A stretch of DNA of 64,000 nt. It comes from Trueperaceae bacterium. GTDB taxonomy: Bacteria; Deinococcota; Deinococci; Deinococcales; Trueperaceae. The position numbers and the translations under genes were made by a program. The stretch is from assembly GCA_965213705.1 (NCBI GenBank), contig OZ243913.1, forward strand, positions 2,528,001-2,592,000, read 5' to 3'. The stretch's first letter is position 1; the number at the start of each line of letters is the position of its first letter. The notes below the pieces were generated by a model. It did not search any database, was not told where the DNA came from, and saw nothing but the letters and a program-made list of their open reading frames with translations. Shown in pieces: positions 1 through 64,000 of the stretch.

Positions 1-181
1 AGCGTCACAATTGGCGAACGAACTTAAATCGACGAGAACTACGGCTCCCCGAATACGCGACCTGAGCCCACCTGTCTTTAAGGTAAAGTACGAGTGTAAA
101 GCAGCGTCTACCCCTCGCGAAGTCGGAGAAAAAGTGCTCGAGCCCTCGCAAATACGTTTTAGTCCAACTCGCCCGAACGCA

Positions 182-2236
182 GTGCGCAGACTCGTCTTCG
201 TGGCGACGTTGACTTTAGCCGGCACCGCCCTGGCGGCGGGCGAGACACCCCAGTTTTTTACCGAGCTGGCGGCGCTGATGGTCGCCAGTGCGGTCATCGC
301 GTTCGTCGGGTTTCGCGTCGGGCTCACCCCCATCGTCGGATTTTTGCTGGCGGGCGTGGTCATCGGGCCGAACGCGCTTGGGCTGGTACAGGACCGCGCA
401 CTCATCGACGCGGCGGCCGAGGTCGGGGTGATACTGCTGCTTTTTACCATCGGCATCGAGTTCAGCCTGGAAACCTTGGCGCGCATCGGGCGGCTCATCT
501 TCGTGGGCGGCGGCCTGATGGTCGGCGGCATCGTCGCGGTCACGACGCTTGCCTTGGCGGCCTTTGGGGTGGCCTGGCAGACCGGCGTGTTTACGGGCTT
601 TTTGCTGTCGCTGTCTTCGACCGCCATCGTGATGAAGTTGCTCGCCGACCGCTCGGAGACGACGACCGAGCCGGGACAAGCGGCTTTAGGAATTTTAATT
701 TTTCAAGACCTCGCGGTGGTGGCGATGGTTCTCGTCGTGCCGATGCTGGGAGGCGAGGGCGGCGGCGCGCTGTCCCTGTTGTGGGCACTCCTCAAGGCGG
801 TCGGCATTATCGCCGTCGTCCTGTTCGGCGCGCGGCGACTCATGCCGAAGCTCTTAGAGGCCGTGGCGCGCACCTGCTCGCCGGAAATTTTCTTGCTCAC
901 CGTTATCGCGGTGTGTTTCGGGACGGCCTACCTGACCGGCTTGGTCGGCGTGAGTTTGTCGTTGGGCGCGTTCTTGGCCGGGCTGCTGGTGAGCGAGAGC
1001 CGCTTTTCGCAGCAGGCCTTCAGCGAGATTTTGCCGCTGCAAATTCTGTTCAGCGCGGCCTTTTTTCTGTCGGTCGGAATGCTGTTGGACCTGCAGTTTT
1101 TGTTTGCCAACCTGCCGCTCGTGCTGCTGGGCGTGGTGGCGGTGGTCGTACTGAAGACGCTTCTTACCGCGCTCGGGGTGCGGTTCCTCGGCTACGGGCT
1201 CGGGGTGAGTCTGGCAACGGGGCTGATGCTGGCGCAGATAGGCGAGTTCTCGTTCGTGTTGGAACGCGCCGGGCGCGAGGTCGGTCTGACGCCGCTGGGT
1301 TTGGGCGCGGACGGCGCGCAGACGTTTATCGCCTGCACGGTGCTCCTTATGGGCATCACGCCGTCGTTGGCGAGTTTGGGCGGTCGCTTGGCGGGACGGC
1401 TCGAGCCCCGCACGCCGCTCGCAAATGCCGAAGACGAGCTTGCCGACCCCGAAACCTTCGCCGCACTTGACGACCACGTCGTCATCGCGGGTTACGGCGA
1501 AACCGGACAGGCCCTGGCAGCCGCGCTCGACGAGGCGGACGTTCCCTACGCCGTCGCCACGCTCAGCCCCACCGGGGCCAGCCAGGCCGAAGCAAAGGGT
1601 CGCAACGTGGTGCGCGGCGACTACACCAAGGGCTATATCCTGGACCTCGTCGGTTTGCAGCGCGCGTCCCTCCTCGTCATTCCCGACGACCAGGCCGACA
1701 TGGCGCACCGCACGCTGAGCGTGGTAAAGGCCGCCCGCCCGGACCTCCCGGTCGTCGTCTACACGCCTTACAGCGCCGCCGTGCAAGACCTTAAAGAGGC
1801 CGGCGCGGCGGCGGTCGTCTCGGCCGACCACGCGGCGACGAAACTCGTCTTAAGCGAGGTGCTGAACCGGGCGGGCGTCGGCGACGAACGCCGGGCCAGT
1901 GTTTTGAAAAGCTTCAGCGACAACCTCGAGCCGAGACGCGCGCCGGAACGCGTTAAACTTTCCGAAGTACAACGCACCTCGAAAAAATGTGCCCACATCA
2001 ACGACTTAAACTCAGTCGCAGCGCCTGATAAGCTCGCCTGCCCTGCGTGCGTGGCGCTGGGCGACACCTGGGTTCACTTGCGCGTCTGCATGAGCTGCGG
2101 CGCGGTCGGCTGCTGCGACTCGTCGAAAAACAAACACGCGACGGCACATTTCAAAGACTCGAAGCATCCGGTTATCAAGTCGCTGGAAAAAGGCGAGAGT
2201 TGGGCGTATTGTTATAAGGAAGAAGTAATTTTTTGA
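182..2236 (+). CDS. Kef-type (CPA2) cation:proton antiporter with TrkA-N/RCK domain and C-terminal UBP-type zinc finger
   Basis: About 12 TM segments with LSSTAIV, ILIFQDL and LAQIGEFSFV motifs; HVVIAGYG RCK domain; C-terminal C..C/WVHLR/VGCCDSSKNKHATAH Zn finger. Start moved from 11 to GTG 182 (signal-like N-terminus). Confidence 0.9.
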   Translation: MRRLVFVATLTLAGTALAAGETPQFFTELAALMVASAVIAFVGFRVGLTPIVGFLLAGVVIGPNALGLVQDRALIDAAAEVGVILLLFTIGIEFSLETLARIGRLIFVGGGLMVGGIVAVTTLALAAFGVAWQTGVFTGFLLSLSSTAIVMKLLADRSETTTEPGQAALGILIFQDLAVVAMVLVVPMLGGEGGGALSLLWALLKAVGIIAVVLFGARRLMPKLLEAVARTCSPEIFLLTVIAVCFGTAYLTGLVGVSLSLGAFLAGLLVSESRFSQQAFSEILPLQILFSAAFFLSVGMLLDLQFLFANLPLVLLGVVAVVVLKTLLTALGVRFLGYGLGVSLATGLMLAQIGEFSFVLERAGREVGLTPLGLGADGAQTFIACTVLLMGITPSLASLGGRLAGRLEPRTPLANAEDELADPETFAALDDHVVIAGYGETGQALAAALDEADVPYAVATLSPTGASQAEAKGRNVVRGDYTKGYILDLVGLQRASLLVIPDDQADMAHRTLSVVKAARPDLPVVVYTPYSAAVQDLKEAGAAAVVSADHAATKLVLSEVLNRAGVGDERRASVLKSFSDNLEPRRAPERVKLSEVQRTSKKCAHINDLNSVAAPDKLACPACVALGDTWVHLRVCMSCGAVGCCDSSKNKHATAHFKDSKHPVIKSLEKGESWAYCYKEEVIF

Positions 2237-2265
2237 GAGTAGGAAGCACCTTGAAAAATTTGTTA

Positions 2266-2940
2266 ATGAAAGTTTTTTGTTGTTTTCTTTGCGTTTTTGC
2301 CGCGTCGGTTGGTAGTGCTCAGGGTGGTGTGCTGTCCACGTTGACGACAAGTAACTTTCCGGGGTTTTCGGTTGAGTACGACGCCTCAACTTGGACTGTC
2401 GAAATTAAGGAAAATTCAGAGTCAGCACACCAAGTTTTTGAGGTCATAGAACTGACTCACGCAAACGGCACAACCATAAATTTTTCATTTGAGTCGCCCA
2501 TCGAGACCGGATTTGACGGCTTTATATTTCTCTTCAACAAGAATGAATTAGTCAAGCTTGGAAATGCCGTTCGTGTGACTGAAGAATTCTTAGATAATAC
2601 ATATAGTCCTTCTAGCTGCTTTCTTTTCAAGAGCGATAGTCCAGAAGAATTTTTACTCGAGAAAGCACGGCTTGATAAGTACCGGCTCGAAGAGGGATAT
2701 ACTGAAAATAAGGAAAACGCCGTAGTTCTGGGGTCGCCAATAGGACTGTTTCTCGTAAAAGGTGATGATGATTTCTTATCCCGAAGGACGGAATCTAGGC
2801 ATTCCTTCTATCAAGAAAATTGGGGAGACAATGTTTGGCTCACCATATCTTTTACCGGAATACCTGAAATAGCAGATGAGGTTGTGAAAACCTTGCGCTA
2901 TCCCTTTGAAAGTACCTGTTCAATTGTGAGTGAGAAATAG
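2266..2940 (+). CDS. Low-GC hypothetical secreted protein
   Basis: Long AT-rich ORF with signal-peptide-like MKVFCCFLCVFAASVGSAQ; composition differs sharply from flanks. Confidence 0.7.
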   Translation: MKVFCCFLCVFAASVGSAQGGVLSTLTTSNFPGFSVEYDASTWTVEIKENSESAHQVFEVIELTHANGTTINFSFESPIETGFDGFIFLFNKNELVKLGNAVRVTEEFLDNTYSPSSCFLFKSDSPEEFLLEKARLDKYRLEEGYTENKENAVVLGSPIGLFLVKGDDDFLSRRTESRHSFYQENWGDNVWLTISFTGIPEIADEVVKTLRYPFESTCSIVSEK

Positions 2941-2941
2941 A

Positions 2942-2993
2942 ATGACAAACCCGTCATCTTGAGCGTTAACAGTGACCCGCAGGTGTTGGGCGC
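2942..2993 (+). pseudogene. Degenerate duplicate of the 5' end of the receiver-TrxR gene
   Basis: 2947-2993 matches 3283-3329 at 40/47 nt; KPVILSVNSDPQVLGA vs KPVILSVDDDPQVLGA. Confidence 0.8.
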
Positions 2994-3027
2994 ACAGCGT
3001 CGGTAAAAATATCTAAGGAGGTTGGGC

Positions 3028-3273
3028 ATGGCAGACCGAACGAACAAAGGCGTGTTGGAGCACATCTCGGAACTCGTCGAGCAAGAGCACGCTCTACTGG
3101 AGGAGGGCGGCACCCTGGACGAGACGAAGCAACGGCGGTTGGAAGCCGTGCAAACAGAACTCGACCAGTACTGGGACCTGTTGCGGCGCCGCCGCGCGGC
3201 CGAAGCCTACGACGAAGACCCCGACGAGGTGAAACTGCGCAGCGAAGAGACCGTCGAATCGTACCGGCCGTAA
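3028..3273 (+). CDS. DUF2630 family protein
   Basis: ELDQYWDLLRRRRA...DPDEV..R....VESY signature; AAGGAGG RBS. Confidence 0.85.
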   Translation: MADRTNKGVLEHISELVEQEHALLEEGGTLDETKQRRLEAVQTELDQYWDLLRRRRAAEAYDEDPDEVKLRSEETVESYRP

Positions 3274-4938
3274 ATGGCGGTTAAACCCGTTATTTTGAGC
3301 GTCGACGACGACCCGCAGGTGTTGGGCGCGGTGGCGAGGGACCTGCGCAAGCGCTACGGCGAGGACTACCGCGTCGTGCGGGCGAGTTCGGGAGACGAAG
3401 CCCTGCAGGCCGTCCGCGAACTCAAAGAGCGCGGCACGCCGGTCGCCCTGCTCTTGGCCGACCAGCGGATGCCGAAGATGGACGGGGTGGCGTTCCTGAG
3501 CGAGGCGATGACGCTGTTCCCCGACGCCAAACGCGCCCTGCTGACCGCCTACGCCGACACCGACGCGGCGATAAGCGCCATCAACCAGAGCAAAATCCAC
3601 TACTACCTCCTCAAACCCTGGGACCCGCCGGAGGAAAAGCTGTACCCGGTGCTGGACGACATGCTCACCGACTGGCAGGCGTCGTACCGGCCGCCTTTCA
3701 CGGGCATCAAAATCGTGTCGCACCGCTGGTCGCCGCTCAGCCACACGCTGCGCGACTTCTTAGCGCGCAGTCAGGTTCCTTACCGCTGGCTCGACGTCGA
3801 GCGGGACGACGAGGCCAAAAAAGTTGTGGCGGACGGCAATCTGACGCCGGACGACCTGCCCGCGGTCGTGTTCGAGGACGGGACCCGGCTCCTCAAACCC
3901 GACCCCGGCGAGGTGGCGCGCCAAGCCGGGCTGAACACACAAGCGGGCAGCACCTTTTACGACCTCGCCATCATCGGCGGCGGCCCGGCGGGTTTGGCGG
4001 CGGCGGTCTACGGCGCGTCGGAAGGCCTGGAGGTCGCGCTGTTGGACCGTGAAGCGCCCGGCGGGCAGGCGGGCACCTCGTCGCGCATCGAAAACTACCT
4101 CGGTTTTCCGGTCGGGCTGTCCGGGGCCGACCTGACGCGGCGCGCGGTCACGCAGGCCAGAAAGTTCGGGGCCGAACTCATCTCGCCACAGGGCGTGCAA
4201 AAAATCGAACTCAAAGACACCTACAAACTGCTGACCCTCGACGACGGCAGTTGTTTGAACTGCCACGCGCTCGTTTTAACGCTCGGGGTGTCGTACCGCA
4301 AGCTGCCGATTCCCGGCCTGGACGGTCTCACCGGGCGCGGCGTTTATTACGGCTCGTCCATCAGCGAGGCGACGGCGTGCCAGGACGAAGACGTGTACAT
4401 CATCGGTGCGGGCAACTCGGCGGGGCAGGCGGCGATGTATTTGGCGAACTTCGCGCGGCGGGTCAACTTGGTCGTGCGCGGCGCGAACCTTGAAAGCAAG
4501 ATGTCGCAGTACTTAGTCGACCAGATTCGGGCGACGGAAAACATCAACGTGAGGCTCGAGACCGAAGTCACTGGGGTGCGCGGTACCGACCGCTTGGAAG
4601 GCCTCACCCTAGAGTGCGGCGGGCAAGAGCAAGAGGTCGAAACCTCGGCGCTCTTTATCTTCATCGGCGCGTCGCCGCAGACCGACTGGCTCGGCGACTT
4701 CGTAATGCGCGACGCGCGCGGCTTTATCTGCACCGGGCCGGACCTGAAAGAGGACGGCGTGTGGCCCGCGAGTTGGACGCTTGAGCGCGAACCGTTTTTG
4801 CTCGAGACGAGCGTCCCCGGCATCTTCGCCGCGGGCGACGTGCGCAGCGGCTCGGTCAAGCGGGTCGCCTCGGCGGTCGGCGAAGGCTCGATTTCAGTGC
4901 AGTTCGTTCATCAGTATTTGGCGGACGTGGGCGCATGA
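3274..4938 (+). CDS. Response-regulator receiver / glutaredoxin-like / thioredoxin-reductase-fold FAD oxidoreductase fusion
   Basis: REC motifs VDDD, LADQRMP, LTAYAD, LLKPW; GGGPAGLAAA FAD motif, IENYLGFP, GAGNSAGQ, TSVPGIFAAGDVR. Confidence 0.9.
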   Translation: MAVKPVILSVDDDPQVLGAVARDLRKRYGEDYRVVRASSGDEALQAVRELKERGTPVALLLADQRMPKMDGVAFLSEAMTLFPDAKRALLTAYADTDAAISAINQSKIHYYLLKPWDPPEEKLYPVLDDMLTDWQASYRPPFTGIKIVSHRWSPLSHTLRDFLARSQVPYRWLDVERDDEAKKVVADGNLTPDDLPAVVFEDGTRLLKPDPGEVARQAGLNTQAGSTFYDLAIIGGGPAGLAAAVYGASEGLEVALLDREAPGGQAGTSSRIENYLGFPVGLSGADLTRRAVTQARKFGAELISPQGVQKIELKDTYKLLTLDDGSCLNCHALVLTLGVSYRKLPIPGLDGLTGRGVYYGSSISEATACQDEDVYIIGAGNSAGQAAMYLANFARRVNLVVRGANLESKMSQYLVDQIRATENINVRLETEVTGVRGTDRLEGLTLECGGQEQEVETSALFIFIGASPQTDWLGDFVMRDARGFICTGPDLKEDGVWPASWTLEREPFLLETSVPGIFAAGDVRSGSVKRVASAVGEGSISVQFVHQYLADVGA

Positions 4939-6329
4939 CGGTGAGCGTTCAAGACTTGACTACAGTCACCGACTTCCAAGGAATGCCCGAAGACGAACTC
5001 AGGTGGCTCGCCGAAAACCTCAGCTTGCGCGAACTGGGCAAGGGCGAACCGTACTACCGGCAGGGCGAACCCGCGGACACCTTGCAGATTGTTCTGGAGG
5101 GCACGATAGAGCTGGTGCGGCGCGAAGACGGGAAAGAGGTCGCCTCGTTTTTGCTCGAGCCGGGCGAGGTGAGCGGGCGGTTGCCGTTCTCACGCATGGA
5201 AGCCTACGGGGCGAGCGCGACGGCTTTGGCCCCGAGCCGCGTCGCCGAACTCAGCACAAACCTCTTCCCCGCCCTGCACGAACGCGCGCCGGTGCTGCTG
5301 CAACGGCTCGTTTACGAGATGTTGGACCGCACCCGCGAGTACACCCGGCTGGGCGCGCAGCGCGAAAAACTGATGTCGCTGGGTACGATGTCGGCGGGGC
5401 TCGCCCACGAACTCAACAACCCGGCCGCCGCCGCCAAACGCGCGGCGCAGAGCTTGCAAGAAACGCTGCAAGCCTTCGACGAGCACTCGTCCAAAATCTT
5501 GAGCCCGGTGATGTTCAAGGAAGCTTCGGGCGGCGACCCGTTCGGCCCGATTTACGAGGCCGTCACCCTGGACGGGGACACCCTAAACGCCGTGGAGCGC
5601 AGCGACCACGAGGACGAACTCGGCGAGTGGCTGGAGGGTCGCAACGTCGCGCGTGCCTGGGAGGTCGCGGCGACGCTCGTTTCGGGCGGCGTCACGCTTG
5701 AGGCGTTGGCACAAGTCGCCGACAACCTGAAACCCGAGCAGGTGACGAACTTTTTAGAGTGGTTGCCGCGGGACGTGGAAATGAGACTGTTAGCGCAAGA
5801 ACTCACCGAAGCGACGAGCCGCATTTCCGAACTGGTCGGTGCGATGAAGGCCTACAGCTACATGGACCAGGGGCTCGAGAAGGGCACCGTCGACCTGCAC
5901 GAAGGCCTGCGCAACACCCTCACCATCCTCAAGCACAAGTTCGCTAAGAAAAACATCCGCGTGGTGAAGGAGTTTGGCGAAGTGCCACCCCTACCCGCCT
6001 ACGGCAGCGAACTCAACCAGGTCTGGACGAACCTCTTAAGCAACGCCGTAGACGCTGTTGACGAGGGCGGCACCGTCACCCTTCGCACGGGCGTGGACCC
6101 GAGCGCCGCGGTCGCTTGCGTCGACATTATCGACGACGGGCCGGGCGTGCCGGAAGAAATCCGCGACCGTATTTTCGAGCCGTTTTTCACCACCAAAGGC
6201 GTCGGCGAGGGCACCGGGATGGGCTTAGACATCGCCAGCCGAATCGTGCGGCAGCGGCACCGGGGGACGTTGCAGCTCGAGTCCCGACCCGGCGCGACAC
6301 GCTTTTCGGTGCGCCTGCCCTTATCCTGA
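4935..6329 (+). CDS. Cyclic-nucleotide-binding-domain sensor histidine kinase
   Basis: N-terminal cNMP fold (YRQGEPADTLQIVLEG...GEVSG), H-box AHELNNP, N/G/F boxes; ATGA overlap with upstream gene. Confidence 0.9.
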   Translation: MTVSVQDLTTVTDFQGMPEDELRWLAENLSLRELGKGEPYYRQGEPADTLQIVLEGTIELVRREDGKEVASFLLEPGEVSGRLPFSRMEAYGASATALAPSRVAELSTNLFPALHERAPVLLQRLVYEMLDRTREYTRLGAQREKLMSLGTMSAGLAHELNNPAAAAKRAAQSLQETLQAFDEHSSKILSPVMFKEASGGDPFGPIYEAVTLDGDTLNAVERSDHEDELGEWLEGRNVARAWEVAATLVSGGVTLEALAQVADNLKPEQVTNFLEWLPRDVEMRLLAQELTEATSRISELVGAMKAYSYMDQGLEKGTVDLHEGLRNTLTILKHKFAKKNIRVVKEFGEVPPLPAYGSELNQVWTNLLSNAVDAVDEGGTVTLRTGVDPSAAVACVDIIDDGPGVPEEIRDRIFEPFFTTKGVGEGTGMGLDIASRIVRQRHRGTLQLESRPGATRFSVRLPLS

Positions 6330-6332
6330 ACC

Positions 6333-6596
6333 ATGACGCAAACAAACGACATTACTCTTTACGGCACCGCCTGGTGCGAGGTCACGCGCGACCTGCGCAT
6401 TTTTTTGAACGCGCAGAAAGTGCCCTACACCTTCAAAAACGTCGAGAACGACGCGCAGGACCGAGAAGCTGCCCTGACGCTTAAGGACGGCGAGTACCAC
6501 ACGCCCGTCGTGGTCGTGGGGAAACGCGCCATGTTGAACCCAAAAGAGAGCGTGCTCGAGCGCGAACTGCGCAAACAGGGTTTGCTCGAGGTCTAA
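6333..6596 (+). CDS. Glutaredoxin/NrdH-like redoxin (single-Cys CxxT)
   Basis: ITLYGTAWCEVT, VPYTFKNVE, TPVVVVG, NP motifs. Confidence 0.8.
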   Translation: MTQTNDITLYGTAWCEVTRDLRIFLNAQKVPYTFKNVENDAQDREAALTLKDGEYHTPVVVVGKRAMLNPKESVLERELRKQGLLEV

Positions 6597-6632
6597 AAAT
6601 GAGACCCAAGCGCGGCACTATGTTGAGTAGCT

Positions 6633-6830
6633 TTATGCGATTTCACCAAAATGATTTTCGAAGCGCACCTGTGCTTTTTGTTTTGTTTCTTTCTGCAACG
6701 CGGTGGATTGATACTGGTCTTCAAGCAATGCTTTAACCAAGTCTTCGGGTGATGTACCGACGGCTTCCGCTCGCTGTTGAATGGCTTTAAAAATACTGTT
6801 GCTCAATTCAAGGTTTAAAATTTGACTCAT
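6633..6830 (-). CDS. Small antitoxin-like hypothetical protein, possibly truncated
   Basis: MSQILNLELS..FKAIQQRAE RHH-like N-terminus; low GC; no toxin partner next to it. Confidence 0.5.
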   Translation of the reverse strand: MSQILNLELSNSIFKAIQQRAEAVGTSPEDLVKALLEDQYQSTALQKETKQKAQVRFENHFGEIA

Positions 6831-6907
6831 GATGCACCTCGACGACTTGTACGATTTTAGCACCCGCGAACAAGTTGAGAAATACCGTCTTCACTTAACC
6901 TGCTTCT

Positions 6908-7153
6908 TCACTCGCAAACGGTGGCTGCCTTCAGCATATCAGCAAACAGTTGCCAAGAAGGTTCTTCCAAATTGATGGTCTTAGACGTGTTTTCGTAGTA
7001 TTTCTCAGCATCGGAAAGCCAAGCAACCATCGCTTGCAAGTATGAAGATGTCTTGTCGTTCTCCCATTCGCTTGCCTCGGCCTGGTCGAGCAACTTGCGC
7101 AACGCACAAATGAAATCATCTTTTGTATTTACAATAGCCGGTTCCGAGGTCAT
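6908..7153 (-). CDS. Hypothetical protein (WEN...YLQAMVAW...PSWQLFADML family)
   Basis: Low-GC ORF with RBS-like GAGG; conserved-looking Trp motifs. Confidence 0.7.
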   Translation of the reverse strand: MTSEPAIVNTKDDFICALRKLLDQAEASEWENDKTSSYLQAMVAWLSDAEKYYENTSKTINLEEPSWQLFADMLKAATVCE

Positions 7154-7277
7154 ACGCCTCGCACTATAACTATAGGATTACTCTTATACCAGCAAACGAA
7201 TGACCAGAAAACTTGACGCTTTGACCTATTTCTTAGAAGCTGAACGGGGCTGCTCAGTTTCCCTCGCAACGCCTAGT

Positions 7278-7619
7278 TTAGACCACACCATAGAGTAAAG
7301 CTTGGTAATCTTCAAGAGAGTATCCATCACAAGAGTTAGGATGTATTTCCCTCAAATAGCGCCAGTTTGCCAGCTTCACATCGTCGATCAAAATTTGCGG
7401 TTTGGGCAAAAATCCTTCAAAACAATCTTCAATATCAAGTTCTCGAGCAGACGCACGGGCATAGTCAGCCCCGCCCGAACTCCAACAATACAGAACCGCT
7501 CCTTGCTCATGGAGCTTTTTCACATGTTTGATTACATTCGGTACAGGTATACGCTTTGTGCCGTAATTCCTGACGAGGGTTTCGTCAACGTCTATATAAA
7601 CGTAAAGGGGTCTGCTCAT
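7278..7619 (-). CDS. Minimal HAD-superfamily hydrolase
   Basis: YIDVDETL motif I, WSSGG, KP, IDD motif IV; low GC. Confidence 0.75.
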   Translation of the reverse strand: MSRPLYVYIDVDETLVRNYGTKRIPVPNVIKHVKKLHEQGAVLYCWSSGGADYARASARELDIEDCFEGFLPKPQILIDDVKLANWRYLREIHPNSCDGYSLEDYQALLYGVV

Positions 7620-7769
7620 GGTAGATAGGAAATTCAACTACAACTATACTGCAGTCTAAGGTATGACTCTGCTGACATCTACAAAATAGTTCAAAGCTCG
7701 GGAGTTTGTCACAACCAAGAAGGTCTAAACTCGAGCCACCGTTCTCACAGCAAAGAAAAGGGGCCAAAG

Positions 7770-9362
7770 ATGACGGACGCCTACCAGCAACCCTGCGACG
7801 AGGGCGTTATCCGCTCGGGCCAAGAGACACCCTGCGAGCCTAACGCAAAACCTTGGGTGCTCGCAGCGACGATTCTGGGCTCGTCAATGGTGTTCATCAA
7901 TGCCTCGACCGTTAACGTGGCGCTGCCCGCGCTGCAGGGGGCGCTCGGGGCCTCGGTCGTAGACGTGCAGTGGGTGGTGAACGCCTACACCCTGTTTTTG
8001 GCGGCGCTCATCCTTACCGGCGGCTCGCTCGGCGACCGGCTGGGGCGCAAGCGGGTGTTTTTAACGGGCGTGGTCGTCTTTACGGCGGCCTCGGTGTGGT
8101 GCGGGCTCGCGCCGAATGTGGGACAACTCATCGCGGCGCGGGCGGTGCAGGGCGTCGGCGGGGCGCTCCTCACGCCGGGCAGTCTGGCGATGATCAGCGC
8201 GGCCTTTCCTGCCGGCGAGCGGGGCGGGGCCATCGGACTGTGGTCGGGCGCGTCGGCACTCACCTCGGCGCTGGGGCCGCTGCTGGGCGGGTTCCTCATC
8301 GACACGGTGTCGTGGCGCTGGATATTTTTCATCACCGTGCCTTTTGCGGTCGCGGTGCTCGTCATCACGCTGTGGCGCGTGCCAGAGAGCAGGGACGAGG
8401 AGACGACGGGCGGGCTGGACTTTTGGGGCGCGGCGTTGGCAACGCTCGGGTTGGCCGGGGTGACGTACGGGCTCTTGGAGTCCTCCAACCGCGGCTTCGG
8501 CGACCCGCTCGTTTTGACGGCGTTCGGGCTGGGCGTCGCCGCGCTGGTGAGTTTTATCCTCGTCGAAAAACGGCTCGCCTCACCGATGGTTCCCTTGGAG
8601 CTTTTTTCGTCGCGCACCTTCAGCGGCGCGAACCTCCTCACATTGTTTCTTTACACCGCGTTCGGCGGGGCGCTGTTTTTTCTGCCCTTCAACCTCATCC
8701 AGGTGCAGGGCTACTCGGCGACGGCAGCGGGGGCGGCGTTTTTGCCCACTGTCTTGCTGTTGTCGCTGTTGTCGCGCTTTTCGGGCGGACTGGTCGCGCG
8801 GGTCGGGGCGAAGCTGCCCTTGGTCGTCGGGCCGCTCGTCGTAGCGGCGGGTTTGCTGCTGCTTATGCTGCCGGGCGTGGGCGGCAGTTACTGGACGACG
8901 TTCTTTCCCGGCCTGGTCGTGCTCGGCCTGGGCATGGCGGTCAGCGTCGCGCCCCTGACAACCGCCGTGATGAGCGCGGTCGCCGACCACTACGCGGGCA
9001 CCGCGTCGGGCGTCAACAACGCGGTCTCGAGGGTCGCCGGACTCCTCGCCGTGGCCCTGCTGGGCATCGTGATGGTGTTGGTGTTCAACAACGCGCTGGA
9101 CTCTCGGCTCGAGCCCCTCAACCTCTCCCAACAAGTTCAAGAAACGCTTCTCACCGAGCGCGGCGACCTGGCCGGGATGAGCGTGCCGGAAGGCGTGTCG
9201 CCGGAGCTGAAAACGGGGCTCGAGACGGCCATCGACCAATCCTTCGTGGCAGGTTTTAGGATCATCATGCTGGTGACGGCGGCGCTCGCCGTGGCCGGGG
9301 CGCTCACCTCGTGGCTTATGATTGAGGGGAAAGTCGACGAGGAGGCACAACGTGGCGTGTGA
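7770..9362 (+). CDS. DHA2-type (14-TM) MFS transporter
   Basis: NVALPAL, WVVNAYTL, GSLGDRLGRKR, SWRWIFF, ASGVNNAVSR motifs. Confidence 0.92.
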   Translation: MTDAYQQPCDEGVIRSGQETPCEPNAKPWVLAATILGSSMVFINASTVNVALPALQGALGASVVDVQWVVNAYTLFLAALILTGGSLGDRLGRKRVFLTGVVVFTAASVWCGLAPNVGQLIAARAVQGVGGALLTPGSLAMISAAFPAGERGGAIGLWSGASALTSALGPLLGGFLIDTVSWRWIFFITVPFAVAVLVITLWRVPESRDEETTGGLDFWGAALATLGLAGVTYGLLESSNRGFGDPLVLTAFGLGVAALVSFILVEKRLASPMVPLELFSSRTFSGANLLTLFLYTAFGGALFFLPFNLIQVQGYSATAAGAAFLPTVLLLSLLSRFSGGLVARVGAKLPLVVGPLVVAAGLLLLMLPGVGGSYWTTFFPGLVVLGLGMAVSVAPLTTAVMSAVADHYAGTASGVNNAVSRVAGLLAVALLGIVMVLVFNNALDSRLEPLNLSQQVQETLLTERGDLAGMSVPEGVSPELKTGLETAIDQSFVAGFRIIMLVTAALAVAGALTSWLMIEGKVDEEAQRGV

Positions 9363-9639
9363 GCATTTTGAGGGTCTCGAGCCCGTAATTCCGAACAGCG
9401 CGGGCTGCCAGGCGTGCCTGGACCTGGGCGACACCTGGGTCCACTTGCGGATGTGTTTGGTGTGCGGCAACGTCGGCTGTTGCGACTCTTCGAAAAACAA
9501 ACACGCGACGGCGCATTTTCACGCGACCCGGCACCCGGTGATGCAGTCGTTCGAACCCCGCGAAACGTGGGGTTGGTGCTACCTGGACGAGGTAGCGGCG
9601 AAGGGCTTGCCGTCCCTGCGAAAGCCTGCCGGTGGCTGA
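9352..9639 (+). CDS. Stand-alone UBP-type zinc finger protein
   Basis: CEH..CQAC..WVHLRMCLVCGNVGCCDSSKNKHATAH..WCY; GTG start after GGAGG. Confidence 0.9.
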   Translation: MACEHFEGLEPVIPNSAGCQACLDLGDTWVHLRMCLVCGNVGCCDSSKNKHATAHFHATRHPVMQSFEPRETWGWCYLDEVAAKGLPSLRKPAGG

Positions 9640-10294
9640 CAAACTCCGCACCTACGCGGCGGACGGGGTGACGGTCACCTGGAGCGCGGTGCGCTGCATC
9701 CACTTTCAGGCCTGCGTGCGCGGCCTGCCGGAGGTGTTCGACACCAACCGGAAACCGTGGATTCAGCCGGGCGAGGCTGTGGGAGAGGCCGTGCTCGAGA
9801 CCGTCCTGCGCTGCCCGACGGGCGCGCTGCATGTTGAGAGTGGGGATGGCCTAAGCGAACCGGTGCTGAGGGAAATGGTGCCCAGCGAGAACACCGTCAC
9901 CGTCGCCCCCGACGGGCCGCTCTACGTCCGCGGCGACGTGGTGCTGAAAAACAGCGCGGGCGAAACCCTCCTGCGCGACACCCGCATCGCGCTGTGCCGC
10001 TGCGGCGCGTCGGCGCACAAACCGTTTTGCGACGGCAGCCATACCAAGGCCGAGTTTCGGGACCCAGGCTCGCTGGCACAGAACAAGTTGCAAGCCGACG
10101 TTGGAACTGGCGGTGTCAGCTTCACCTCAGTCAAAGACGGCCCCTTGCGCCTCAGCGGGCCGCTAACGCTGCGCTCGGTCGACGGCGCGACGGTTTACGA
10201 GGGCTCCGGCGGCGCACTGTGTCGCTGCGGCGCGTCCGAACACAAACCCTTTTGCGACGGTACGCACGCCGAAGTTGGGTTCGAAGCGGACTGA
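9632..10294 (+). CDS. Divergent 4Fe-4S (Fer4_19-like) plus tandem CDGSH iron-sulfur domain protein
   Basis: CIHFQAC...KPWIQP...CPTGAL; two LCRCGAS..KPFCDG(S/T)H motifs. Confidence 0.9.
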   Translation: MADKLRTYAADGVTVTWSAVRCIHFQACVRGLPEVFDTNRKPWIQPGEAVGEAVLETVLRCPTGALHVESGDGLSEPVLREMVPSENTVTVAPDGPLYVRGDVVLKNSAGETLLRDTRIALCRCGASAHKPFCDGSHTKAEFRDPGSLAQNKLQADVGTGGVSFTSVKDGPLRLSGPLTLRSVDGATVYEGSGGALCRCGASEHKPFCDGTHAEVGFEAD

Positions 10295-10423
10295 GGCGGG
10301 GCACGTCGCCTTTTGCCCGGCAGCCCACGGTCGTCCGGCAGCACCTTCTGTTAACATCAGGCCAGTAAACGGTTAAGCTTCAAAGGGAGGCGCACACGTG
10401 GGAGACACAGAGAGGTTTGGACG

Positions 10424-11350
10424 ATGAAACTCGGCATGGTGGGACTGGGCAAGATGGGCGCGAACATGGTGACGCGGCTGCTGTTGGGCGAGCACCAGGT
10501 CGTCGCCACCGACCTGGCGCAAACGGCGGTCGAAGCGGTCGTCGCAGAAGGCGCGGAGGGTGCGAAAACGCTGGGCGAACTCGTCGACAAACTCCAAGCT
10601 CCCAAGGTCGTCTGGTTGATGTTGCCCTCGGGCGGCCCGACCGAAGGGGTGTTCACCCAGTGTTTGGACCTGCTCGAAAAAGGCGACATCATCGTCGACG
10701 GAGCCAACTCCAACTGGCACGATTCGATGGCGCGGGCCAAGGTTGCCCAGGAGCACGGCCTTCACTTCGTCGACTGCGGCGTTTCGGGCGGGGTGTGGGG
10801 CCTCAAAGAAGGTTATAACCTCATGGTCGGCGCGTCGGACACGGCGTTCAACATCGTCGAACCGGCGCTGAAAACCTTAGCGCCCGAAAACGGCTACGCG
10901 CACCTGGGGCCGAGCGGGTCGGGACATTTTGTGAAGATGATTCACAACGGCATCGAGTACGCGATGATGCAGGCTTACGGCGAGGGCTTCGAGGCGATGT
11001 CCGTGTTTCCGCACGCACACCTGGACTTAGACCGGATTGCCGAGCTGTGGCTGCACGGCAGCGTCATCCGCTCGTGGCTGTTAGAACTCGCCGCCGACGC
11101 CTTTTCCAAGGACGCCCGTTTCGACAACATCGAGGACTACGTCAACGACTCGGGCATGGGCCGCTGGACGGTCCAGTACGGCCTCGACAACGCGGTGCCG
11201 CTGCCCGCGATTACCGCCGCGCTGTTTGCGCGCTTCAGCAGCCGCCAGAGCGAGTCGTTCTCGGCCAAGCTCGCCGCCGCGCTCCGCAACGAGTTCGGCG
11301 GGCACGCGGTGAAGGTCAAAGACGACGCGCCGGTGGCGGAAAAAGTTTGA
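10424..11350 (+). CDS. gnd: 6-phosphogluconate dehydrogenase, decarboxylating (short form)
   Basis: GLGKMG, VSGGVWG, GHFVKMIHNGIEY, DSGMGRWTV, LRNEFGGH. Confidence 0.95.
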   Translation: MKLGMVGLGKMGANMVTRLLLGEHQVVATDLAQTAVEAVVAEGAEGAKTLGELVDKLQAPKVVWLMLPSGGPTEGVFTQCLDLLEKGDIIVDGANSNWHDSMARAKVAQEHGLHFVDCGVSGGVWGLKEGYNLMVGASDTAFNIVEPALKTLAPENGYAHLGPSGSGHFVKMIHNGIEYAMMQAYGEGFEAMSVFPHAHLDLDRIAELWLHGSVIRSWLLELAADAFSKDARFDNIEDYVNDSGMGRWTVQYGLDNAVPLPAITAALFARFSSRQSESFSAKLAAALRNEFGGHAVKVKDDAPVAEKV

Positions 11351-11377
11351 GGCGGAGCCGGACTCCCCTGACTCGAG

Positions 11378-11436
11378 GTTCTTCGTCGCTCGTTTTTCGC
11401 AGTTCGCAAGCTGTTCAAAAACAAACGACGAAGAAC
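11378..11436. repeat. 20-bp inverted repeat between gnd and zwf
   Basis: GTTCTTCGTCGCTCGTTTTT / AAAAACAAACGACGAAGAAC, 2 mismatches. Confidence 0.75.
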
Positions 11437-11469
11437 TAATTACGAACAACCTTTCCCTCGGAGGACCGT

Positions 11470-12936
11470 GTGAAAACCCCACCCTGCGCCTTTGTCATCT
11501 TCGGCATCACCGGCGACCTGAGCGCGCGCAAGCTCGTACCCGCGCTGTACCGGCTTCACGTCAACGGTGACCTCGGTGCCAAAACCCAAATTGTCGGCTT
11601 TGCGCGGAGCGACCTAGACGACGACGGTCTGCGCGCGCGACTGGAAGAGGCACTTGTTGAATACGTCGAGGACTTCGACGCCTCGGTTTGGAAAAAGCTC
11701 GCCGCGCGGATAAGTTACGTCAACGCTACGGCCTACGACAAGGCTGAAGACTTCGCCAAGCTCAAAGAGCACCTGGAAAAGCTGGGGCTGAAAAACCACG
11801 TTTTTTACACGGCGACGCCGCCCGGCGCTTACGCGGGCATCGTCCGCTGTTTGGCCGACGCCGGGTTGGACGCGTCCGACGGGGGCTGGGTGCGGCTCGT
11901 CGTCGAGAAACCGTTCGGCGACGACCTCAAAAGCGCGCAGGAACTCAACAAACACGTCCTCGAGCACTTCTCCGAAAATCAGGTTTACCGCATCGACCAC
12001 TACCTCGCCAAAGAAACCGCCCAAAACCTCTCGGCACTCCGCTTCGCCAACGCCATGTTCGAGCCCGTCTGGAGCAACCGCTACATCGACCACGTGCAAA
12101 TCACCATGATGGAAAAGGTGGGTGTCGAGGGGCGCGGCAGTTTTTACGAGGAGGCGGGCGTCATCCGCGACGTGTTCCAGAACCACCTGCTGCAACTCGT
12201 CGCGCTCGTGGCGATGGAGCCGCCCGCCCGGTGGGACGCTGGCAGCGTGCGCAACGAAAAAGTCAAGGTGTTCGACGCGATGGCTTGCCTCGAGCCCGAA
12301 GACGCCGTGCTCGGCCAGTACAAGGCGAACGGCAAAACCAAGGGCTACCGCCAGGAAGAGGGGGTCGATCCCAAGTCGAACCAGGCCACTTACGCCGCCG
12401 CCGAATTTCGGATTCACAACTGGCGCTGGGAGGGCGTGCCGTTTTTTGTGCGCAGCGGCAAACGCTTAGAGGGCAAGTCGAGCGAAATCGTGTTGAGGTT
12501 TAAGAAGCCGCCGCACATTCCGTTCAAGCTCGAGGACCCCCTCAAAGCCGACCGACTGGTGCTGCGGCTCGTCCCGAACGAAGGCATCTCGCTCCGCTTC
12601 AACGCCAAGGAGCCGGGGCAGAGCCTTGACTTAGAGCGGGCCAGCATGGACTTTTACTACGACCGGGCGTTCGACCGGCCCACCCCCGACGCCTACGAGA
12701 CCCTCCTGTTGGACGTGATGCAGGGCGACGCGACCCTGTTCATGCGCGCCGACGAGGTCGAGGCGCAGTGGCGCGTGGTCGAGCCGTTGCTGGCTTACTG
12801 GGAACAGGGCAGCCACAAACCCGCCCTTTACAAAGCGGGCAGCAAAGGCCCACAGGAAGCGGACGACCTTTTGGAACGCGTCGGCCGCTATTGGCACAAG
12901 CCCGACGAGGGCAAGCCGGAGACGGCGGCGGTTTGA
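11470..12936 (+). CDS. zwf: Glucose-6-phosphate 1-dehydrogenase
   Basis: FGITGDL, EKPFG, RIDHYLAKE, QNHLLQ, RWEGVPF. Confidence 0.97.
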   Translation: MKTPPCAFVIFGITGDLSARKLVPALYRLHVNGDLGAKTQIVGFARSDLDDDGLRARLEEALVEYVEDFDASVWKKLAARISYVNATAYDKAEDFAKLKEHLEKLGLKNHVFYTATPPGAYAGIVRCLADAGLDASDGGWVRLVVEKPFGDDLKSAQELNKHVLEHFSENQVYRIDHYLAKETAQNLSALRFANAMFEPVWSNRYIDHVQITMMEKVGVEGRGSFYEEAGVIRDVFQNHLLQLVALVAMEPPARWDAGSVRNEKVKVFDAMACLEPEDAVLGQYKANGKTKGYRQEEGVDPKSNQATYAAAEFRIHNWRWEGVPFFVRSGKRLEGKSSEIVLRFKKPPHIPFKLEDPLKADRLVLRLVPNEGISLRFNAKEPGQSLDLERASMDFYYDRAFDRPTPDAYETLLLDVMQGDATLFMRADEVEAQWRVVEPLLAYWEQGSHKPALYKAGSKGPQEADDLLERVGRYWHKPDEGKPETAAV

Positions 12937-13060
12937 GAAGAGGGTAAGGGGGTAAAGAGTGAGAGCTTCTACCCCCTACTCGAAATATGAATAAGAACAT
13001 CCGACCGCGCATACCTATTCATTTTTGCGTCTGTGACGCAGTTTGTGATACATTGACATC

Positions 13061-13945
13061 ATGGCGGACGTTCATATTTTGGGTGTGCCGATGGACCTGG
13101 GCGCGGGGCGACGCGGGGTCGACATGGGGCCGAGCGCATTGCGGCTTGCGAAACTCGCGTCGGTCTTAACCGGGGCCGGACACAAGCTTACCGACCTCGG
13201 CAACGTCACGTTGCCGGTGCCCGAGGCGGTCCCCGACGTCAACGGGTTGCACTACCTCGAGTATATCGCCGACGCTTGCCGCCAGACGTGCCACACCCTG
13301 CGCGACTTACCCACATCCGCGTTTCCCATCGTGCTGGGCGGCGACCACTCGATTTCGATGGGCAGCGTGTCCGGGGTCAAGCGCACTGGACGCACCGGCG
13401 TGCTGTGGATAGACGCCCACACCGACGTGAACGTCCCCGCCACCAGCCCGAGCGGCAACATCCACGGGATGCCGCTGGCCCACCTGCTGGGCCACGGCGA
13501 CGAACGGCTGTTAGACATCTGGGGCGGCGGGGCGGCGGTCCGACCCGAAGACGTCGTGTTTGTCGGGCTGCGCAGCGTGGACGAGGGCGAGCGGGACTTT
13601 ATCCGCGGGCAGGGCATCAAGGCTTACACGATGAAAGAAATCGACCGGCGCGGCATCGCCGAGGTTGCCGAGGAGGCCTTGGGGCACCTGAGCCGAGTCG
13701 ACCGGCTTCACGTCTCTTTCGACGCCGACGCGCTCGACCCCAGCGTCGCGCCGGGCGTGGGTACGCCCGTTCCCGGCGGCCTCACCTACCGCGAGGCGCA
13801 CCTGTTCATGGAGCTGCTGGCTGACGCTGCGGTAGTGACCAGCCTCGACCTCGTCGAAGTAAACCCGATTTTGGATGTGCAGAACAAGACCGCGCAAATC
13901 ATGGTGGAGATGACGGCGAGTCTGTTGGGCAAGGCGATTTTGTAG
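13061..13945 (+). CDS. rocF: Arginase
   Basis: GGDHS, DAHTD, SGNIHGMP, SFDADALDP, EVNP. Confidence 0.95.
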   Translation: MADVHILGVPMDLGAGRRGVDMGPSALRLAKLASVLTGAGHKLTDLGNVTLPVPEAVPDVNGLHYLEYIADACRQTCHTLRDLPTSAFPIVLGGDHSISMGSVSGVKRTGRTGVLWIDAHTDVNVPATSPSGNIHGMPLAHLLGHGDERLLDIWGGGAAVRPEDVVFVGLRSVDEGERDFIRGQGIKAYTMKEIDRRGIAEVAEEALGHLSRVDRLHVSFDADALDPSVAPGVGTPVPGGLTYREAHLFMELLADAAVVTSLDLVEVNPILDVQNKTAQIMVEMTASLLGKAIL

Positions 13946-14007
13946 CTTGTGACACGTAGCCGGTAAGTTTTCTACGAGCTACAGGCCACACGCCACAGGC
14001 CCGGTTT

Positions 14008-14916
14008 TTAAGAAGCCGCCGGGCTCAACCCCGAAAACGCTTGCCGGATGCGCGGGATGAAGGCCTCGAGCGCCCGCTCACCCGCATGAATCGCCTGCTC
14101 GGCGCGGTGAAAACCGAGCCAGCTGATAGGCGGGTTGGTGTGAACCTGCAAACTGTCCTCACGTTCGGGTTGCGGCAAATAGGTGTTGGCGGTGTAAGCC
14201 AGACCGCGCCCCAAGCGCGACAAGGGATGCGTCGCGACCGAGTCGTGGAGGTTGCGGTGGAGGCGTTTGCCGAATTCGGTGCTCAAGAACCGCTGTGCGG
14301 CCTGGATGACGGCCGAGTCGTCGCAGGTCGTGCCCGCGCCGATGCCGATGGCTAGGTCAACACCGACGCCGGTCAGCGTGTCGAGCGGCACCGGCGAGCC
14401 CAGACCGCCGTCGACGAGGCGACGGCCACCTATTTCGACCGGCGCGAAGATGCCCGGCAGCGACGAAGAGGCGCGCACCGCGCGGGCGACCGAGCCTTCG
14501 GTAATCACAACGCGCTCGCCGCTGTCTACGTCGGTTGCCACGACGAGAAGCTGTTTGTCCAGGTCTGCAAAGTGCCGACCCTCCAAAATGCGGTCGAAGT
14601 AGGCCTCTAACTTGTCGCCCTGAAACAGCGCCGCCCGGTGCAGCCCGAAGTCGGTGACGCTCGGCAACAGGTCGCGGCGGCGCAGTTGGCCGGCCTCGCG
14701 CGTCATCCGCTCGACCGAATGGCCCGAAGCGTACAGCGCGCCGACAACCGCGCCAAAACTGGTTCCGGCGATGACGTCGGGAGGAAAACCGTGGCGTTCC
14801 AGAGAAGTGAGCGCGCCGATGTGGGCGTAGCCCCGAGCGCTGCCGCCGCCGAGCGCGACGCCTATCCTGACGGGTTTAGAGTAGGGTTGAGAAACTGCGG
14901 TAGACACAGTTGGCAC
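14008..14916 (-). CDS. Patatin-like phospholipase
   Basis: LGGGSARG, GTSFG, DGG motifs. Confidence 0.9.
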   Translation of the reverse strand: MPTVSTAVSQPYSKPVRIGVALGGGSARGYAHIGALTSLERHGFPPDVIAGTSFGAVVGALYASGHSVERMTREAGQLRRRDLLPSVTDFGLHRAALFQGDKLEAYFDRILEGRHFADLDKQLLVVATDVDSGERVVITEGSVARAVRASSSLPGIFAPVEIGGRRLVDGGLGSPVPLDTLTGVGVDLAIGIGAGTTCDDSAVIQAAQRFLSTEFGKRLHRNLHDSVATHPLSRLGRGLAYTANTYLPQPEREDSLQVHTNPPISWLGFHRAEQAIHAGERALEAFIPRIRQAFSGLSPAAS

Positions 14917-15065
14917 TATAAAAAACCTCTTATGACAAAACTCTTACGGTAAAGACGCACTCAGTCCGGGAACAGCTTACCGGCGAACGAGGTCGCCGCG
15001 GTACTTACAGCGATAGTACCTTTTTTCCCCAGCCATGTAAGGTGTAAGGCTCACGGCGACGGCAG

Positions 15066-16019
15066 GTGTGTCAGACTTTTCCCATGTCGCCCGTTACCTC
15101 GTCAGCCGTCGCTACGTCAGCCGGTAACACGTCAGCCGGTAGCACGTCCGACACGCTCAGCGTCGTCGTCACCCACTACCGGACGCCCGAGCTGCTGCTC
15201 GAGTGCCTGCAGAAACTTGCCATGCACGTCCCGGAGGCGGCCGTCCTCGTCGTCGATACCGGGGGCAGGGCGGCCGAGCTGGCGGACGCGAAACGGCTGT
15301 TTCCGGCGGTGCGTTTTACCAAAACCGTCAACCACAGCCTGGCGAACGCCGTAAACACCGGCCTCAAGCAAACGACGACCCCGTTCGTGCTGCAAATGAA
15401 CGCGGACGTGATGCTGACAGCAGGTGTGGTCGAGGCGATGCTGGCACGTTTTGCAACCGCCGAGGTGGGGATGGTCGGGCCGCGCTGCCGTAACCCGGCC
15501 GGGAAGTGGCAAGACCAGGGACTTTTTTACCGACCCTACTACGCGGCTTTGACCCTGAGCGAACGGCGCGCCGTGCGGGTACCGTGGCTGTCGGGTTGTT
15601 GCCAACTGGTGCGGCGCGAGGTGGTGGACCGCGTCGGCGGCATGAACAGCAGTTTGCGGTTTTACAACGAAGACGTCGAGTGGTGCTGGCGGTTGCGGCG
15701 GGCCGGGTATCGTTGCGAGCTGGTGCGCGAGGCCGTGCTCCACGTCGGAGGCGCTTCCACGCCCCCCGACGACCGCTTTTTGATTGAGGGGTTGCGCGGC
15801 GGTATGGTGCTGTCCCGCCGGTACCGCCCCAAACTCTACCGCGCCCTGCACGCCTACGGTGTGCACGCCCACGCTGCTTGGCAAAGCGGGGTGACCGAGC
15901 CAAAGACCGGTGACAGGTCTGTTCACCAAAAAGTCACCCACATGTTTGGCGCGGGGCAGTTTGACGAAAGCCCGTTCGGAGCCACCTTGACCGAAGACAA
16001 CCCGGCTTTTACAAATTAA
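15066..16019 (+). CDS. Glycosyltransferase family 2
   Basis: SVVVTHY, VVD, NAD, SGCCQLVRR, YNEDVEWC; start may be ATG 15084. Confidence 0.85.
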   Translation: MCQTFPMSPVTSSAVATSAGNTSAGSTSDTLSVVVTHYRTPELLLECLQKLAMHVPEAAVLVVDTGGRAAELADAKRLFPAVRFTKTVNHSLANAVNTGLKQTTTPFVLQMNADVMLTAGVVEAMLARFATAEVGMVGPRCRNPAGKWQDQGLFYRPYYAALTLSERRAVRVPWLSGCCQLVRREVVDRVGGMNSSLRFYNEDVEWCWRLRRAGYRCELVREAVLHVGGASTPPDDRFLIEGLRGGMVLSRRYRPKLYRALHAYGVHAHAAWQSGVTEPKTGDRSVHQKVTHMFGAGQFDESPFGATLTEDNPAFTN

Positions 16020-16120
16020 AACGCGTTCTTGGCTACTTGCTCGAGGCTTTTTGTAACCTGAACCTTTTCCCCAGTGATATTGACCTCTCGGCACGTTCGG
16101 GGGAGTGCTAAACTCGGAAG

Positions 16121-17122
16121 GTGCCGGACTTGACAGCGTTTTTTCAGGTCGCGAGTGCGGACCCTTTCTTTTTTTACACCCTCGTGGCGGCGATTTTTTT
16201 GGCTGTCGTGTCCTTGGCTTCGGGTTGGCGACGCGCCGACTTCTTGGCCGTGCTGCGTCCGCAAGGCCTGTTTCGCGTGACCATCGCGGTGTTGGTCGCT
16301 TTTTTGGTGGTGTGGTCGGTCGACATCCTCCAGGGAAGCAAAGACGGCGCGTGGGAGGGCCTGCGGGGTCTGAGCCGCTTGCCCCTCTACGTGGTCACGC
16401 TCGCTTACGGACCGAGCGCCGGCCTGCTGGCGGCGGGGCTGTTCGCGGCGTTTGCGACCACCACGAGTTGGCCGGGGTGGTCCGAGGCGGTGCTGGCCCT
16501 GGAGCTTGTCGTACTGGGCTGGTTCGCGCTCGCGCCCTCACCCCGAAAGGCGCGTTGGGCGGGGCCCGCGGGCGCGCTGTCGGCTTATTTTTTGGCCTGG
16601 TCGACCGGCGGCGCGGCGCTGTTGCAAAGCGCTTCCGGCGCGGGTGCGGTTTTAGCGGCTCACTTGACTTACCATCAAGACGGGGCGCTGGGAACGGTTC
16701 TCAGCATGGCGCTTTTGTTTCTCGTCGGTCCAAAAATGTACGACACAGTTTTTCCAGGCTCGAGAATCGTTCCGCGGCCACCCTCTTCAAACCCGAACGG
16801 CGGCTTCACTCCGGAACGGGAACGGCGCACCGCCCGCGGGGGTCGACGCGCCACCGACAGACTCGGGGCCGAGCCCTCGCCGAGACGGCGAAGAGCCGAC
16901 CTGCGGGCAGGGTCGGACTTGTCGCCTGCGACCGTCGAGCCGTCCCCCGGTGAGGGGCCGGTTGACGAGACACGTGTCAAAGCGGGGTCGGACCGACCGC
17001 CCTTAGACGCGTCAGGCCTTGAGCAGCACGCTGACGCCGAACTCGTTGCCCCCGGCGACGGCCCGGCCCCAAGCGCGGCCCCCCCAACGCTCGGCGATGC
17101 TCCTCACGATGTAGAGTCCTAA
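16121..17122 (+). CDS. Membrane protein with ECF S-component-like core and disordered tail
   Basis: Several TM helices; LPLYVVTLAYGPSAGLLAAGLF resembles S-component motif; TAAACT 6 nt before GTG; tail overlaps phoR. Confidence 0.55.
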   Translation: MPDLTAFFQVASADPFFFYTLVAAIFLAVVSLASGWRRADFLAVLRPQGLFRVTIAVLVAFLVVWSVDILQGSKDGAWEGLRGLSRLPLYVVTLAYGPSAGLLAAGLFAAFATTTSWPGWSEAVLALELVVLGWFALAPSPRKARWAGPAGALSAYFLAWSTGGAALLQSASGAGAVLAAHLTYHQDGALGTVLSMALLFLVGPKMYDTVFPGSRIVPRPPSSNPNGGFTPERERRTARGGRRATDRLGAEPSPRRRRADLRAGSDLSPATVEPSPGEGPVDETRVKAGSDRPPLDASGLEQHADAELVAPGDGPAPSAAPPTLGDAPHDVES

Positions 17123-17959
17123 ACCCGTCCCCTTGGCCTTGACAGAAGCGCCCCGGGCGTGCGGCTCGAACAGTTTTTCGACGACGTCGTCTTCCAGCGG
17201 GCTGCCCGCGTCTTGCACCGTGAACCGCGCGTACTGGGACTGCGCCTTGTCGAGCGCCACGCGCAGCACCACGCGTTCACCGTCGGGTCCGTGAACGGCC
17301 GCGTTCTCGAGCAAGTTGATGAGGACTTGCAACAGTTTGTCCGCGTCGGCCCAGACGGTCAAGGGGGCGACCTCCTGGTGCAAGCAAATACCGTGCTCTT
17401 CAAACGTCCGGGCGACCAGCGACAGGGCGCGCGCGACCACCTCGGGCGCGTGGACGCTGCGGTACTGCGGCGGCTTGACGTCTACCGTGAGGTCGTTCAA
17501 AAGGCGCACCAGACGTTCGCTTTCGGCCTCGGCACGTTCTAAGAAGCGCTCGCGCAGTTCCGGAGGTAGGTCGGCGCGCAAAGCCTCCAGCGTCGAGCGA
17601 ATCGTCGCGACCGGCGTACGCAGTTCGTGTGACAACACGCCCAGCAGCTCGCGCGCCGTCTCCTGGGCGCGTTTTTGCTCGGTCAGGTCTTGCAACGCCA
17701 GACCGCCGGGCAACGGGGTCGCTTTTACGACGCGTTCGCGCGTTTCACATTCCAGGGCGACCTGCTCGGTGTAAGCGCGCTCGAGCCGGTGGTCGCGGAG
17801 CACGGCGATGAGCGGCAAACCGCGACTCTGCACGGCGTCCACCCCCAAAAACAGGGCCGCCGCGGCGTTCAGGTAGCTCACGCGCCCACCTTCGACCAGG
17901 ACGATGCCCTCGGCAAGCCTGTCCAGCAGGTGGGGCGCGGCCGGTTCGGGCTCGTTCAT
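17012..17959 (-). CDS. phoR: PhoR-like sensor histidine kinase (PAS-HisKA-HATPase, no TM)
   Basis: SHELRTP, NLLENA, GTGLGLYIV; context with PhoB-like RR and phoU. Confidence 0.75.
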   Translation of the reverse strand: MNEPEPAAPHLLDRLAEGIVLVEGGRVSYLNAAAALFLGVDAVQSRGLPLIAVLRDHRLERAYTEQVALECETRERVVKATPLPGGLALQDLTEQKRAQETARELLGVLSHELRTPVATIRSTLEALRADLPPELRERFLERAEAESERLVRLLNDLTVDVKPPQYRSVHAPEVVARALSLVARTFEEHGICLHQEVAPLTVWADADKLLQVLINLLENAAVHGPDGERVVLRVALDKAQSQYARFTVQDAGSPLEDDVVEKLFEPHARGASVKAKGTGLGLYIVRSIAERWGGRAWGRAVAGGNEFGVSVLLKA

Positions 17960-17963
17960 GGCA

Positions 17964-18623
17964 CTACGCACCGACGAGCCGGTAACCGCGCCCCCGCACG
18001 GTTTCGATGCGTTCCGCGCCGATGAGCGCGCGCAGTTGCGCCACGTGCTGGTCGACCGTACGCTCGGTTCCCAAAAAATCTTCGCCCCAAACCCGGTCGA
18101 GCAGGTCGACGCGCGAGAACACGCGGTTTGGGTGCGCCGCCAAAAACGCGAGAAGGTCGAACTCACGCCGCGTCAGCTGCAGAAGTTGGCCGGCCAGCGT
18201 GGCGGAACCCTCGGCCTCGTCGACCAACAGGTCACCTACGACGTGTTTAGAATCGGTGTGGGTGCGGCGCAGCAGGGCGCGCAACCGCGCCACGAGTTCG
18301 GCGTTCGAAAAGGGCTTGACGAGGTAGTCGTCCGCGCCCGCCTCCAGACCCAACACCTTGTCGACCTCGCTCGCCCTGGCCGTCAACATCAGCACGGGCA
18401 GGGCGCCGCCACCCGCTTGTGCGCGGTACCGGCGCAACCAGTCGACCCCCGAGCCGTCGGGCAACATCAGGTCGAGCACCACCACCGCCGCCTTGTCGAC
18501 GCCGGCCCAAGCGGCCGCCAAGGTCGGCGCGGCGAGCACCGAAAAGCCCGCTTGCGACAGGTGAAAATTCAGCAACTCGCGCAGACCGTCGTCGTCCTCG
18601 ACGACCAAAACCTTGGTGCTCAC
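17964..18623 (-). CDS. phoB: OmpR/PhoB-family response regulator
   Basis: REC domain plus winged helix (LTRREFDLL, ERTVDQHV, ETVRGRGY); divergent from phoU. Confidence 0.75.
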   Translation of the reverse strand: MSTKVLVVEDDDGLRELLNFHLSQAGFSVLAAPTLAAAWAGVDKAAVVVLDLMLPDGSGVDWLRRYRAQAGGGALPVLMLTARASEVDKVLGLEAGADDYLVKPFSNAELVARLRALLRRTHTDSKHVVGDLLVDEAEGSATLAGQLLQLTRREFDLLAFLAAHPNRVFSRVDLLDRVWGEDFLGTERTVDQHVAQLRALIGAERIETVRGRGYRLVGA

Positions 18624-18863
18624 GCCTCTCCCGTCATAAGTCAAGTCTAGTGTAGCGAGACTTGTGTCAAGGTAACGTCATAGCTGCCGTGAACCGCGCA
18701 AAAGGGGTATCGGCAGCCCTCGAGCCTCTTTTTCTGCTGGTTTCGGCCCAACCCGGCCGGCCGCTGTTCGAGCAAACGTCTTCGAAGCGTGCAGTTCAGC
18801 GTAAACCTGACACTGTCCTGACCTCTCGGGGACACACTGACCTCTGTGCTAAGCTCAAGTTTT

Positions 18864-19514
18864 ATGAACGCTCTCAACCAAGACTTGCAAGAGGTCAACG
18901 CCTCGGTCGTGCGGATGCTCAGCTTGGTCCGCGAACAGACCGAACTCGCCAAACGCGCCCTTATCGAGGGTGACGTGGAAGCCGCCCAGGCGTGCGTAAA
19001 GCTTGACCTGTCCCAGGTCGACCCGCTGATGCAAAGTTTGGAACAGCGCATCCTGACCATCATCGCACGCCGTCAACCCGCCGCGACCGACCTGCGCTTT
19101 TTGGGCGCGACCTACCGCGCGCTGGCCGACATCGAGCGCGCCGGAGACTACGCCGTCCACGTGGCGCGGGCCGGGGCCGAGCTGGCGCAAAAACCGCCCT
19201 TGAAGAAGTACACCGACATGAAGCGCATCCTGGACATCCTGAGCGGCATGGTTGAAAAAACCATTTCGGCCCTCGCCGACTCGAGTGCCGACACCGCCCG
19301 CGCCGCCCACGCGATGGACAAAGAAATCGACGACCTGTACGAACAAATTCAGCGCGAACTGCTCACTTATATGCTGGAAGACCCCAACACCATCAACACC
19401 GCAACCAAACTGTTGGGCGTCGCGCGACAGTTGGAGCGCTTGGGCGACCACTTGGAGAACGTCAACGAACACATCTTGTTCTGGCTGACGAGCGAACGGC
19501 TCGAGACCTACTAA
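18864..19514 (+). CDS. phoU: Phosphate signalling complex protein PhoU
   Basis: QPAATDLR, DIERAGDYA, LERLGDH. Confidence 0.95.
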   Translation: MNALNQDLQEVNASVVRMLSLVREQTELAKRALIEGDVEAAQACVKLDLSQVDPLMQSLEQRILTIIARRQPAATDLRFLGATYRALADIERAGDYAVHVARAGAELAQKPPLKKYTDMKRILDILSGMVEKTISALADSSADTARAAHAMDKEIDDLYEQIQRELLTYMLEDPNTINTATKLLGVARQLERLGDHLENVNEHILFWLTSERLETY

Positions 19515-19636
19515 CGCCACCTCCCTACACCATTTTGTTGTAACGCGACAAGCGACGACGAGTTTCCTAGTCGCTCGTTTTTGAAGGGCGAACTGTTCCC
19601 TGTTCCGCTCAACGGTAGGGAAACGCTGGTCAAGCC

Positions 19637-19897
19637 TCAATTGTGTTTGTTGGTCTCCGTCACGATGTCTATGTGTTTGAGCAAAAGGCCGTCGGTTTCG
19701 AAACGGAGCCAGCGACCACTGACACCTTTGGCGACCCCAACGCTGCGGCCCCACTCGAAAGCCTGGCTGTTTTTCGCCTCCAGGCGCTTGACACGGTTTT
19801 GCGAACGCCGCAGTTTGGACTTGGTCCTGGCGAGCAACCCTATCGTGATGCAAAGCAGACAGGCCAAGAGCGCACAAGCAATGGTCAGGCTGGTCAT
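19637..19897 (-). CDS. Small hypothetical membrane-anchored protein
   Basis: N-terminal hydrophobic helix followed by basic coiled segment. Confidence 0.45.
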   Translation of the reverse strand: MTSLTIACALLACLLCITIGLLARTKSKLRRSQNRVKRLEAKNSQAFEWGRSVGVAKGVSGRWLRFETDGLLLKHIDIVTETNKHN

Positions 19898-20169
19898 GTC
19901 TAAAAGCCTACCCCGAGGCCGCCCACCACACTGCTAAACAGCTTACGGAACAGCGTATTTAAAGACGAGCCTCGTACCTGCGCCGAGATTTGGGGGCTCG
20001 AGGGGGGGATTGCCCAAGATTTACGAAAAAATCCTTGAAGGCAGGTCGCAGCCGGCTCGAGAATAGCTGAACCTGCTTTTTTCTTTTTCACGACGCACAC
20101 GACTCGTCGAGGTCTGCTATACTGAATGGTTGTCTGGGCACGACCAAGACCGTGCCGTTAAGGAGAAGC

Positions 20170-20385
20170 ATGAAAAAAGACATTCACCCCAAACTGGTGC
20201 CCTGCAAGGTCTACTGCGAGGGTCAAGTCGTGATGGAGACTTACAGTACCAAACCCGAAATCACAGTCGACGTGTGGTCGGGAAATCACCCTTTCTTTAC
20301 GGGTCAACAACGTTTTATCGACACCGAAGGCCGCGTCGAGAAGTTTCAAAAACGCTTCGGTACGAGCTACCGCAAGAGCAAGTAG
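20170..20385 (+). CDS. rpmE: 50S ribosomal protein L31
   Basis: MKKDIHP...DVWSGNHPFFTG...GRVEKFQKRF; AAGGAG RBS. Confidence 0.97.
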   Translation: MKKDIHPKLVPCKVYCEGQVVMETYSTKPEITVDVWSGNHPFFTGQQRFIDTEGRVEKFQKRFGTSYRKSK

Positions 20386-20410
20386 CCGCAGGTCGAAGCT
20401 TGCTGCAAGG

Positions 20411-20441
20411 AAAAACCCTCGAGTCGGACTCGAGGGTTTTT
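20411..20441. terminator. Bidirectional intrinsic terminator after rpmE
   Basis: AAAAACCCTCGAGT-CGG-ACTCGAGGGTTTTT. Confidence 0.85.
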
Positions 20442-20789
20442 GTCATGTGGTTTTCGTCCCCTGGGACCCGTTTCCGCTTTTATAGCTCTTTTCCCGCTCA
20501 TCGAGAAAAAATGCTTTCAAACCTGGCTTCTTTATCCGAGAGAGGTGACCCTTCAGACCGGAGGAAGTTCGAATGCGCTTGCACTAAGAATGTCTTCAGC
20601 CACGAAAGAACCGCTATGAAAATGAACTCGAGCCGACAACGTCAACCTCGGGAAACTTGACAGCTCTGCGTTCAGGAATTCCCGACGGCGAACAGATTCG
20701 CAACCGTTCGGCGAGAAAAACCTTCAAACAGTCCGGTTGATGAGCGGCACCCGGCAAGGGCGTTCCTTTACGCAAGTCGACCGCCGGCT

Positions 20790-22649
20790 TCACTCCGGTA
20801 AGGACGCAAAGACCCTTGTGCCCCGCCCGGAACGTGTCGACAGTTCGAAGGTGCCGCCCCGGTTGTCGACGCGCTCTTTCATTTGTCTCAGGCCCAAACC
20901 GCCCGCACTCGTGACCCGGTCGGACACGGTGACCAGGTCGAAACCCCGACCGTCGTCCTCGACGGCAACGAAACCTTGACCGTCGGGAGTCGTGCCGGTA
21001 CTGACTTTGACCGCTGTGGCGGCCGCGTGTTTAGCGACGTTGTGCATCGCCTCTTGAAAAATGCGAAACAGCACAGCCTCGCTCTTGGCGCTGAGCTGCG
21101 GCATTTCTGCAAAAGCCAGCTCGACACCGAGCCCGTTTTGCTGCCCGTAGTCCTGGCAGTAGCCCCGGATGGTTTCGGTAAAACCGCGATGCTCTAAGTC
21201 TACGGGCCGCAACGCGAAAATGCTGCGGCGCAACTCTTTGATCAGTTCGCGCAGCGTTCCTTTGGTCGCGCCCAGTTCCGTTTCGGCTTTAGCCGGGTCG
21301 GTTTTCAACAGCCGCGTGACGAGGTCGAGTTTGAGGGCGCTGAACGCGAGCGACTGCGCGACCCCGTCGTGAATTTCTCGGGCGATGCGGGCGCGCTCCT
21401 CGGCGATGGCGAGTTCCTCGGATTGCAAATAGGCTTGAGCGTTGCGCACCGCTAAACCGACCTGGCCCGCCACAAGGTTCAAAAACGGCAGGGTCGCTTC
21501 GTCGAAGTAGTGGGGCGTTTCGTGCGCCAGCACAACCACGCCGAGCAGTTGTTGTTCCGACAAGAGGGGCAGCGCCACGGCGCTCTGGGCCATGTGCAGC
21601 AGCGAGCCGCCGCTGTTGCGCTCTGCCGCGGACAGTCGGTTGGCGACACAGGCCTCGGCCCGCTCGGCTGCGGCCCCCACAAAGCCCTCGCCCAAGCGCA
21701 GCGGCGGGCCGCCGGGTTGGCAACCCACCCCGCGGCACACCCGCAGTTGCAGCCGCCGCTCCTCGTCGGCTAAGTAAACGCCGCCCAGCGTCGCGTCGGC
21801 GCGCGTCATCATCTGGCTGAGCAGTTTGTCCAGCAGCCGCTCCAAGTTACCCTCGGCGCGAATACTGCGGTCGACGTCCAACAAGGTAACCAAGTCCCTG
21901 GTCCGGCCTCTGGCAACCTCGGCCGCCGCCGAAAACTCCGAGGACAGGATGCTGAAACTTTCGCGCTGGTCGCTCTCCGGGGCGTGCGCGTAGTAAGCGT
22001 GAATGCTGCCGACGGTCTTACCCGCCCACACCAGGGGCGTCGTGAGAAGCCAGTAACTTGTGCCGTCGTCGGCCTCGTCGCTCAAGTGCTTGCCCGCCCT
22101 GAGCGCCTCGTCGCGGCGCGCGGCGTGCCACGCCAAACTTTGCGTCAGGCCGTAGCTGTGGCTGATGCTCGCGCCACCCGACTGCAGCAACACGGCCGTG
22201 CCGACGGCTCCGGTCACTTTGGTGATGCCTTCGCTCGCTGCTGAAATGGCCGTTTCCAAGTCGGCAGCGGAAGCGAACTGCTCGGTGACTTTTTGCAGCG
22301 CGCCGAGGAGCGCGTGGCTCGCTTGCAGTTCGTCGTAGAGCCGCTTTAAGCTCTCTTGCGCCTGCTCGCGCCGCCGCACCTCCAGGGCTATCCAGTCCAG
22401 GGTGGCAAAAGTGACCGTCGGCCCCAAAATGCTGTAGAACAAAATCTGCGACCACAGCTGCCAGTTTTGGCCGCCCAACGGCACCACCAAAAGTTCAAAA
22501 ACCAAAACGACGCCGACGATTGCCACCGGCAACCAGAAACGGGCCAACTTGACTTGTTGGTATAAACTTTTGGAGCGAGCCTCCAAACCCGCCGGTACTG
22601 CGGGCTCGAGCGCCGGACGCACCCTTTTAACTTTTTTCTCAGTTACCAC
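20790..22649 (-). CDS. Membrane GAF-domain sensor histidine kinase (HisKA_3, NarX-like)
   Basis: 2 TM helices, GAF domains, ERARIAREIHDGVAQ, QEAMHNVAKHA, DDGRGF; GTG 22649 follows TACACT. Confidence 0.88.
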   Translation of the reverse strand: MVTEKKVKRVRPALEPAVPAGLEARSKSLYQQVKLARFWLPVAIVGVVLVFELLVVPLGGQNWQLWSQILFYSILGPTVTFATLDWIALEVRRREQAQESLKRLYDELQASHALLGALQKVTEQFASAADLETAISAASEGITKVTGAVGTAVLLQSGGASISHSYGLTQSLAWHAARRDEALRAGKHLSDEADDGTSYWLLTTPLVWAGKTVGSIHAYYAHAPESDQRESFSILSSEFSAAAEVARGRTRDLVTLLDVDRSIRAEGNLERLLDKLLSQMMTRADATLGGVYLADEERRLQLRVCRGVGCQPGGPPLRLGEGFVGAAAERAEACVANRLSAAERNSGGSLLHMAQSAVALPLLSEQQLLGVVVLAHETPHYFDEATLPFLNLVAGQVGLAVRNAQAYLQSEELAIAEERARIAREIHDGVAQSLAFSALKLDLVTRLLKTDPAKAETELGATKGTLRELIKELRRSIFALRPVDLEHRGFTETIRGYCQDYGQQNGLGVELAFAEMPQLSAKSEAVLFRIFQEAMHNVAKHAAATAVKVSTGTTPDGQGFVAVEDDGRGFDLVTVSDRVTSAGGLGLRQMKERVDNRGGTFELSTRSGRGTRVFASLPE

Positions 22650-22748
22650 GACCCACAGTGTACGGCAAAAAGTCCGGGTTTTTGGCAGTCTGAGAGGGCA
22701 ACACCGAGGACCGAGTGAACCCACTCTCAAACAGGTGTTCGGTACTGT

Positions 22749-23750
22749 TCACTCGGTACTGGCTCCTCTCTCCCTCGCCAACGCGCAGCTCAGGGCGATG
22801 GAGTTGAACTTCGTCTTAGTGCTGTCGGCGCGGCTCGTCAACACGATAGGCGCGCGTGCGCCGACGACGATGCCTGCGACCGCCGCGTCGGCGAAGTAAA
22901 CGAGCGACTTGTAAAACACGTTGCCGACGTCGATGTTGTCGACAATCAGCACGTCGGCCTCGCCCGCCACGGCGGACTTGATGCGTTTGACCTTGGCGGC
23001 GTGCGGGTTGATGGCGTTGTCGAGCGCCAGCGGGCCGTCCACGACGGCGTCCCGGATTTGGCCGCGGTCGGCCATTTTGGCGATGATCGCCATGTCGACA
23101 CTCGACTGTTGCGCCACGTCCACCGTTTCGATGGCGGCGAGCAGCGCGACCTTGGGTTTGTCCAGGCCCAGCGCGTGCGCGACCCGCACCGCGTTGTTGA
23201 CGATGTGGATTTTCAGCGGCAAGTCCGGGTCGATGTTGAGCGCGCCGTCGCTCATAAAAAACAAGCGTTCGTAGTGGGGTGCGTCGAAAACGAGCACGTG
23301 CGACAACTTGCTGTCGCCGCGCAGGCCGTAGTCTTTGTTGAGCACCTCGCGCATCAGCGCGGCGGTCTGGATATAGCCTTTCATGAGCACGTCGCACTCG
23401 CCGCTCGAGACCGCCATGACCGCTTGGCGCCCCGCCTCGAGCCGTGAGCCGGTCGGCACGACCTCGGCCTCGGTGGGGTTCAGGTCGTAGCTCTCGCAAA
23501 GCTGTCCGATAATAGCTTCGTCGCCGTACAGGACGGGCGTCACGTAACCGGCTTTGACCGCCTCGGCGACCGCCTCGACGATGTGGTCTTCGCCGGCACT
23601 CGCCACGGCGAGCCGCAGGGGTCGCTCGGCGGTCGCCCGCGCGGCCAGCGCGTGGACGTCGCCCATGTACTTGCAGGTTGAGGTTGTTTCGGTTGGGGCC
23701 GGTGCAGCGGGTGAGGGTGCAGCGGGTGAGGGTCGGGTGGGTGAGGTCAT
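22749..23750 (-). CDS. ptb: Phosphate butyryl/acetyltransferase (PTA_PTB family)
   Basis: LMKG, PKVALLAAIE, DGPLALDNAI, GNVFYK, LTSRADS. Confidence 0.85.
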   Translation of the reverse strand: MTSPTRPSPAAPSPAAPAPTETTSTCKYMGDVHALAARATAERPLRLAVASAGEDHIVEAVAEAVKAGYVTPVLYGDEAIIGQLCESYDLNPTEAEVVPTGSRLEAGRQAVMAVSSGECDVLMKGYIQTAALMREVLNKDYGLRGDSKLSHVLVFDAPHYERLFFMSDGALNIDPDLPLKIHIVNNAVRVAHALGLDKPKVALLAAIETVDVAQQSSVDMAIIAKMADRGQIRDAVVDGPLALDNAINPHAAKVKRIKSAVAGEADVLIVDNIDVGNVFYKSLVYFADAAVAGIVVGARAPIVLTSRADSTKTKFNSIALSCALARERGASTE

Positions 23751-23846
23751 GACCCAGTTTACGCGAAGTGTTTTGGGGACACAGTACGGGTCAACTCGGG
23801 TTCCGGCCTCTTCAGCAAACCCGACACCGCGCTTTATACTTCAGAA

Positions 23847-24026
23847 GTGACCGGTCCGAACGAGTTCAGGGGCTTTGTCAGACGGCTCAGCGTACCGCTG
23901 AGTTTGCTGGCCGTAGTTATCGTCTTTGGCTCGGGCGGCCACGACCGGCTGTGGCTCGAGCACGACGGCACGTTCGCCACGCTGCAGCACCTCGCCAACG
24001 AGGCCTTGACCGAGGGGGTGTCTTAA
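23847..24026 (+). CDS. Unannotated 59-aa small protein with one hydrophobic helix
   Basis: TATACT 6 nt before GTG; MTGPNEFRGFVRRLSVPLSLLAVVIVFGSGGHDRLWLEHDGTFATLQHLANEALTEGVS. Confidence 0.5.
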   Translation: MTGPNEFRGFVRRLSVPLSLLAVVIVFGSGGHDRLWLEHDGTFATLQHLANEALTEGVS

Positions 24027-24048
24027 TGGGTTTTCGGTCACGGCTTGC

Positions 24049-24528
24049 GTGGGCGGCAAACTTGGAAACCCGGCAAAGCGAAGGTTTGTCGAACACTTGA
24101 GCATCCTTGAAGACCTCACCTCGGGCGACCCCCACCGCGTCTGGTCGGGAGCCTGCGCCGTTCGGACGCTCCGGGAGCCCAAGGAACTGGCGCTGCTCGC
24201 CAGGAACATCGGCAAGATTCGGCGGCGCACGCGCGGGGTGGAACTCGGCGGCGCTTTTTATCCCAACGCGGGCCACCTGGAATTCGCGCTTCAAAAGCTC
24301 AGTTTCGTCCGCGACCGCAAGGGCTGCCTCTGCCACCTCTACCCGAAAAATATGTTCTATGACCCTGAAAGGGAGCAAGAAGCCGGTCACGTTAAGATTT
24401 TTCAGGAAATAGTCTTGGCACCCTATGTAGAAAACTACGTGTGCCGATGTTTGTACTGCGGTCAAGGTTTCGAGGTGGAGAGGCGTGAGTATCATTACCC
24501 GTGGTGGTCTTGGCGGTTTGTCAGGTGA
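24049..24528 (+). CDS. Hypothetical protein with CxC and CxCxxC motifs
   Basis: GCLCHLYP, CRCLYCG, YHYPWWSW; start uncertain (TTG 24097 possible). Confidence 0.7.
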   Translation: MGGKLGNPAKRRFVEHLSILEDLTSGDPHRVWSGACAVRTLREPKELALLARNIGKIRRRTRGVELGGAFYPNAGHLEFALQKLSFVRDRKGCLCHLYPKNMFYDPEREQEAGHVKIFQEIVLAPYVENYVCRCLYCGQGFEVERREYHYPWWSWRFVR

Positions 24529-24794
24529 GCGCGCGGAGAAAACTTTTTCATTACCTTGTTGAACCTACGTGCTACACCGGGAGATTTCTGTTCCAATCCG
24601 GCAGTTTTGAGCATCACAGGGTTTAGCGAGTCTCGAGACTCATGGCATCGAGGCGTGGGACTAGCCACAACCCTCCGCAGGCTGTATGATTTTTACAGGT
24701 CACAGCTTTGTTCCCACACTTCCGTTACAGTCTGTTTACGCACTCACCGCTTGTGTTTATCCCGTCAAAACCAAACCAAGTCAGGAGCATCGTC

Positions 24795-26696
24795 ATGAAA
24801 CGTGCCTTACCCGTCGAGCTTGCTTTTCTACTTTTCGGCGGCTTTCTTTTTAGTATCACGGCCCAAGAAGACACTAGCGCCCAAGCCCAGGCCATGACCG
24901 ACGCGTCGCTGGCGCTCGTGCAACTGAGCAGCTTTGTCGATACCAACGCGGCTTTTTGCGCCCAGCACGCGCCCGAGGCGGGGGTGAGCGACGCGGCGGC
25001 GGCCTGGTATGCAAGCAGCGGACTAGCGCTCCTGAAAACCCTCGAGGGGTTGCCGGAAGTCGCGCCGACCTTCGGCGAGATGAGAGACGCCTACACCCAG
25101 GCGACACGGCAAACCCTGGCCGCCAACGCGACCGGCCGCGAGGCCGAGTGGTGTGCGAGTGTTCCGGCCCTGCTCCAAAGCCCCGAGTGGGACGTTCAAT
25201 CGAACTACCCTGACGAACTGGCGCGGCTCGGCGACATCTTCACCCTCATCACAGGTGACGACCCGCCCCAACCGCTGCCCCAGGCCCAAACCCTGCCGCC
25301 CGTGACGAGCCCGAGCTACGCAGACGTCGTGGCGGCGGGCCTCGACCCCGAAACGCAGTTTATCCAGGACGAGTTTCGCTGCTACGACACGAGCGGCGTG
25401 GACTACAGCCGCCCGCAGCTCGTCGTGCAAATCACAGCGCCGGGACAGTACCTGAGTTCGTACGGCGGCGGGACGTTTACCGTGGAAGACGCCGAGTACA
25501 CTCCCGACATCACCTGGACGAGCGGCCCCTTAAAAGACGCGGGCGGCAGTCTTTACTTCGGTGACTACGGCCAGTCTTTCAGCCCTTACGTGACCTTGGG
25601 CGAAGAAAGGTACACCTTTGAATGTTTCCAGCAGGGTGCGCGCGAGCGGCAGGCGCTCGCCGAGTTTCGCCTCAGAGACCCACAACCGGGCACCTACCAG
25701 TGCCAGGACGTCGAGACGGGACAAACCGAAGCCCTGGAGTTGCTGCCCGGCCTCAACTACACGCTGGGGGGGCAGAGAGGAACGTACAGCGTGACTGACG
25801 TGTTGGACGACAGCGGCAGTTCGCAAATAAGTTGGCTCAGCGGCCCGCTGGCGGAAAGCGACGCGAGCTACTTAGAAGAAGAGGGAACGGGCTACCGCGA
25901 AGTCAGCATGCGTAGGAGCGAACACTACTCGTGGTTCGGGTCGTCCAGCTCTTTGAGCGTGGTCTGCTCGGCGGTCGGTGAACCCGTCGTGTTCGCCCGC
26001 TACGGCGACGGGGTCGCGCCGCCGGTCCAGGGCAACGAGCAGGCGCTCTCAGGCTTTTTTTACCGGTACGAGTACGTGGCGAGCGGCATGACCGGCGGGA
26101 TGCAACCGGCTTTTTACCTGTTTTTTCCCAGCGGTTACGTCCACACGGGCGACGTAGAGGGCGACCCCGCGGACATCGACTGCAGCCGCACCAAACCCAA
26201 CGGCGCGCCCTACTGCGAGACCTACCGAACGAGCCGCAACTTTTTAAGCATCGGTGAGAGCGACCCCGTGACGTTCGGCGTGGAAAACGGCGTGCCTGTC
26301 TTGGACGGCGAGGCCATGTACCCGGTCGTGTCGGGCATCACCAGCTTGGACGGCGACTTCTGGGCGAACTACTTCTGGTCGATGGGGTTTTGTATGGGCG
26401 AATACTCGTCGTGCTCGAGCACCTACTTGGAGTGGGAGTACATCTTCACCCCGGAGGGGCGCTTCGAATACGGAAGCTCGAACCAAAGCTTGATGTCTTC
26501 AAACTTCGGCGACATGGGCGGGGTGAACGCCGGGAGTTCCGGCAGCGACTACGAATCGGGGGGGTACACGATTGAAGGTAACACCATCGAACTGCGCTTC
26601 GACAACGGCAAGGTCGAGAAAAAGTTCATCATGATTACCGACCCCGAGCACTTTGTGATGGGAAACCAGGTCTACACCCCCAAGGAGAGAGAATGA
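24795..26696 (+). CDS. Large secreted Cys-containing multidomain protein with internal repeats
   Basis: AGGAG RBS, signal peptide, repeated I(T/S)WxSGPL beta modules. Confidence 0.85.
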   Translation: MKRALPVELAFLLFGGFLFSITAQEDTSAQAQAMTDASLALVQLSSFVDTNAAFCAQHAPEAGVSDAAAAWYASSGLALLKTLEGLPEVAPTFGEMRDAYTQATRQTLAANATGREAEWCASVPALLQSPEWDVQSNYPDELARLGDIFTLITGDDPPQPLPQAQTLPPVTSPSYADVVAAGLDPETQFIQDEFRCYDTSGVDYSRPQLVVQITAPGQYLSSYGGGTFTVEDAEYTPDITWTSGPLKDAGGSLYFGDYGQSFSPYVTLGEERYTFECFQQGARERQALAEFRLRDPQPGTYQCQDVETGQTEALELLPGLNYTLGGQRGTYSVTDVLDDSGSSQISWLSGPLAESDASYLEEEGTGYREVSMRRSEHYSWFGSSSSLSVVCSAVGEPVVFARYGDGVAPPVQGNEQALSGFFYRYEYVASGMTGGMQPAFYLFFPSGYVHTGDVEGDPADIDCSRTKPNGAPYCETYRTSRNFLSIGESDPVTFGVENGVPVLDGEAMYPVVSGITSLDGDFWANYFWSMGFCMGEYSSCSSTYLEWEYIFTPEGRFEYGSSNQSLMSSNFGDMGGVNAGSSGSDYESGGYTIEGNTIELRFDNGKVEKKFIMITDPEHFVMGNQVYTPKERE

Positions 26697-27961
26697 ACCG
26701 AGCCGCCGTTTTTGCAGGATGTTTGCTGTGTGTCGCGCTGGCCGCAACAAGTTCGGCGCAGGGCGGTTCCGAGCGCGCGACCGGCCAAATCAACGACGCG
26801 CTGAGCAACTTTTTTGGCGCGGGCAACGCTGCAAGCGTCACGCCCGAGCAGGCGGCGGCGGTGGACCCGGCGCAGTTCGAGTACGCTTATAACCCCGCCC
26901 TCGTCCCGCAGGTCCAAGCGCTAGTGCTGGCCGTCCTGCCCGACACGCCGGAGAGCCGCGAGGCCGCGCAGGGCATCCTGGACCAGCTTACCCTGGAGCA
27001 ACAGCAGGCGATCATGGCCGAGGGTTTTCCCGACGGCACCTGGAGCGCGACCAACTTGGTAGACGTGGTTTCAGCGACCGTGCTGTTCGCCTACAGCATC
27101 CTGCAAAACTTGGACAGCACCACCCCGCAGCAGGACGCCGCCGTGCGCGACCTGTTCCGGGTGGCTTTCGCCAACACCGACCTGGTCAACCTGAGCGACG
27201 CCGACAAGCAGCTCGCCACCGAGCCGCTGCTGCTCGCCACGATTCTAAATGCCGCGCAGTACGGCTACGCCAAGGAGGGTTTGCCGGGCTTCTCGCTTCC
27301 CGACAGCCAGGAAAGCGCGCGGCAACTTTTGCAAGCCTTCGGCCTCGACCCGCAGTTCTTCGCGCTCGGCGCGGACGGCTTGGAGCCCACGCCGCAGATG
27401 CAAAAGGTTCAAAGCGGCGAACTTACGATGGAAGAGGCTTTTCCCGAGGTGATGGCGCAGTTGAACGCGCTCGGTGCCCAACCCGTGGTGCCGGGCGCGG
27501 ACACAGGCGGCGCGACTATACAGCCCCCTCCTACCGACACGACCACGCCAGCGCCGCCGGACACGACGCCGACCGTTACACCGCCCGACACACCACCCGA
27601 CACGAACCCGTCTACCCCCACGTCAACCCAAACGGCAGGGACGGACGGCAACAACCCGCTCCAACCTATCAACCCGCTCGCGCCACCGACGCCAGACCCG
27701 TTCGTCGGCGTGTTTGAGGGCGACGCGCTTACCCTGACCCTCGAGGGTTCGGGCACCTACACGGGCTCCTTAAACCTCCGCGGGCAGACCTACCCCGTCC
27801 AGGCGACGACGAGTGGCGACGTGCTGAACGGCACCTTTTCAAGCGGCGGCGCGACCTTTGCCTTTACCGCCACGCTTGCCGGCGCGGTGCTCAGCTTGGA
27901 GAGCGACGGCAACAGGTTTACGCTCGAGCGCCAAGCGCCTGCCAATCCGCTGGGAAACTGA
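26693..27961 (+). CDS. Secreted protein: DUF6683-like helical domain, Pro/Thr linker, C-terminal beta domain
   Basis: Signal peptide, ATGA coupling to upstream gene, LSDADKQ motif, PT-rich linker. Confidence 0.8.
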   Translation: MNRAAVFAGCLLCVALAATSSAQGGSERATGQINDALSNFFGAGNAASVTPEQAAAVDPAQFEYAYNPALVPQVQALVLAVLPDTPESREAAQGILDQLTLEQQQAIMAEGFPDGTWSATNLVDVVSATVLFAYSILQNLDSTTPQQDAAVRDLFRVAFANTDLVNLSDADKQLATEPLLLATILNAAQYGYAKEGLPGFSLPDSQESARQLLQAFGLDPQFFALGADGLEPTPQMQKVQSGELTMEEAFPEVMAQLNALGAQPVVPGADTGGATIQPPPTDTTTPAPPDTTPTVTPPDTPPDTNPSTPTSTQTAGTDGNNPLQPINPLAPPTPDPFVGVFEGDALTLTLEGSGTYTGSLNLRGQTYPVQATTSGDVLNGTFSSGGATFAFTATLAGAVLSLESDGNRFTLERQAPANPLGN

Positions 27962-28010
27962 GACTCATGCCCCGCCGGTTCGCGGTGTTGCAGTGAGCCT
28001 TATAGAGCGG

Positions 28011-28322
28011 ATGTCTGCAAAGCGAAACTTGCTGAAAGCGTCGCCCATCCTCATCTTCGCGAGCGTCGTCATCGGCGCATCGCCCATCTTGAGCGTGATT
28101 TTAGCGAGCGGCGTCGCCACGTCGGCGGGCTGCGTGCTGAACGAAACCCGCCCCTACCCCTGCCCTATCGGACCCTTCGACGCGGGCAGCTTGCTCTACG
28201 CGCTGGGCGTTTCCGGCTGGTTCATGCTCGTCACAGTTCCCGCAGGTCTGGCCGGAGTAGGGGTGGGCCTGGTTTTCTTAGTCGTTGCGTTGGTCCAGCG
28301 CGGCAGACGAGTTACACGGTAA
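28011..28322 (+). CDS. Small membrane protein (GCxL(N/D)E...C family)
   Basis: TM helices around GCVLNETRPYPC; paralog at 29611-29943. Confidence 0.75.
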   Translation: MSAKRNLLKASPILIFASVVIGASPILSVILASGVATSAGCVLNETRPYPCPIGPFDAGSLLYALGVSGWFMLVTVPAGLAGVGVGLVFLVVALVQRGRRVTR

Positions 28323-28335
28323 GAAAGGATAACTT

Positions 28336-28680
28336 TTGCCGGTCCGAAACCTACTCCTGGTTTTACTCTTGCCGTTCGCGTTCGCCCTGGGTTTTTTGCT
28401 GCGTCCGGCACTGACGGCCTGGGTGTTTCCGGCACACGTCAGCGTGACGGGCGTGGCCGAGCGCATGGTCCACACGCCGGACATGGCGACGGCTTCGGCC
28501 TTACCTCCCGAAGGGCTTTACGTTGCAGGTTCGGCGTTCGGATTTGTTTACGTGCGCTGTACCGACGCCGAACCGCCACCAGGTGCGACCTTGCGAGTGA
28601 GCGGCACATTGGACACTGTTTGCGGACCCGACAGCGTGCCCTGCTACCCGAGGGTGACCGGCGAGTGTGAAAACGCCTAG
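28336..28680 (+). CDS. Hypothetical protein, N-terminal TM plus OB-fold-like domain
   Basis: VSVTGV...PPPGATLRVSGTL pattern. Confidence 0.55.
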   Translation: MPVRNLLLVLLLPFAFALGFLLRPALTAWVFPAHVSVTGVAERMVHTPDMATASALPPEGLYVAGSAFGFVYVRCTDAEPPPGATLRVSGTLDTVCGPDSVPCYPRVTGECENA

Positions 28681-29030
28681 CCGGGTTCTTCGGGACGGTT
28701 CAGGCCTTCGTGCCAGCAGTACCACCGCCCCAAACTCAGCAGCGGTTTGAAGCCGTCTTCGCTGAGCCACGCGTGCCGGCGGCGCAGGCCGAGGTAAAGC
28801 TCACGTTCAAACTCGGGCGACCACACGACGCCTCCCACGGCGTCCCACAGGGCGTCGTAGACGTCGGCGACGACGGCGTCCAACGCCCTTTTGACGGCGA
28901 CAGCTTCAGCGTCAGCCTCGTCGCCCGCGTAACCGTTCTGAAGCAAAAACGCCTGCAAGCGACGCGGCGAGGGAACCGTCAGGACGTACGCCCGCAGCGC
29001 GTCGTTCAACGTGGCGTGGTTCACGGGCAC
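28677..29030 (-). CDS. Hypothetical protein
   Basis: Good codon usage; ends WYCWHEG. Confidence 0.6.
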   Translation of the reverse strand: MPVNHATLNDALRAYVLTVPSPRRLQAFLLQNGYAGDEADAEAVAVKRALDAVVADVYDALWDAVGGVVWSPEFERELYLGLRRRHAWLSEDGFKPLLSLGRWYCWHEGLNRPEEPG

Positions 29031-29054
29031 GCGCTCAAACCCTCGAAAAACGTG

Positions 29055-29468
29055 TCACGGAACCCCCAACACCAAACGTCGACCGCTCCCTAGCGGCACC
29101 GTCACCGAAGACGAGTCACCCGCCCAGGTGATGAACCGCTCGTCCCGGTTTCCGTAGCCGGGTACGCTTGTTCTAGGCGGGCGGCGGACGACCCGCCACA
29201 GTTCGCGCCCGGACGCGGTCTCGCTGACCTGCACCTGGACGTAGCGGTCACGGCGGCCGGTCAGCGTGCCCCGGCTCAGGTTGCTGGCTCGAGCGGTAAA
29301 GCGGCCGTCGGGGGAAGCCAGGAACTCGCCAGTGCCGCTCGGCACAAACCACGACCAGGCGAGGACGGCGGCCAAGAGGATGCCGAACGCGGCCAACCCC
29401 AAACGGCCCCACGCTCGCCGCCGCGTCACGCTCGGTATCCTGGGCCGGTGAAACCAGTACCCAAGCAC
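29055..29468 (-). CDS. Hypothetical membrane-anchored protein
   Basis: TM helix, SPDGRFTA and ITWAGDSSSV beta-propeller-like motifs; GGAG RBS. Confidence 0.6.
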   Translation of the reverse strand: MLGYWFHRPRIPSVTRRRAWGRLGLAAFGILLAAVLAWSWFVPSGTGEFLASPDGRFTARASNLSRGTLTGRRDRYVQVQVSETASGRELWRVVRRPPRTSVPGYGNRDERFITWAGDSSSVTVPLGSGRRLVLGVP

Positions 29469-29610
29469 GTCGTACTCCAGAATGTCGTACTTACAGGCAC
29501 CGTGGGCCGGACCCGGGTCGCGTTACAAACGTCGGCGACCACGGCTCGGGCCACGCTACCGAAAACACGTGCGACCTCGCAAAAGCCGTATAGAAAACAC
29601 GGCAAGGTTC

Positions 29611-29943
29611 TCACGAAGCAGGCGGCGCTTTTCTGCGGACGACTAAAAAGATGACCAGGGCGACCGTGTAGCCGATGAGGGCAAGTCCGCCGCTCGGCAG
29701 CGTCACCAGCGCGAACCACGCCGAGACGGCCATAAAGTACAACGTTCCGCCTAACTCTAAGCCGGCAACAACACACGTGTGGGAACCACTCTCGTCCAAA
29801 CGGCAGCCGAAGCGTGTGGCGACGGCGCTCGCTACCAGCATCGACACAACGGGGCCGACCGTGTAGAGCAAGAGTACGGTGTAAACGAGGACGGGGCGCT
29901 TCAGCAAAGCCGGGTGAGCTACGACGGGTTTTAACACGGTCAC
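29611..29943 (-). CDS. Small membrane protein (GCxL(N/D)E...C family)
   Basis: GCRLDESGSHTC, WFALVTLP; AAGGAAG RBS. Confidence 0.75.
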   Translation of the reverse strand: MTVLKPVVAHPALLKRPVLVYTVLLLYTVGPVVSMLVASAVATRFGCRLDESGSHTCVVAGLELGGTLYFMAVSAWFALVTLPSGGLALIGYTVALVIFLVVRRKAPPAS

Positions 29944-30132
29944 TTCCTTTTGTCACAGCATAACCGCAACTTCGCGCCACCGCTTCGGCGTTTGTAGAGC
30001 GCACGAGGCACACCGGGCGCTGGCCCGCCTCGGCCTATTTTTGGACGTTGCCTGACACAGGCCCACCTGCTCGGCGGTACCGCCCGACAAAACCTAGTAT
30101 GATGTCTGGATTGCACCGTTAGGAACCGTTTT

Positions 30133-31383
30133 ATGAATGATTCGACCTCCACCCTTTCCGCCTCTCCTGCCGCGCCGCTCGAGCAACCTATACAAACCGT
30201 CGTGCGCGACGGGGTGCGCTACACCGTTCTGGGCACCGCCCACGTTTCCAAGGCGAGCGCCGACGCGGTGCAGTCGCTCATTCAGGGCGGCGGTTTCGAC
30301 GCGGTCGCCGTCGAACTCGACCGCAACCGTTTCAACAGCATCACCAATCCCGACAGCGTGGCGAAACTCGACCTGTTCCAGGTCATCCGCGAGGGCAAGG
30401 CCGGGATGGTCGCCGCCAACCTGGCCCTGAGCGCCTTTCAGCAGCGCATCGCCGAACAGTTCGACATCGAGCCGGGGCAAGAGATGCGTGTGGCAATTAG
30501 CGCCGCCAAAGAAGCCGGCTTGCCGCTGCTGTTAATTGACCGCGACATCGGCGTGACGCTCCGCCGCGTGTACCGCAGCGTGCCGTGGTGGCAACGCCTG
30601 ACGCTGCTGGCGGGCCTCGGCGCGAGCCTGTTCAGCAACGAGACCGTCACCGAAGAGGAAATCGAAAAGCTTAAACAGGGCGATATTCTCGAGGCCACTT
30701 TCACCGAGTTCGCCGAGTCGTCGGAAAAACTGTACATACCCCTCATCGCCGAGCGCGACGCGTACATGGCCGCCAAACTGCGTGAAGACACGCAGCGCCG
30801 AGGCGCGCAAGACGGCGAGCTGCGCTACCAAGAAGTCCTCGTCGTCATCGGGGCGGGACACTTGAAGGGGTTGACGCAGCATCTGCAAGACGGTGAAGAA
30901 CCGCCCGCCGAGGTGAGGCGTAGGCTCGAGCACGTGCCCACAGGCAGCTTTTGGCCCAAGCTCATCCCCTGGCTCATCGTCGCTTTAATCGTCGCAGGTT
31001 TCGTCGTCGGCTTTCAGCGCAGCCCGGAACTGGGCTTGCAACTCGTCGGCGACTGGTTTTTGATCAACGGCTTTTTGGCAGGGTTGGGCGCGGCGATTGC
31101 ACTGGGCCATCCGCTGACGATTTTGGGCACCTTTGTAGCCGCCCCCTTCACCTCGCTCAACCCGCTCATCGGCGCGGGTTTCGTCGCGGCGGCGATTGAA
31201 CTTTGGTTCAGGAAACCCACCGTCGGCGACTTCGGCACCTTGCGCAAAGACGTGACCGACTTCCGCGGCTGGTGGCGCAACCGCGTCGCGCGGACGCTGC
31301 TGGTGTTCTTTTTAGCCACGCTCGGCTCGGCGCTGGGGACATACCTTGCAGGGTTCAGGATTTTTGGGCGGTTGTTCGGGTAA
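30133..31383 (+). CDS. TraB/GumN (pheromone shutdown) family protein
   Basis: LGTAHVS, AVELD, IDRDI, LIAERDAYMA, VIGAGH, C-terminal TMs. Confidence 0.92.
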   Translation: MNDSTSTLSASPAAPLEQPIQTVVRDGVRYTVLGTAHVSKASADAVQSLIQGGGFDAVAVELDRNRFNSITNPDSVAKLDLFQVIREGKAGMVAANLALSAFQQRIAEQFDIEPGQEMRVAISAAKEAGLPLLLIDRDIGVTLRRVYRSVPWWQRLTLLAGLGASLFSNETVTEEEIEKLKQGDILEATFTEFAESSEKLYIPLIAERDAYMAAKLREDTQRRGAQDGELRYQEVLVVIGAGHLKGLTQHLQDGEEPPAEVRRRLEHVPTGSFWPKLIPWLIVALIVAGFVVGFQRSPELGLQLVGDWFLINGFLAGLGAAIALGHPLTILGTFVAAPFTSLNPLIGAGFVAAAIELWFRKPTVGDFGTLRKDVTDFRGWWRNRVARTLLVFFLATLGSALGTYLAGFRIFGRLFG

Positions 31384-31441
31384 GAGCGAGCCAACTATAG
31401 TTTCAGCCCGCACTTAATTTTTAAGATACAATACACCTATC

Positions 31442-31954
31442 ATGAGTATATTCTCTCGATTTCCTCACGGAGAGATTTATGTAGTTGACACCGAAGGGAA
31501 TCGAAAGGGACCCTACAACGCTCGTGTAAACAACGAAGGTCTCACCATCGATAATCACGATGTGGTTATTGATGATGGGTTTGTAATTGAGCGACCGTTA
31601 CCAACTGGGAAAATTAAAGTGTATGGCATCAAAGAGTTTGAGTACATACCCAAATTTCATCAGATTCCGCCACAGTTGATAGTCAAATTCGAGAAAAATA
31701 CAGGAAAAGAAGTAAGCAAATCACAAACTTTTAACTTCCATGATTCAAGCAACATTCAAATAGGTGACCACAACGTCCAGAATGTCATCAGTATGCTGCA
31801 AGACCTAACGGATAAAATAGATAGTAAAGAAGCTCCAGCCGAAGAGAAAGCACAAGCAAAAGAGCTTCTGGCGAACTTCCTCAGTCATCCTGTAGTTGTC
31901 AGTATTTTGGGTGGTGCAGGCACCGCATTAGCGAAACAACTCTTGGATATTTAG
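31442..31954 (+). CDS. Low-GC orphan protein with RHIM-like motif
   Basis: TFNFHDSSNIQIGDHNVQNV; AT-rich. Confidence 0.75.
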   Translation: MSIFSRFPHGEIYVVDTEGNRKGPYNARVNNEGLTIDNHDVVIDDGFVIERPLPTGKIKVYGIKEFEYIPKFHQIPPQLIVKFEKNTGKEVSKSQTFNFHDSSNIQIGDHNVQNVISMLQDLTDKIDSKEAPAEEKAQAKELLANFLSHPVVVSILGGAGTALAKQLLDI

Positions 31955-32020
31955 GCTGCTATCCACCATCAGAAACCGAGCAGCGCCTCTTGCTCCTCTT
32001 TGGAAGGCGCTTGCTTGTGC

Positions 32021-32114
32021 TGCCCTTCGAAACTGGGTCACACGGTTGTTTTGAGACAGGGGAACGTTCAACAAAGTTCTCAAGACGGCAGGCCTCAAAC
32101 AGGAGAGAGCATGA
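32021..32114 (+). pseudogene. hicA: HicA toxin remnant
   Basis: CPSKLGHTVV then, in another frame, RGTFNKVLKTAGLK..* with ATGA overlap on hicB; no start or GSH motif. Confidence 0.6.
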
Positions 32115-32617
32115 AATATCCTTACGTCATCGAGCGAGCACCCAACAATTACGCGGCCTTTTTCCCTGACGTTCCGGGTGTGGCAACGGCCAAAACCAAA
32201 CCCCTGTTGCAGGAGCGGATGTCCGAGGTCTTGGCTTTGACGCTGCTCGACTACGCCGAACAGGGCGCTTCTCCACCGCCGCCGACGCCGCTGGCAAACC
32301 TCGACGTGAGTGAATATGAGCCGGAGGAGCCGTTCGAGCTGGCCGAGGTCGAGGCGGCCACCTTCAACCCGGTCAGCCTGGAAATCGAGCGTGCCCTTGA
32401 GCGTGCCGGGATTACCCAAGCGGAGTTGGCACGCCGCATGGGCGTGCCCCGCTCGGTCGTCTCGCGGCTGGTCAACCCCTTTTACTTCGGACACAGCCTG
32501 GCAAGTTTGAAACGAATCGCCGAGGCGCTGGGCAAACGCCTCGAGGTAGCGTTCAGCGACGCAACGGGCGCGACCTCATCTAACGCAAGGGGTGCGGCCT
32601 CACCTGAAGCAGCTTGA
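32111..32617 (+). CDS. hicB: HicB antitoxin with C-terminal XRE HTH
   Basis: YPYVIE..NYAAFFPDVPG; ITQAELARRMGV. Confidence 0.85.
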   Translation: MKYPYVIERAPNNYAAFFPDVPGVATAKTKPLLQERMSEVLALTLLDYAEQGASPPPPTPLANLDVSEYEPEEPFELAEVEAATFNPVSLEIERALERAGITQAELARRMGVPRSVVSRLVNPFYFGHSLASLKRIAEALGKRLEVAFSDATGATSSNARGAASPEAA

Positions 32618-32782
32618 ACTCGAGTCCCTCGTCAACCCTGACGACATCCCTTCTTCAACCGGGTGTCGCCTCATTCTGCGCTGAACGTGACAACCAAAAC
32701 GGATACTGATAGCCCGAACTTCTACCCCCAAGCGTATAAAGCGGCCAAATTCACGCGACCGTCACGGGGTAAAGTAACCCCC

Positions 32783-34558
32783 ATGACGCAGTCTCCTTTG
32801 CTCCGCCTGTGGACCTACGCCGAAGCCTACCGGCCGCGCATCCTGCTCGCCACATTCATCTCGGTGCTCAACAAAGTCTTCGACCTCGCGCCGCCCTTTC
32901 TCATCGGGGTGGCGGTGGACACGGTGGTAGAGCAGGGAGACTCGATTCTCTCGAGCCTCTTCGGTTTGACAGACGTGATGACGCAGCTCTGGGTACTCGC
33001 CGCCATCACCCTGTTCGTGTGGGGGATGGAGTCGGTGACGGACTACGTCGACCAAATCCTGTGGCGCAACTTGGCGCAAAGTCTGCAGCACGACTTGCGC
33101 ACCGAAACGTACGAACACGTGCAGGGTTTGGAGATGGCCTACTTCGAGGACAAGAGCACGGGCGGACTCATGAGCGTGCTCAACGACGACGTGAACCAGC
33201 TCGAGCGCTTTTTGGACGTCGGGGCGAACGACGTGTTGCAGCTCTTGGCGACGGTGGTGCTGCTGGGGATTTACTTTTTCGTGGTCGCGCCGGGCGTGGC
33301 CTGGCTGGCGTTTTTGCCGATTCCGATTATCGTCTGGGGTTCGCTGCGCTTTCAAAAACGGATGGCCCCGCGCTACCAAGAGGTGCGCGAACAGGTCGGC
33401 GTCTTGAACGGGCAACTCGCCAACAACCTTTCAGGCATCGCCACCATCAAGAGTTTTACGGCGGAGGGTTTGGAGGCCGAGCGGGTCTCGAGCGGCTCCG
33501 ACGTTTACCGCTTGAAAAACCGCGAGGCGATTCGCTACTCGTCGCTGTTCGTGCCGCTCATCCGCATGGCGATTGTGCTCGGTTTTATGGCGACGCTCGT
33601 GTACGGCGGTTATTTGACCGTGAACGGCGCTATCGGCGTGGGCGTCTACAGCACCCTCGTTTTTATGACGCAGCGCCTTTTGTGGCCCCTGACCCGTCTC
33701 GGACAAACCCTCGACCTGTACCAGCGGGCGATGGCCTCGTCGCGGCGGGTGTTTGGGTTGCTCGACACCGAGGCCGAAATGGAAGACGGGGACCTGAGGC
33801 TCGAGCCCGTCCACGGCGACCTGCGGCTGGAAAACGTCGTGTTCGCTTACAAAGACAGCGAACCCGTGGTGAACGGTCTCAGCCTGCACCTGCCCGCCGG
33901 CAAAACCAGCGCCATCGTCGGCGCGACGGGCGCGGGCAAAAGCACCCTCATCAAGCTGCTGCTGAGGTTCTACGACCCTCAGCAGGGCCGCGTGACGTTG
34001 GACGGGCACGACCTGCGCAGTTTGGAAATGAGCAGTTTACGGCGCGCTATCGGCCTGGTCAGCCAGGACGTGTTTTTGTTTCACGGGACGGTGCGCGAGA
34101 ATATCGCCTACGGCGCGCCCGACGCCGACGACGAGGCCATTCGCCGCGCCGCCGAGGTGGCCGAGGCGCACGAGTTCATCACCGACTTGCCGAACGGCTA
34201 CGACACGGTCGTGGGCGAGCGGGGGCAAAAGCTGTCGGGCGGACAGCGGCAGCGGATTTCGATTGCAAGGGCCGTCTTGAAAGACCCGCCGATACTCGTT
34301 CTGGACGAGGCGACGAGCGCGGTCGACAACGAGACCGAAGCCGCGATTCAGCGCTCGCTCGAGCGCATCGCCCGCGGACGCACCATGATTTTGATTGCCC
34401 ACCGTTTGTCGACGATTCGCAACGCCGACCGGATTTATGTTTTAGAGCAGGGCCGCCTCAAAGAGCAGGGCAAGCACGAGGAGTTGCTCGAGCACCCCGG
34501 CATCTACGCAGGACTGTGGCAGGTGCAGACCGGCGATCGGGCCGCCATGCGCGCCTAA
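32783..34558 (+). CDS. ABC exporter, fused permease/ATP-binding
   Basis: [25 protein letters not shown]. Confidence 0.95.
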
Positions 34559-34590
34559 AAGCTGTTCAACAGCTCGGTCGTCGCGCCCCG

Positions 34591-35310
<720 letters not shown>

Positions 35311-35427
35311 GTTTCGACGCTAACACGCTGGTGTACTCGTTTTTGAAGTGGGACGAACAAAGCGGTCGGGTACCGCTACTCGATTCAAGGACGCCAAAGT
35401 CACCCAGACTCCGCTTATCCTGGGCAC

Positions 35428-36207
35428 ATGAACGAAGATGTTTACGAGCAGGTCAAAAAGCAGTTCGGTAAAACGGCCCAGGCTTACGTGACGAGTAATA
35501 TCCACGCCAAGGGCGACGACCTGGGGGCGCTGCTCGAGCTGGCCGGCGACGTCCAGAACAAACGCGTCCTCGACGTTGCGACGGGCGGCGGGCACACAGC
35601 GCTCGCTTTTGCGCGAGCGGGCGCGACGGTCACGGCCACCGACCTCACGCCGGAGATGCTGCAGGTTGCTGAAACGCACCTGAAAGAGCGGGTCAGCGTA
35701 ACTTTTCAAGAAGCCAACGCCGAACAGTTGCCCTTTAAACCCCAAACCTTCGAAATAGTCACCTGCCGCATCGCCGCCCACCACTTTGCGAAGCCGCAGG
35801 CGTTTGTGCAAGAGGCGGCTCGAGTCCTCATGCCAAACGGCCTGTTCCTCCTCGTCGACAACGTCGCGCCGGAAGACGCCGGGCTGGCCGAGGCGATGAA
35901 CCACATCGAGAAAACCCGCGACCCGAGCCATGTTCGGGCGTACAGCGTCAAAACGTGGGTGATGTGGCTGAGCGAGGCGGGCCTCGAGCCTCAACACCTC
36001 AGCCGTTTTAAAAGGACGAAAAACTTCTCAGACTGGACGAGCTACGCGCAGACGCCGGACGAGGTCGTGGAAAAGCTCGAGGCCTACGTGTTAGCTCTAC
36101 CTGAACCCTTCAAGCGCTATTTCGAGGTTATCGAGCGTGGGAGGCGGCTCCACTCGCTCAGCCACGAGGTCGTTTTGCTGGCGGCGAAGAAACTGCGCAC
36201 GGCCTAA
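35428..36207 (+). CDS. Class I SAM-dependent methyltransferase
   Basis: VLDVATGGGH, CRIAAHHF, RDPSHVR. Confidence 0.9.
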   Translation: MNEDVYEQVKKQFGKTAQAYVTSNIHAKGDDLGALLELAGDVQNKRVLDVATGGGHTALAFARAGATVTATDLTPEMLQVAETHLKERVSVTFQEANAEQLPFKPQTFEIVTCRIAAHHFAKPQAFVQEAARVLMPNGLFLLVDNVAPEDAGLAEAMNHIEKTRDPSHVRAYSVKTWVMWLSEAGLEPQHLSRFKRTKNFSDWTSYAQTPDEVVEKLEAYVLALPEPFKRYFEVIERGRRLHSLSHEVVLLAAKKLRTA

Positions 36208-36209
36208 CT

Positions 36210-37073
36210 TTATGGTGAGAGGCGCACGTCGCTCAGGCGCATCAGGGTACGGAAGGTGTGAAAGAGGTTCGCCCCGTCGGCGGGCGTGTAAGCCACGCTG
36301 CGCTCGCCTGTGCGCTCGACCCCCGGCAGCGCACAGGCGTCGGCCCGCGAGGGGTGGTCGAACTCAAGCTCCACGCTCGAACCGGCGGGCAGCGTCCAGG
36401 GTCTTGCCTGGGCGAAGTTCTTCAGAGCGGTTTCGGCCCCGTCGCGAATCATCGCCTGGGCGCGGGTGGGGTGGTCGTGCAGGGCGCTGGTGCTCGAGTA
36501 GCCCGTCTTGACCACGACCCCGACGGGTTTGTACCCCGAAGCCTCGTGCAAAAAGTCCTGCGTTTGGGCGACGGCCTTGTCGTCGCCCGTGACCAACACG
36601 ACCCGCGCGCCGAAGTGTCCGGCGACGGCCGCGTTGATACCGTACTCGCCGGTCGAACGTCCGCCGAAACGAACGTCGAGCAGGTAAGAGGTCCAGGTGT
36701 GGGCGAGGGGCGCGGCCGGCGTGCCCGCTTTGGCGTGGTAGCCCACGAAAAAGACCGCGCCGTCGCCCGTTTCTTCAACGCCCTGCATCATCCCGAAGGT
36801 TTTATCGCTCCCGGTGATAAAGCGCACCCCTGGGTGCAGCTCTTCGGGCAAGAGGTTGCGCATCCCGTCGTGGGCGTCGTTGACGACGACGTCGTCGGCC
36901 CCAGCTGCAAAAGCGCCCGCGGCGGCGGCGTTGACCTCGCGGGTGAGGCGCAGCCGGGCGCGTTCGTATTCACCCGCCGCCCTGGGGCCGCTGCCGTACT
37001 CGGGCGGCAGCACCTGCACCCAGCTGGTGACGCCGCAAACACCTTCCATATCGGCTGAAACGAGGACTTTCAC
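36210..37073 (-). CDS. dppA: D-aminopeptidase, peptidase M55
   Basis: SADMEG, NDAH, VGYHA, AHT, TGDD. Confidence 0.9.
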   Translation of the reverse strand: MKVLVSADMEGVCGVTSWVQVLPPEYGSGPRAAGEYERARLRLTREVNAAAAGAFAAGADDVVVNDAHDGMRNLLPEELHPGVRFITGSDKTFGMMQGVEETGDGAVFFVGYHAKAGTPAAPLAHTWTSYLLDVRFGGRSTGEYGINAAVAGHFGARVVLVTGDDKAVAQTQDFLHEASGYKPVGVVVKTGYSSTSALHDHPTRAQAMIRDGAETALKNFAQARPWTLPAGSSVELEFDHPSRADACALPGVERTGERSVAYTPADGANLFHTFRTLMRLSDVRLSP

Positions 37074-37086
37074 TCAGTAACCTCCC

Positions 37087-37452
37087 TCAAGAACGTGGGT
37101 CCGCCGCCGGCACCACCTGCACCGCCACCGCCCACCAGCGGCCTTCCCGCTTGGCGTAGACGCGCATAAAGCGCTGCCGAACCCTCTCGTCACCCGCTTT
37201 GACCTCGACGCGGCCGGTTGTAACGGCAGTATCACCGAACAGCCTGAGCGAAAAGTCGCTGAAGGTCTGCTCCACTTCAACGCCTTGCGGCGCGGCTGCG
37301 GCGATGAGCTGTTCACGCGTCAGCGTTTTGCCGTCCGCGAAAACACCCAGCCAGTCCTCGGCCAACACGACGCGCAGGCGGTCGCGTTTGTGTTGAAGGT
37401 ACGCCTCGTTCCAGGCGCGGTCGAGGTCGGTTACAAGCGTTTCGTCGTCCAC
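37087..37452 (-). CDS. NTF2-like DUF4440 protein
   Basis: GDTAVTTG, FMRVY..REGRW. Confidence 0.8.
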   Translation of the reverse strand: MDDETLVTDLDRAWNEAYLQHKRDRLRVVLAEDWLGVFADGKTLTREQLIAAAAPQGVEVEQTFSDFSLRLFGDTAVTTGRVEVKAGDERVRQRFMRVYAKREGRWWAVAVQVVPAADPRS

Positions 37453-37630
37453 GCGTTCAGTTTAGCTCGAGCCCCTCAAACCTCGGCTTACTCGGGTAAG
37501 TAGGGAAGTCAAAGCTTTTGATTTCACTTTCTACTCGGTACTCGGTACTTTCTCCTCCGCCCACCGCGTCACTCGAAAGTAAGAAACCCCTGACAAAAAC
37601 TCCGCCCCTACCTGTTAGGCTTAGTATCCT

Positions 37631-38251
37631 ATGCGCCAACTCACCCTCGTGCGTCACGGCGTCACCGACTGGAACACCTCGGGGCGCTTTCAGGGCCACA
37701 GTGACGTGCCCTTGTCGGCGGCGGGGCGTAAGCAGGCTGCAGCTTTGGCAAAACATGTTCTAAGCGTCGCACCCAAAGTCGACCTCGTCTACGCGAGCCC
37801 CCTGGTGCGTGCCCGGGAAACCGCCGAAATCGTTTTTCCAAACAAGCGTATTCTGCTGGACGAACGTCTCAAAGAACTCCACTTCGGGGCTTTCGAAGGG
37901 GCGACGCAGGGCGAAAACGAACAGCATCCCGACTGGGCGGCCTGGTTCGCCGACCCGTTTTCTCGGCAGACTCCCGGCGGCGAGTCTTACGAAGAGTTGA
38001 TGGCGCGCGCCGCAGCGTGGCTGGACAGCTTGCCCAAAGACGCCGACAGCTTCGCCTTCGCCCACGCCGGCACGATTCGGATGCTCATCAGCTTCGTCCT
38101 CGGGCTCACCCGCCCCACCTGGCGCAAGCGCATCTATTTAGCCCATACCGGCATGACCCGTATCCTGTTTCAGGGGGACGAGGCCGTCATCGAGCGGGTA
38201 AACGACACGCGGCACTTGGCACCGAACGGGTCCGACCCGTTTGCAGACTGA
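37631..38251 (+). CDS. Histidine phosphatase (phosphoglycerate mutase family)
   Basis: LVRHG, SPLVRARETA, GGES, AHAG. Confidence 0.92.
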   Translation: MRQLTLVRHGVTDWNTSGRFQGHSDVPLSAAGRKQAAALAKHVLSVAPKVDLVYASPLVRARETAEIVFPNKRILLDERLKELHFGAFEGATQGENEQHPDWAAWFADPFSRQTPGGESYEELMARAAAWLDSLPKDADSFAFAHAGTIRMLISFVLGLTRPTWRKRIYLAHTGMTRILFQGDEAVIERVNDTRHLAPNGSDPFAD

Positions 38252-38345
38252 GCGGGACGACTTGAGGGCACCTCCCGACGGCTGCGAAAGCTTTTCGAAC
38301 GTGGAGGGTGTGGGGGCGGGTTTTTAACCCACCCCCACCCGCAAC

Positions 38346-39518
38346 CTAAACGAGCTGAAACAACCCCGCCATTCCCTGTCCGCCGCCCACGCACATCGAC
38401 ACCACGCCGTACTCCGCGCCGCGCCGGTTCATCTCGGCGAACAGGTCGGCGGCGATGCGCGCGCCCGTCGCGCCGAGAGGGTGGCCCAAGGCAATCGCGC
38501 CGCCGTTGACGTTCAGCTTTTCGTCCGGGATGCCCAGTTCGCCTTGCGAGTAGTAGGCCTGGCTCGCAAACGCTTCGTTGATTTCGAACAGGTCGATGTC
38601 ATTGACCGCCATGCCGGTTTTGTCCAGGAGCTTGCGAATCGCCGGAACCGGCCCGATGCCCATCACGTCCGGCGGCACGCCGACGACGGCGGCCTGGACA
38701 AACTTGGCTAAGGGTTTCAGGCCGAGCGCGTCGGCGTCTTCTTGCGACATGATGACGGTCATGGCCGCGCCGTCGTTCATGGGCGAGGCGTTGCCCGCGG
38801 TCACGGTCGCCGCTTCGTCGTCGGCGAAAACGGTTTTGAGTTCGGCGAGTTTTTCCAGGGTCGTCCCGGCCCTGGGGCCTTCGTCCTTGCTCACGGTGAC
38901 ATTTTGCCAGTTGCCGTCCTCGTCTTTGACCCTCGTCTCCACCGGAACGACGTGCGCGTCGAACTTGCCCGCCGCCCAGGCAGCCAGGGCTTTCTCGTGA
39001 GACTTCACCGCAAAGGCGTCCTGCTGCTCGCGGGTGACGCCGTAGCGCCGCGCCACCGCCTCGGCGGTCTGGCCCATCGCGTGATAGGCCTCGGGGTGCT
39101 TTTTGAGAAGCGCGCGGTTGACGGACATAGTGTGCCCACCCATCGGCACCCGGCTCGTCGAGTCGCTGCCACCCGCGAAGACCACGTCGTTCATGCCCAA
39201 AATGACCGAGTGCGCCCCCTGCGCGATAGTCTGCAAACCCGAGGCGCAAAAGCGGTTGATGGTCGCCCCGGCGACGGTCACGGGCAGTTCGGCAATCTGC
39301 GCGGCGATGCGCGCCATGTTGTAACCCGCCTCGCCCTCGGGGTGGGCGTTGCCCAAAAGCACGTCGTCGACGCGCTCGGCGCTCAAACCCGTCGTGCGGC
39401 ACAGGGCTTGTTTGATGACCAGGGCGGCCAAGTCGTCGGGCCGGGTGTCGCGCAGGTTGCCCTTTTTAGCGCGGCCCACGGGCGTGCGGATGGCGGTGAC
39501 AATGACGGCTTCTCTCAT
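38346..39518 (-). CDS. Acetyl-CoA C-acyltransferase (thiolase)
   Basis: [26 protein letters not shown]. Confidence 0.95.
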
Positions 39519-39634
39519 GGTGCTCCTTTACGAGTCGGAACTGGATTCTTGGACTGAGTATAAAGGATGCACCCGGAAGTGGAGGTTATCCTAAATTTCC
39601 GAAGCTGAGTCGTGCCGTTACGCGACAGTAAACG

Positions 39635-39859
39635 TCAAGAAAGGTCAAGCATTTCTTCTACAGTTAAATCAATGTCTTTGGCAATTTTACGGAGAAGGGT
39701 CGGAGAGATGTCTCGTCCTTTGTGAAAGGGCACCGTTGTTCCCCTACCGTCTGGATGACGAAACTGTTTGTAGGAACCTTTTTGACGCACAACTTCAAAC
39801 CCAAGCTTCGACAGGACACGCTCGACTTCACGCGCTTTGAGAATGGGTGTTTTAGCCAC
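39635..39859 (-). CDS. hicA: HicA family toxin with GSY in place of GSH
   Basis: LGFEVVRQKGSYKQFRHPDGRGTTVPFH. Confidence 0.85.
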   Translation of the reverse strand: MAKTPILKAREVERVLSKLGFEVVRQKGSYKQFRHPDGRGTTVPFHKGRDISPTLLRKIAKDIDLTVEEMLDLS

Positions 39860-39930
39860 TGTTCAACATATCTTTTTTAGACTTTGAACTCGTCTGGACG
39901 AACACTGCGTTCGTTCTTCCGAAACTCGAG

Positions 39931-40146
39931 CTAACCTGTTTGCACTAGAATTTGTTGCGTACCGACGAACTCACCTTCTAATGCGGGGGGACCGTCTTCC
40001 AAAAGCATCTCGAGAACCTCACGAAGATTTTGGTGAAGCTCGTCCAGCGTCTCGCCTTGCGAATGAGCGCCGGGAAAACCGGGAATGTGACCCACAAAAA
40101 ACCCTGTGTCTGCGTCACGCTCGACAACTGCGGTATACGTCTTCAT
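39931..40146 (-). CDS. hicB: Short HicB family antitoxin
   Basis: YTAVVERD..FVGHIPGFPGAHSQGETLDEL. Confidence 0.88.
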   Translation of the reverse strand: MKTYTAVVERDADTGFFVGHIPGFPGAHSQGETLDELHQNLREVLEMLLEDGPPALEGEFVGTQQILVQTG

Positions 40147-40216
40147 ATCAAACGAGTATAAAGGATGCTTGGGGCAGTACGAGTGTCTTTGCTTTGCGGA
40201 AGACCAACCAGGGAGG

Positions 40217-41011
40217 CTAAACAAGTGGCGTGGCCGCAGGGCTCGCCACCTCATCAAGCGTCTCACGGAAGAGAGAATTTAGAACCTCCATTTTCGGTTT
40301 TTGAACGTAAGCATCAAACTTCCTGTCTGATAAACGCTCGAGTTCCGAGTCGATATAGTCGCTGATAGAGGGTACGCGCGGGCCTGTATCCAACTCGGTG
40401 CCGAGCCTTTTTTGTTCGGTGAGGACTGTTATGTCATCGACGAGTTGCTTGTCCTGCAAAATTGTACCCACCAGTTTTTCGAACTCGGTGGGTACGACGC
40501 CCAAACCACGCTCGAGCCAGTTCACAGCGAGGATGGGGCGCAAGACGTAGAAATACTTCTTAGTTTTTACGGTCTCGCCCCTGAGAGAGTCACGGTAGTT
40601 GTTTTTAGCCATGTTGAGGTAGTGATACATACACGCTTTGGCTGAATAGCAGGTCTTGGCTAAGTCACGCAACTTAGACGCCGTCGTATACGCCTCAAGG
40701 TAAACGATGGGCGAACCCAACCACTCGAGCAGCACGGGGCTGGACTTGTAAAACAGCTGCAACGCTTTTCGAAAATCCCAGCCGCTTATGTCCAACTCGC
40801 CACTGATAGGCAGTTCGATAACATCCCGCTTGCGTTCGAAGTCAACGGACAGGTACCAGTCTCGAGGCCGGAGATAGATAAAGCGCACGTCGTAGTCGCT
40901 GTCCTCCGAGGGAAAACCCCAGGCGCGGCTGCCCGACTCACAGGCGTAAAGAATAGTTACCTCCTCTTGCGACTGTATTTCTGAAAGCGCTGCCTTAATT
41001 TCTTTAACCAT
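40217..41011 (-). CDS. Pol-beta-superfamily nucleotidyltransferase (YcgL/RlaP-like)
   Basis: ESGSRAWGFPSEDSDYDVRFIY, DISGWD, KKYFYVLRP. Confidence 0.88.
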   Translation of the reverse strand: MVKEIKAALSEIQSQEEVTILYACESGSRAWGFPSEDSDYDVRFIYLRPRDWYLSVDFERKRDVIELPISGELDISGWDFRKALQLFYKSSPVLLEWLGSPIVYLEAYTTASKLRDLAKTCYSAKACMYHYLNMAKNNYRDSLRGETVKTKKYFYVLRPILAVNWLERGLGVVPTEFEKLVGTILQDKQLVDDITVLTEQKRLGTELDTGPRVPSISDYIDSELERLSDRKFDAYVQKPKMEVLNSLFRETLDEVASPAATPLV

Positions 41012-41062
41012 AAAGGACTAAACTCTAACATATAGGTAAAACTTTTTTGCTAAAGTCAGATT

Positions 41063-41338
41063 ATGGCAAACAAAGTCGGACCCAAAGGACAACTCGTCAT
41101 CGAGAAAACTATTCGGGATAGGCTGGGGGTAAAGCCGGGCTGGGTAGCCGTGCAACTGCTGGTCGACGACCACGTCCGAATTCACTTCGTTCCCCCCGAA
41201 CATGACGAGTCGCTGGCGGGTGTTTTGGCCGACTACGCCAAGCCCGAGCTTGGGTCTGAAGGTTTACACAAGGCGCGTGAGCAAGCTTGGCTCGAGGCCG
41301 CCGAGGAACGCTGGGGTGCGCAGCCGGGTGAAAAATGA
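41063..41338 (+). CDS. AbrB/MazE/SpoVT-family antitoxin
   Basis: KVGPKGQLVIEKTIRDRLGVKPG. Confidence 0.88.
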   Translation: MANKVGPKGQLVIEKTIRDRLGVKPGWVAVQLLVDDHVRIHFVPPEHDESLAGVLADYAKPELGSEGLHKAREQAWLEAAEERWGAQPGEK

Positions 41339-41736
41339 CCTTCGTCGATACGAGCGTGGTTGTCCGTTACTTGGTCGGAAGTTCGGACCCACTTTTTGAA
41401 GAAGCTAAAACGATTCTCGAGCATACCTCGGAACTCGTGATAACGGACGTAGCGCTTACAGAGGTTTTTTTCGTGCTGCGCTCGGTCTACAAAGTGCCTC
41501 GAGAAAAACTCATTGACGTGCTGGTCACGCTCGTGCAGCGTCGCAACATCCGAATCTTCAGTTTGGCAAAGGAAGTCGTGGTTAAGGGGCTGTTGCTGTG
41601 CCGCCCTTCGGGACGCGTGTCGTTACCCGACGCGCTCATCTGGGCGGCAGCGGTTTCCGGCAACGGGGTGGCGACCGTCTACTCGTTTGACGAACGCTTT
41701 CCCGCTGAAGGGGTTGAACTGCGCACGGCGTTCTGA
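41335..41736 (+). CDS. vapC: PIN-domain (VapC) toxin
   Basis: FVDTS, TE, PDALI, SFDERF; ATGA coupling. Confidence 0.88.
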   Translation: MTFVDTSVVVRYLVGSSDPLFEEAKTILEHTSELVITDVALTEVFFVLRSVYKVPREKLIDVLVTLVQRRNIRIFSLAKEVVVKGLLLCRPSGRVSLPDALIWAAAVSGNGVATVYSFDERFPAEGVELRTAF

Positions 41737-41743
41737 ACCCGAT

Positions 41744-42232
41744 TCAAACAACATCATAGTGGTGAACGATGCCCCACGCCTTGTCGAGCGTGATGCCTTG
41801 CCACTGGTCCAAAGACAAAGGGTGTTCGGTAGGTTCGAGTTCGATAGAGGGTCGTTGGTTGTCCCCTCGGAAGTGGACGCGGGTTTTCAGAAACAGCGTG
41901 TCTTCGGAGTAGTAGTCGATGCGCGTGCAAAGCCAGCCGAAGAAGGGGCCTATGGCCTCAGAATCAAAGTTGTCGAGATAAATCGCGTAGTTCTCCTTTG
42001 CCAGCGAGACCCAGACTCCAAAACCAAACTTTTCAGGATACTCTTGGACGGGTAGCTCGAGAACCCCTCGAATAAAAAAATGCTCACCGTCCAACTCACA
42101 AGTGTCCGAGGTCAGGACAAGACGCTCGGCGCGTTCGGGTTTGGGAACATCGTAATAGTGAAAAGGGGCGTCGGCTCCAATATCTGGCAAACCCTCGTGT
42201 GTCTTTCCGCAGACGGAACAAGCGTAGCTCAT
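41744..42232 (-). CDS. DUF2199 family protein
   Basis: CSVCGKTH, FFIRG, GVWVSL, FFGWL, HPL. Confidence 0.82.
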   Translation of the reverse strand: MSYACSVCGKTHEGLPDIGADAPFHYYDVPKPERAERLVLTSDTCELDGEHFFIRGVLELPVQEYPEKFGFGVWVSLAKENYAIYLDNFDSEAIGPFFGWLCTRIDYYSEDTLFLKTRVHFRGDNQRPSIELEPTEHPLSLDQWQGITLDKAWGIVHHYDVV

Positions 42233-42379
42233 GGGTTTGTTGAGTGTAGACCTGCTCGCCTCGAGACCGCCGTATCATTTGACCCGCTTTGGAGCGCACG
42301 CGGTCGGTTCGGGGAGGCTGAAGTTCAGTTTTTGCGCTGAACGACACAACCGCTACCGACCTGAGACCCGTAGCTATAG

Positions 42380-42431
42380 AAACCCACAGGTATCATTTAT
42401 GGTTCAACCATAGATGATACCTGTGGGTTTT
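42380..42431. terminator. Long hairpin immediately downstream of tRNA-Pro
   Basis: AAACCCACAGGTATCATTTATGGTT-C-AACCATAGATGATACCTGTGGGTTT. Confidence 0.75.
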
Positions 42432-42510
<79 letters not shown>

Positions 42511-42571
42511 GTGTTCTTGACCCTGGTGTGCCGCGCGAGTCTCACGCACGAGCACCGGAGTATAGCAAGCT

Positions 42572-43039
42572 TTACGCGCTCCTGTAAACCCAGCGCAGGG
42601 CGTAAAGCCCTGAATACCGTCCCCCGTTCAGCCGTGTGCAGCAGCTTTTACAAGCGACCAGCGCGGCCGTTTTGCGGTGGCGCGGGACTTCTAAACCGCA
42701 GGTGTCGCAAACCAGCAGGTAGCGCGAGGGCGGCTGAACGACTTCTGCGGAGGTGTGACAGCGTTGCACGGAAATGCCGAATTCAAGGCACTTCGCCTGC
42801 CAAGCGGGGCCGTGGGCGGCTCCCGGCGTGAGGGCGTGGGCGATTTCGTGAAGCAGCGTCTCGCGCACGGCTGCGCGAGGGTTGAGTTCGGTCAGGGTAC
42901 GGGACAGGTTTATCGTCCGCGTCGTGTAATGGCAAGCGCCGAACCGCCGTTTGGCCCGGTCGAACTTGAACGTCCAGTCGCTGAGGCCGTGACGGGCTAT
43001 GAGGGTTTCGGCAAGCTGTCGGGCGTCTGTAAGCTCCAT
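42572..43039 (-). CDS. SprT-like zinc metalloprotease domain protein
   Basis: [16 protein letters not shown]-terminal CxxC...CxxC. Confidence 0.88.
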
Positions 43040-43099
43040 AGGGCTCAGCTTGACATCTTCCGGCGTAGCGTCTCCCCTTCTCAAGCTACACTGGAAAGC

Positions 43100-43714
43100 G
43101 TGACCGACTCAGAAGAACGTTTCGACCTGTTGGACGAATCGGGTGAACCCACGGGCGAGACCAAGGCTCGAGCCCAAGTCCACCGCGACGGCGACTGGCA
43201 CCGCAGTTTTCACCTGTGGCTTGTCAAGGACGAAAAATACGTGCTACTGCAGCGGCGCAGTACGCGCAAAGACGTGGCGGGCGGCAAGATAGACGTGACG
43301 GTGGGCGGCCATTTTCGCGCCGGCGAAAGTTTGGCGCAGGTGGTCCGCGAGGCCGAGGAAGAGATAGGTCTAAGGGTCACGCCCGCCGACCTGCACTACC
43401 TGGGCGCGCACCAAAGTAAGTTGGTGCAGGGTGATATTACTGACCGCGAAATCGTGGAGAACTACGTCCTGCGCTGTGACCAACCGCTCGAGCACTACTA
43501 CCTGGACTGCGCCGAGGTCGACGTGCTTTACGAAGCCCCACTCGACGGCGCGATAAACCTTTACCGGGAGGGCGGCTTTCTGGCCGTCGCCGGGTTCGAC
43601 TGTCAGGGACGCCCCAACAACGCACTGCTCGTCGAGGACGACTTGATTGAGGCGGCGCGCGAGACGACGGCCCAGGTGCTGCTCAACATCAAAGCTTGGT
43701 TGGACGAACAGTAA
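43100..43714 (+). CDS. NUDIX hydrolase (IDI-like)
   Basis: VHRDGDWHRSFH, LLQRRS, GES...REAEEEIG. Confidence 0.88.
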   Translation: MTDSEERFDLLDESGEPTGETKARAQVHRDGDWHRSFHLWLVKDEKYVLLQRRSTRKDVAGGKIDVTVGGHFRAGESLAQVVREAEEEIGLRVTPADLHYLGAHQSKLVQGDITDREIVENYVLRCDQPLEHYYLDCAEVDVLYEAPLDGAINLYREGGFLAVAGFDCQGRPNNALLVEDDLIEAARETTAQVLLNIKAWLDEQ

Positions 43715-43726
43715 AGGGAGGTATAC

Positions 43727-44713
43727 ATGAATTTGCTCGTTTTAGGCGGTACGCGGTTTGTCGGGCGGCACATCGTCGAAGAAGCGCAGCGGCGCGGCCA
43801 CGAGGTGACGCTGTTCAACCGGGGCACGCATGAAGACGTGTTTCCGGGCCTCGAGCTTTTAACCGGAGACCGCAACGAAGACTTGTCAGCCTTGGCCGGG
43901 TGCAGTTGGGACGCGGTTGTCGACACCTGCGGCTACTTCCCGCGGCAGCTCGAGCTTGCGACCCGAGCGCTTGAAAACAATGTGGCGCACTACGTCTTCA
44001 TCTCGACCATCTCGGTTTACGCCGACCTGTCCACCCCGAACACCAACGAGGACGCGCCGCTCGCTACTGTCGAAGACCCGACGACCGAAGAGGTAAACGG
44101 CGAGACTTACGGCGGGCTCAAAGTTTTGTGTGAAGAGGTCGTCCGCGCGGCTTTCCCGGACCATAACCTCATCCTGCGCCCCGGCATCGTCGCGGGGCCT
44201 TACGACCCGACCGACCGCTTTACCTGTTGGCCGGAGCGCGTCGCTCGAGGCGGAGACATGCTCACCCCCGGTCGCGCCGACGCGCCGCTCCAATTTATCG
44301 ACGCCCGCGACTTGGCGGTTTTTACCCTGGACGGGCTCGAGGCGCGGGCGACAGGCACCTACAACGTGGTCGCCCCGGCGGGAAAATTCAGCTTCGGCGA
44401 ACTGCTCGAGACGAGTCGGCAAGTTAGCGGCAGCGACACGCTTTTGACCTGGGTGGACGACGATTTTTTGAAAGCGCAAGGCTTCGAGAGCGGCGCGACT
44501 GAGTTGCCGTTCTGGTTGCCGCCAGAAGACGACGCCTGGCAGCTGGTTAGCAGCGAAAAAGCCACAGCCGCCGGTCTCAAGACGCGCCCCCTCGCCGACA
44601 CCGTCCGCGACACGCTTCACTGGAGCGAAGCACGCCCCCAGGACACGGGCCGCAAAGCCGGGCTAACGCCCCAACGAGAAGCGGAGCTGTTAAACGCCTG
44701 GCACGCCGCTTGA
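43727..44713 (+). CDS. NAD-dependent epimerase/dehydratase family protein
   Basis: LGGTRFVG, FISTISVY, YGGLK. Confidence 0.9.
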   Translation: MNLLVLGGTRFVGRHIVEEAQRRGHEVTLFNRGTHEDVFPGLELLTGDRNEDLSALAGCSWDAVVDTCGYFPRQLELATRALENNVAHYVFISTISVYADLSTPNTNEDAPLATVEDPTTEEVNGETYGGLKVLCEEVVRAAFPDHNLILRPGIVAGPYDPTDRFTCWPERVARGGDMLTPGRADAPLQFIDARDLAVFTLDGLEARATGTYNVVAPAGKFSFGELLETSRQVSGSDTLLTWVDDDFLKAQGFESGATELPFWLPPEDDAWQLVSSEKATAAGLKTRPLADTVRDTLHWSEARPQDTGRKAGLTPQREAELLNAWHAA

Positions 44714-44720
44714 ACTGCGG

Positions 44721-45797
44721 CTAGGGCGTCCTGAGGTAGCGCTCGATGTCCGCTTCGTGCGCCGCTAGGTCCAGGTTGGGGCGAAACACCCGCTCGCCCG
44801 CGTCGCTGCCGTGTAAAAAGTACAAGTAGTCCTGCCCGTCGGCGTCTTGGCGGACGGGTGTGAGCACGGCCTGCAGCGCGTCCTCGCCGGGGTTGTCGAT
44901 GGGTGTGGCGGGCAGGCCGGGCCGGGTGTACGTGTTCCAGGGCGTGTCCTGTTTGAGGTCGCCCGCGACGGCGTCGAGTTGCGGTAAGTCCTTGCCGAGT
45001 CCGTAGGCCACCGTCGGGTCGCTTTGCAGGAGCATCCCGCGCTCGAGCCGGTTCAAAAAAACACCTGCAATAATCGGCATTTCCGAAGCGTCGGCGGCTT
45101 CGGCCTGGACCATGCTGGCTAAGGTGACCCAGTCGGCGACGGTGAGGTGTTGGGCGGCGAGTGCGTCGGCGTACTTTTCACGTTCGGTCTCGAACCGGGC
45201 CAACATCGTTTCGACGACGGTTTCAGCGTCGCTGCGGACGGGCAACTCGTAGCCTGCGGGGAACAGGTAACCTTCTAAACTCAGGCCCACCGGGACGTAG
45301 TCGGGCCGCAAATTGCCCGGCTCGGTGAACAGTGCCAGCAACGCGGTTTTAGCACCAAAACCCAGCTTCTCCAGACGCACCGCGATGTCCACGAGCCGAA
45401 AGCCCTCGGGAATAACGGCGAACACGGTACGTGGGCGGCCTCCGGTTTGAAGCGTGTCGGCAGTTTCGGCCGCGCTCATGGCCGGGTCGAGCGTGTACAG
45501 TCCTTCGCCTATCGAGCGGTCGAGACTGCGGTAACGCAAGTACAGCCCGAACACGCGCGCGTCGTGGACGAGGCCCGCCTCGCTCAACGCCTGGGCGACG
45601 CGGTTGCCGCCCCAACCCGGCAACACCTCGAACTCGGTCGGGGCGCTCGTGCTCGAGACCGGACCGAGTTGCTGGCGCAACGCCAAAAAACCCGCTCCGA
45701 CAAGCAGGGCGATAAGCAAGAAGCTCCAACCGACAAAGCGTCTGCGACCCGGCCGGCGGGCAGGCGGGACGGCTGTGGACTTGGGTATATCAGCCAC
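44721..45797 (-). CDS. mltG: Endolytic transglycosylase MltG
   Basis: IPEG, LEGYLFP, ASMVQAE, LQSDPT, NTY..PGLP. Confidence 0.93.
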   Translation of the reverse strand: MADIPKSTAVPPARRPGRRRFVGWSFLLIALLVGAGFLALRQQLGPVSSTSAPTEFEVLPGWGGNRVAQALSEAGLVHDARVFGLYLRYRSLDRSIGEGLYTLDPAMSAAETADTLQTGGRPRTVFAVIPEGFRLVDIAVRLEKLGFGAKTALLALFTEPGNLRPDYVPVGLSLEGYLFPAGYELPVRSDAETVVETMLARFETEREKYADALAAQHLTVADWVTLASMVQAEAADASEMPIIAGVFLNRLERGMLLQSDPTVAYGLGKDLPQLDAVAGDLKQDTPWNTYTRPGLPATPIDNPGEDALQAVLTPVRQDADGQDYLYFLHGSDAGERVFRPNLDLAAHEADIERYLRTP

Positions 45798-45826
45798 GGA
45801 AGCTTCAGTTTACCCTTTATGGCTCG

Positions 45827-46255
45827 TTACGCGTTTGGTACGGTCTTACGAAGATAGGTTTCTAAGATGAGGACGGCCGCGGCCTCGTCGAGCAAGCCTT
45901 TTTCCTGCCGCTTTTTTTTGCGCATACCGCTCGTGACGAGACCGCGGCCGGCAAGCTGGGTCGTATAGCGCTCGTCTTCGAAGACGACGGTAAGACCCGC
46001 CGCTTGCAACGCTGCGGCAAAGTCCCGCACGGCCCGCGTTTGCGCCGAGTCGCCCCCGTCGCTCCGGCGCGGCAAGCCGACGACGACGCGAGATGCGTTC
46101 TCCGCCACCAGCCGCGCCCGCACCGCCGCCACGTCGTTTGTCAAGTTGCTACGGACGATGTAGCCGCGCCCGAAGGCGAACGAAGAACCAAGCTCGCCCC
46201 GCGCCACCCCGATGCGCGCCTCGCCCACGTCGAGCGCGATGACGGCCTCAGCCAT
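45827..46255 (-). CDS. ruvX: Holliday junction resolvase-like RuvX/YqgF
   Basis: ALDVGEARIGVA, VVGLP, DERYTT, AAVLIL. Confidence 0.93.
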   Translation of the reverse strand: MAEAVIALDVGEARIGVARGELGSSFAFGRGYIVRSNLTNDVAAVRARLVAENASRVVVGLPRRSDGGDSAQTRAVRDFAAALQAAGLTVVFEDERYTTQLAGRGLVTSGMRKKKRQEKGLLDEAAAVLILETYLRKTVPNA

Positions 46256-47087
46256 TATCCAGCCAGCCCTCGAGCACCGCCGCCACCCCGTCCGCGTCGT
46301 TGCTGCCGGTCACAAAGTCGGCCGCGGCTTTCGCCTCGGGCGCGGCGTTGGCGACGGCCACGCCGTAACCGGCCCAGGCAAGCATCTCCCTATCGTTGTT
46401 CTGGTCGCCGAAGGCCGCCACGTCCGCGGCGCGAAAACCGAACTTCTCGCACAGGTGTTCCAGGGCTTCGCGTTTGTTGACCGAGCGCGCCATCACCTCG
46501 AGCAACTTTTCACTCGTCCAGGTGGCGTAGACGGGCAAGCCGTGAAGGGCTTTCACCAGGGTCGGCGCGCTCAGGCTGGGATGCCGAAACAGCAGCTTGA
46601 CGGCGTCCTCGCCTAGAAAATCGCACACATCGCCGTGCCCGGTGGGAAACGGCAACCCGCGCGCCTCGAGGCCGGCGCGGCGCAGTTCGAACAGGGCGCT
46701 GTCCCAGTACCAGCCCCTGCGGGTCTCGAGGCCCGCCATCACCTCCGGGTGACAAGTCCGCAAGCGTGCGACGGACTCGAAGGCCAGGTCACGGTCCAGA
46801 CTGTGGCGGTACTCGAAGCTGTCGGTCGCGAAGTTCACCACAACCGCGCCGTTGAAGGCCAGGACGAGGTCGGCTATTTCCAACTGTTCCGCCAACACCC
46901 GCACGTGTCGCGGCGGGCGTCCGGTGCAGAGAACCACGCGCACGCCCCGCGCCTTGAGCCCGCGAATCGCCGCCACACTGCGCTCACTCACCTCGCCCTG
47001 AGACGTGAGCAACGTGCCGTCTAGGTCGAGGGCGACGAGCTTGGGCACGGAAGTACCGAGGACCGGGTGAAAAGCTGAGAGTGTCAC
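46248..47087 (-). CDS. Cof-type HAD-IIB hydrolase
   Basis: DLDGTLL, TGR, NK, FGDQNND. Confidence 0.92.
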   Translation of the reverse strand: MTLSAFHPVLGTSVPKLVALDLDGTLLTSQGEVSERSVAAIRGLKARGVRVVLCTGRPPRHVRVLAEQLEIADLVLAFNGAVVVNFATDSFEYRHSLDRDLAFESVARLRTCHPEVMAGLETRRGWYWDSALFELRRAGLEARGLPFPTGHGDVCDFLGEDAVKLLFRHPSLSAPTLVKALHGLPVYATWTSEKLLEVMARSVNKREALEHLCEKFGFRAADVAAFGDQNNDREMLAWAGYGVAVANAAPEAKAAADFVTGSNDADGVAAVLEGWLDNG

Positions 47088-47146
47088 GAGCTTTTACTCG
47101 CCTACGCCCTCTCCCCTGCTCCCGCTTTTGAACAGGTCCGCCCGCT

Positions 47147-49825
47147 TCACGCGGCGCTCACGCTTGCCAAGATTTCCGGCACGGCGGCCAGCGCTGCCGA
47201 CAGCTTGCCCATGTCCTTTACGCCCGCCTGGGCCATGTCGGGGCGGCCGCCGCCGCCACCGCCCGCTCGAGCGGCGATGTCCCGGACCAGGTTGCCCGCG
47301 TGCGCGCCGCGGGACTGCGCGTCTGCGCTCACTTTGGTGACGAGGAGGTTGCCGCTCGCCACCAGGACGATGTCGGCCTTGGTTTTACCGAGCAGCGTGT
47401 CGGCGGCGTTGCGAAGTGCGCCCGCGTCTAAGCCTTGCAGCGTCGTCGTCACGTACTTGAATCCAGCCGCCTCCTTGACTTCGCTCCCGGCACTCCCAGC
47501 GGTTTGGGCAGCGGCAAGCTTGTCGCGCAGTTGGTCGACCTCGCGTTGGGAGGCTTTCAAGTCTGCTTGAACTTTGTCGACGCGCTCCACCAACTCTTCG
47601 GGTTTCGCGCCGAGTTGTCGGGCGGCGGCCGTCGCCGTGGCCCGTAAATTCTGCAGGTAACCGAGCGCCGCCATACCGGTCAGCGCCTCGACACGCCGCA
47701 CGCCGGCCGACACCGCCTCTTCGGAAACGATTACCAGGCTCCCGATTTCGCCGGTGCGCGTGACGTGGGTGCCGCCGCAGAGTTCAACTGACACGGCGGC
47801 GTTCTGCGGCGCACCCATCGTCACCATGCGCACCCGCTCGCCGTACTTCTCGCCGAAAAGCATCATCGCGCCGCTCGCGCGAGCCTCAGCGATGGGCACA
47901 ACTTTCCAGTTCACCGCGAAATCCGCTTGAATCCAGCGGTTGACGAGGGTTTCAATCTTCTCGACCTCGTCACTCGTCAGCGCTTTACCGTGCGAAAAGT
48001 CGAAACGCAGGCGTTCGGGCGCGACGAGCGAGCCCGCCTGCGCGACGTGGGTGCCGAGCACGCTCCGCAGCGCGGCGTGCAGCAGGTGCGTGGCCGAGTG
48101 GTGTTTCTGCGTCTCGACACGGCTAGGGTCGACCGTGGCCGTCACGCCCTGCCCCGTGGTGAGCGTCCCGCGCACGATGCGAGCCTGGTGGACGAACAGA
48201 CCCTGCGGACTTTTGCTCGTCGCGACGACCACGGCCCCGCCGCCGTCCCAGGCGAGCTTGCCCGCGTCGCCGACCTGGCCGCCGCCCTCGGCGTAAAACG
48301 GGGTTTTGTTGAGGATAACTTGTGCGGTCGCGCCTTCGCTCACCCTTTCGACGCTGTCGTCGTCTTGAACGAGGGCGAGGACGGTCGCCTGCGCGTCGCT
48401 GGCCGCGTAGCCCAGAAACTCGGTTTCACCGTGGCTTTTGGCAATCGCGCCAAGGGTGTCCTTACCGGCGCTGAAAATCGCGCCGCCTTCTTTGTCGCCC
48501 TTGGAGGCTTGCCGGGCGCGCTCTCGAGCCGCCTCGTACCCTTCTCTGTCCACTGTGACGCCGCGCTCCGCCGCCATATCTTGGGTGAGGTCCAACGGAA
48601 AGCCGTGGGTCTGCCACAAGTCGAAAGCGACCTCGCCGCTGAGTTCGTCACCCGTCAAGCCGTCCAAAATCCGGCCCACCCGCACGATGCCGGACTCTAG
48701 TGTCCGCAAAAACTGTTCTTCCTCGGTCTTGACGATGCCCTGCACCCGCTCCTTGGCACCGGCGAGTTCGGGGTAGGCCGCGCCCATCGCTTGAACGACT
48801 TGCTCGACGAGTCGGTACAAAACGGGCTCGCGCAAACCCAGCAGCCAGGCGTGGCGGGCGGCGCGGCGGATGAGCATTTTCAAGACGTAGCCCGCGCCGT
48901 CGTTGGCGGGCAGCACCCCGTCGGCAATCGTGAAGGTGACGGCTCGAGCGTGCTCGGCAATCACGCGGTGCGAGAGGCTTTTTTGACCCTCGTAGGGTTT
49001 TCCGGTGAGTTCGACCAACTTACGAATCGTCGGCTGGAACAGCTCGGTCGCGTAGGCGTCCGGCTTGCCGGTCATCACCGCGGCGAGGCGTTCGAAACCC
49101 AGACCGGTGTCGATGTTTTGTTGCGGCAAGGGCACCAGTTCGCCGCCGTCTTGTCTATCGAACTGCGTAAACACGAGGTTCCAAATCTCGATGAAGCGGT
49201 CGCCCGAGCCGGTGTTCGGACCCGTTTCGTCGTTGGAGCCGAACTCGGGGCCACGGTCGTAAAAAATTTCCGAACAGGGACCGCAGGGACCGTTCGGGCC
49301 CTGGCTGACCGCGTTGGCGGGCCAAAAATTTTCGTCTTCACCCCAGCGCGAAATGCGCGCCTCGGGTATGCCGACATGGTCGCGCCACACCGCATACGCC
49401 TCGTCGTCGTCGTTGTACACGGTGACGTAAAGCCGCTCGGGCGCTAAACCCATCCACTCGTCACTCGTCAAAAATTCCCAGGCCCATTCAGCCGCCTCTT
49501 TTTTAAAATAATCGCCGAACGAGAAGTTGCCCATCATCTCGAAAAACGAGTGGTGCCGCAGGGTGCGCCCCACGTTTTCAATGTCGCCCACACGCAAGCA
49601 CTTCTGCGCCGTGGTGACGCGCGGCCACAGCCCTTCGAAACCCGCAAACTTCGGCGTCGCGCCCAAAAAGTAAGGCTTGAACTGCACCATCCCGGCCGAG
49701 GTAAAGAGCAGCGTTGGGTCTTCGCTTTTTAACGACGCCGACGGGTAGACGAGGTGATTTTTCTGCCGAAAGAACCTGAGGTAACGTTGCCTCAGTTCGT
49801 TGATGTTTTCCTGTGAATCCTGCAT
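47147..49825 (-). CDS. alaS: Alanine--tRNA ligase
   Basis: FTSAGMVQFK, GNFSFGDYFK, HSATHLLH, ELCGGTH, GGGGG DHHA1. Confidence 0.98.
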   Translation of the reverse strand: MQDSQENINELRQRYLRFFRQKNHLVYPSASLKSEDPTLLFTSAGMVQFKPYFLGATPKFAGFEGLWPRVTTAQKCLRVGDIENVGRTLRHHSFFEMMGNFSFGDYFKKEAAEWAWEFLTSDEWMGLAPERLYVTVYNDDDEAYAVWRDHVGIPEARISRWGEDENFWPANAVSQGPNGPCGPCSEIFYDRGPEFGSNDETGPNTGSGDRFIEIWNLVFTQFDRQDGGELVPLPQQNIDTGLGFERLAAVMTGKPDAYATELFQPTIRKLVELTGKPYEGQKSLSHRVIAEHARAVTFTIADGVLPANDGAGYVLKMLIRRAARHAWLLGLREPVLYRLVEQVVQAMGAAYPELAGAKERVQGIVKTEEEQFLRTLESGIVRVGRILDGLTGDELSGEVAFDLWQTHGFPLDLTQDMAAERGVTVDREGYEAARERARQASKGDKEGGAIFSAGKDTLGAIAKSHGETEFLGYAASDAQATVLALVQDDDSVERVSEGATAQVILNKTPFYAEGGGQVGDAGKLAWDGGGAVVVATSKSPQGLFVHQARIVRGTLTTGQGVTATVDPSRVETQKHHSATHLLHAALRSVLGTHVAQAGSLVAPERLRFDFSHGKALTSDEVEKIETLVNRWIQADFAVNWKVVPIAEARASGAMMLFGEKYGERVRMVTMGAPQNAAVSVELCGGTHVTRTGEIGSLVIVSEEAVSAGVRRVEALTGMAALGYLQNLRATATAAARQLGAKPEELVERVDKVQADLKASQREVDQLRDKLAAAQTAGSAGSEVKEAAGFKYVTTTLQGLDAGALRNAADTLLGKTKADIVLVASGNLLVTKVSADAQSRGAHAGNLVRDIAARAGGGGGGRPDMAQAGVKDMGKLSAALAAVPEILASVSAA

Positions 49826-49887
49826 CTAGTCCTCCTGAAAGCCGAAAGCCAGTTTACCCCGCGCACGCGCTTAAAAACGTTGCAAAC

Positions 49888-49991
49888 AAAAAAGACCGCG
49901 CTGGCAAAGCGGGTCTTGGGACGGCGGTACTTGTAAAAAATACCGCTTTTTAGGCTGCTCGAGGCTGCGGCAACATCATCGTGAGAGTGTA
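49888..49991 (-). promoter_or_regulatory. Candidate alaS attenuator: -10 box, leader peptide MMLPQPRAA (49950-49979), alternative hairpins, intrinsic terminator
   Basis: TACACT-6nt-ATG ATG TTG CCG CAG CCT CGA GCA GCC TAA; terminator AAGACCCGCTTTGCCAGCGCGGTCTTTTTT. Confidence 0.65.
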
Positions 49992-50030
49992 GCGGACCGA
50001 AGCGGGCTTTGTAAAGGCAGGTGCGGTCAA

Positions 50031-50192
50031 GCCGCCCGTCTCGAACCCTTCGTTGAATGAGAAACGGAAATCGCTACACTACAAACTGAGATTGCGGACC
50101 TCGAGACCGAACTGAACGACGCCGTTTACGAAGTTTGTGGGTTGGACGAGGACGACAGGAAAGTCGTAGAGGGCTTTCTCGAGCGGTTTTGA
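50031..50192 (+). pseudogene. C-terminal remnant resembling type IIG restriction-modification enzymes
   Basis: AARLEPFVE*ETEIATLQTEIADLETELNDAVYEVCGLDEDDRKVVEGFLERF* with in-frame stop. Confidence 0.55.
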
Positions 50193-50249
50193 GCTGCGTG
50201 TCCGGGTATCTGAGCTACACAAGAACGGTCCAAGCGCTAGAATAAAGAC

Positions 50250-50528
50250 ATGGTTACACTTGATAAAGCCATGGACATGGTGATGGAGCTTTCGCCGGAT
50301 GAGCGGGAACTGCTGTTAGACATTGTGCGACAGCGACAAACCGACGCGAGGCGGGCTGAAATTGCCGGGAACGCGCGGGAAGCTAGGGCGCTGCTCGAGG
50401 CGGGCAAGCTCAAACCCGAGCCTTTGGACGAGGCACTTGTTCGGCTGCACGCTTCTCTCGACGAAACGGATGCACGAGGGAGCTGGTCTTCAGTCCCAAA
50501 TTCGAGCGTGCTTACCGGAGGTTCGTAA
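50250..50528 (+). CDS. Putative antitoxin with read-through C-terminal extension
   Basis: TAGAAT 6 nt before ATG; upstream of RelE-like toxin; probable ancestral stop at 50475. Confidence 0.7.
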   Translation: MVTLDKAMDMVMELSPDERELLLDIVRQRQTDARRAEIAGNAREARALLEAGKLKPEPLDEALVRLHASLDETDARGSWSSVPNSSVLTGGS

Positions 50529-50752
50529 AGCGGGACAAAGGTCTGCGGCGCAAGGTGGACGACGCCCTCGGGCTGATGAAACAAGATGTTTATTCGCCCT
50601 CCTTGCGTACCCACAAACTTTCGGGAGAACTAAGGGGACTTTTTGGATGCTCGTGTGGGTACGACTGCCGCATCGTGTTTTTTCTCGACACGGTAACTGA
50701 CCGAGAGCTTATTGTCCTGGTTGACATCGGCACGCACGACGAAGTGTACTAA
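50474..50752 (+). pseudogene. RelE/YafQ-like mRNA interferase toxin with ACG in place of its start codon
   Basis: Open frame (T)RELVFSPKFERAYRRF...LRTHKLSG...DIGTHDEVY. Confidence 0.75.
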
Positions 50753-51318
50753 CGCTGCCCCTCGGAACTTGACAAGCGTGCCGCACTGTCTGCACCGTCC
50801 AACAAAACCACGGCGGTGCTAATCATGCTGCTGTTGGGAACGATTAAACTTTCGTCCGCCTGAGAGCGCAGCCGCGTGTAGCCCAAGTTGATGCTCTCGA
50901 TGGCGGCGGTTTCGGTGGTCCCGGCAACTTGCAGGCGCACCGTGTCGCCCACCCGGTAGGGAAAGTAAAGCAGCAGCGACACCCCTGCGATGAGGTTGGA
51001 CAGCGTGGTCGACGCCGCCAGCCCGAACACCACCGACGCGACGCTGACCCCGGCCAGCAAAAAGGTTCCCAACGCGCGCAGTTCAGGGATGACGTGAAAG
51101 TAGGCGGTGAGCGCGACGACGTAGACGGCCGCCCTCGAGAACTGCACGAAAAACCGGGCGGCGGTGCGGTCGATGAGCCCTTTGCGGTCGCGCCGAAGGG
51201 CTCCCTCGACGAGCAGCCGAACCCCGCGCGCGGCGAGGTAAGCCAGGCCCGCGAAAAGGAGGGCGAAGAGGAGCGCGCGCAAAACCGCGCTCGACTCGAG
51301 CCAGGTCACAAGTTGCAC
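50749..51318 (-). CDS. Small mechanosensitive channel MscS family protein
   Basis: FGLAASTTLSNLIAG, PYRVGD, IVPNS; TAGACT 7 nt before GTG. Confidence 0.85.
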   Translation of the reverse strand: MQLVTWLESSAVLRALLFALLFAGLAYLAARGVRLLVEGALRRDRKGLIDRTAARFFVQFSRAAVYVVALTAYFHVIPELRALGTFLLAGVSVASVVFGLAASTTLSNLIAGVSLLLYFPYRVGDTVRLQVAGTTETAAIESINLGYTRLRSQADESLIVPNSSMISTAVVLLDGADSAARLSSSEGQR

Positions 51319-51411
51319 GCCGTCAAGTCTACGCCGCCCGCGCAAGCAGATTCAAAGGGTTGCGGACTACCGAGCGCAGAAAGGTGAGTGGACAAAAGGT
51401 AAAGTGCGGGC

Positions 51412-51870
51412 GTGGACTACATAAGCTACGTGCGTCAGATGGTCGGCCACGCGCCCCTCATCATGGTGGGGGCGGGCGTCGCGGTGTTCGACCCGGCCGG
51501 ACGCCTGCTGTTGCAGCGCCGCGCCGACAGCGGCGAGTGGGCGCTGAGCGGCGGCTTCATGGAGTTGGGCGAGAGCATTGAAGACACGGCTAGGCGGGAG
51601 GTCTTCGAGGAAACGGGCTTGACCCTCACGAACCTGAAGCTGCTCACCGTCTTTTCAAAGCCCGTAAAAACGCTGCCCAACGGCGACCAGGTGCAAGTCG
51701 TCCACGTCATCTACACCTCACAGACGCCCGAAGGCGACTTGAAAACCCAGGCGGAAGAGGTGCTCGAGCTGCGCTACTTCGACTTAGGCGACCTGCCCGA
51801 AGCCGTCTTCGAGCCCCACCGCGCTTTGCTGAAGGAGTTCCGCTCACGTTTTGTCGGCAACCGAGGCTGA
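51412..51870 (+). CDS. NUDIX hydrolase
   Basis: GGFMELGESIEDTARREVFEETGL. Confidence 0.93.
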   Translation: MDYISYVRQMVGHAPLIMVGAGVAVFDPAGRLLLQRRADSGEWALSGGFMELGESIEDTARREVFEETGLTLTNLKLLTVFSKPVKTLPNGDQVQVVHVIYTSQTPEGDLKTQAEEVLELRYFDLGDLPEAVFEPHRALLKEFRSRFVGNRG

Positions 51871-51949
51871 AACGCACACAAGTGCCAAAAGGGCTACACT
51901 GAGGGCCACAAAGAACGGCTTAGAAGGAAACTGTGATCAGGAGGCAGCT

Positions 51950-52195
51950 ATGAAACGTGTCGGCGTCCGCGAATTCAAAGACAGAGCGACGGCCTTGATT
52001 GCCGAGGAAAAAGGGTTGGTCATCGAGAAGCACGGCAAACCCGTCGGCTTTTATATTCCCCTCGTCAAAAAGGACAAAGCCAAGGCTAAAGAGGCGGCGG
52101 CAAAGCTCGAGCACACCCTCGCGAGTATCTTGGAGCGCACCGGCATGACACGCGCCGAACTCGAAACCGCTTGGGACGAGGCGGGGTCTGATTAG
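51950..52195 (+). CDS. Phd/YefM-like antitoxin
   Basis: MKRVGVREFK...IEKHGKPVG; AGGAGG RBS. Confidence 0.85.
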   Translation: MKRVGVREFKDRATALIAEEKGLVIEKHGKPVGFYIPLVKKDKAKAKEAAAKLEHTLASILERTGMTRAELETAWDEAGSD

Positions 52196-52637
52196 CTCCT
52201 TCCCCGTTGTGCTTGACGCGAGTACCGCCGTCGCCGAGGCGTTGCGCCGCCGCGGGCTGACACTCTTTGAAGACGAACGGCTCGAGCTGTACATGAGCGA
52301 GGAAGCGTGGTCGGAAACGCAGCACGAACTCAGCAAACGGGTTGCAAGAATCTCCGAGCGGCGCGGCTTTTCAATTGCCGAGCAAGACGCTTTGCTGAGC
52401 ACGACCAGCGCCGCTTTAAGCGCTTGTTTCTACGTCGTTCCTACCGAAGCCTACACGCCCTTCCAAACCGCCGCGCTCGGGCGGGTTCCACAAGACCCGG
52501 GTGACTGGTCCAGCGTCGCTCTCGCTCTAGCAATTGACGCAGGCGTTTGGACGGAAGACCGTGACTTCTTCGGCTCCGGTCTCACAACCTGGCGTACACC
52601 CGTTTTACAGCACGTTTTAGGTATGGAAGCCGCGTAG
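52188..52637 (+). CDS. PIN-domain toxin, probable non-canonical start
   Basis: PVVLDAS, E, DPGDW, WTEDRDF; frame open from CTG 52188, first standard start GTG 52209. Confidence 0.75.
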   Translation: MISSFPVVLDASTAVAEALRRRGLTLFEDERLELYMSEEAWSETQHELSKRVARISERRGFSIAEQDALLSTTSAALSACFYVVPTEAYTPFQTAALGRVPQDPGDWSSVALALAIDAGVWTEDRDFFGSGLTTWRTPVLQHVLGMEAA

Positions 52638-52776
52638 CTCAACCCAAAAAGAGCAGTAAATTCCAATCTTATTACGAAGGGTTTGCAGCACCTCGGCGAC
52701 GAGGGTCGGGCTCGGGACCTTCGTTCGGTTTCACATCAGCTTTCCACCCGACACGTAGGGCGTAGAATAAACGCTT

Positions 52777-53925
52777 ATGTCGCTGCGCCGCTCGTTTCAG
52801 AACCCCCAAACCCGTCACTTACTTTTCACCGGCTTTCTCGCTTTCATCGTTATCGGCGCGCTGCAAGCGATGTACGGCCCCGCTTTCCCGGCGCTGCGCG
52901 AGCGCTACGGGCTCAGCGCGGAGACGGTGGCGGGCATTGTCAGTTTTTATTTTTTGGGCGGGTTCGTCACCATCTCCCTCAGCGGCTTTTTAATACGGTG
53001 GCTCGGCTATCGGCGCTTGCTGTCGGTGTTTTCGCTGTTCATGCTGCTCGGCAGCTTCGGCGTCGCGCTGAGTGAAAGTTGGACTGTGACACTCGCGGCG
53101 GTTTTTGTGACCGGGCTCGGCTTCGGGGCCATCGACATCGGTACGAACCTGCTGTTCGCCCGAACCTTCACCTCGCGCAGCGCGCCCGCGCTCAACTTGT
53201 TGCACGCGCTGTACGGCGTCGGGGCGATGCTCGGGCCGGTCTTTATTTCGCTGTTTTCGCCCTCGGTGCGGGTGCCGTTTTTGGGGGCGGCCGCGCTCGC
53301 CGGCGTCCTCTTCGCGCTGTGCTTGCGCTTGGAGGACCCGCCGCCGCCGCCGGTCGAGCGTACGCTTTCTCTACCCTACGCGCGGCTGTTCGGCTTCGTG
53401 CTCGTCTACTTTTTGTACGTCGCCTGCGAAGTCGGGGTGGCGAGTTGGGAGACGACGCACCTGGCGCCGTACCTGGGGGTGGAGACGGCGGCGGGGCTGA
53501 CCGCGCTGTATTGGGGCGCGCTGACGGTGGGGAGGTTTGTCGCCTCGCCGCTGAGCAGCCGCGTCGCGCCGGGCGACCTCGTGCTCGGTTCGGTCGGGTT
53601 GGCGTGTGCAGGCATCCTGCTCACTTTTATCGTGCCCGTCGCGCCTTACGCTTACGTGCTCGTGGGCTTGGCGTTCGCCCCCGTCTTCCCGACCGGTATC
53701 AGTTGGCTGCAAGAGGTTTTTCCCGCGCGGGCCGAGCAGGTTGTGCCCGTCGTCGTCGCGGTGGCGAACTTAGGCCCGGTCGCGGGCTCGTGGTTTATCG
53801 GCGCGGTGGTGGCGCGGGGCTCGAGCGACGCCGTCCCCGCCGTGCTGTCCGGGCTCCTGTTGCTGATGCTGGTCGCGACGGGCGTTGTGTGGCGACAAAC
53901 GCGGCTTACCGAAAGCGTCGGCTGA
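52777..53925 (+). CDS. MFS transporter (fucose-permease-like)
   Basis: About 12 TMs; LNLLHALYGVGAMLGP, LYVACEVG, GLAFAPVFP. Confidence 0.88.
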   Translation: MSLRRSFQNPQTRHLLFTGFLAFIVIGALQAMYGPAFPALRERYGLSAETVAGIVSFYFLGGFVTISLSGFLIRWLGYRRLLSVFSLFMLLGSFGVALSESWTVTLAAVFVTGLGFGAIDIGTNLLFARTFTSRSAPALNLLHALYGVGAMLGPVFISLFSPSVRVPFLGAAALAGVLFALCLRLEDPPPPPVERTLSLPYARLFGFVLVYFLYVACEVGVASWETTHLAPYLGVETAAGLTALYWGALTVGRFVASPLSSRVAPGDLVLGSVGLACAGILLTFIVPVAPYAYVLVGLAFAPVFPTGISWLQEVFPARAEQVVPVVVAVANLGPVAGSWFIGAVVARGSSDAVPAVLSGLLLLMLVATGVVWRQTRLTESVG

Positions 53926-54181
53926 GACGAGGGGGTTTGTCGATGAACGAAATCGGTCTCGAGAAAAACAGCAGTTCCACAGGGCGTTGAGACTTCGTCG
54001 TGGTCTCGCCTCAAATCCCCCGGCCCAAAGGGCCACCCCCTTTTAAGGGATAAGGGTCAAGAGCGCTTCCGTCGTGAAAAATTGAGTAGAAGTTGAAAGA
54101 AGCAAGAAGTAGGCAGCAAGAGGGGTGCGATGCGCTGAGATGTGGCATGTCTGCGACGGGCTCACGCAGGTGCAGCAAGCC

Positions 54182-55102
54182 TCAAGTCGAGCCGGCGAGC
54201 AAGTGTTCGATGTCCGCTCGAGACGGCAAGCTCGGCTGCGCGCCTTGTTTCGTCGTGGCGAGCGCGCCCGCGGCGTTGGCAAAGCGCACGGCCTCGGCCA
54301 GACTCGCGCCCTCGGCAAGTTTCACCGCGAGCGCCCCGCAAAACGCGTCGCCCGCGGCCGTCGTGTCGACCACCTGGACGCTGTGAGCGCTCAAACGGCC
54401 CGCGCTCTCCCCCACCCAGGCCACGCCCTCGCCTCCCAAGGTGACGACAACGTTGCCGACGCCCCGCTCGAGCAACTTCTCGCCCGCAGCCTGCGCCGAA
54501 GCCGCGTCTGTGACTTTTGTTCCGACCAAGAATCCGGCCTCGCCCTCGTTGACGACGAGGTGCGTCACGTTTTTCAGCAGGTTGGCGGGCAGGTCTCGAG
54601 CGGGGGCCACGTTGAGGACGACGAGGATGTCACGTTTTTGAGCTAGTTCGGCGGCACGGGCAACGGTTTCCAGCGGACTCTCGAGCTGCATCAGCACCAC
54701 GGCGACGTCTTCGAAGTGCTCGTCGAGAACCGTTTCGGGGGTCAAGTGTCGGTTCGCCCCAGAACTCACCACGATCATGTTCTCGCCGCCCGCGTCGACG
54801 GTGATAAAGGCCAGACCGCTCTGCCCGTCGACCTCGGCGACCAAACCCGTGTCCACCCCTGCGGTCTCGAGGGCACCTTGCAAACCTTGCCCGTGGTCGT
54901 CCGTGCCGACGCGCCCGAGCATTCGCACGTTCCCGCCCGCTTGGGCGGCGGCGGCAGCCTGGTTCGCGCCCTTGCCGCCCGGAAACGTCGCCACGTCGGA
55001 CGCCAACACCGTGTCGCCGGGCCGGGGCTGCACTTCAACCTGCACGACCAAGTCCATGTTAAGGCTGCCGACGACCAAAACGCGGCCCGCTGGGTGAGAC
55101 AT
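54182..55102 (-). CDS. rbsK: Ribokinase
   Basis: GSLNMD, GGKGANQA, NEGE, DTTAAGDAF. Confidence 0.93.
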   Translation of the reverse strand: MSHPAGRVLVVGSLNMDLVVQVEVQPRPGDTVLASDVATFPGGKGANQAAAAAQAGGNVRMLGRVGTDDHGQGLQGALETAGVDTGLVAEVDGQSGLAFITVDAGGENMIVVSSGANRHLTPETVLDEHFEDVAVVLMQLESPLETVARAAELAQKRDILVVLNVAPARDLPANLLKNVTHLVVNEGEAGFLVGTKVTDAASAQAAGEKLLERGVGNVVVTLGGEGVAWVGESAGRLSAHSVQVVDTTAAGDAFCGALAVKLAEGASLAEAVRFANAAGALATTKQGAQPSLPSRADIEHLLAGST

Positions 55103-55173
55103 CTGGGTATTCTACGCCGCCGCGCGCACGCTATACTCGCTCGAGCTGGGTTTCTACTTTGGGGAGGTCAACG

Positions 55174-55992
55174 ATGGTCAGACGTTCACGCGGACGAAGC
55201 GCAGGTGGGATAGGCGGCCGCCTGCTCATCGCCCTCGTCATCGCCGCTTTTTCGGTTTTTTCTTTTTTCAGCACCCGCTCGACCAACGAGGTCACGGGCG
55301 AGACGCAGTACGTCGACCTGTCGCCCGACCAGGAAATCGCCCTCGGTTTGCAAGCCGTGCCCGAGATGGTGCAGCAGTACGGCGGCGAGTACAACGAGCA
55401 AAACGCCGACTACGTCGAGCAGGTCGGGCAAAAGGTCGTCGCGGCCTCGGCCGCCGGCCAAACGCCCTACGAGTTCGACTTTCACCTCCTCGCCGACGCC
55501 CAGACGGTCAACGCCTTTGCGCTGCCGGGCGGGCAGGTGTTCATTACCGCGGCACTTTACCAAGCTTTAGAGACCGAAGGCCAACTCGCCGGGGTGTTGG
55601 GCCACGAGGTCGGCCACGTCGTCGCGCGCCACGGCTCGGAGCACTTGGCGAAGCAAAAGCTCACCCAGGGCCTTATCAACGCGACCGGCGTCGGGGTGGG
55701 TTACAGCGGCGCGGAACTCGCGGCGGCGGTGGGCCAGATGGTCAACCTAAAGTACGGCCGCAACGACGAGTTGGAGTCCGACCTTCTCGGCGTGCGTTTT
55801 ATGAGCGACGCGGGCTACGACCCGCGGGCGATGATTCGCGTGATGGAGATTTTAGAGGCGGCCTCCGGCGGCGCGTCGCGGCAGCCCGAGTTCGCCAGCA
55901 CCCACCCCAACCCCGGCAACCGAATTCAGCACATCCAAGAGGTCATCGCCCAGGAGTTTCCGAACGGCGTCCCGGCGGGGCTGACAGAGTAA
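55174..55992 (+). CDS. M48 family zinc metalloprotease
   Basis: NAFALPGG, HEVGH, ELESD, STHP. Confidence 0.92.
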   Translation: MVRRSRGRSAGGIGGRLLIALVIAAFSVFSFFSTRSTNEVTGETQYVDLSPDQEIALGLQAVPEMVQQYGGEYNEQNADYVEQVGQKVVAASAAGQTPYEFDFHLLADAQTVNAFALPGGQVFITAALYQALETEGQLAGVLGHEVGHVVARHGSEHLAKQKLTQGLINATGVGVGYSGAELAAAVGQMVNLKYGRNDELESDLLGVRFMSDAGYDPRAMIRVMEILEAASGGASRQPEFASTHPNPGNRIQHIQEVIAQEFPNGVPAGLTE

Positions 55993-56010
55993 CGCTCGTC
56001 TTCACCCACA

Positions 56011-56042
56011 AACCCTCACCTTGTGCAAGGTGAGGGTTTTTC
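56011..56042 (+). terminator. Intrinsic terminator after the M48 gene
   Basis: AAACCCTCACCTTG-TG-CAAGGTGAGGGTTTTT. Confidence 0.8.
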
Positions 56043-56123
56043 AGCTCGGGCCCACAACGACCTCGAGCACCTTTCTTACCGAGACGACCCTCGACAAACA
56101 AGCCCGAGTGCTATGCTGAAACC

Positions 56124-56729
56124 ATGAACGAGACGGCCGAAATACCCAAAAAAGAGCCCAGTTACGGCGTCCTCGAGCTGTTTCCATATCAGGGTGACTG
56201 GACCGAGGCCGACTATCTCGAGCTGACCGCCTCTACAAATCACCTGGTCGAACTTTCTGAGGGTCGATTGGACGTTTTGCTTATGCCGAGCGTGCGGCAC
56301 CAAAAGCTCGTCAGGTTTCTCTTTCGCCTGCTGGACGTTTTCGTGTTTGAAAGACGGTTGGGTGAGGTTTTGTTCGCGCCCTTGCGAGTCAAGCTTTGGG
56401 ACGGCAAATTCCGCGAGCCCGACGTCGTTTTTATGTTTGCGGAACGCGCCGCGCAGCAGACCGACAGGTTCTGGCGAGGTGCCGACCTGGTCGTCGAGGT
56501 CGTCAGCCCGGACGACCCCACGCGAGACACCGTCGACAAGTTTCAGGAATACGCCCAGGCAGGCATCGGTGAATACTGGCTGGTCGACCCCAGGGACGAC
56601 TCGGTCACCGTTTACACCCTGGCGGCGGGTGAAACGACGTATCGACAACTCGGCTCGACCGGCGGGGAAGCTTGCTCGAGCGTGCTCGAGGGTTTTTGCG
56701 TCGACGTGGCCGAGCTGTTCGCGGTCTGA
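56124..56729 (+). CDS. Uma2 family endonuclease
   Basis: EPDVVF, DLVVEVVSP, EYWLVDP. Confidence 0.9.
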   Translation: MNETAEIPKKEPSYGVLELFPYQGDWTEADYLELTASTNHLVELSEGRLDVLLMPSVRHQKLVRFLFRLLDVFVFERRLGEVLFAPLRVKLWDGKFREPDVVFMFAERAAQQTDRFWRGADLVVEVVSPDDPTRDTVDKFQEYAQAGIGEYWLVDPRDDSVTVYTLAAGETTYRQLGSTGGEACSSVLEGFCVDVAELFAV

Positions 56730-56938
56730 GTTGTTCGAAGTTTGAGAGGCTCGAGGTTCTGACCCCTTTCCAAAGCCCGTTCGTTACCGAAACAACGAGC
56801 GGTCCGCGCTGGAAAAACGAATTCAGATGACGAGGGCGCACTCTCGAGCAAATATGCAGTCGTCACTCTCTGCCAACCTTGCGCTTGACTGCAGTCCTGA
56901 ACTTTTGGGCCACTTAGAGTGAGCAGTAGGAGGACACT

Positions 56939-57322
56939 ATGGCCGACTTGGCAAACAGTTTCAAGGACGCGCTCCACACGATTGAGCAGGAGAAAAAGCC
57001 CGACGCGGTGCTAGCTTTTTTTGAAGATGCCTCGACCCTCAAACGCCTCAACCACGAACACTACGAGGGCAGGAGCGGGGCCGAGAAGTTTTGGAACGAG
57101 TACCTGAGCACGTTCAAAACGCAGGAAACGACCTTCCACAACACCGTCGACGCAGACGAGGCGGTGGTGCTCGAGTGGGTCTCCAAGGGTGAGTTTCCCA
57201 ACGGCGAGCCTTACGAGTACCGCGGCGTGAGCATCCTGGAGCGGGACGGCAACAAGGTGAAAGCGTTCCGCACCTACTACGACTCGGCGGTCTTTATCAA
57301 CGAGTCAGCGCTCTCGAGCTAA
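56939..57322 (+). CDS. NTF2/SnoaL-like protein
   Basis: VLEW, YRGVSILE, FRTYYD; AGGAGG RBS. Confidence 0.85.
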   Translation: MADLANSFKDALHTIEQEKKPDAVLAFFEDASTLKRLNHEHYEGRSGAEKFWNEYLSTFKTQETTFHNTVDADEAVVLEWVSKGEFPNGEPYEYRGVSILERDGNKVKAFRTYYDSAVFINESALSS

Positions 57323-57340
57323 ACCCACTCCCGACAAATA

Positions 57341-57370
57341 AGAACCGCAGCCCAATCGGCTGCGGTTTTT
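57341..57370. terminator. Terminator between convergent genes
   Basis: AACCGCAGCC-CAATC-GGCTGCGGTTTTT. Confidence 0.75.
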
Positions 57371-57387
57371 GTCGTTAAGCGGACGCT

Positions 57388-57753
57388 TTAGCCGTCGACC
57401 TGGACGCGGCCCGCGCCCGCTTGCTTCATCAGGACCTCGATGTCGCGGGCGTCGTCGCCGTCGGTGTTCAGGATGATGAGTTTGGCTCCGTCCTGAACGC
57501 TGCGGTAAAAGAAGGCTTTTTCGTCGTCGCTTATGTTGGCGCGTCCCAGACCGCCGGGGTAGCTGCTCGGGTTGACGATTGCGCCGCCCCGGAAGCCGGA
57601 CGCGTTGCCGATGACCGAACCCACCTCGTTGGTGTCGGCGAGGCCGCTGTCGATGACCTCGACCACGTCGTCGCCGTAGCCGGCCTGCTCGAGCGCGTCC
57701 CTCGCTTTGGTAACGCCGTTTTCGTCGTCGAATACGCCTATGACCGTTGCCAT
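57388..57753 (-). CDS. General stress protein-like (YflT-type)
   Basis: MATVIGVFD..A..AL..AG N-terminus. Confidence 0.6.
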   Translation of the reverse strand: MATVIGVFDDENGVTKARDALEQAGYGDDVVEVIDSGLADTNEVGSVIGNASGFRGGAIVNPSSYPGGLGRANISDDEKAFFYRSVQDGAKLIILNTDGDDARDIEVLMKQAGAGRVQVDG

Positions 57754-57768
57754 AACAACTCCTTTTCT

Positions 57769-58215
57769 CTAACTGGCGTGTTTGAGGTCCCGGATGCGGT
57801 CGTGCGCGGCCTTGACCTCTTGGTACTGCTGAGAAAGCATCGTCTTGACGTCGCTCGGCAGGTCCTCGTCCATGACGTCTTGGTAGTTGTCGACGGCGAC
57901 GTCTTCGCCCCGCTCGACCTCGGCGATGACGGCCTCGTCGCCCTTACCGGTGATGGCGTCGCGCACGTTCAGCCAGGCGCGGTGCAGCGCGGCCCCGGCG
58001 CTCGTGTGGTCGTGCGGCTCGCCGCCCAAGCGGCGGATTTCGCTGCTGACTTCGCTGGCGAAACGCCCGCGCTGCTGGGCGAGTTCGTTGAACATCGTCT
58101 TGTACTGGCTGTTCTCCGCCTCGTCGGCCGCCTCACGGTAGCCTTTTTCCCCGTCGAGCAGGGTGCCTAAGACGTGGTTGAGCTTGCTGATGACTTGGTC
58201 GTTGTCGAGTGCCAT
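57769..58215 (-). CDS. PA2169 family (DUF2383) ferritin-like four-helix bundle protein
   Basis: DGEKGY, LGGEP, LHRAW, ERGED. Confidence 0.88.
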   Translation of the reverse strand: MALDNDQVISKLNHVLGTLLDGEKGYREAADEAENSQYKTMFNELAQQRGRFASEVSSEIRRLGGEPHDHTSAGAALHRAWLNVRDAITGKGDEAVIAEVERGEDVAVDNYQDVMDEDLPSDVKTMLSQQYQEVKAAHDRIRDLKHAS

Positions 58216-58427
58216 GTTTTACTCCTTAAAATGTGACTTGGTTTATCTTACAAAATTTTCGCCCAAAGGTGAACCACCGAACGGGACGCCCTACACCAAA
58301 CAGCGCTTCTAGGAGTGATTGAGACGTGCCGACGCGCAAGTTCAGAAGCAAACCTCCACAGAGCTACCTCCCCTAAAAAGGTCGGCAAGGTCAAGACCGA
58401 TTTATCTCAATGTTGCGTGGAAGAGCT

Positions 58428-58454
58428 AAAAAAGGCGGGCGTGTGCGCCCGCCC
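58428..58454 (-). terminator. Terminator after the PfpI-family gene
   Basis: GGGCGGGCGCACACGCCCGCCTTTTTT on the minus strand. Confidence 0.75.
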
Positions 58455-58466
58455 TCGTCCGAGGTT

Positions 58467-59033
58467 TTAACGCTGCACAGTTTGTCGTTCGTGCTTGCCT
58501 TCGGCGATTTCTTCGATCATCTTTTTGTTGAAAGCGGGGATGTCGTCCGGTTTGCGGCTCGTGACGAGGCCCTGGTCGGTGACCACTTCTTCGTCGACCC
58601 AGGTCGCCCCGGCGTTTTTGAGGTCGGTTCGCAGGCTCGGGAACGAGGTCATTTTTCGGCCCGCGACGACGCCCGCTTCGATGAGCGTCCAAGGCGCGTG
58701 GCAAATCGCCGCGACCGGCTTGTGCTGGTCGAAAAACGCCCTGACGAAGCTCACGGCCGCGTCGCTCCGGCGCAGGTGGTCCGGGTTCATCACGCCGCCG
58801 GGCAGCAGCAGGGCGTCGTAGTCGTCGGCTTTAGCGTCGGCGACGACCACGTCAACGTCGAAGGTGTCGCCCCAGTCGGTTTCGTCCCAACCCTTGACCT
58901 GTCCGCTTTCCAGCGAGACGACGTGCGTCTGCGCGCCGGCCTCCTCCAAGGCTTGCTTGGGCTTGGTGAGTTCGACCTGCTCGAAGCCCTTGGCGACGAG
59001 AATGGCGACTTTTTTACCGTTCAAATTTTGCAT
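58467..59033 (-). CDS. PfpI/DJ-1 family type 1 glutamine amidotransferase-like protein
   Basis: GFEQVE, LPGG..NPD, AICHAPW, TSRKPDD. Confidence 0.92.
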   Translation of the reverse strand: MQNLNGKKVAILVAKGFEQVELTKPKQALEEAGAQTHVVSLESGQVKGWDETDWGDTFDVDVVVADAKADDYDALLLPGGVMNPDHLRRSDAAVSFVRAFFDQHKPVAAICHAPWTLIEAGVVAGRKMTSFPSLRTDLKNAGATWVDEEVVTDQGLVTSRKPDDIPAFNKKMIEEIAEGKHERQTVQR

Positions 59034-59228
59034 GGTTTGCCTCCCTGCGTGCCAGTGTAGGGGGAGGCGCAAGCCGAAAGTATAAAGGGGCTGACAATGT
59101 TGGTAAGGGGTTTACATAGAGGGTGCTGAGTCTCTTGCGCGCAACTTCGCCGAAGGTGTCGTGGCGCGCGGGTGGAGGCTAGATTGGTCCGGAAGCTGAT
59201 TGACCGAAGCTGAGTTAGACTGGCTCCT

Positions 59229-60281
59229 GTGCTCGACGCGACCGACCTCCTGACGCGGGCCGTCACCTTAAAAAGCGTGTCCGGTGACGAGGCCGAGGTT
59301 GCCCGTTTTTTGGTTGGGCAGATGGCGTTTTGTGACGAGGCCTTTGTGGACGCGGCGGGCAACGCCGTCGGCAAAGTCGGGCACGGACCGCTGAAGGTCC
59401 ACTTTCTCGGACACATCGACACCGTGCCGGGCGACATCCCGGTGCGGGTCGAGGCGGGTCGCCTGTACGGGCGCGGCAGCGTCGACGCGAAGGGGTCGTT
59501 TTGCGCGGCGGTCGCGGCGGCGAGCAGGCTGAGGCCGCACATCCTCGAAAAAATCACCCTGCTCCTCATCGGCGCGACCGAAGAAGAAGTGCCGACGAGC
59601 AAGGGCGCGCGCCACGCGCTCGAGGCGTATCCCCAACCCGACTTTGTCATCGTCGGCGAACCGAGCGGCTGGGACGCTGTGACGTTGGGATACAAGGGCC
59701 GACTGGTCGCCAAACTGAGCCTCGAGAAGGCGAACTTTCACTCGGCCGGCGCGGGAACGACCGCCGCGGAAGACTTGGTCGAAGTATGGAACCGCTTGAA
59801 AGCGCAAGCCGACCGCTACAACGAGGGCGTGGGGATGTTCGACGCGCTGCAAGTCACGCTTCAGGACGTCGACAGCCGCGCCGACGGCCTTACCCAAAGC
59901 GCCGCCGCCACCCTCTCCTACCGGCTGCCCCCGGCGCTTCTCCCGGAGCGGGTCAAACGTGTGGTGAGCGAACAGCTCGGCCCTGCACGCTGCACCTTTT
60001 CGGGCGCGGAAACGGCTTACCGGGGTGACAAAGACACGCCGCTCACCAGGTCGTTCCGCGTCGCTATTCGCCAACACGGGGGCGAGCCACGTTTCAAGGT
60101 TAAAACGGGCACCGCCGACATGAACGTCGTCGCGCCCCAGTGGGCGGTGCCGATGCTGGCCTACGGTCCTGGCGACTCGGCCCTCGACCACACGCCTGAC
60201 GAGAACTTGCCCCTGCAGGACTACCAAAAAGCGGTCGCCGTGTTGGCGACCGCCCTCGCTCGACTGGCCGAGATGACGTGA
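59229..60281 (+). CDS. lysK: [LysW]-lysine hydrolase (M20)
   Basis: [43 protein letters not shown]. Confidence 0.88.
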
Positions 60282-60309
60282 ATTTTGGACGCTTAACCGA
60301 AGGCTAGCA

Positions 60310-60546
60310 CTACAGTCCCGACAGGGCGTAATTTTTGCCGATGAACGATTCCCACTCGGCGGGCATGTCCTCTTCTGGGTAAATGGCGCTGACCGGACAA
60401 GCCGGAACACAAGCCCCGCAGTCGATGCACTCTTCGGGGTGAATGTAAAACTGGTCGTCGGCCTCGTAAATGCACTCGACCGGACAAACGTCTACGCAAG
60501 ACGCGTCTTTGGTGCCGATGCAGGGTTCGGCGATAATGTGTGGCAT
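60310..60546 (-). CDS. Dicluster (7Fe-type) ferredoxin
   Basis: CIGTKDASCVDVCPVEC, CIDCGACVPACP. Confidence 0.93.
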   Translation of the reverse strand: MPHIIAEPCIGTKDASCVDVCPVECIYEADDQFYIHPEECIDCGACVPACPVSAIYPEEDMPAEWESFIGKNYALSGL

Positions 60547-60715
60547 TGTACCTCCGTCGCGGGGTTGTCCCCTACGGCTATTGTTAAGGATAAAACCCGC
60601 TTCGTCAAGCGAGCCCGCTCACAGTGCGCCGCCGCCCGACGCGCTTCGCAGCCCCACAAAACGACTGTAAAAAGTATATCCCCGTCGCCAAAGTCTGTGG
60701 CTTACACTTAAAAAC

Positions 60716-62602
60716 ATGCTGAAGCTCGAGCCCGTAGCGTTGGAACTTTTAGAGTACAAAATCCAAGACATCCGGGCGGCGCGGCAGGTCAAGGGCGGCC
60801 TGGCGAGCGTTTGGGACTTGTACAACTATCTTTTCAAAGAGGCCGCCACTCTTACGGAGTACGAGCGCGGCCGGGTCGAGGCGGCGGGCAAGGTTCTAAA
60901 GCGCTTCGGCGAGACCTCGAGGTCGACCCAAAGCATGGCGCAGACCCTTGAAGCGCTCGTCTTGAACGACCTTACCGTGTCCGTGTCTCCCAAAGTCGCG
61001 GCGACGCTGCGCTTTACCGACGAGACACCTATCCTAGAAATGGACGTTGAGGTTTTAGAAGAACAAGCGGTCTTGCAGCGGCTCGCCAAACGGGTCTGGT
61101 GGCACGACATGGAGACCGTCGTGCACGAGTTTGCAGTCCAGTGCCGCGCCGAAAAAGACCGCGTCACGGCGCGGCTGCTCTACGCGCTGTCGCTCAACTT
61201 GACGCGGTACCTAAGTGCGCACGGCAACCTGGACGTCAACCTGACGAATTTTCGAGTCGAGGACGCCGTGCCCGAGCGCAGCGACCCGCTCGTCTCGCTC
61301 AACGACCTAGACGTTTTGAGCGACCTGGTCCGCGACCTCGTCGAGACCGTTCTAGTCCTCGGCGACCCTGCCGGCCGCTACGCCCCTTTGGGGCTGCCCC
61401 GCGGCCAGGCGCTGGGCTTTGTCAAACGCATGGCCCTGGCCCTCGCCCGCGACCCCTACGGCGGCGAATGCAGTCCGCTCGCGCCGCGCCAACCCAGCAG
61501 CGAACAGTTGCGCCTCGCCCTGCGCGAGCTTGCCAAAGAGCCTTTACGAGAAGAACAAAAACAAGTGCAACACGAGACCTTGAGCGAGCGGTTGCGCATT
61601 ACCACGGCGTTTGAAAAACAGCAGCGTCACGCGTTTCAGCAAGACGTTCTCGGCTTTTCAAACGCCGTCCACACCTTTTTCAACCGTCTCGCGCGCTATC
61701 TGCCCGGTCGGGTCGGCGGCGAGGCGGGCGAACCCCAACTGAGCGGCGGCGTGCTTTTCGCCGTCAACCCCGCCTTGCGCATAGCGAGCGTCGCCGCGGA
61801 CGCCAGCGCCGTCACCGTTCACCTCAAGGGGCCGACGCGTTTGGTTTTGGCAGGGCTCGAAATAGCGATTACCGGCGGCCGCACGCCCTCTATTTACTTG
61901 GGCGGACACGACCACCTCCTGCAACCCAGGGTGCGTTTGCGGGCGCAAGGCCGGGAAGTCGTCGCGATTTACGAAAACGCTTACCTGCACCTGAAAGTTC
62001 AGGACACGGAGCGGTCACTTGCCGCCAGCACCGCCGAAGCCTTGGCGGTGTACTTCGTCCTCAGCTCGCCGCACAAAAAGGAGCTGTTGCGGGTACTGCG
62101 CGCCGCCGCCAACGTGGCGACGGGTGAACCCAAAGACTTGGTCGCGCAAGCGCTGTTGCGCTTGCGCGAACTGAGCAGCCGCGCGCCCGACCGCCGTCAA
62201 GCCCTGACCGGACTTGTGCAGGGCGCGAGTCGGGCCGTGAGCGCTACTTTGCCGAGCGCCGTCGTCACCCGGCTGGTAGAGCGTTTTTTGAGCGCGATGA
62301 CCGCAGCGGCGGACGACCTAACTGCCGTCCTCAGGGCGGCGGACGGAGCCGAGATAAGCCGTTACCGACTTAGCGGCGAACCCCTGTCCCTCAACGTTGC
62401 CGGTCAACCGCTGACGGTGCGCGAGTACCGAAACCCTGGCAAAGAGGCGCGGCGCAGCGTCGCCGTAGTCTTGCCCGACCGAACGGCAAACTCTTTCAAT
62501 CACTACTTGCTTCAGCCTTTACCGAACGGCACGCTGCTGTGCGTTCGCACCGCCGAGGACTTGCTGTGCGTCTACTTCGCCGGTGTAACCTTGGAAGTAT
62601 AA
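60716..62602 (+). CDS. Hypothetical protein
   Basis: 628-aa ORF with host-like codon usage; TACACT 7 nt before ATG; no recognised motif. Confidence 0.8.
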   Translation: MLKLEPVALELLEYKIQDIRAARQVKGGLASVWDLYNYLFKEAATLTEYERGRVEAAGKVLKRFGETSRSTQSMAQTLEALVLNDLTVSVSPKVAATLRFTDETPILEMDVEVLEEQAVLQRLAKRVWWHDMETVVHEFAVQCRAEKDRVTARLLYALSLNLTRYLSAHGNLDVNLTNFRVEDAVPERSDPLVSLNDLDVLSDLVRDLVETVLVLGDPAGRYAPLGLPRGQALGFVKRMALALARDPYGGECSPLAPRQPSSEQLRLALRELAKEPLREEQKQVQHETLSERLRITTAFEKQQRHAFQQDVLGFSNAVHTFFNRLARYLPGRVGGEAGEPQLSGGVLFAVNPALRIASVAADASAVTVHLKGPTRLVLAGLEIAITGGRTPSIYLGGHDHLLQPRVRLRAQGREVVAIYENAYLHLKVQDTERSLAASTAEALAVYFVLSSPHKKELLRVLRAAANVATGEPKDLVAQALLRLRELSSRAPDRRQALTGLVQGASRAVSATLPSAVVTRLVERFLSAMTAAADDLTAVLRAADGAEISRYRLSGEPLSLNVAGQPLTVREYRNPGKEARRSVAVVLPDRTANSFNHYLLQPLPNGTLLCVRTAEDLLCVYFAGVTLEV

Positions 62603-62622
62603 AGTACAGAAAGGAAGGTACG

Positions 62623-62904
62623 GTGACCAGGTTGTCCCCACAAGCTGTGGACACGGCCCTTAAGACTTTGCGCGGCTGGGTCCTGAAAGATGCCAAACTC
62701 CACAAGACGCTCACGTTTTCGTCTTTCAACGAGGCCTTTGGCTTTTTGTGCCGGGTGGCTTTGCAAGCAGAACGGCTGAACCACCACCCCGAACTGTGCA
62801 GCGTTTATCGCAAGGTCACGGTAGCCCTGAGCACCCACGACGTCGGCGGCGTCAGCGAGCTGGACGTGGAGCTGGCGAGGTTCATAGACACGCTCAACGC
62901 CTGA
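62623..62904 (+). CDS. Pterin-4-alpha-carbinolamine dehydratase
   Basis: AERLNHHPE, LSTHDVGGVSELD. Confidence 0.92.
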   Translation: MTRLSPQAVDTALKTLRGWVLKDAKLHKTLTFSSFNEAFGFLCRVALQAERLNHHPELCSVYRKVTVALSTHDVGGVSELDVELARFIDTLNA

Positions 62905-62930
62905 CTTTTGAGCTGCCGAAAGGGTGCGCG

Positions 62931-63448
62931 GTGAAACCGACCTTGTTTCACGTCAGCGAAGAGCCCGGCATTGGGCGCTTCGAGCCTCGAGCCGCCCCCG
63001 AAACCTCCGGGCGGGCGAAAAGCTGGTGTGGGCGGTGGACGAAGCGCGTCTCCACAGCTACTTGTTGCCCCGTGACTGTCCCCGGGTTACCTTTTACGCG
63101 CGCCCCGACAGCGACCCTTATGACGTGACGTGTTTGCTGGGGGCAGCCGTGTTCGTCGTCGCCATAGAAGCGGCCTGGCTCGAGCGGGCACTCACGACGC
63201 CGCTTTACCGTTACGCTTTCGCACCCACTTCTTTTGTCGTGAGCGACGCAGGCGCTGGGTATTACGTCTCTACGGAAGCCGTCGAGCCCCTCAGCGTGAC
63301 GCGTGTCGACAACCCGGTGCGAGCGCTGCTGGAGCGCGGCGTGGAGCTGCGCGTGTTGCCGTATTTGTGGCATTTGCGAGACGTGGTCGTGGCCTCGAGC
63401 CTTCAATTCTCCGTCATTCGGATGCGCAACGCCCAACCCAGGCCCTGA
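62931..63448 (+). pseudogene. Frameshifted DUF6886-like protein
   Basis: LFHVSEEPGIGRFEPR in one frame, VWAVDEARLHSYLLPRDCPRV in another; shift near 63010. Confidence 0.7.
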
Positions 63449-63454
63449 CGCACT

Positions 63455-64000
63455 TCAGCGAAGAACCACGAGCATCACGAAGTAGTACGTTACGGGCACG
63501 GCAAACAGCATACTGTCGATGCGGTCGAGCACGCCGCCGTGGCCGGGCAGCAGCCCGCCTGCGTCTTTCACGCCCGCCCAGCGTTTGATTAAGGACTCGA
63601 ACAAGTCGCCGAGTTGCGCGGCGCTGGCGACGAGCACGCTGAACAAAATCGCGTCGTATAGATCGACCTGGATGCTGCGCCAATGCTCTAACCCGTACGC
63701 CGTCGCCGTGACGATAAAAATAGCCAGTCCGAGGCCGCCGAACGCGCCCTCCAAGGTTTTGTTCGGGCTCAGTTGCGGCGCGAGCTTGCGCCGCCCGAAC
63801 AGTTTGCCGACCACGTAAGCGCCCACGTCCGACGCGATGATGGCGAGCATCGGCAGCATGAGGTACCACAGCCCGAGCACCCCGTCCGGGGTGTAGCGCA
63901 GCGTGATGACGTAGCCGAACAGCCACGGGATGTACAGGTAACCGAACAGCGTGAAGATGACGCTGTACATGCTGTTTTGGTTGGGCCGCATGACTTCCAA
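63455..64000 (-). CDS. cdsA: Phosphatidate cytidylyltransferase (partial, runs off the window)
   Basis: SPNKTLEG, GDLFESLIKR, KDAG.LLPGHGGVLDRIDS. Confidence 0.95.
   Translation of the reverse strand: MEVMRPNQNSMYSVIFTLFGYLYIPWLFGYVITLRYTPDGVLGLWYLMLPMLAIIASDVGAYVVGKLFGRRKLAPQLSPNKTLEGAFGGLGLAIFIVTATAYGLEHWRSIQVDLYDAILFSVLVASAAQLGDLFESLIKRWAGVKDAGGLLPGHGGVLDRIDSMLFAVPVTYYFVMLVVLR

Follow-up and report, generated by a model that had tools for sequence, protein, structure and literature searches.

Sequence comparison makes it likely that the leader of the alanyl-tRNA synthetase gene (alaS) in the analysed window, that is, the whole 64,000-nucleotide stretch of Trueperaceae DNA, is an attenuator that depends on translation and responds to alanyl-tRNA. 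The element itself is real and conserved, and it is probably regulatory. It is chiefly the leader of a class V aminotransferase gene and is borne by alaS in only some lineages. An earlier note on the window had read it as a leaderless upstream open reading frame (uORF) with alanine codons that attenuates alaS. The frame, the terminator and the link with alanine found support, while both base pairings offered there as antiterminator fail in conservation. The parts of the leader are collected in Table 1; TACACT, the ATG, the peptide, the hairpin (H) and the terminator all lie on the minus strand at the positions originally given for them.

Table 1. Parts of the alaS leader, neighbouring genes and related leaders in the same genome (window positions unless marked C1)
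Feature	Position	Strand	Remark
-35-like hexamer TTTACA	50010..50015	-	sequence; 18 nt before TACACT
-10-like hexamer TACACT	49986..49991	-	6 nt ahead of uORF ATG; leaderless start predicted
uORF MMLPQPRAA*	49950..49979	-	ATG ATG TTG CCG CAG CCT CGA GCA GCC TAA
Predicted sensing site CGA-GCA-GCC (rare Arg and Ala codons)	49953..49961	-	conserved codon pair
Hairpin H, GCGGTA..TACCGC	49924..49946	-	begins 12 nt past first base of first Ala codon
8-nt linker, H to GACC strand	49916..49923	-	last two bases extend terminator stem here
Intrinsic-terminator-like hairpin GACC-CGCT/AGCG-C-GGTC	49888..49917	-	GACC/GGTC base, 1-nt 3' bulge, upper stem, U6
Second -10-like hexamer TAAACT, downstream of terminator	49851..49856	-	no good -35 seen
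Shine-Dalgarno AGGAGG of alaS	49831..49836	-	sequence
alaS, full-length alanine--tRNA ligase, 892 aa	47147..49825	-	TIGR00344, 895 bits
Cof-like HAD hydrolase, RuvX/YqgF and YceG/MltG-like genes	44721..47087	-	downstream of alaS, same strand
Second element copy, MSLAPRAF*	C1:3493805-3493898 (L132:8806-8899)	-	before class V aminotransferase, 3 kb from pheS
Leaderless uORF + terminator, aspS(ND)	C1:4003964	-	genome scan
Leaderless uORF + terminator, pheS	C1:3490026	-	genome scan
Leaderless uORF + terminator, leuS	C1:2863451	-	genome scan
Leaderless uORF + terminator, ilvB	C1:2657921	-	genome scan

The segment 49880-49950 is predicted to fold into two hairpins (-23.7 kcal/mol, z -3.76), an energy equalled by none of 200 shuffled sequences. 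The terminator was missed by a simple terminator scan because of its bulge. In agreement with the initial remark that no T-box is visible, a search of the alaS leader, only ~ 150 nt long, through Rfam (T-box included) gave no match at the gathering score or at E up to 10; a likeness to a T-box in this genome, GTACCGC..CGTCCC, is not conserved, and this candidate was rejected. The tandem Ala codons are by themselves weak evidence for a sensing uORF. Among 492 comparable short ORFs of this genome, 13 have AA in the last four codons and five have CGA-GCN near the end; it is conservation across genomes that raises the element above chance. The second -10-like hexamer (49856-49851) may be a basal alaS promoter and, lying behind the terminator, may bypass the attenuator; seven of the 11 alaS leaders with the element have such a hexamer in this place.

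Homologues of AlaS were matched in 119 of 128 family genomes, and the upstream region could be read in 117, two being cut by contig ends. The element with its Ala uORF precedes alaS in 11 of these 117 Trueperaceae genomes, distributed over seven genera, and is absent from the remaining 106. Outside the family it was found before alaS in none of 14 genomes from four other families. A twelfth terminator-like match, before alaS of G124, was discarded on inspection, as it has neither uORF nor H. The 11 uORFs end in RAA (two), QAA, PAA, QAALTAVH (two), KAAI, QAAI, RAF, RAI and LAAE. Each carries Ala, and each contains either CGA-GCN or GCN-GCN; of the 10 anchored copies four keep CGA, and the other six have tandem Ala. 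The conserved core is CGA-GCN (or GCN-GCN) and not the tandem Ala codons first noticed.

Leaders of the genome studied here (G000) and of G001 are separated by an in-frame indel of 3 nt. At alaS loci that lack the element, a -10-like hexamer stands shortly ahead of the ribosome-binding site in 93 of 105 cases. In a quick tree of 51 AlaRS rows, four changes are required to account for six carriers, and well-supported branches force at least three of them. Gain or loss within a genus is indicated by G046 (L063): its alaS is preceded by a plain -10 without the element, which is carried by the congener G017. Duplication of alaS copies from the aminotransferase leader of their own genome found no support, the own copy ranking first in only one of eight testable cases. 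In the alaS leader of G053 (L119:265-435), the uORF ends in LAAE* and a folded insert of ~ 110 nt lies between its stop and the terminator; this leader is not matched by the covariance model R1 described below.

The second target came from a scan of this genome for a -10, an ATG, a short ORF, a terminator and a gene in series. It returned 10 candidates, six of which precede amino-acid genes: alaS, aspS(ND), pheS, leuS, ilvB and a class V aminotransferase. Cognate codons are present in the uORFs of aspS(ND) (N, D, D, N), pheS (F), leuS (LL-L) and ilvB (L, I), and these four uORF-terminator leaders are counted here as context for attenuation. The aminotransferase leader, with the uORF MSLAPRAF*, is a second copy of the element: its H and its GACC/GGTC terminator are those of the alaS leader, and its linker is 9 nt long. 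The nearest solved relatives of the enzyme are 2YRI/2YRR, followed by alanine-glyoxylate and serine-pyruvate aminotransferases, and no NCBIfam family is matched over its cut-off. We take 2YRI/2YRR to be the Thermus thermophilus alanine aminotransferase TTHA0173, a label for which a literature search found nothing. Judged from sequence, the class V protein is likely an alanine aminotransferase.

This gene was matched in 80 of the 128 family genomes. Among 69 upstream regions, which exclude the unpublished G111, the element precedes the aminotransferase in 61 (55 anchored automatically and six recognized by an in-frame CGA-GCN uORF and a terminator), and the remaining eight comprise one variant, MHSA*, and seven loci without such a uORF. 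The covariance model R1 was built from 21 sequences; among the 128 family genomes it found 58 matches, spread over 49 of them. According to their coordinates, 48 are before the aminotransferase (G111 included) and 10 before alaS; none of the 58 is elsewhere, with 35 candidates scored per genome, so that weak copies may be missed. In genus g5, the uORFs of two aminotransferase leaders (L163, L171) have grown to 32 and 43 codons and retain the frame to CGA-GCN. In genus g8, L157-L159 have a similar GACC..GGTC terminator before the aminotransferase and no Arg-Ala uORF within 520 nt, and the Arg-Ala uORF is present in their congener G008.

Elements were anchored by demanding CGAGC (aminotransferase rows), at least five pairs in H, and G(A/G)CC..GG(T/C)C; the invariance of these parts is therefore partly by construction. 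This gave 65 anchored elements, or 60 once five wrongly anchored rows were dropped. In all 65, the first ATG or GTG at least 5 nt after the best-scoring promoter sets the frame of the Ala codon, and this frame is open through Ala (27/27 genus-by-gene groups; related rows are not independent). The start codon lies 5-10 nt from the -10 in 65/65, which is compatible with the predicted leaderless start, and a hexamer of the TTTACA, TTCACA or TTGCA type is found 16-19 nt ahead of the -10 in most homologues. The frame is thus kept while uORF length ranges from 6 to 43 codons, with Ala at codon 5 to 35. The residue before Arg is Pro in the alaS uORF of the window and Ala in many aminotransferase leaders.

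In this genome CGA makes up 9% of Arg codons, and tRNA-Arg genes were found with anticodons ACG, CCG, CCT and TCT and none with TCG, so that CGA needs tRNA-Arg(ICG) and an I-A wobble. For two other families, f3 and f4, any Arg codon was allowed in the search, which makes it an unbiased test of this codon; f4 was represented by 30 of 56 genomes and two additional ones. All 33 aminotransferase loci in f4 and f3 carry an in-frame CGA-GCT. Because one f4 protein aligns with 2YRI over all 353 residues, f4 is taken to represent Thermus and relatives. A CGA-GCN uORF is also present in 14 of 16 further Deinococcota loci.

These counts bear on the possibility that the nascent peptide itself arrests the ribosome, the sequence R-A-X-stop stalling on a ligand such as free alanine or an antibiotic in the manner of TnaC or of RAPP/RAGP, with induction by an excess of alanine or by the drug. 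The known RAPP/RAGP arrest motifs consist of Arg-Ala followed by Pro-Pro or Gly-Pro. Arg-Ala of the uORFs stands in their register, the stop is one codon past Ala in 39 of 65 uORFs, and a catabolic role of the aminotransferase is possible. A peptide sensor should however tolerate synonymous Arg codons, and CGA alone was seen (33/33); moreover, six of the 10 anchored alaS copies have Gln, Lys or Pro in place of Arg, and in every one of these six the Ala codons are tandem. Neither Pro-Pro nor Gly-Pro follows Arg-Ala in the 65 uORFs or in the 33 of f3/f4, the stop is 2-8 codons past Ala in the other 26 of 65, and induction of alaS by surplus alanine makes little sense. We consider peptide arrest improbable.

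Distances around H are conserved as well. The conserved core, CGA-GCN or GCN-GCN, sits 11-13 nt before H: the spacing from Ala is 11 or 12 nt in 50/50 aminotransferase rows, where 9-14 were allowed, and the search was limited to 12-13 nt in alaS rows. H itself varies in length from 22 to 70 nt among homologues. It is followed by a linker of variable sequence, 4-12 nt long with a mode of 9 (60 elements; 3-13 allowed). In alignment A3, H and the terminator are 96% paired, with 11 pairs showing double-sided changes, and none of 500 shuffles is as good. Double-sided changes affect 7 of 8 pairs in H and four pairs in the terminator, where 94.6% of cells are paired. Sequence conservation of GACC/GGUC and of the first pairs of H is far beyond the needs of pairing.

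On an Ala stall, a classical base-paired switch would engage either AAAGCGG with the 5' arm of the terminator (CCGCTTT) or ACCGC with its 3' arm, the two options left undecided in the earlier note. Both can form in this genome (-8.8 kcal/mol for AAAGCGG/CCGCTTT and -8.3 for ACCGC/GCGGT), and for the second, all 60 elements allow pairing of three core bases (RYY with GGU). They are nonetheless weaker than the helices to be displaced (-10.4 and -13.3), and conservation speaks against each. In A3 the AAAGCGG pairing is formed in 58% of cells, and the own partner beats partners from other genera in only 33 of 60 elements and shuffles in 28 of 60, compared with 59-60 of 60 for H and the terminator. 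ACCGC shows no double-sided change, 500/500 shuffles are as good, and the structure would still end at the U tract. We regard this switch as quite improbable.

A wider search led to the same result. Where the terminator is local, none of the candidate antiterminators a:c, b:d, b:c, uORF:c and uORF:d, nor any linker pairing, beats the controls, and no base-paired antiterminator was found in the 60 Trueperaceae elements tested. Whichever of the four ribosome masks is applied, the terminator stays in the minimum-energy fold of 60/60 elements, and the best fold lacking it costs a median of 7-11 kcal/mol more. In 14 of the 60, the U tract is displaced and a short helix connects uORF and tail, beating uORFs of other genera in 13 of the 14. 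The other 46, the element of the window included, have a local terminator for which no competitor was found. Compared with the usual make-up of a leader-peptide attenuator, the uORF with cognate codons and the (predicted) intrinsic terminator are thus present, and the exclusive antiterminator helix was not found. Its working would be attenuator-like, yet not of the classical 2:3/3:4 type.

The excess conservation in GACC/GGUC and in the first H pairs could point to an RNA operator independent of translation, in which a protein (AlaRS or another factor) sets termination by binding to H or to the bulged helix GACC/GGUC, the uORF being incidental. A G-U pair at position 4 of H would recall the tRNA-Ala acceptor, and such mimicry was rejected, since G-U occurs in only 15 of 60 elements and is missing from 45, that of the window included. 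The uORF frame is kept in 65/65, and outside Trueperaceae the local GACC/GGUC hairpin is gone while the uORF persists, which leaves the operator highly improbable. A similarly slim chance is given to CGA as the sensor in its own right, reporting supply of Arg-tRNA(ICG), inosine level or general elongation rate with alanine secondary: CGA is the least variable codon in aminotransferase and Streptomyces leaders, but six alaS copies lack it and have two Ala codons instead, and none of the targets, a likely alanine aminotransferase and, in both phyla, alaS, is related to arginine.

Outside Trueperaceae, the entire leader is predicted to form one long hairpin, with the uORF as its 5' strand and a 3' strand that runs up to the U tract. 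Of 19 loci 16 could be parsed, and there the duplex between uORF and 3' arm beats shuffled uORFs in 16/16 and arms of other loci in 14/16, with sequences that differ between genera. As the uORF is here the 5' arm of the terminator, a ribosome on it would block the terminator directly. With the uORF masked, some Thermus-like leaders are predicted to form a substitute, if weaker, hairpin close to the U tract, and in these folds it argues against a clean switch. R1 weakly matched 5 of 10 other Deinococcota leaders (E up to 1). In Deinococcaceae-like genomes, the element was found neither before the aminotransferase (0/20) nor before alaS (0/4). Their aminotransferase promoters (L287-L305) have no uORF and a leaderless gene, most with repeated GCAAT..ATTGC inverted motifs upstream. 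For this lineage, sequence suggests that a transcription factor took the place of the attenuator at the aminotransferase.

For the translation-dependent attenuator that we prefer, which would be governed by dwell time, the following working is proposed. The transcript would start at or just before the AUG and would be translated in a leaderless manner. With CGA in the P site, the I-A wobble would slow the next codon, and a single Ala codon could in this way report a shortage of Ala-tRNA; where CGA is lost, the second Ala codon would substitute for it. The dwell would be prolonged by H, which lies 11-13 nt downstream, where the mRNA enters the ribosome. According to the accessible text of two studies, ribosomes pause at hairpins that stand 11-12 nt from the codon in the P site (PMC7282821), and CGA-GCG is among the inhibitory codon pairs of yeast (PMC6379720), an effect published for yeast and not for bacteria. 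A register of 11-12 nt places Ala, already decoded, in the P site, and thus fits better to a dwell amplifier than to the sensing step.

How the parked ribosome acts on the terminator would differ between families. Folding predicts that in Thermus-like, f3 and f5-type relatives, where the uORF is the 5' arm, the parked ribosome blocks directly. In the window and in most Trueperaceae, the folded H would bring the ribosome to within ~ 9 nt of the 5' arm of the local terminator, shortening the path between them from ~ 35 to < 20 nt. In the accessible part of a study on E. coli, ribosomes less than ~ 30 nt away repress an intrinsic terminator (PMC4824070). By this analogy, action by proximity across the folded H has, in our estimate, slightly less than an even chance; it is the weakest step, and because the terminator stays in the best fold under all masks, it rests on exclusion and analogy. 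Proximity explains why the spacings are fixed while the hairpin between them varies freely in length. It leaves the conservation of stem sequence unexplained, and the steric model does not account for the invariant GACC/GGTC and H base, an invariance partly imposed by anchoring. When alanine is plentiful, the ribosome would finish and leave, and transcription would stop at ~ 49888. When Ala-tRNA is short, it would linger at CGA-GCN, allowing read-through into alaS.

Expression of alaS is known to be controlled by an Ala T-box (Rfam RF00230) or, in E. coli, by autorepression; the T-box serves the same gene and senses the same signal, whereas sensing would be done here by the ribosome. Classical attenuators (trpL, pheL/pheM, thrL) resemble the element in the cognate-codon uORF, the intrinsic terminator and the read-through predicted on stalling. 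They differ in having a run of codons and an antiterminator helix, in place of one sensing codon behind a rare codon and no helix; terminator blocking would be direct in the other families and by proximity here. The accessible text on Corynebacterium ilvBNC describes a leader-peptide attenuator of three hairpins (PMC11857589). Nothing on alaS appears in the accessible parts of PMC4833913, PMC11857589 and PMC13434334.

For Deinococcus deserti, the available part of PMC4007540 gives 14 putative leaderless leader peptides, none of them for alanine: tyrS, thrS, trpS2, trpEGD, metG, aspS, leuC, leuS, asd, cysS, ilvBH, leuA, DAHP synthase and pheST. Both sets belong to the same phylum and share leaderless cognate-codon uORFs before synthetase or biosynthetic genes, and the leaders on aspS, pheS, leuS and ilvB make up a D. 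deserti-like set in this genome. Mycobacteria provide two parallels in the accessible texts. Poly-Cys leaderless sORFs form a 'ribulon', in which several loci are controlled by one amino acid, and the tested Cys case acts on translation initiation (10.1101/834739); leaderless uORFs, a single amino acid and multiple loci are common to both. The Ala-rich uORF of whiB7 is reported to respond to alanine and has many Ala codons (10.1101/2025.10.10.681568), but, different from the element described here, it works with an antiterminator and on resistance genes.

An Ala leader on alaS is already in print as an annotation. In Streptomyces lividans TK24, AlaL (SLIV_01313) lies before alaS (SLIV_01315) and, in the accessible text, is a putative leader that its authors call undescribed; it has 22 codons, three of them terminal Ala, its peptide includes A-R-A, and it is proposed as an attenuator, with no word there on the CGA codon (PMC8079986). 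Like the uORF in the window it is a short Ala-codon uORF before alaS, and CGA-GCN is common to its homologues and to our elements. Homologues of AlaL differ in that they precede a short (~ 390 aa) AlaRS-related gene, and no U-tailed terminator was seen. From 74 matched records of a plasmid collection, 12 actinobacterial alaS upstream regions were read, and GCG-CGA-GCN was present in nine, the other three having no uORF. The nine comprise all six short AlaRS-related genes, plasmid-borne, with an AlaL-type uORF and GCG-CGA-GCG, and three near-identical or related full-length alaS genes with a different uORF and GCG-CGA-GCT. The last are plasmid-borne Streptomyces loci (L383, L384, L394) with the uORF end ARAICVELEN*, CGA-GCT and a long hairpin, and they are not the published AlaL. 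Six of the actinobacterial alaS-type genes together have 290 Arg codons, only 2 of which are CGA. R1 matched none of nine Streptomyces loci at E up to 1, which means that the codon pair is common to both phyla and the fold is not. A metagenome scan with a degenerate AlaL-type pattern gave 11 matches and no alaS leader.

A literature search mostly outside the subscription journals turned up neither a description of an alanine leader in Deinococcota nor one of a sensor made of CGA-GCN. New are the order-wide link with the aminotransferase, the occurrence of CGA-GCN in two phyla, and a proposed switch that does without an antiterminator helix. The deinococcal list of leader peptides has no entry for alanine, and the sole alaS leader found in print is the annotation above. 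About a hundred natural variants offer a near-invariant codon pair in a fixed geometry. A codon pair that is slow in yeast appears here to serve regulation in a bacterium, and antitermination may proceed without an alternative RNA helix. The element also predicts a physiological role for a widespread, structurally solved and poorly assigned aminotransferase. Since Thermus-like genomes carry it, the system is testable in a laboratory organism that supplies structural work with a standard ribosome and RNA polymerase. Tentatively, and with doubts about the whole, one may go further: CGA-GCN could be a dedicated single-codon Ala sensor in two phyla, H in Trueperaceae could act like a spool that parks the ribosome by the terminator for helix-free antitermination, the targets could form an alanine ribulon, and the aminotransferase could be the alanine-making enzyme of Thermus and Truepera relatives.

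Some observations concern the surroundings of the leader. The alaS gene, the only one in this genome with a TIGR00344 match above the family cut-off, is possibly co-transcribed with the Cof-like HAD hydrolase, RuvX/YqgF and YceG/MltG-like genes. The C-terminal half of the AlaRS model also matches this genome twice on its own, at C1:225214-226350 (+) and C1:1025225-1025800 (-), where AlaX-type editing proteins are likely encoded. Divergent from the leader, positions 50250-50700 (+) of the window hold two overlapping short ORFs of 92 and 125 aa without a Pfam match, whose layout resembles that of a toxin-antitoxin pair, by likeness only.
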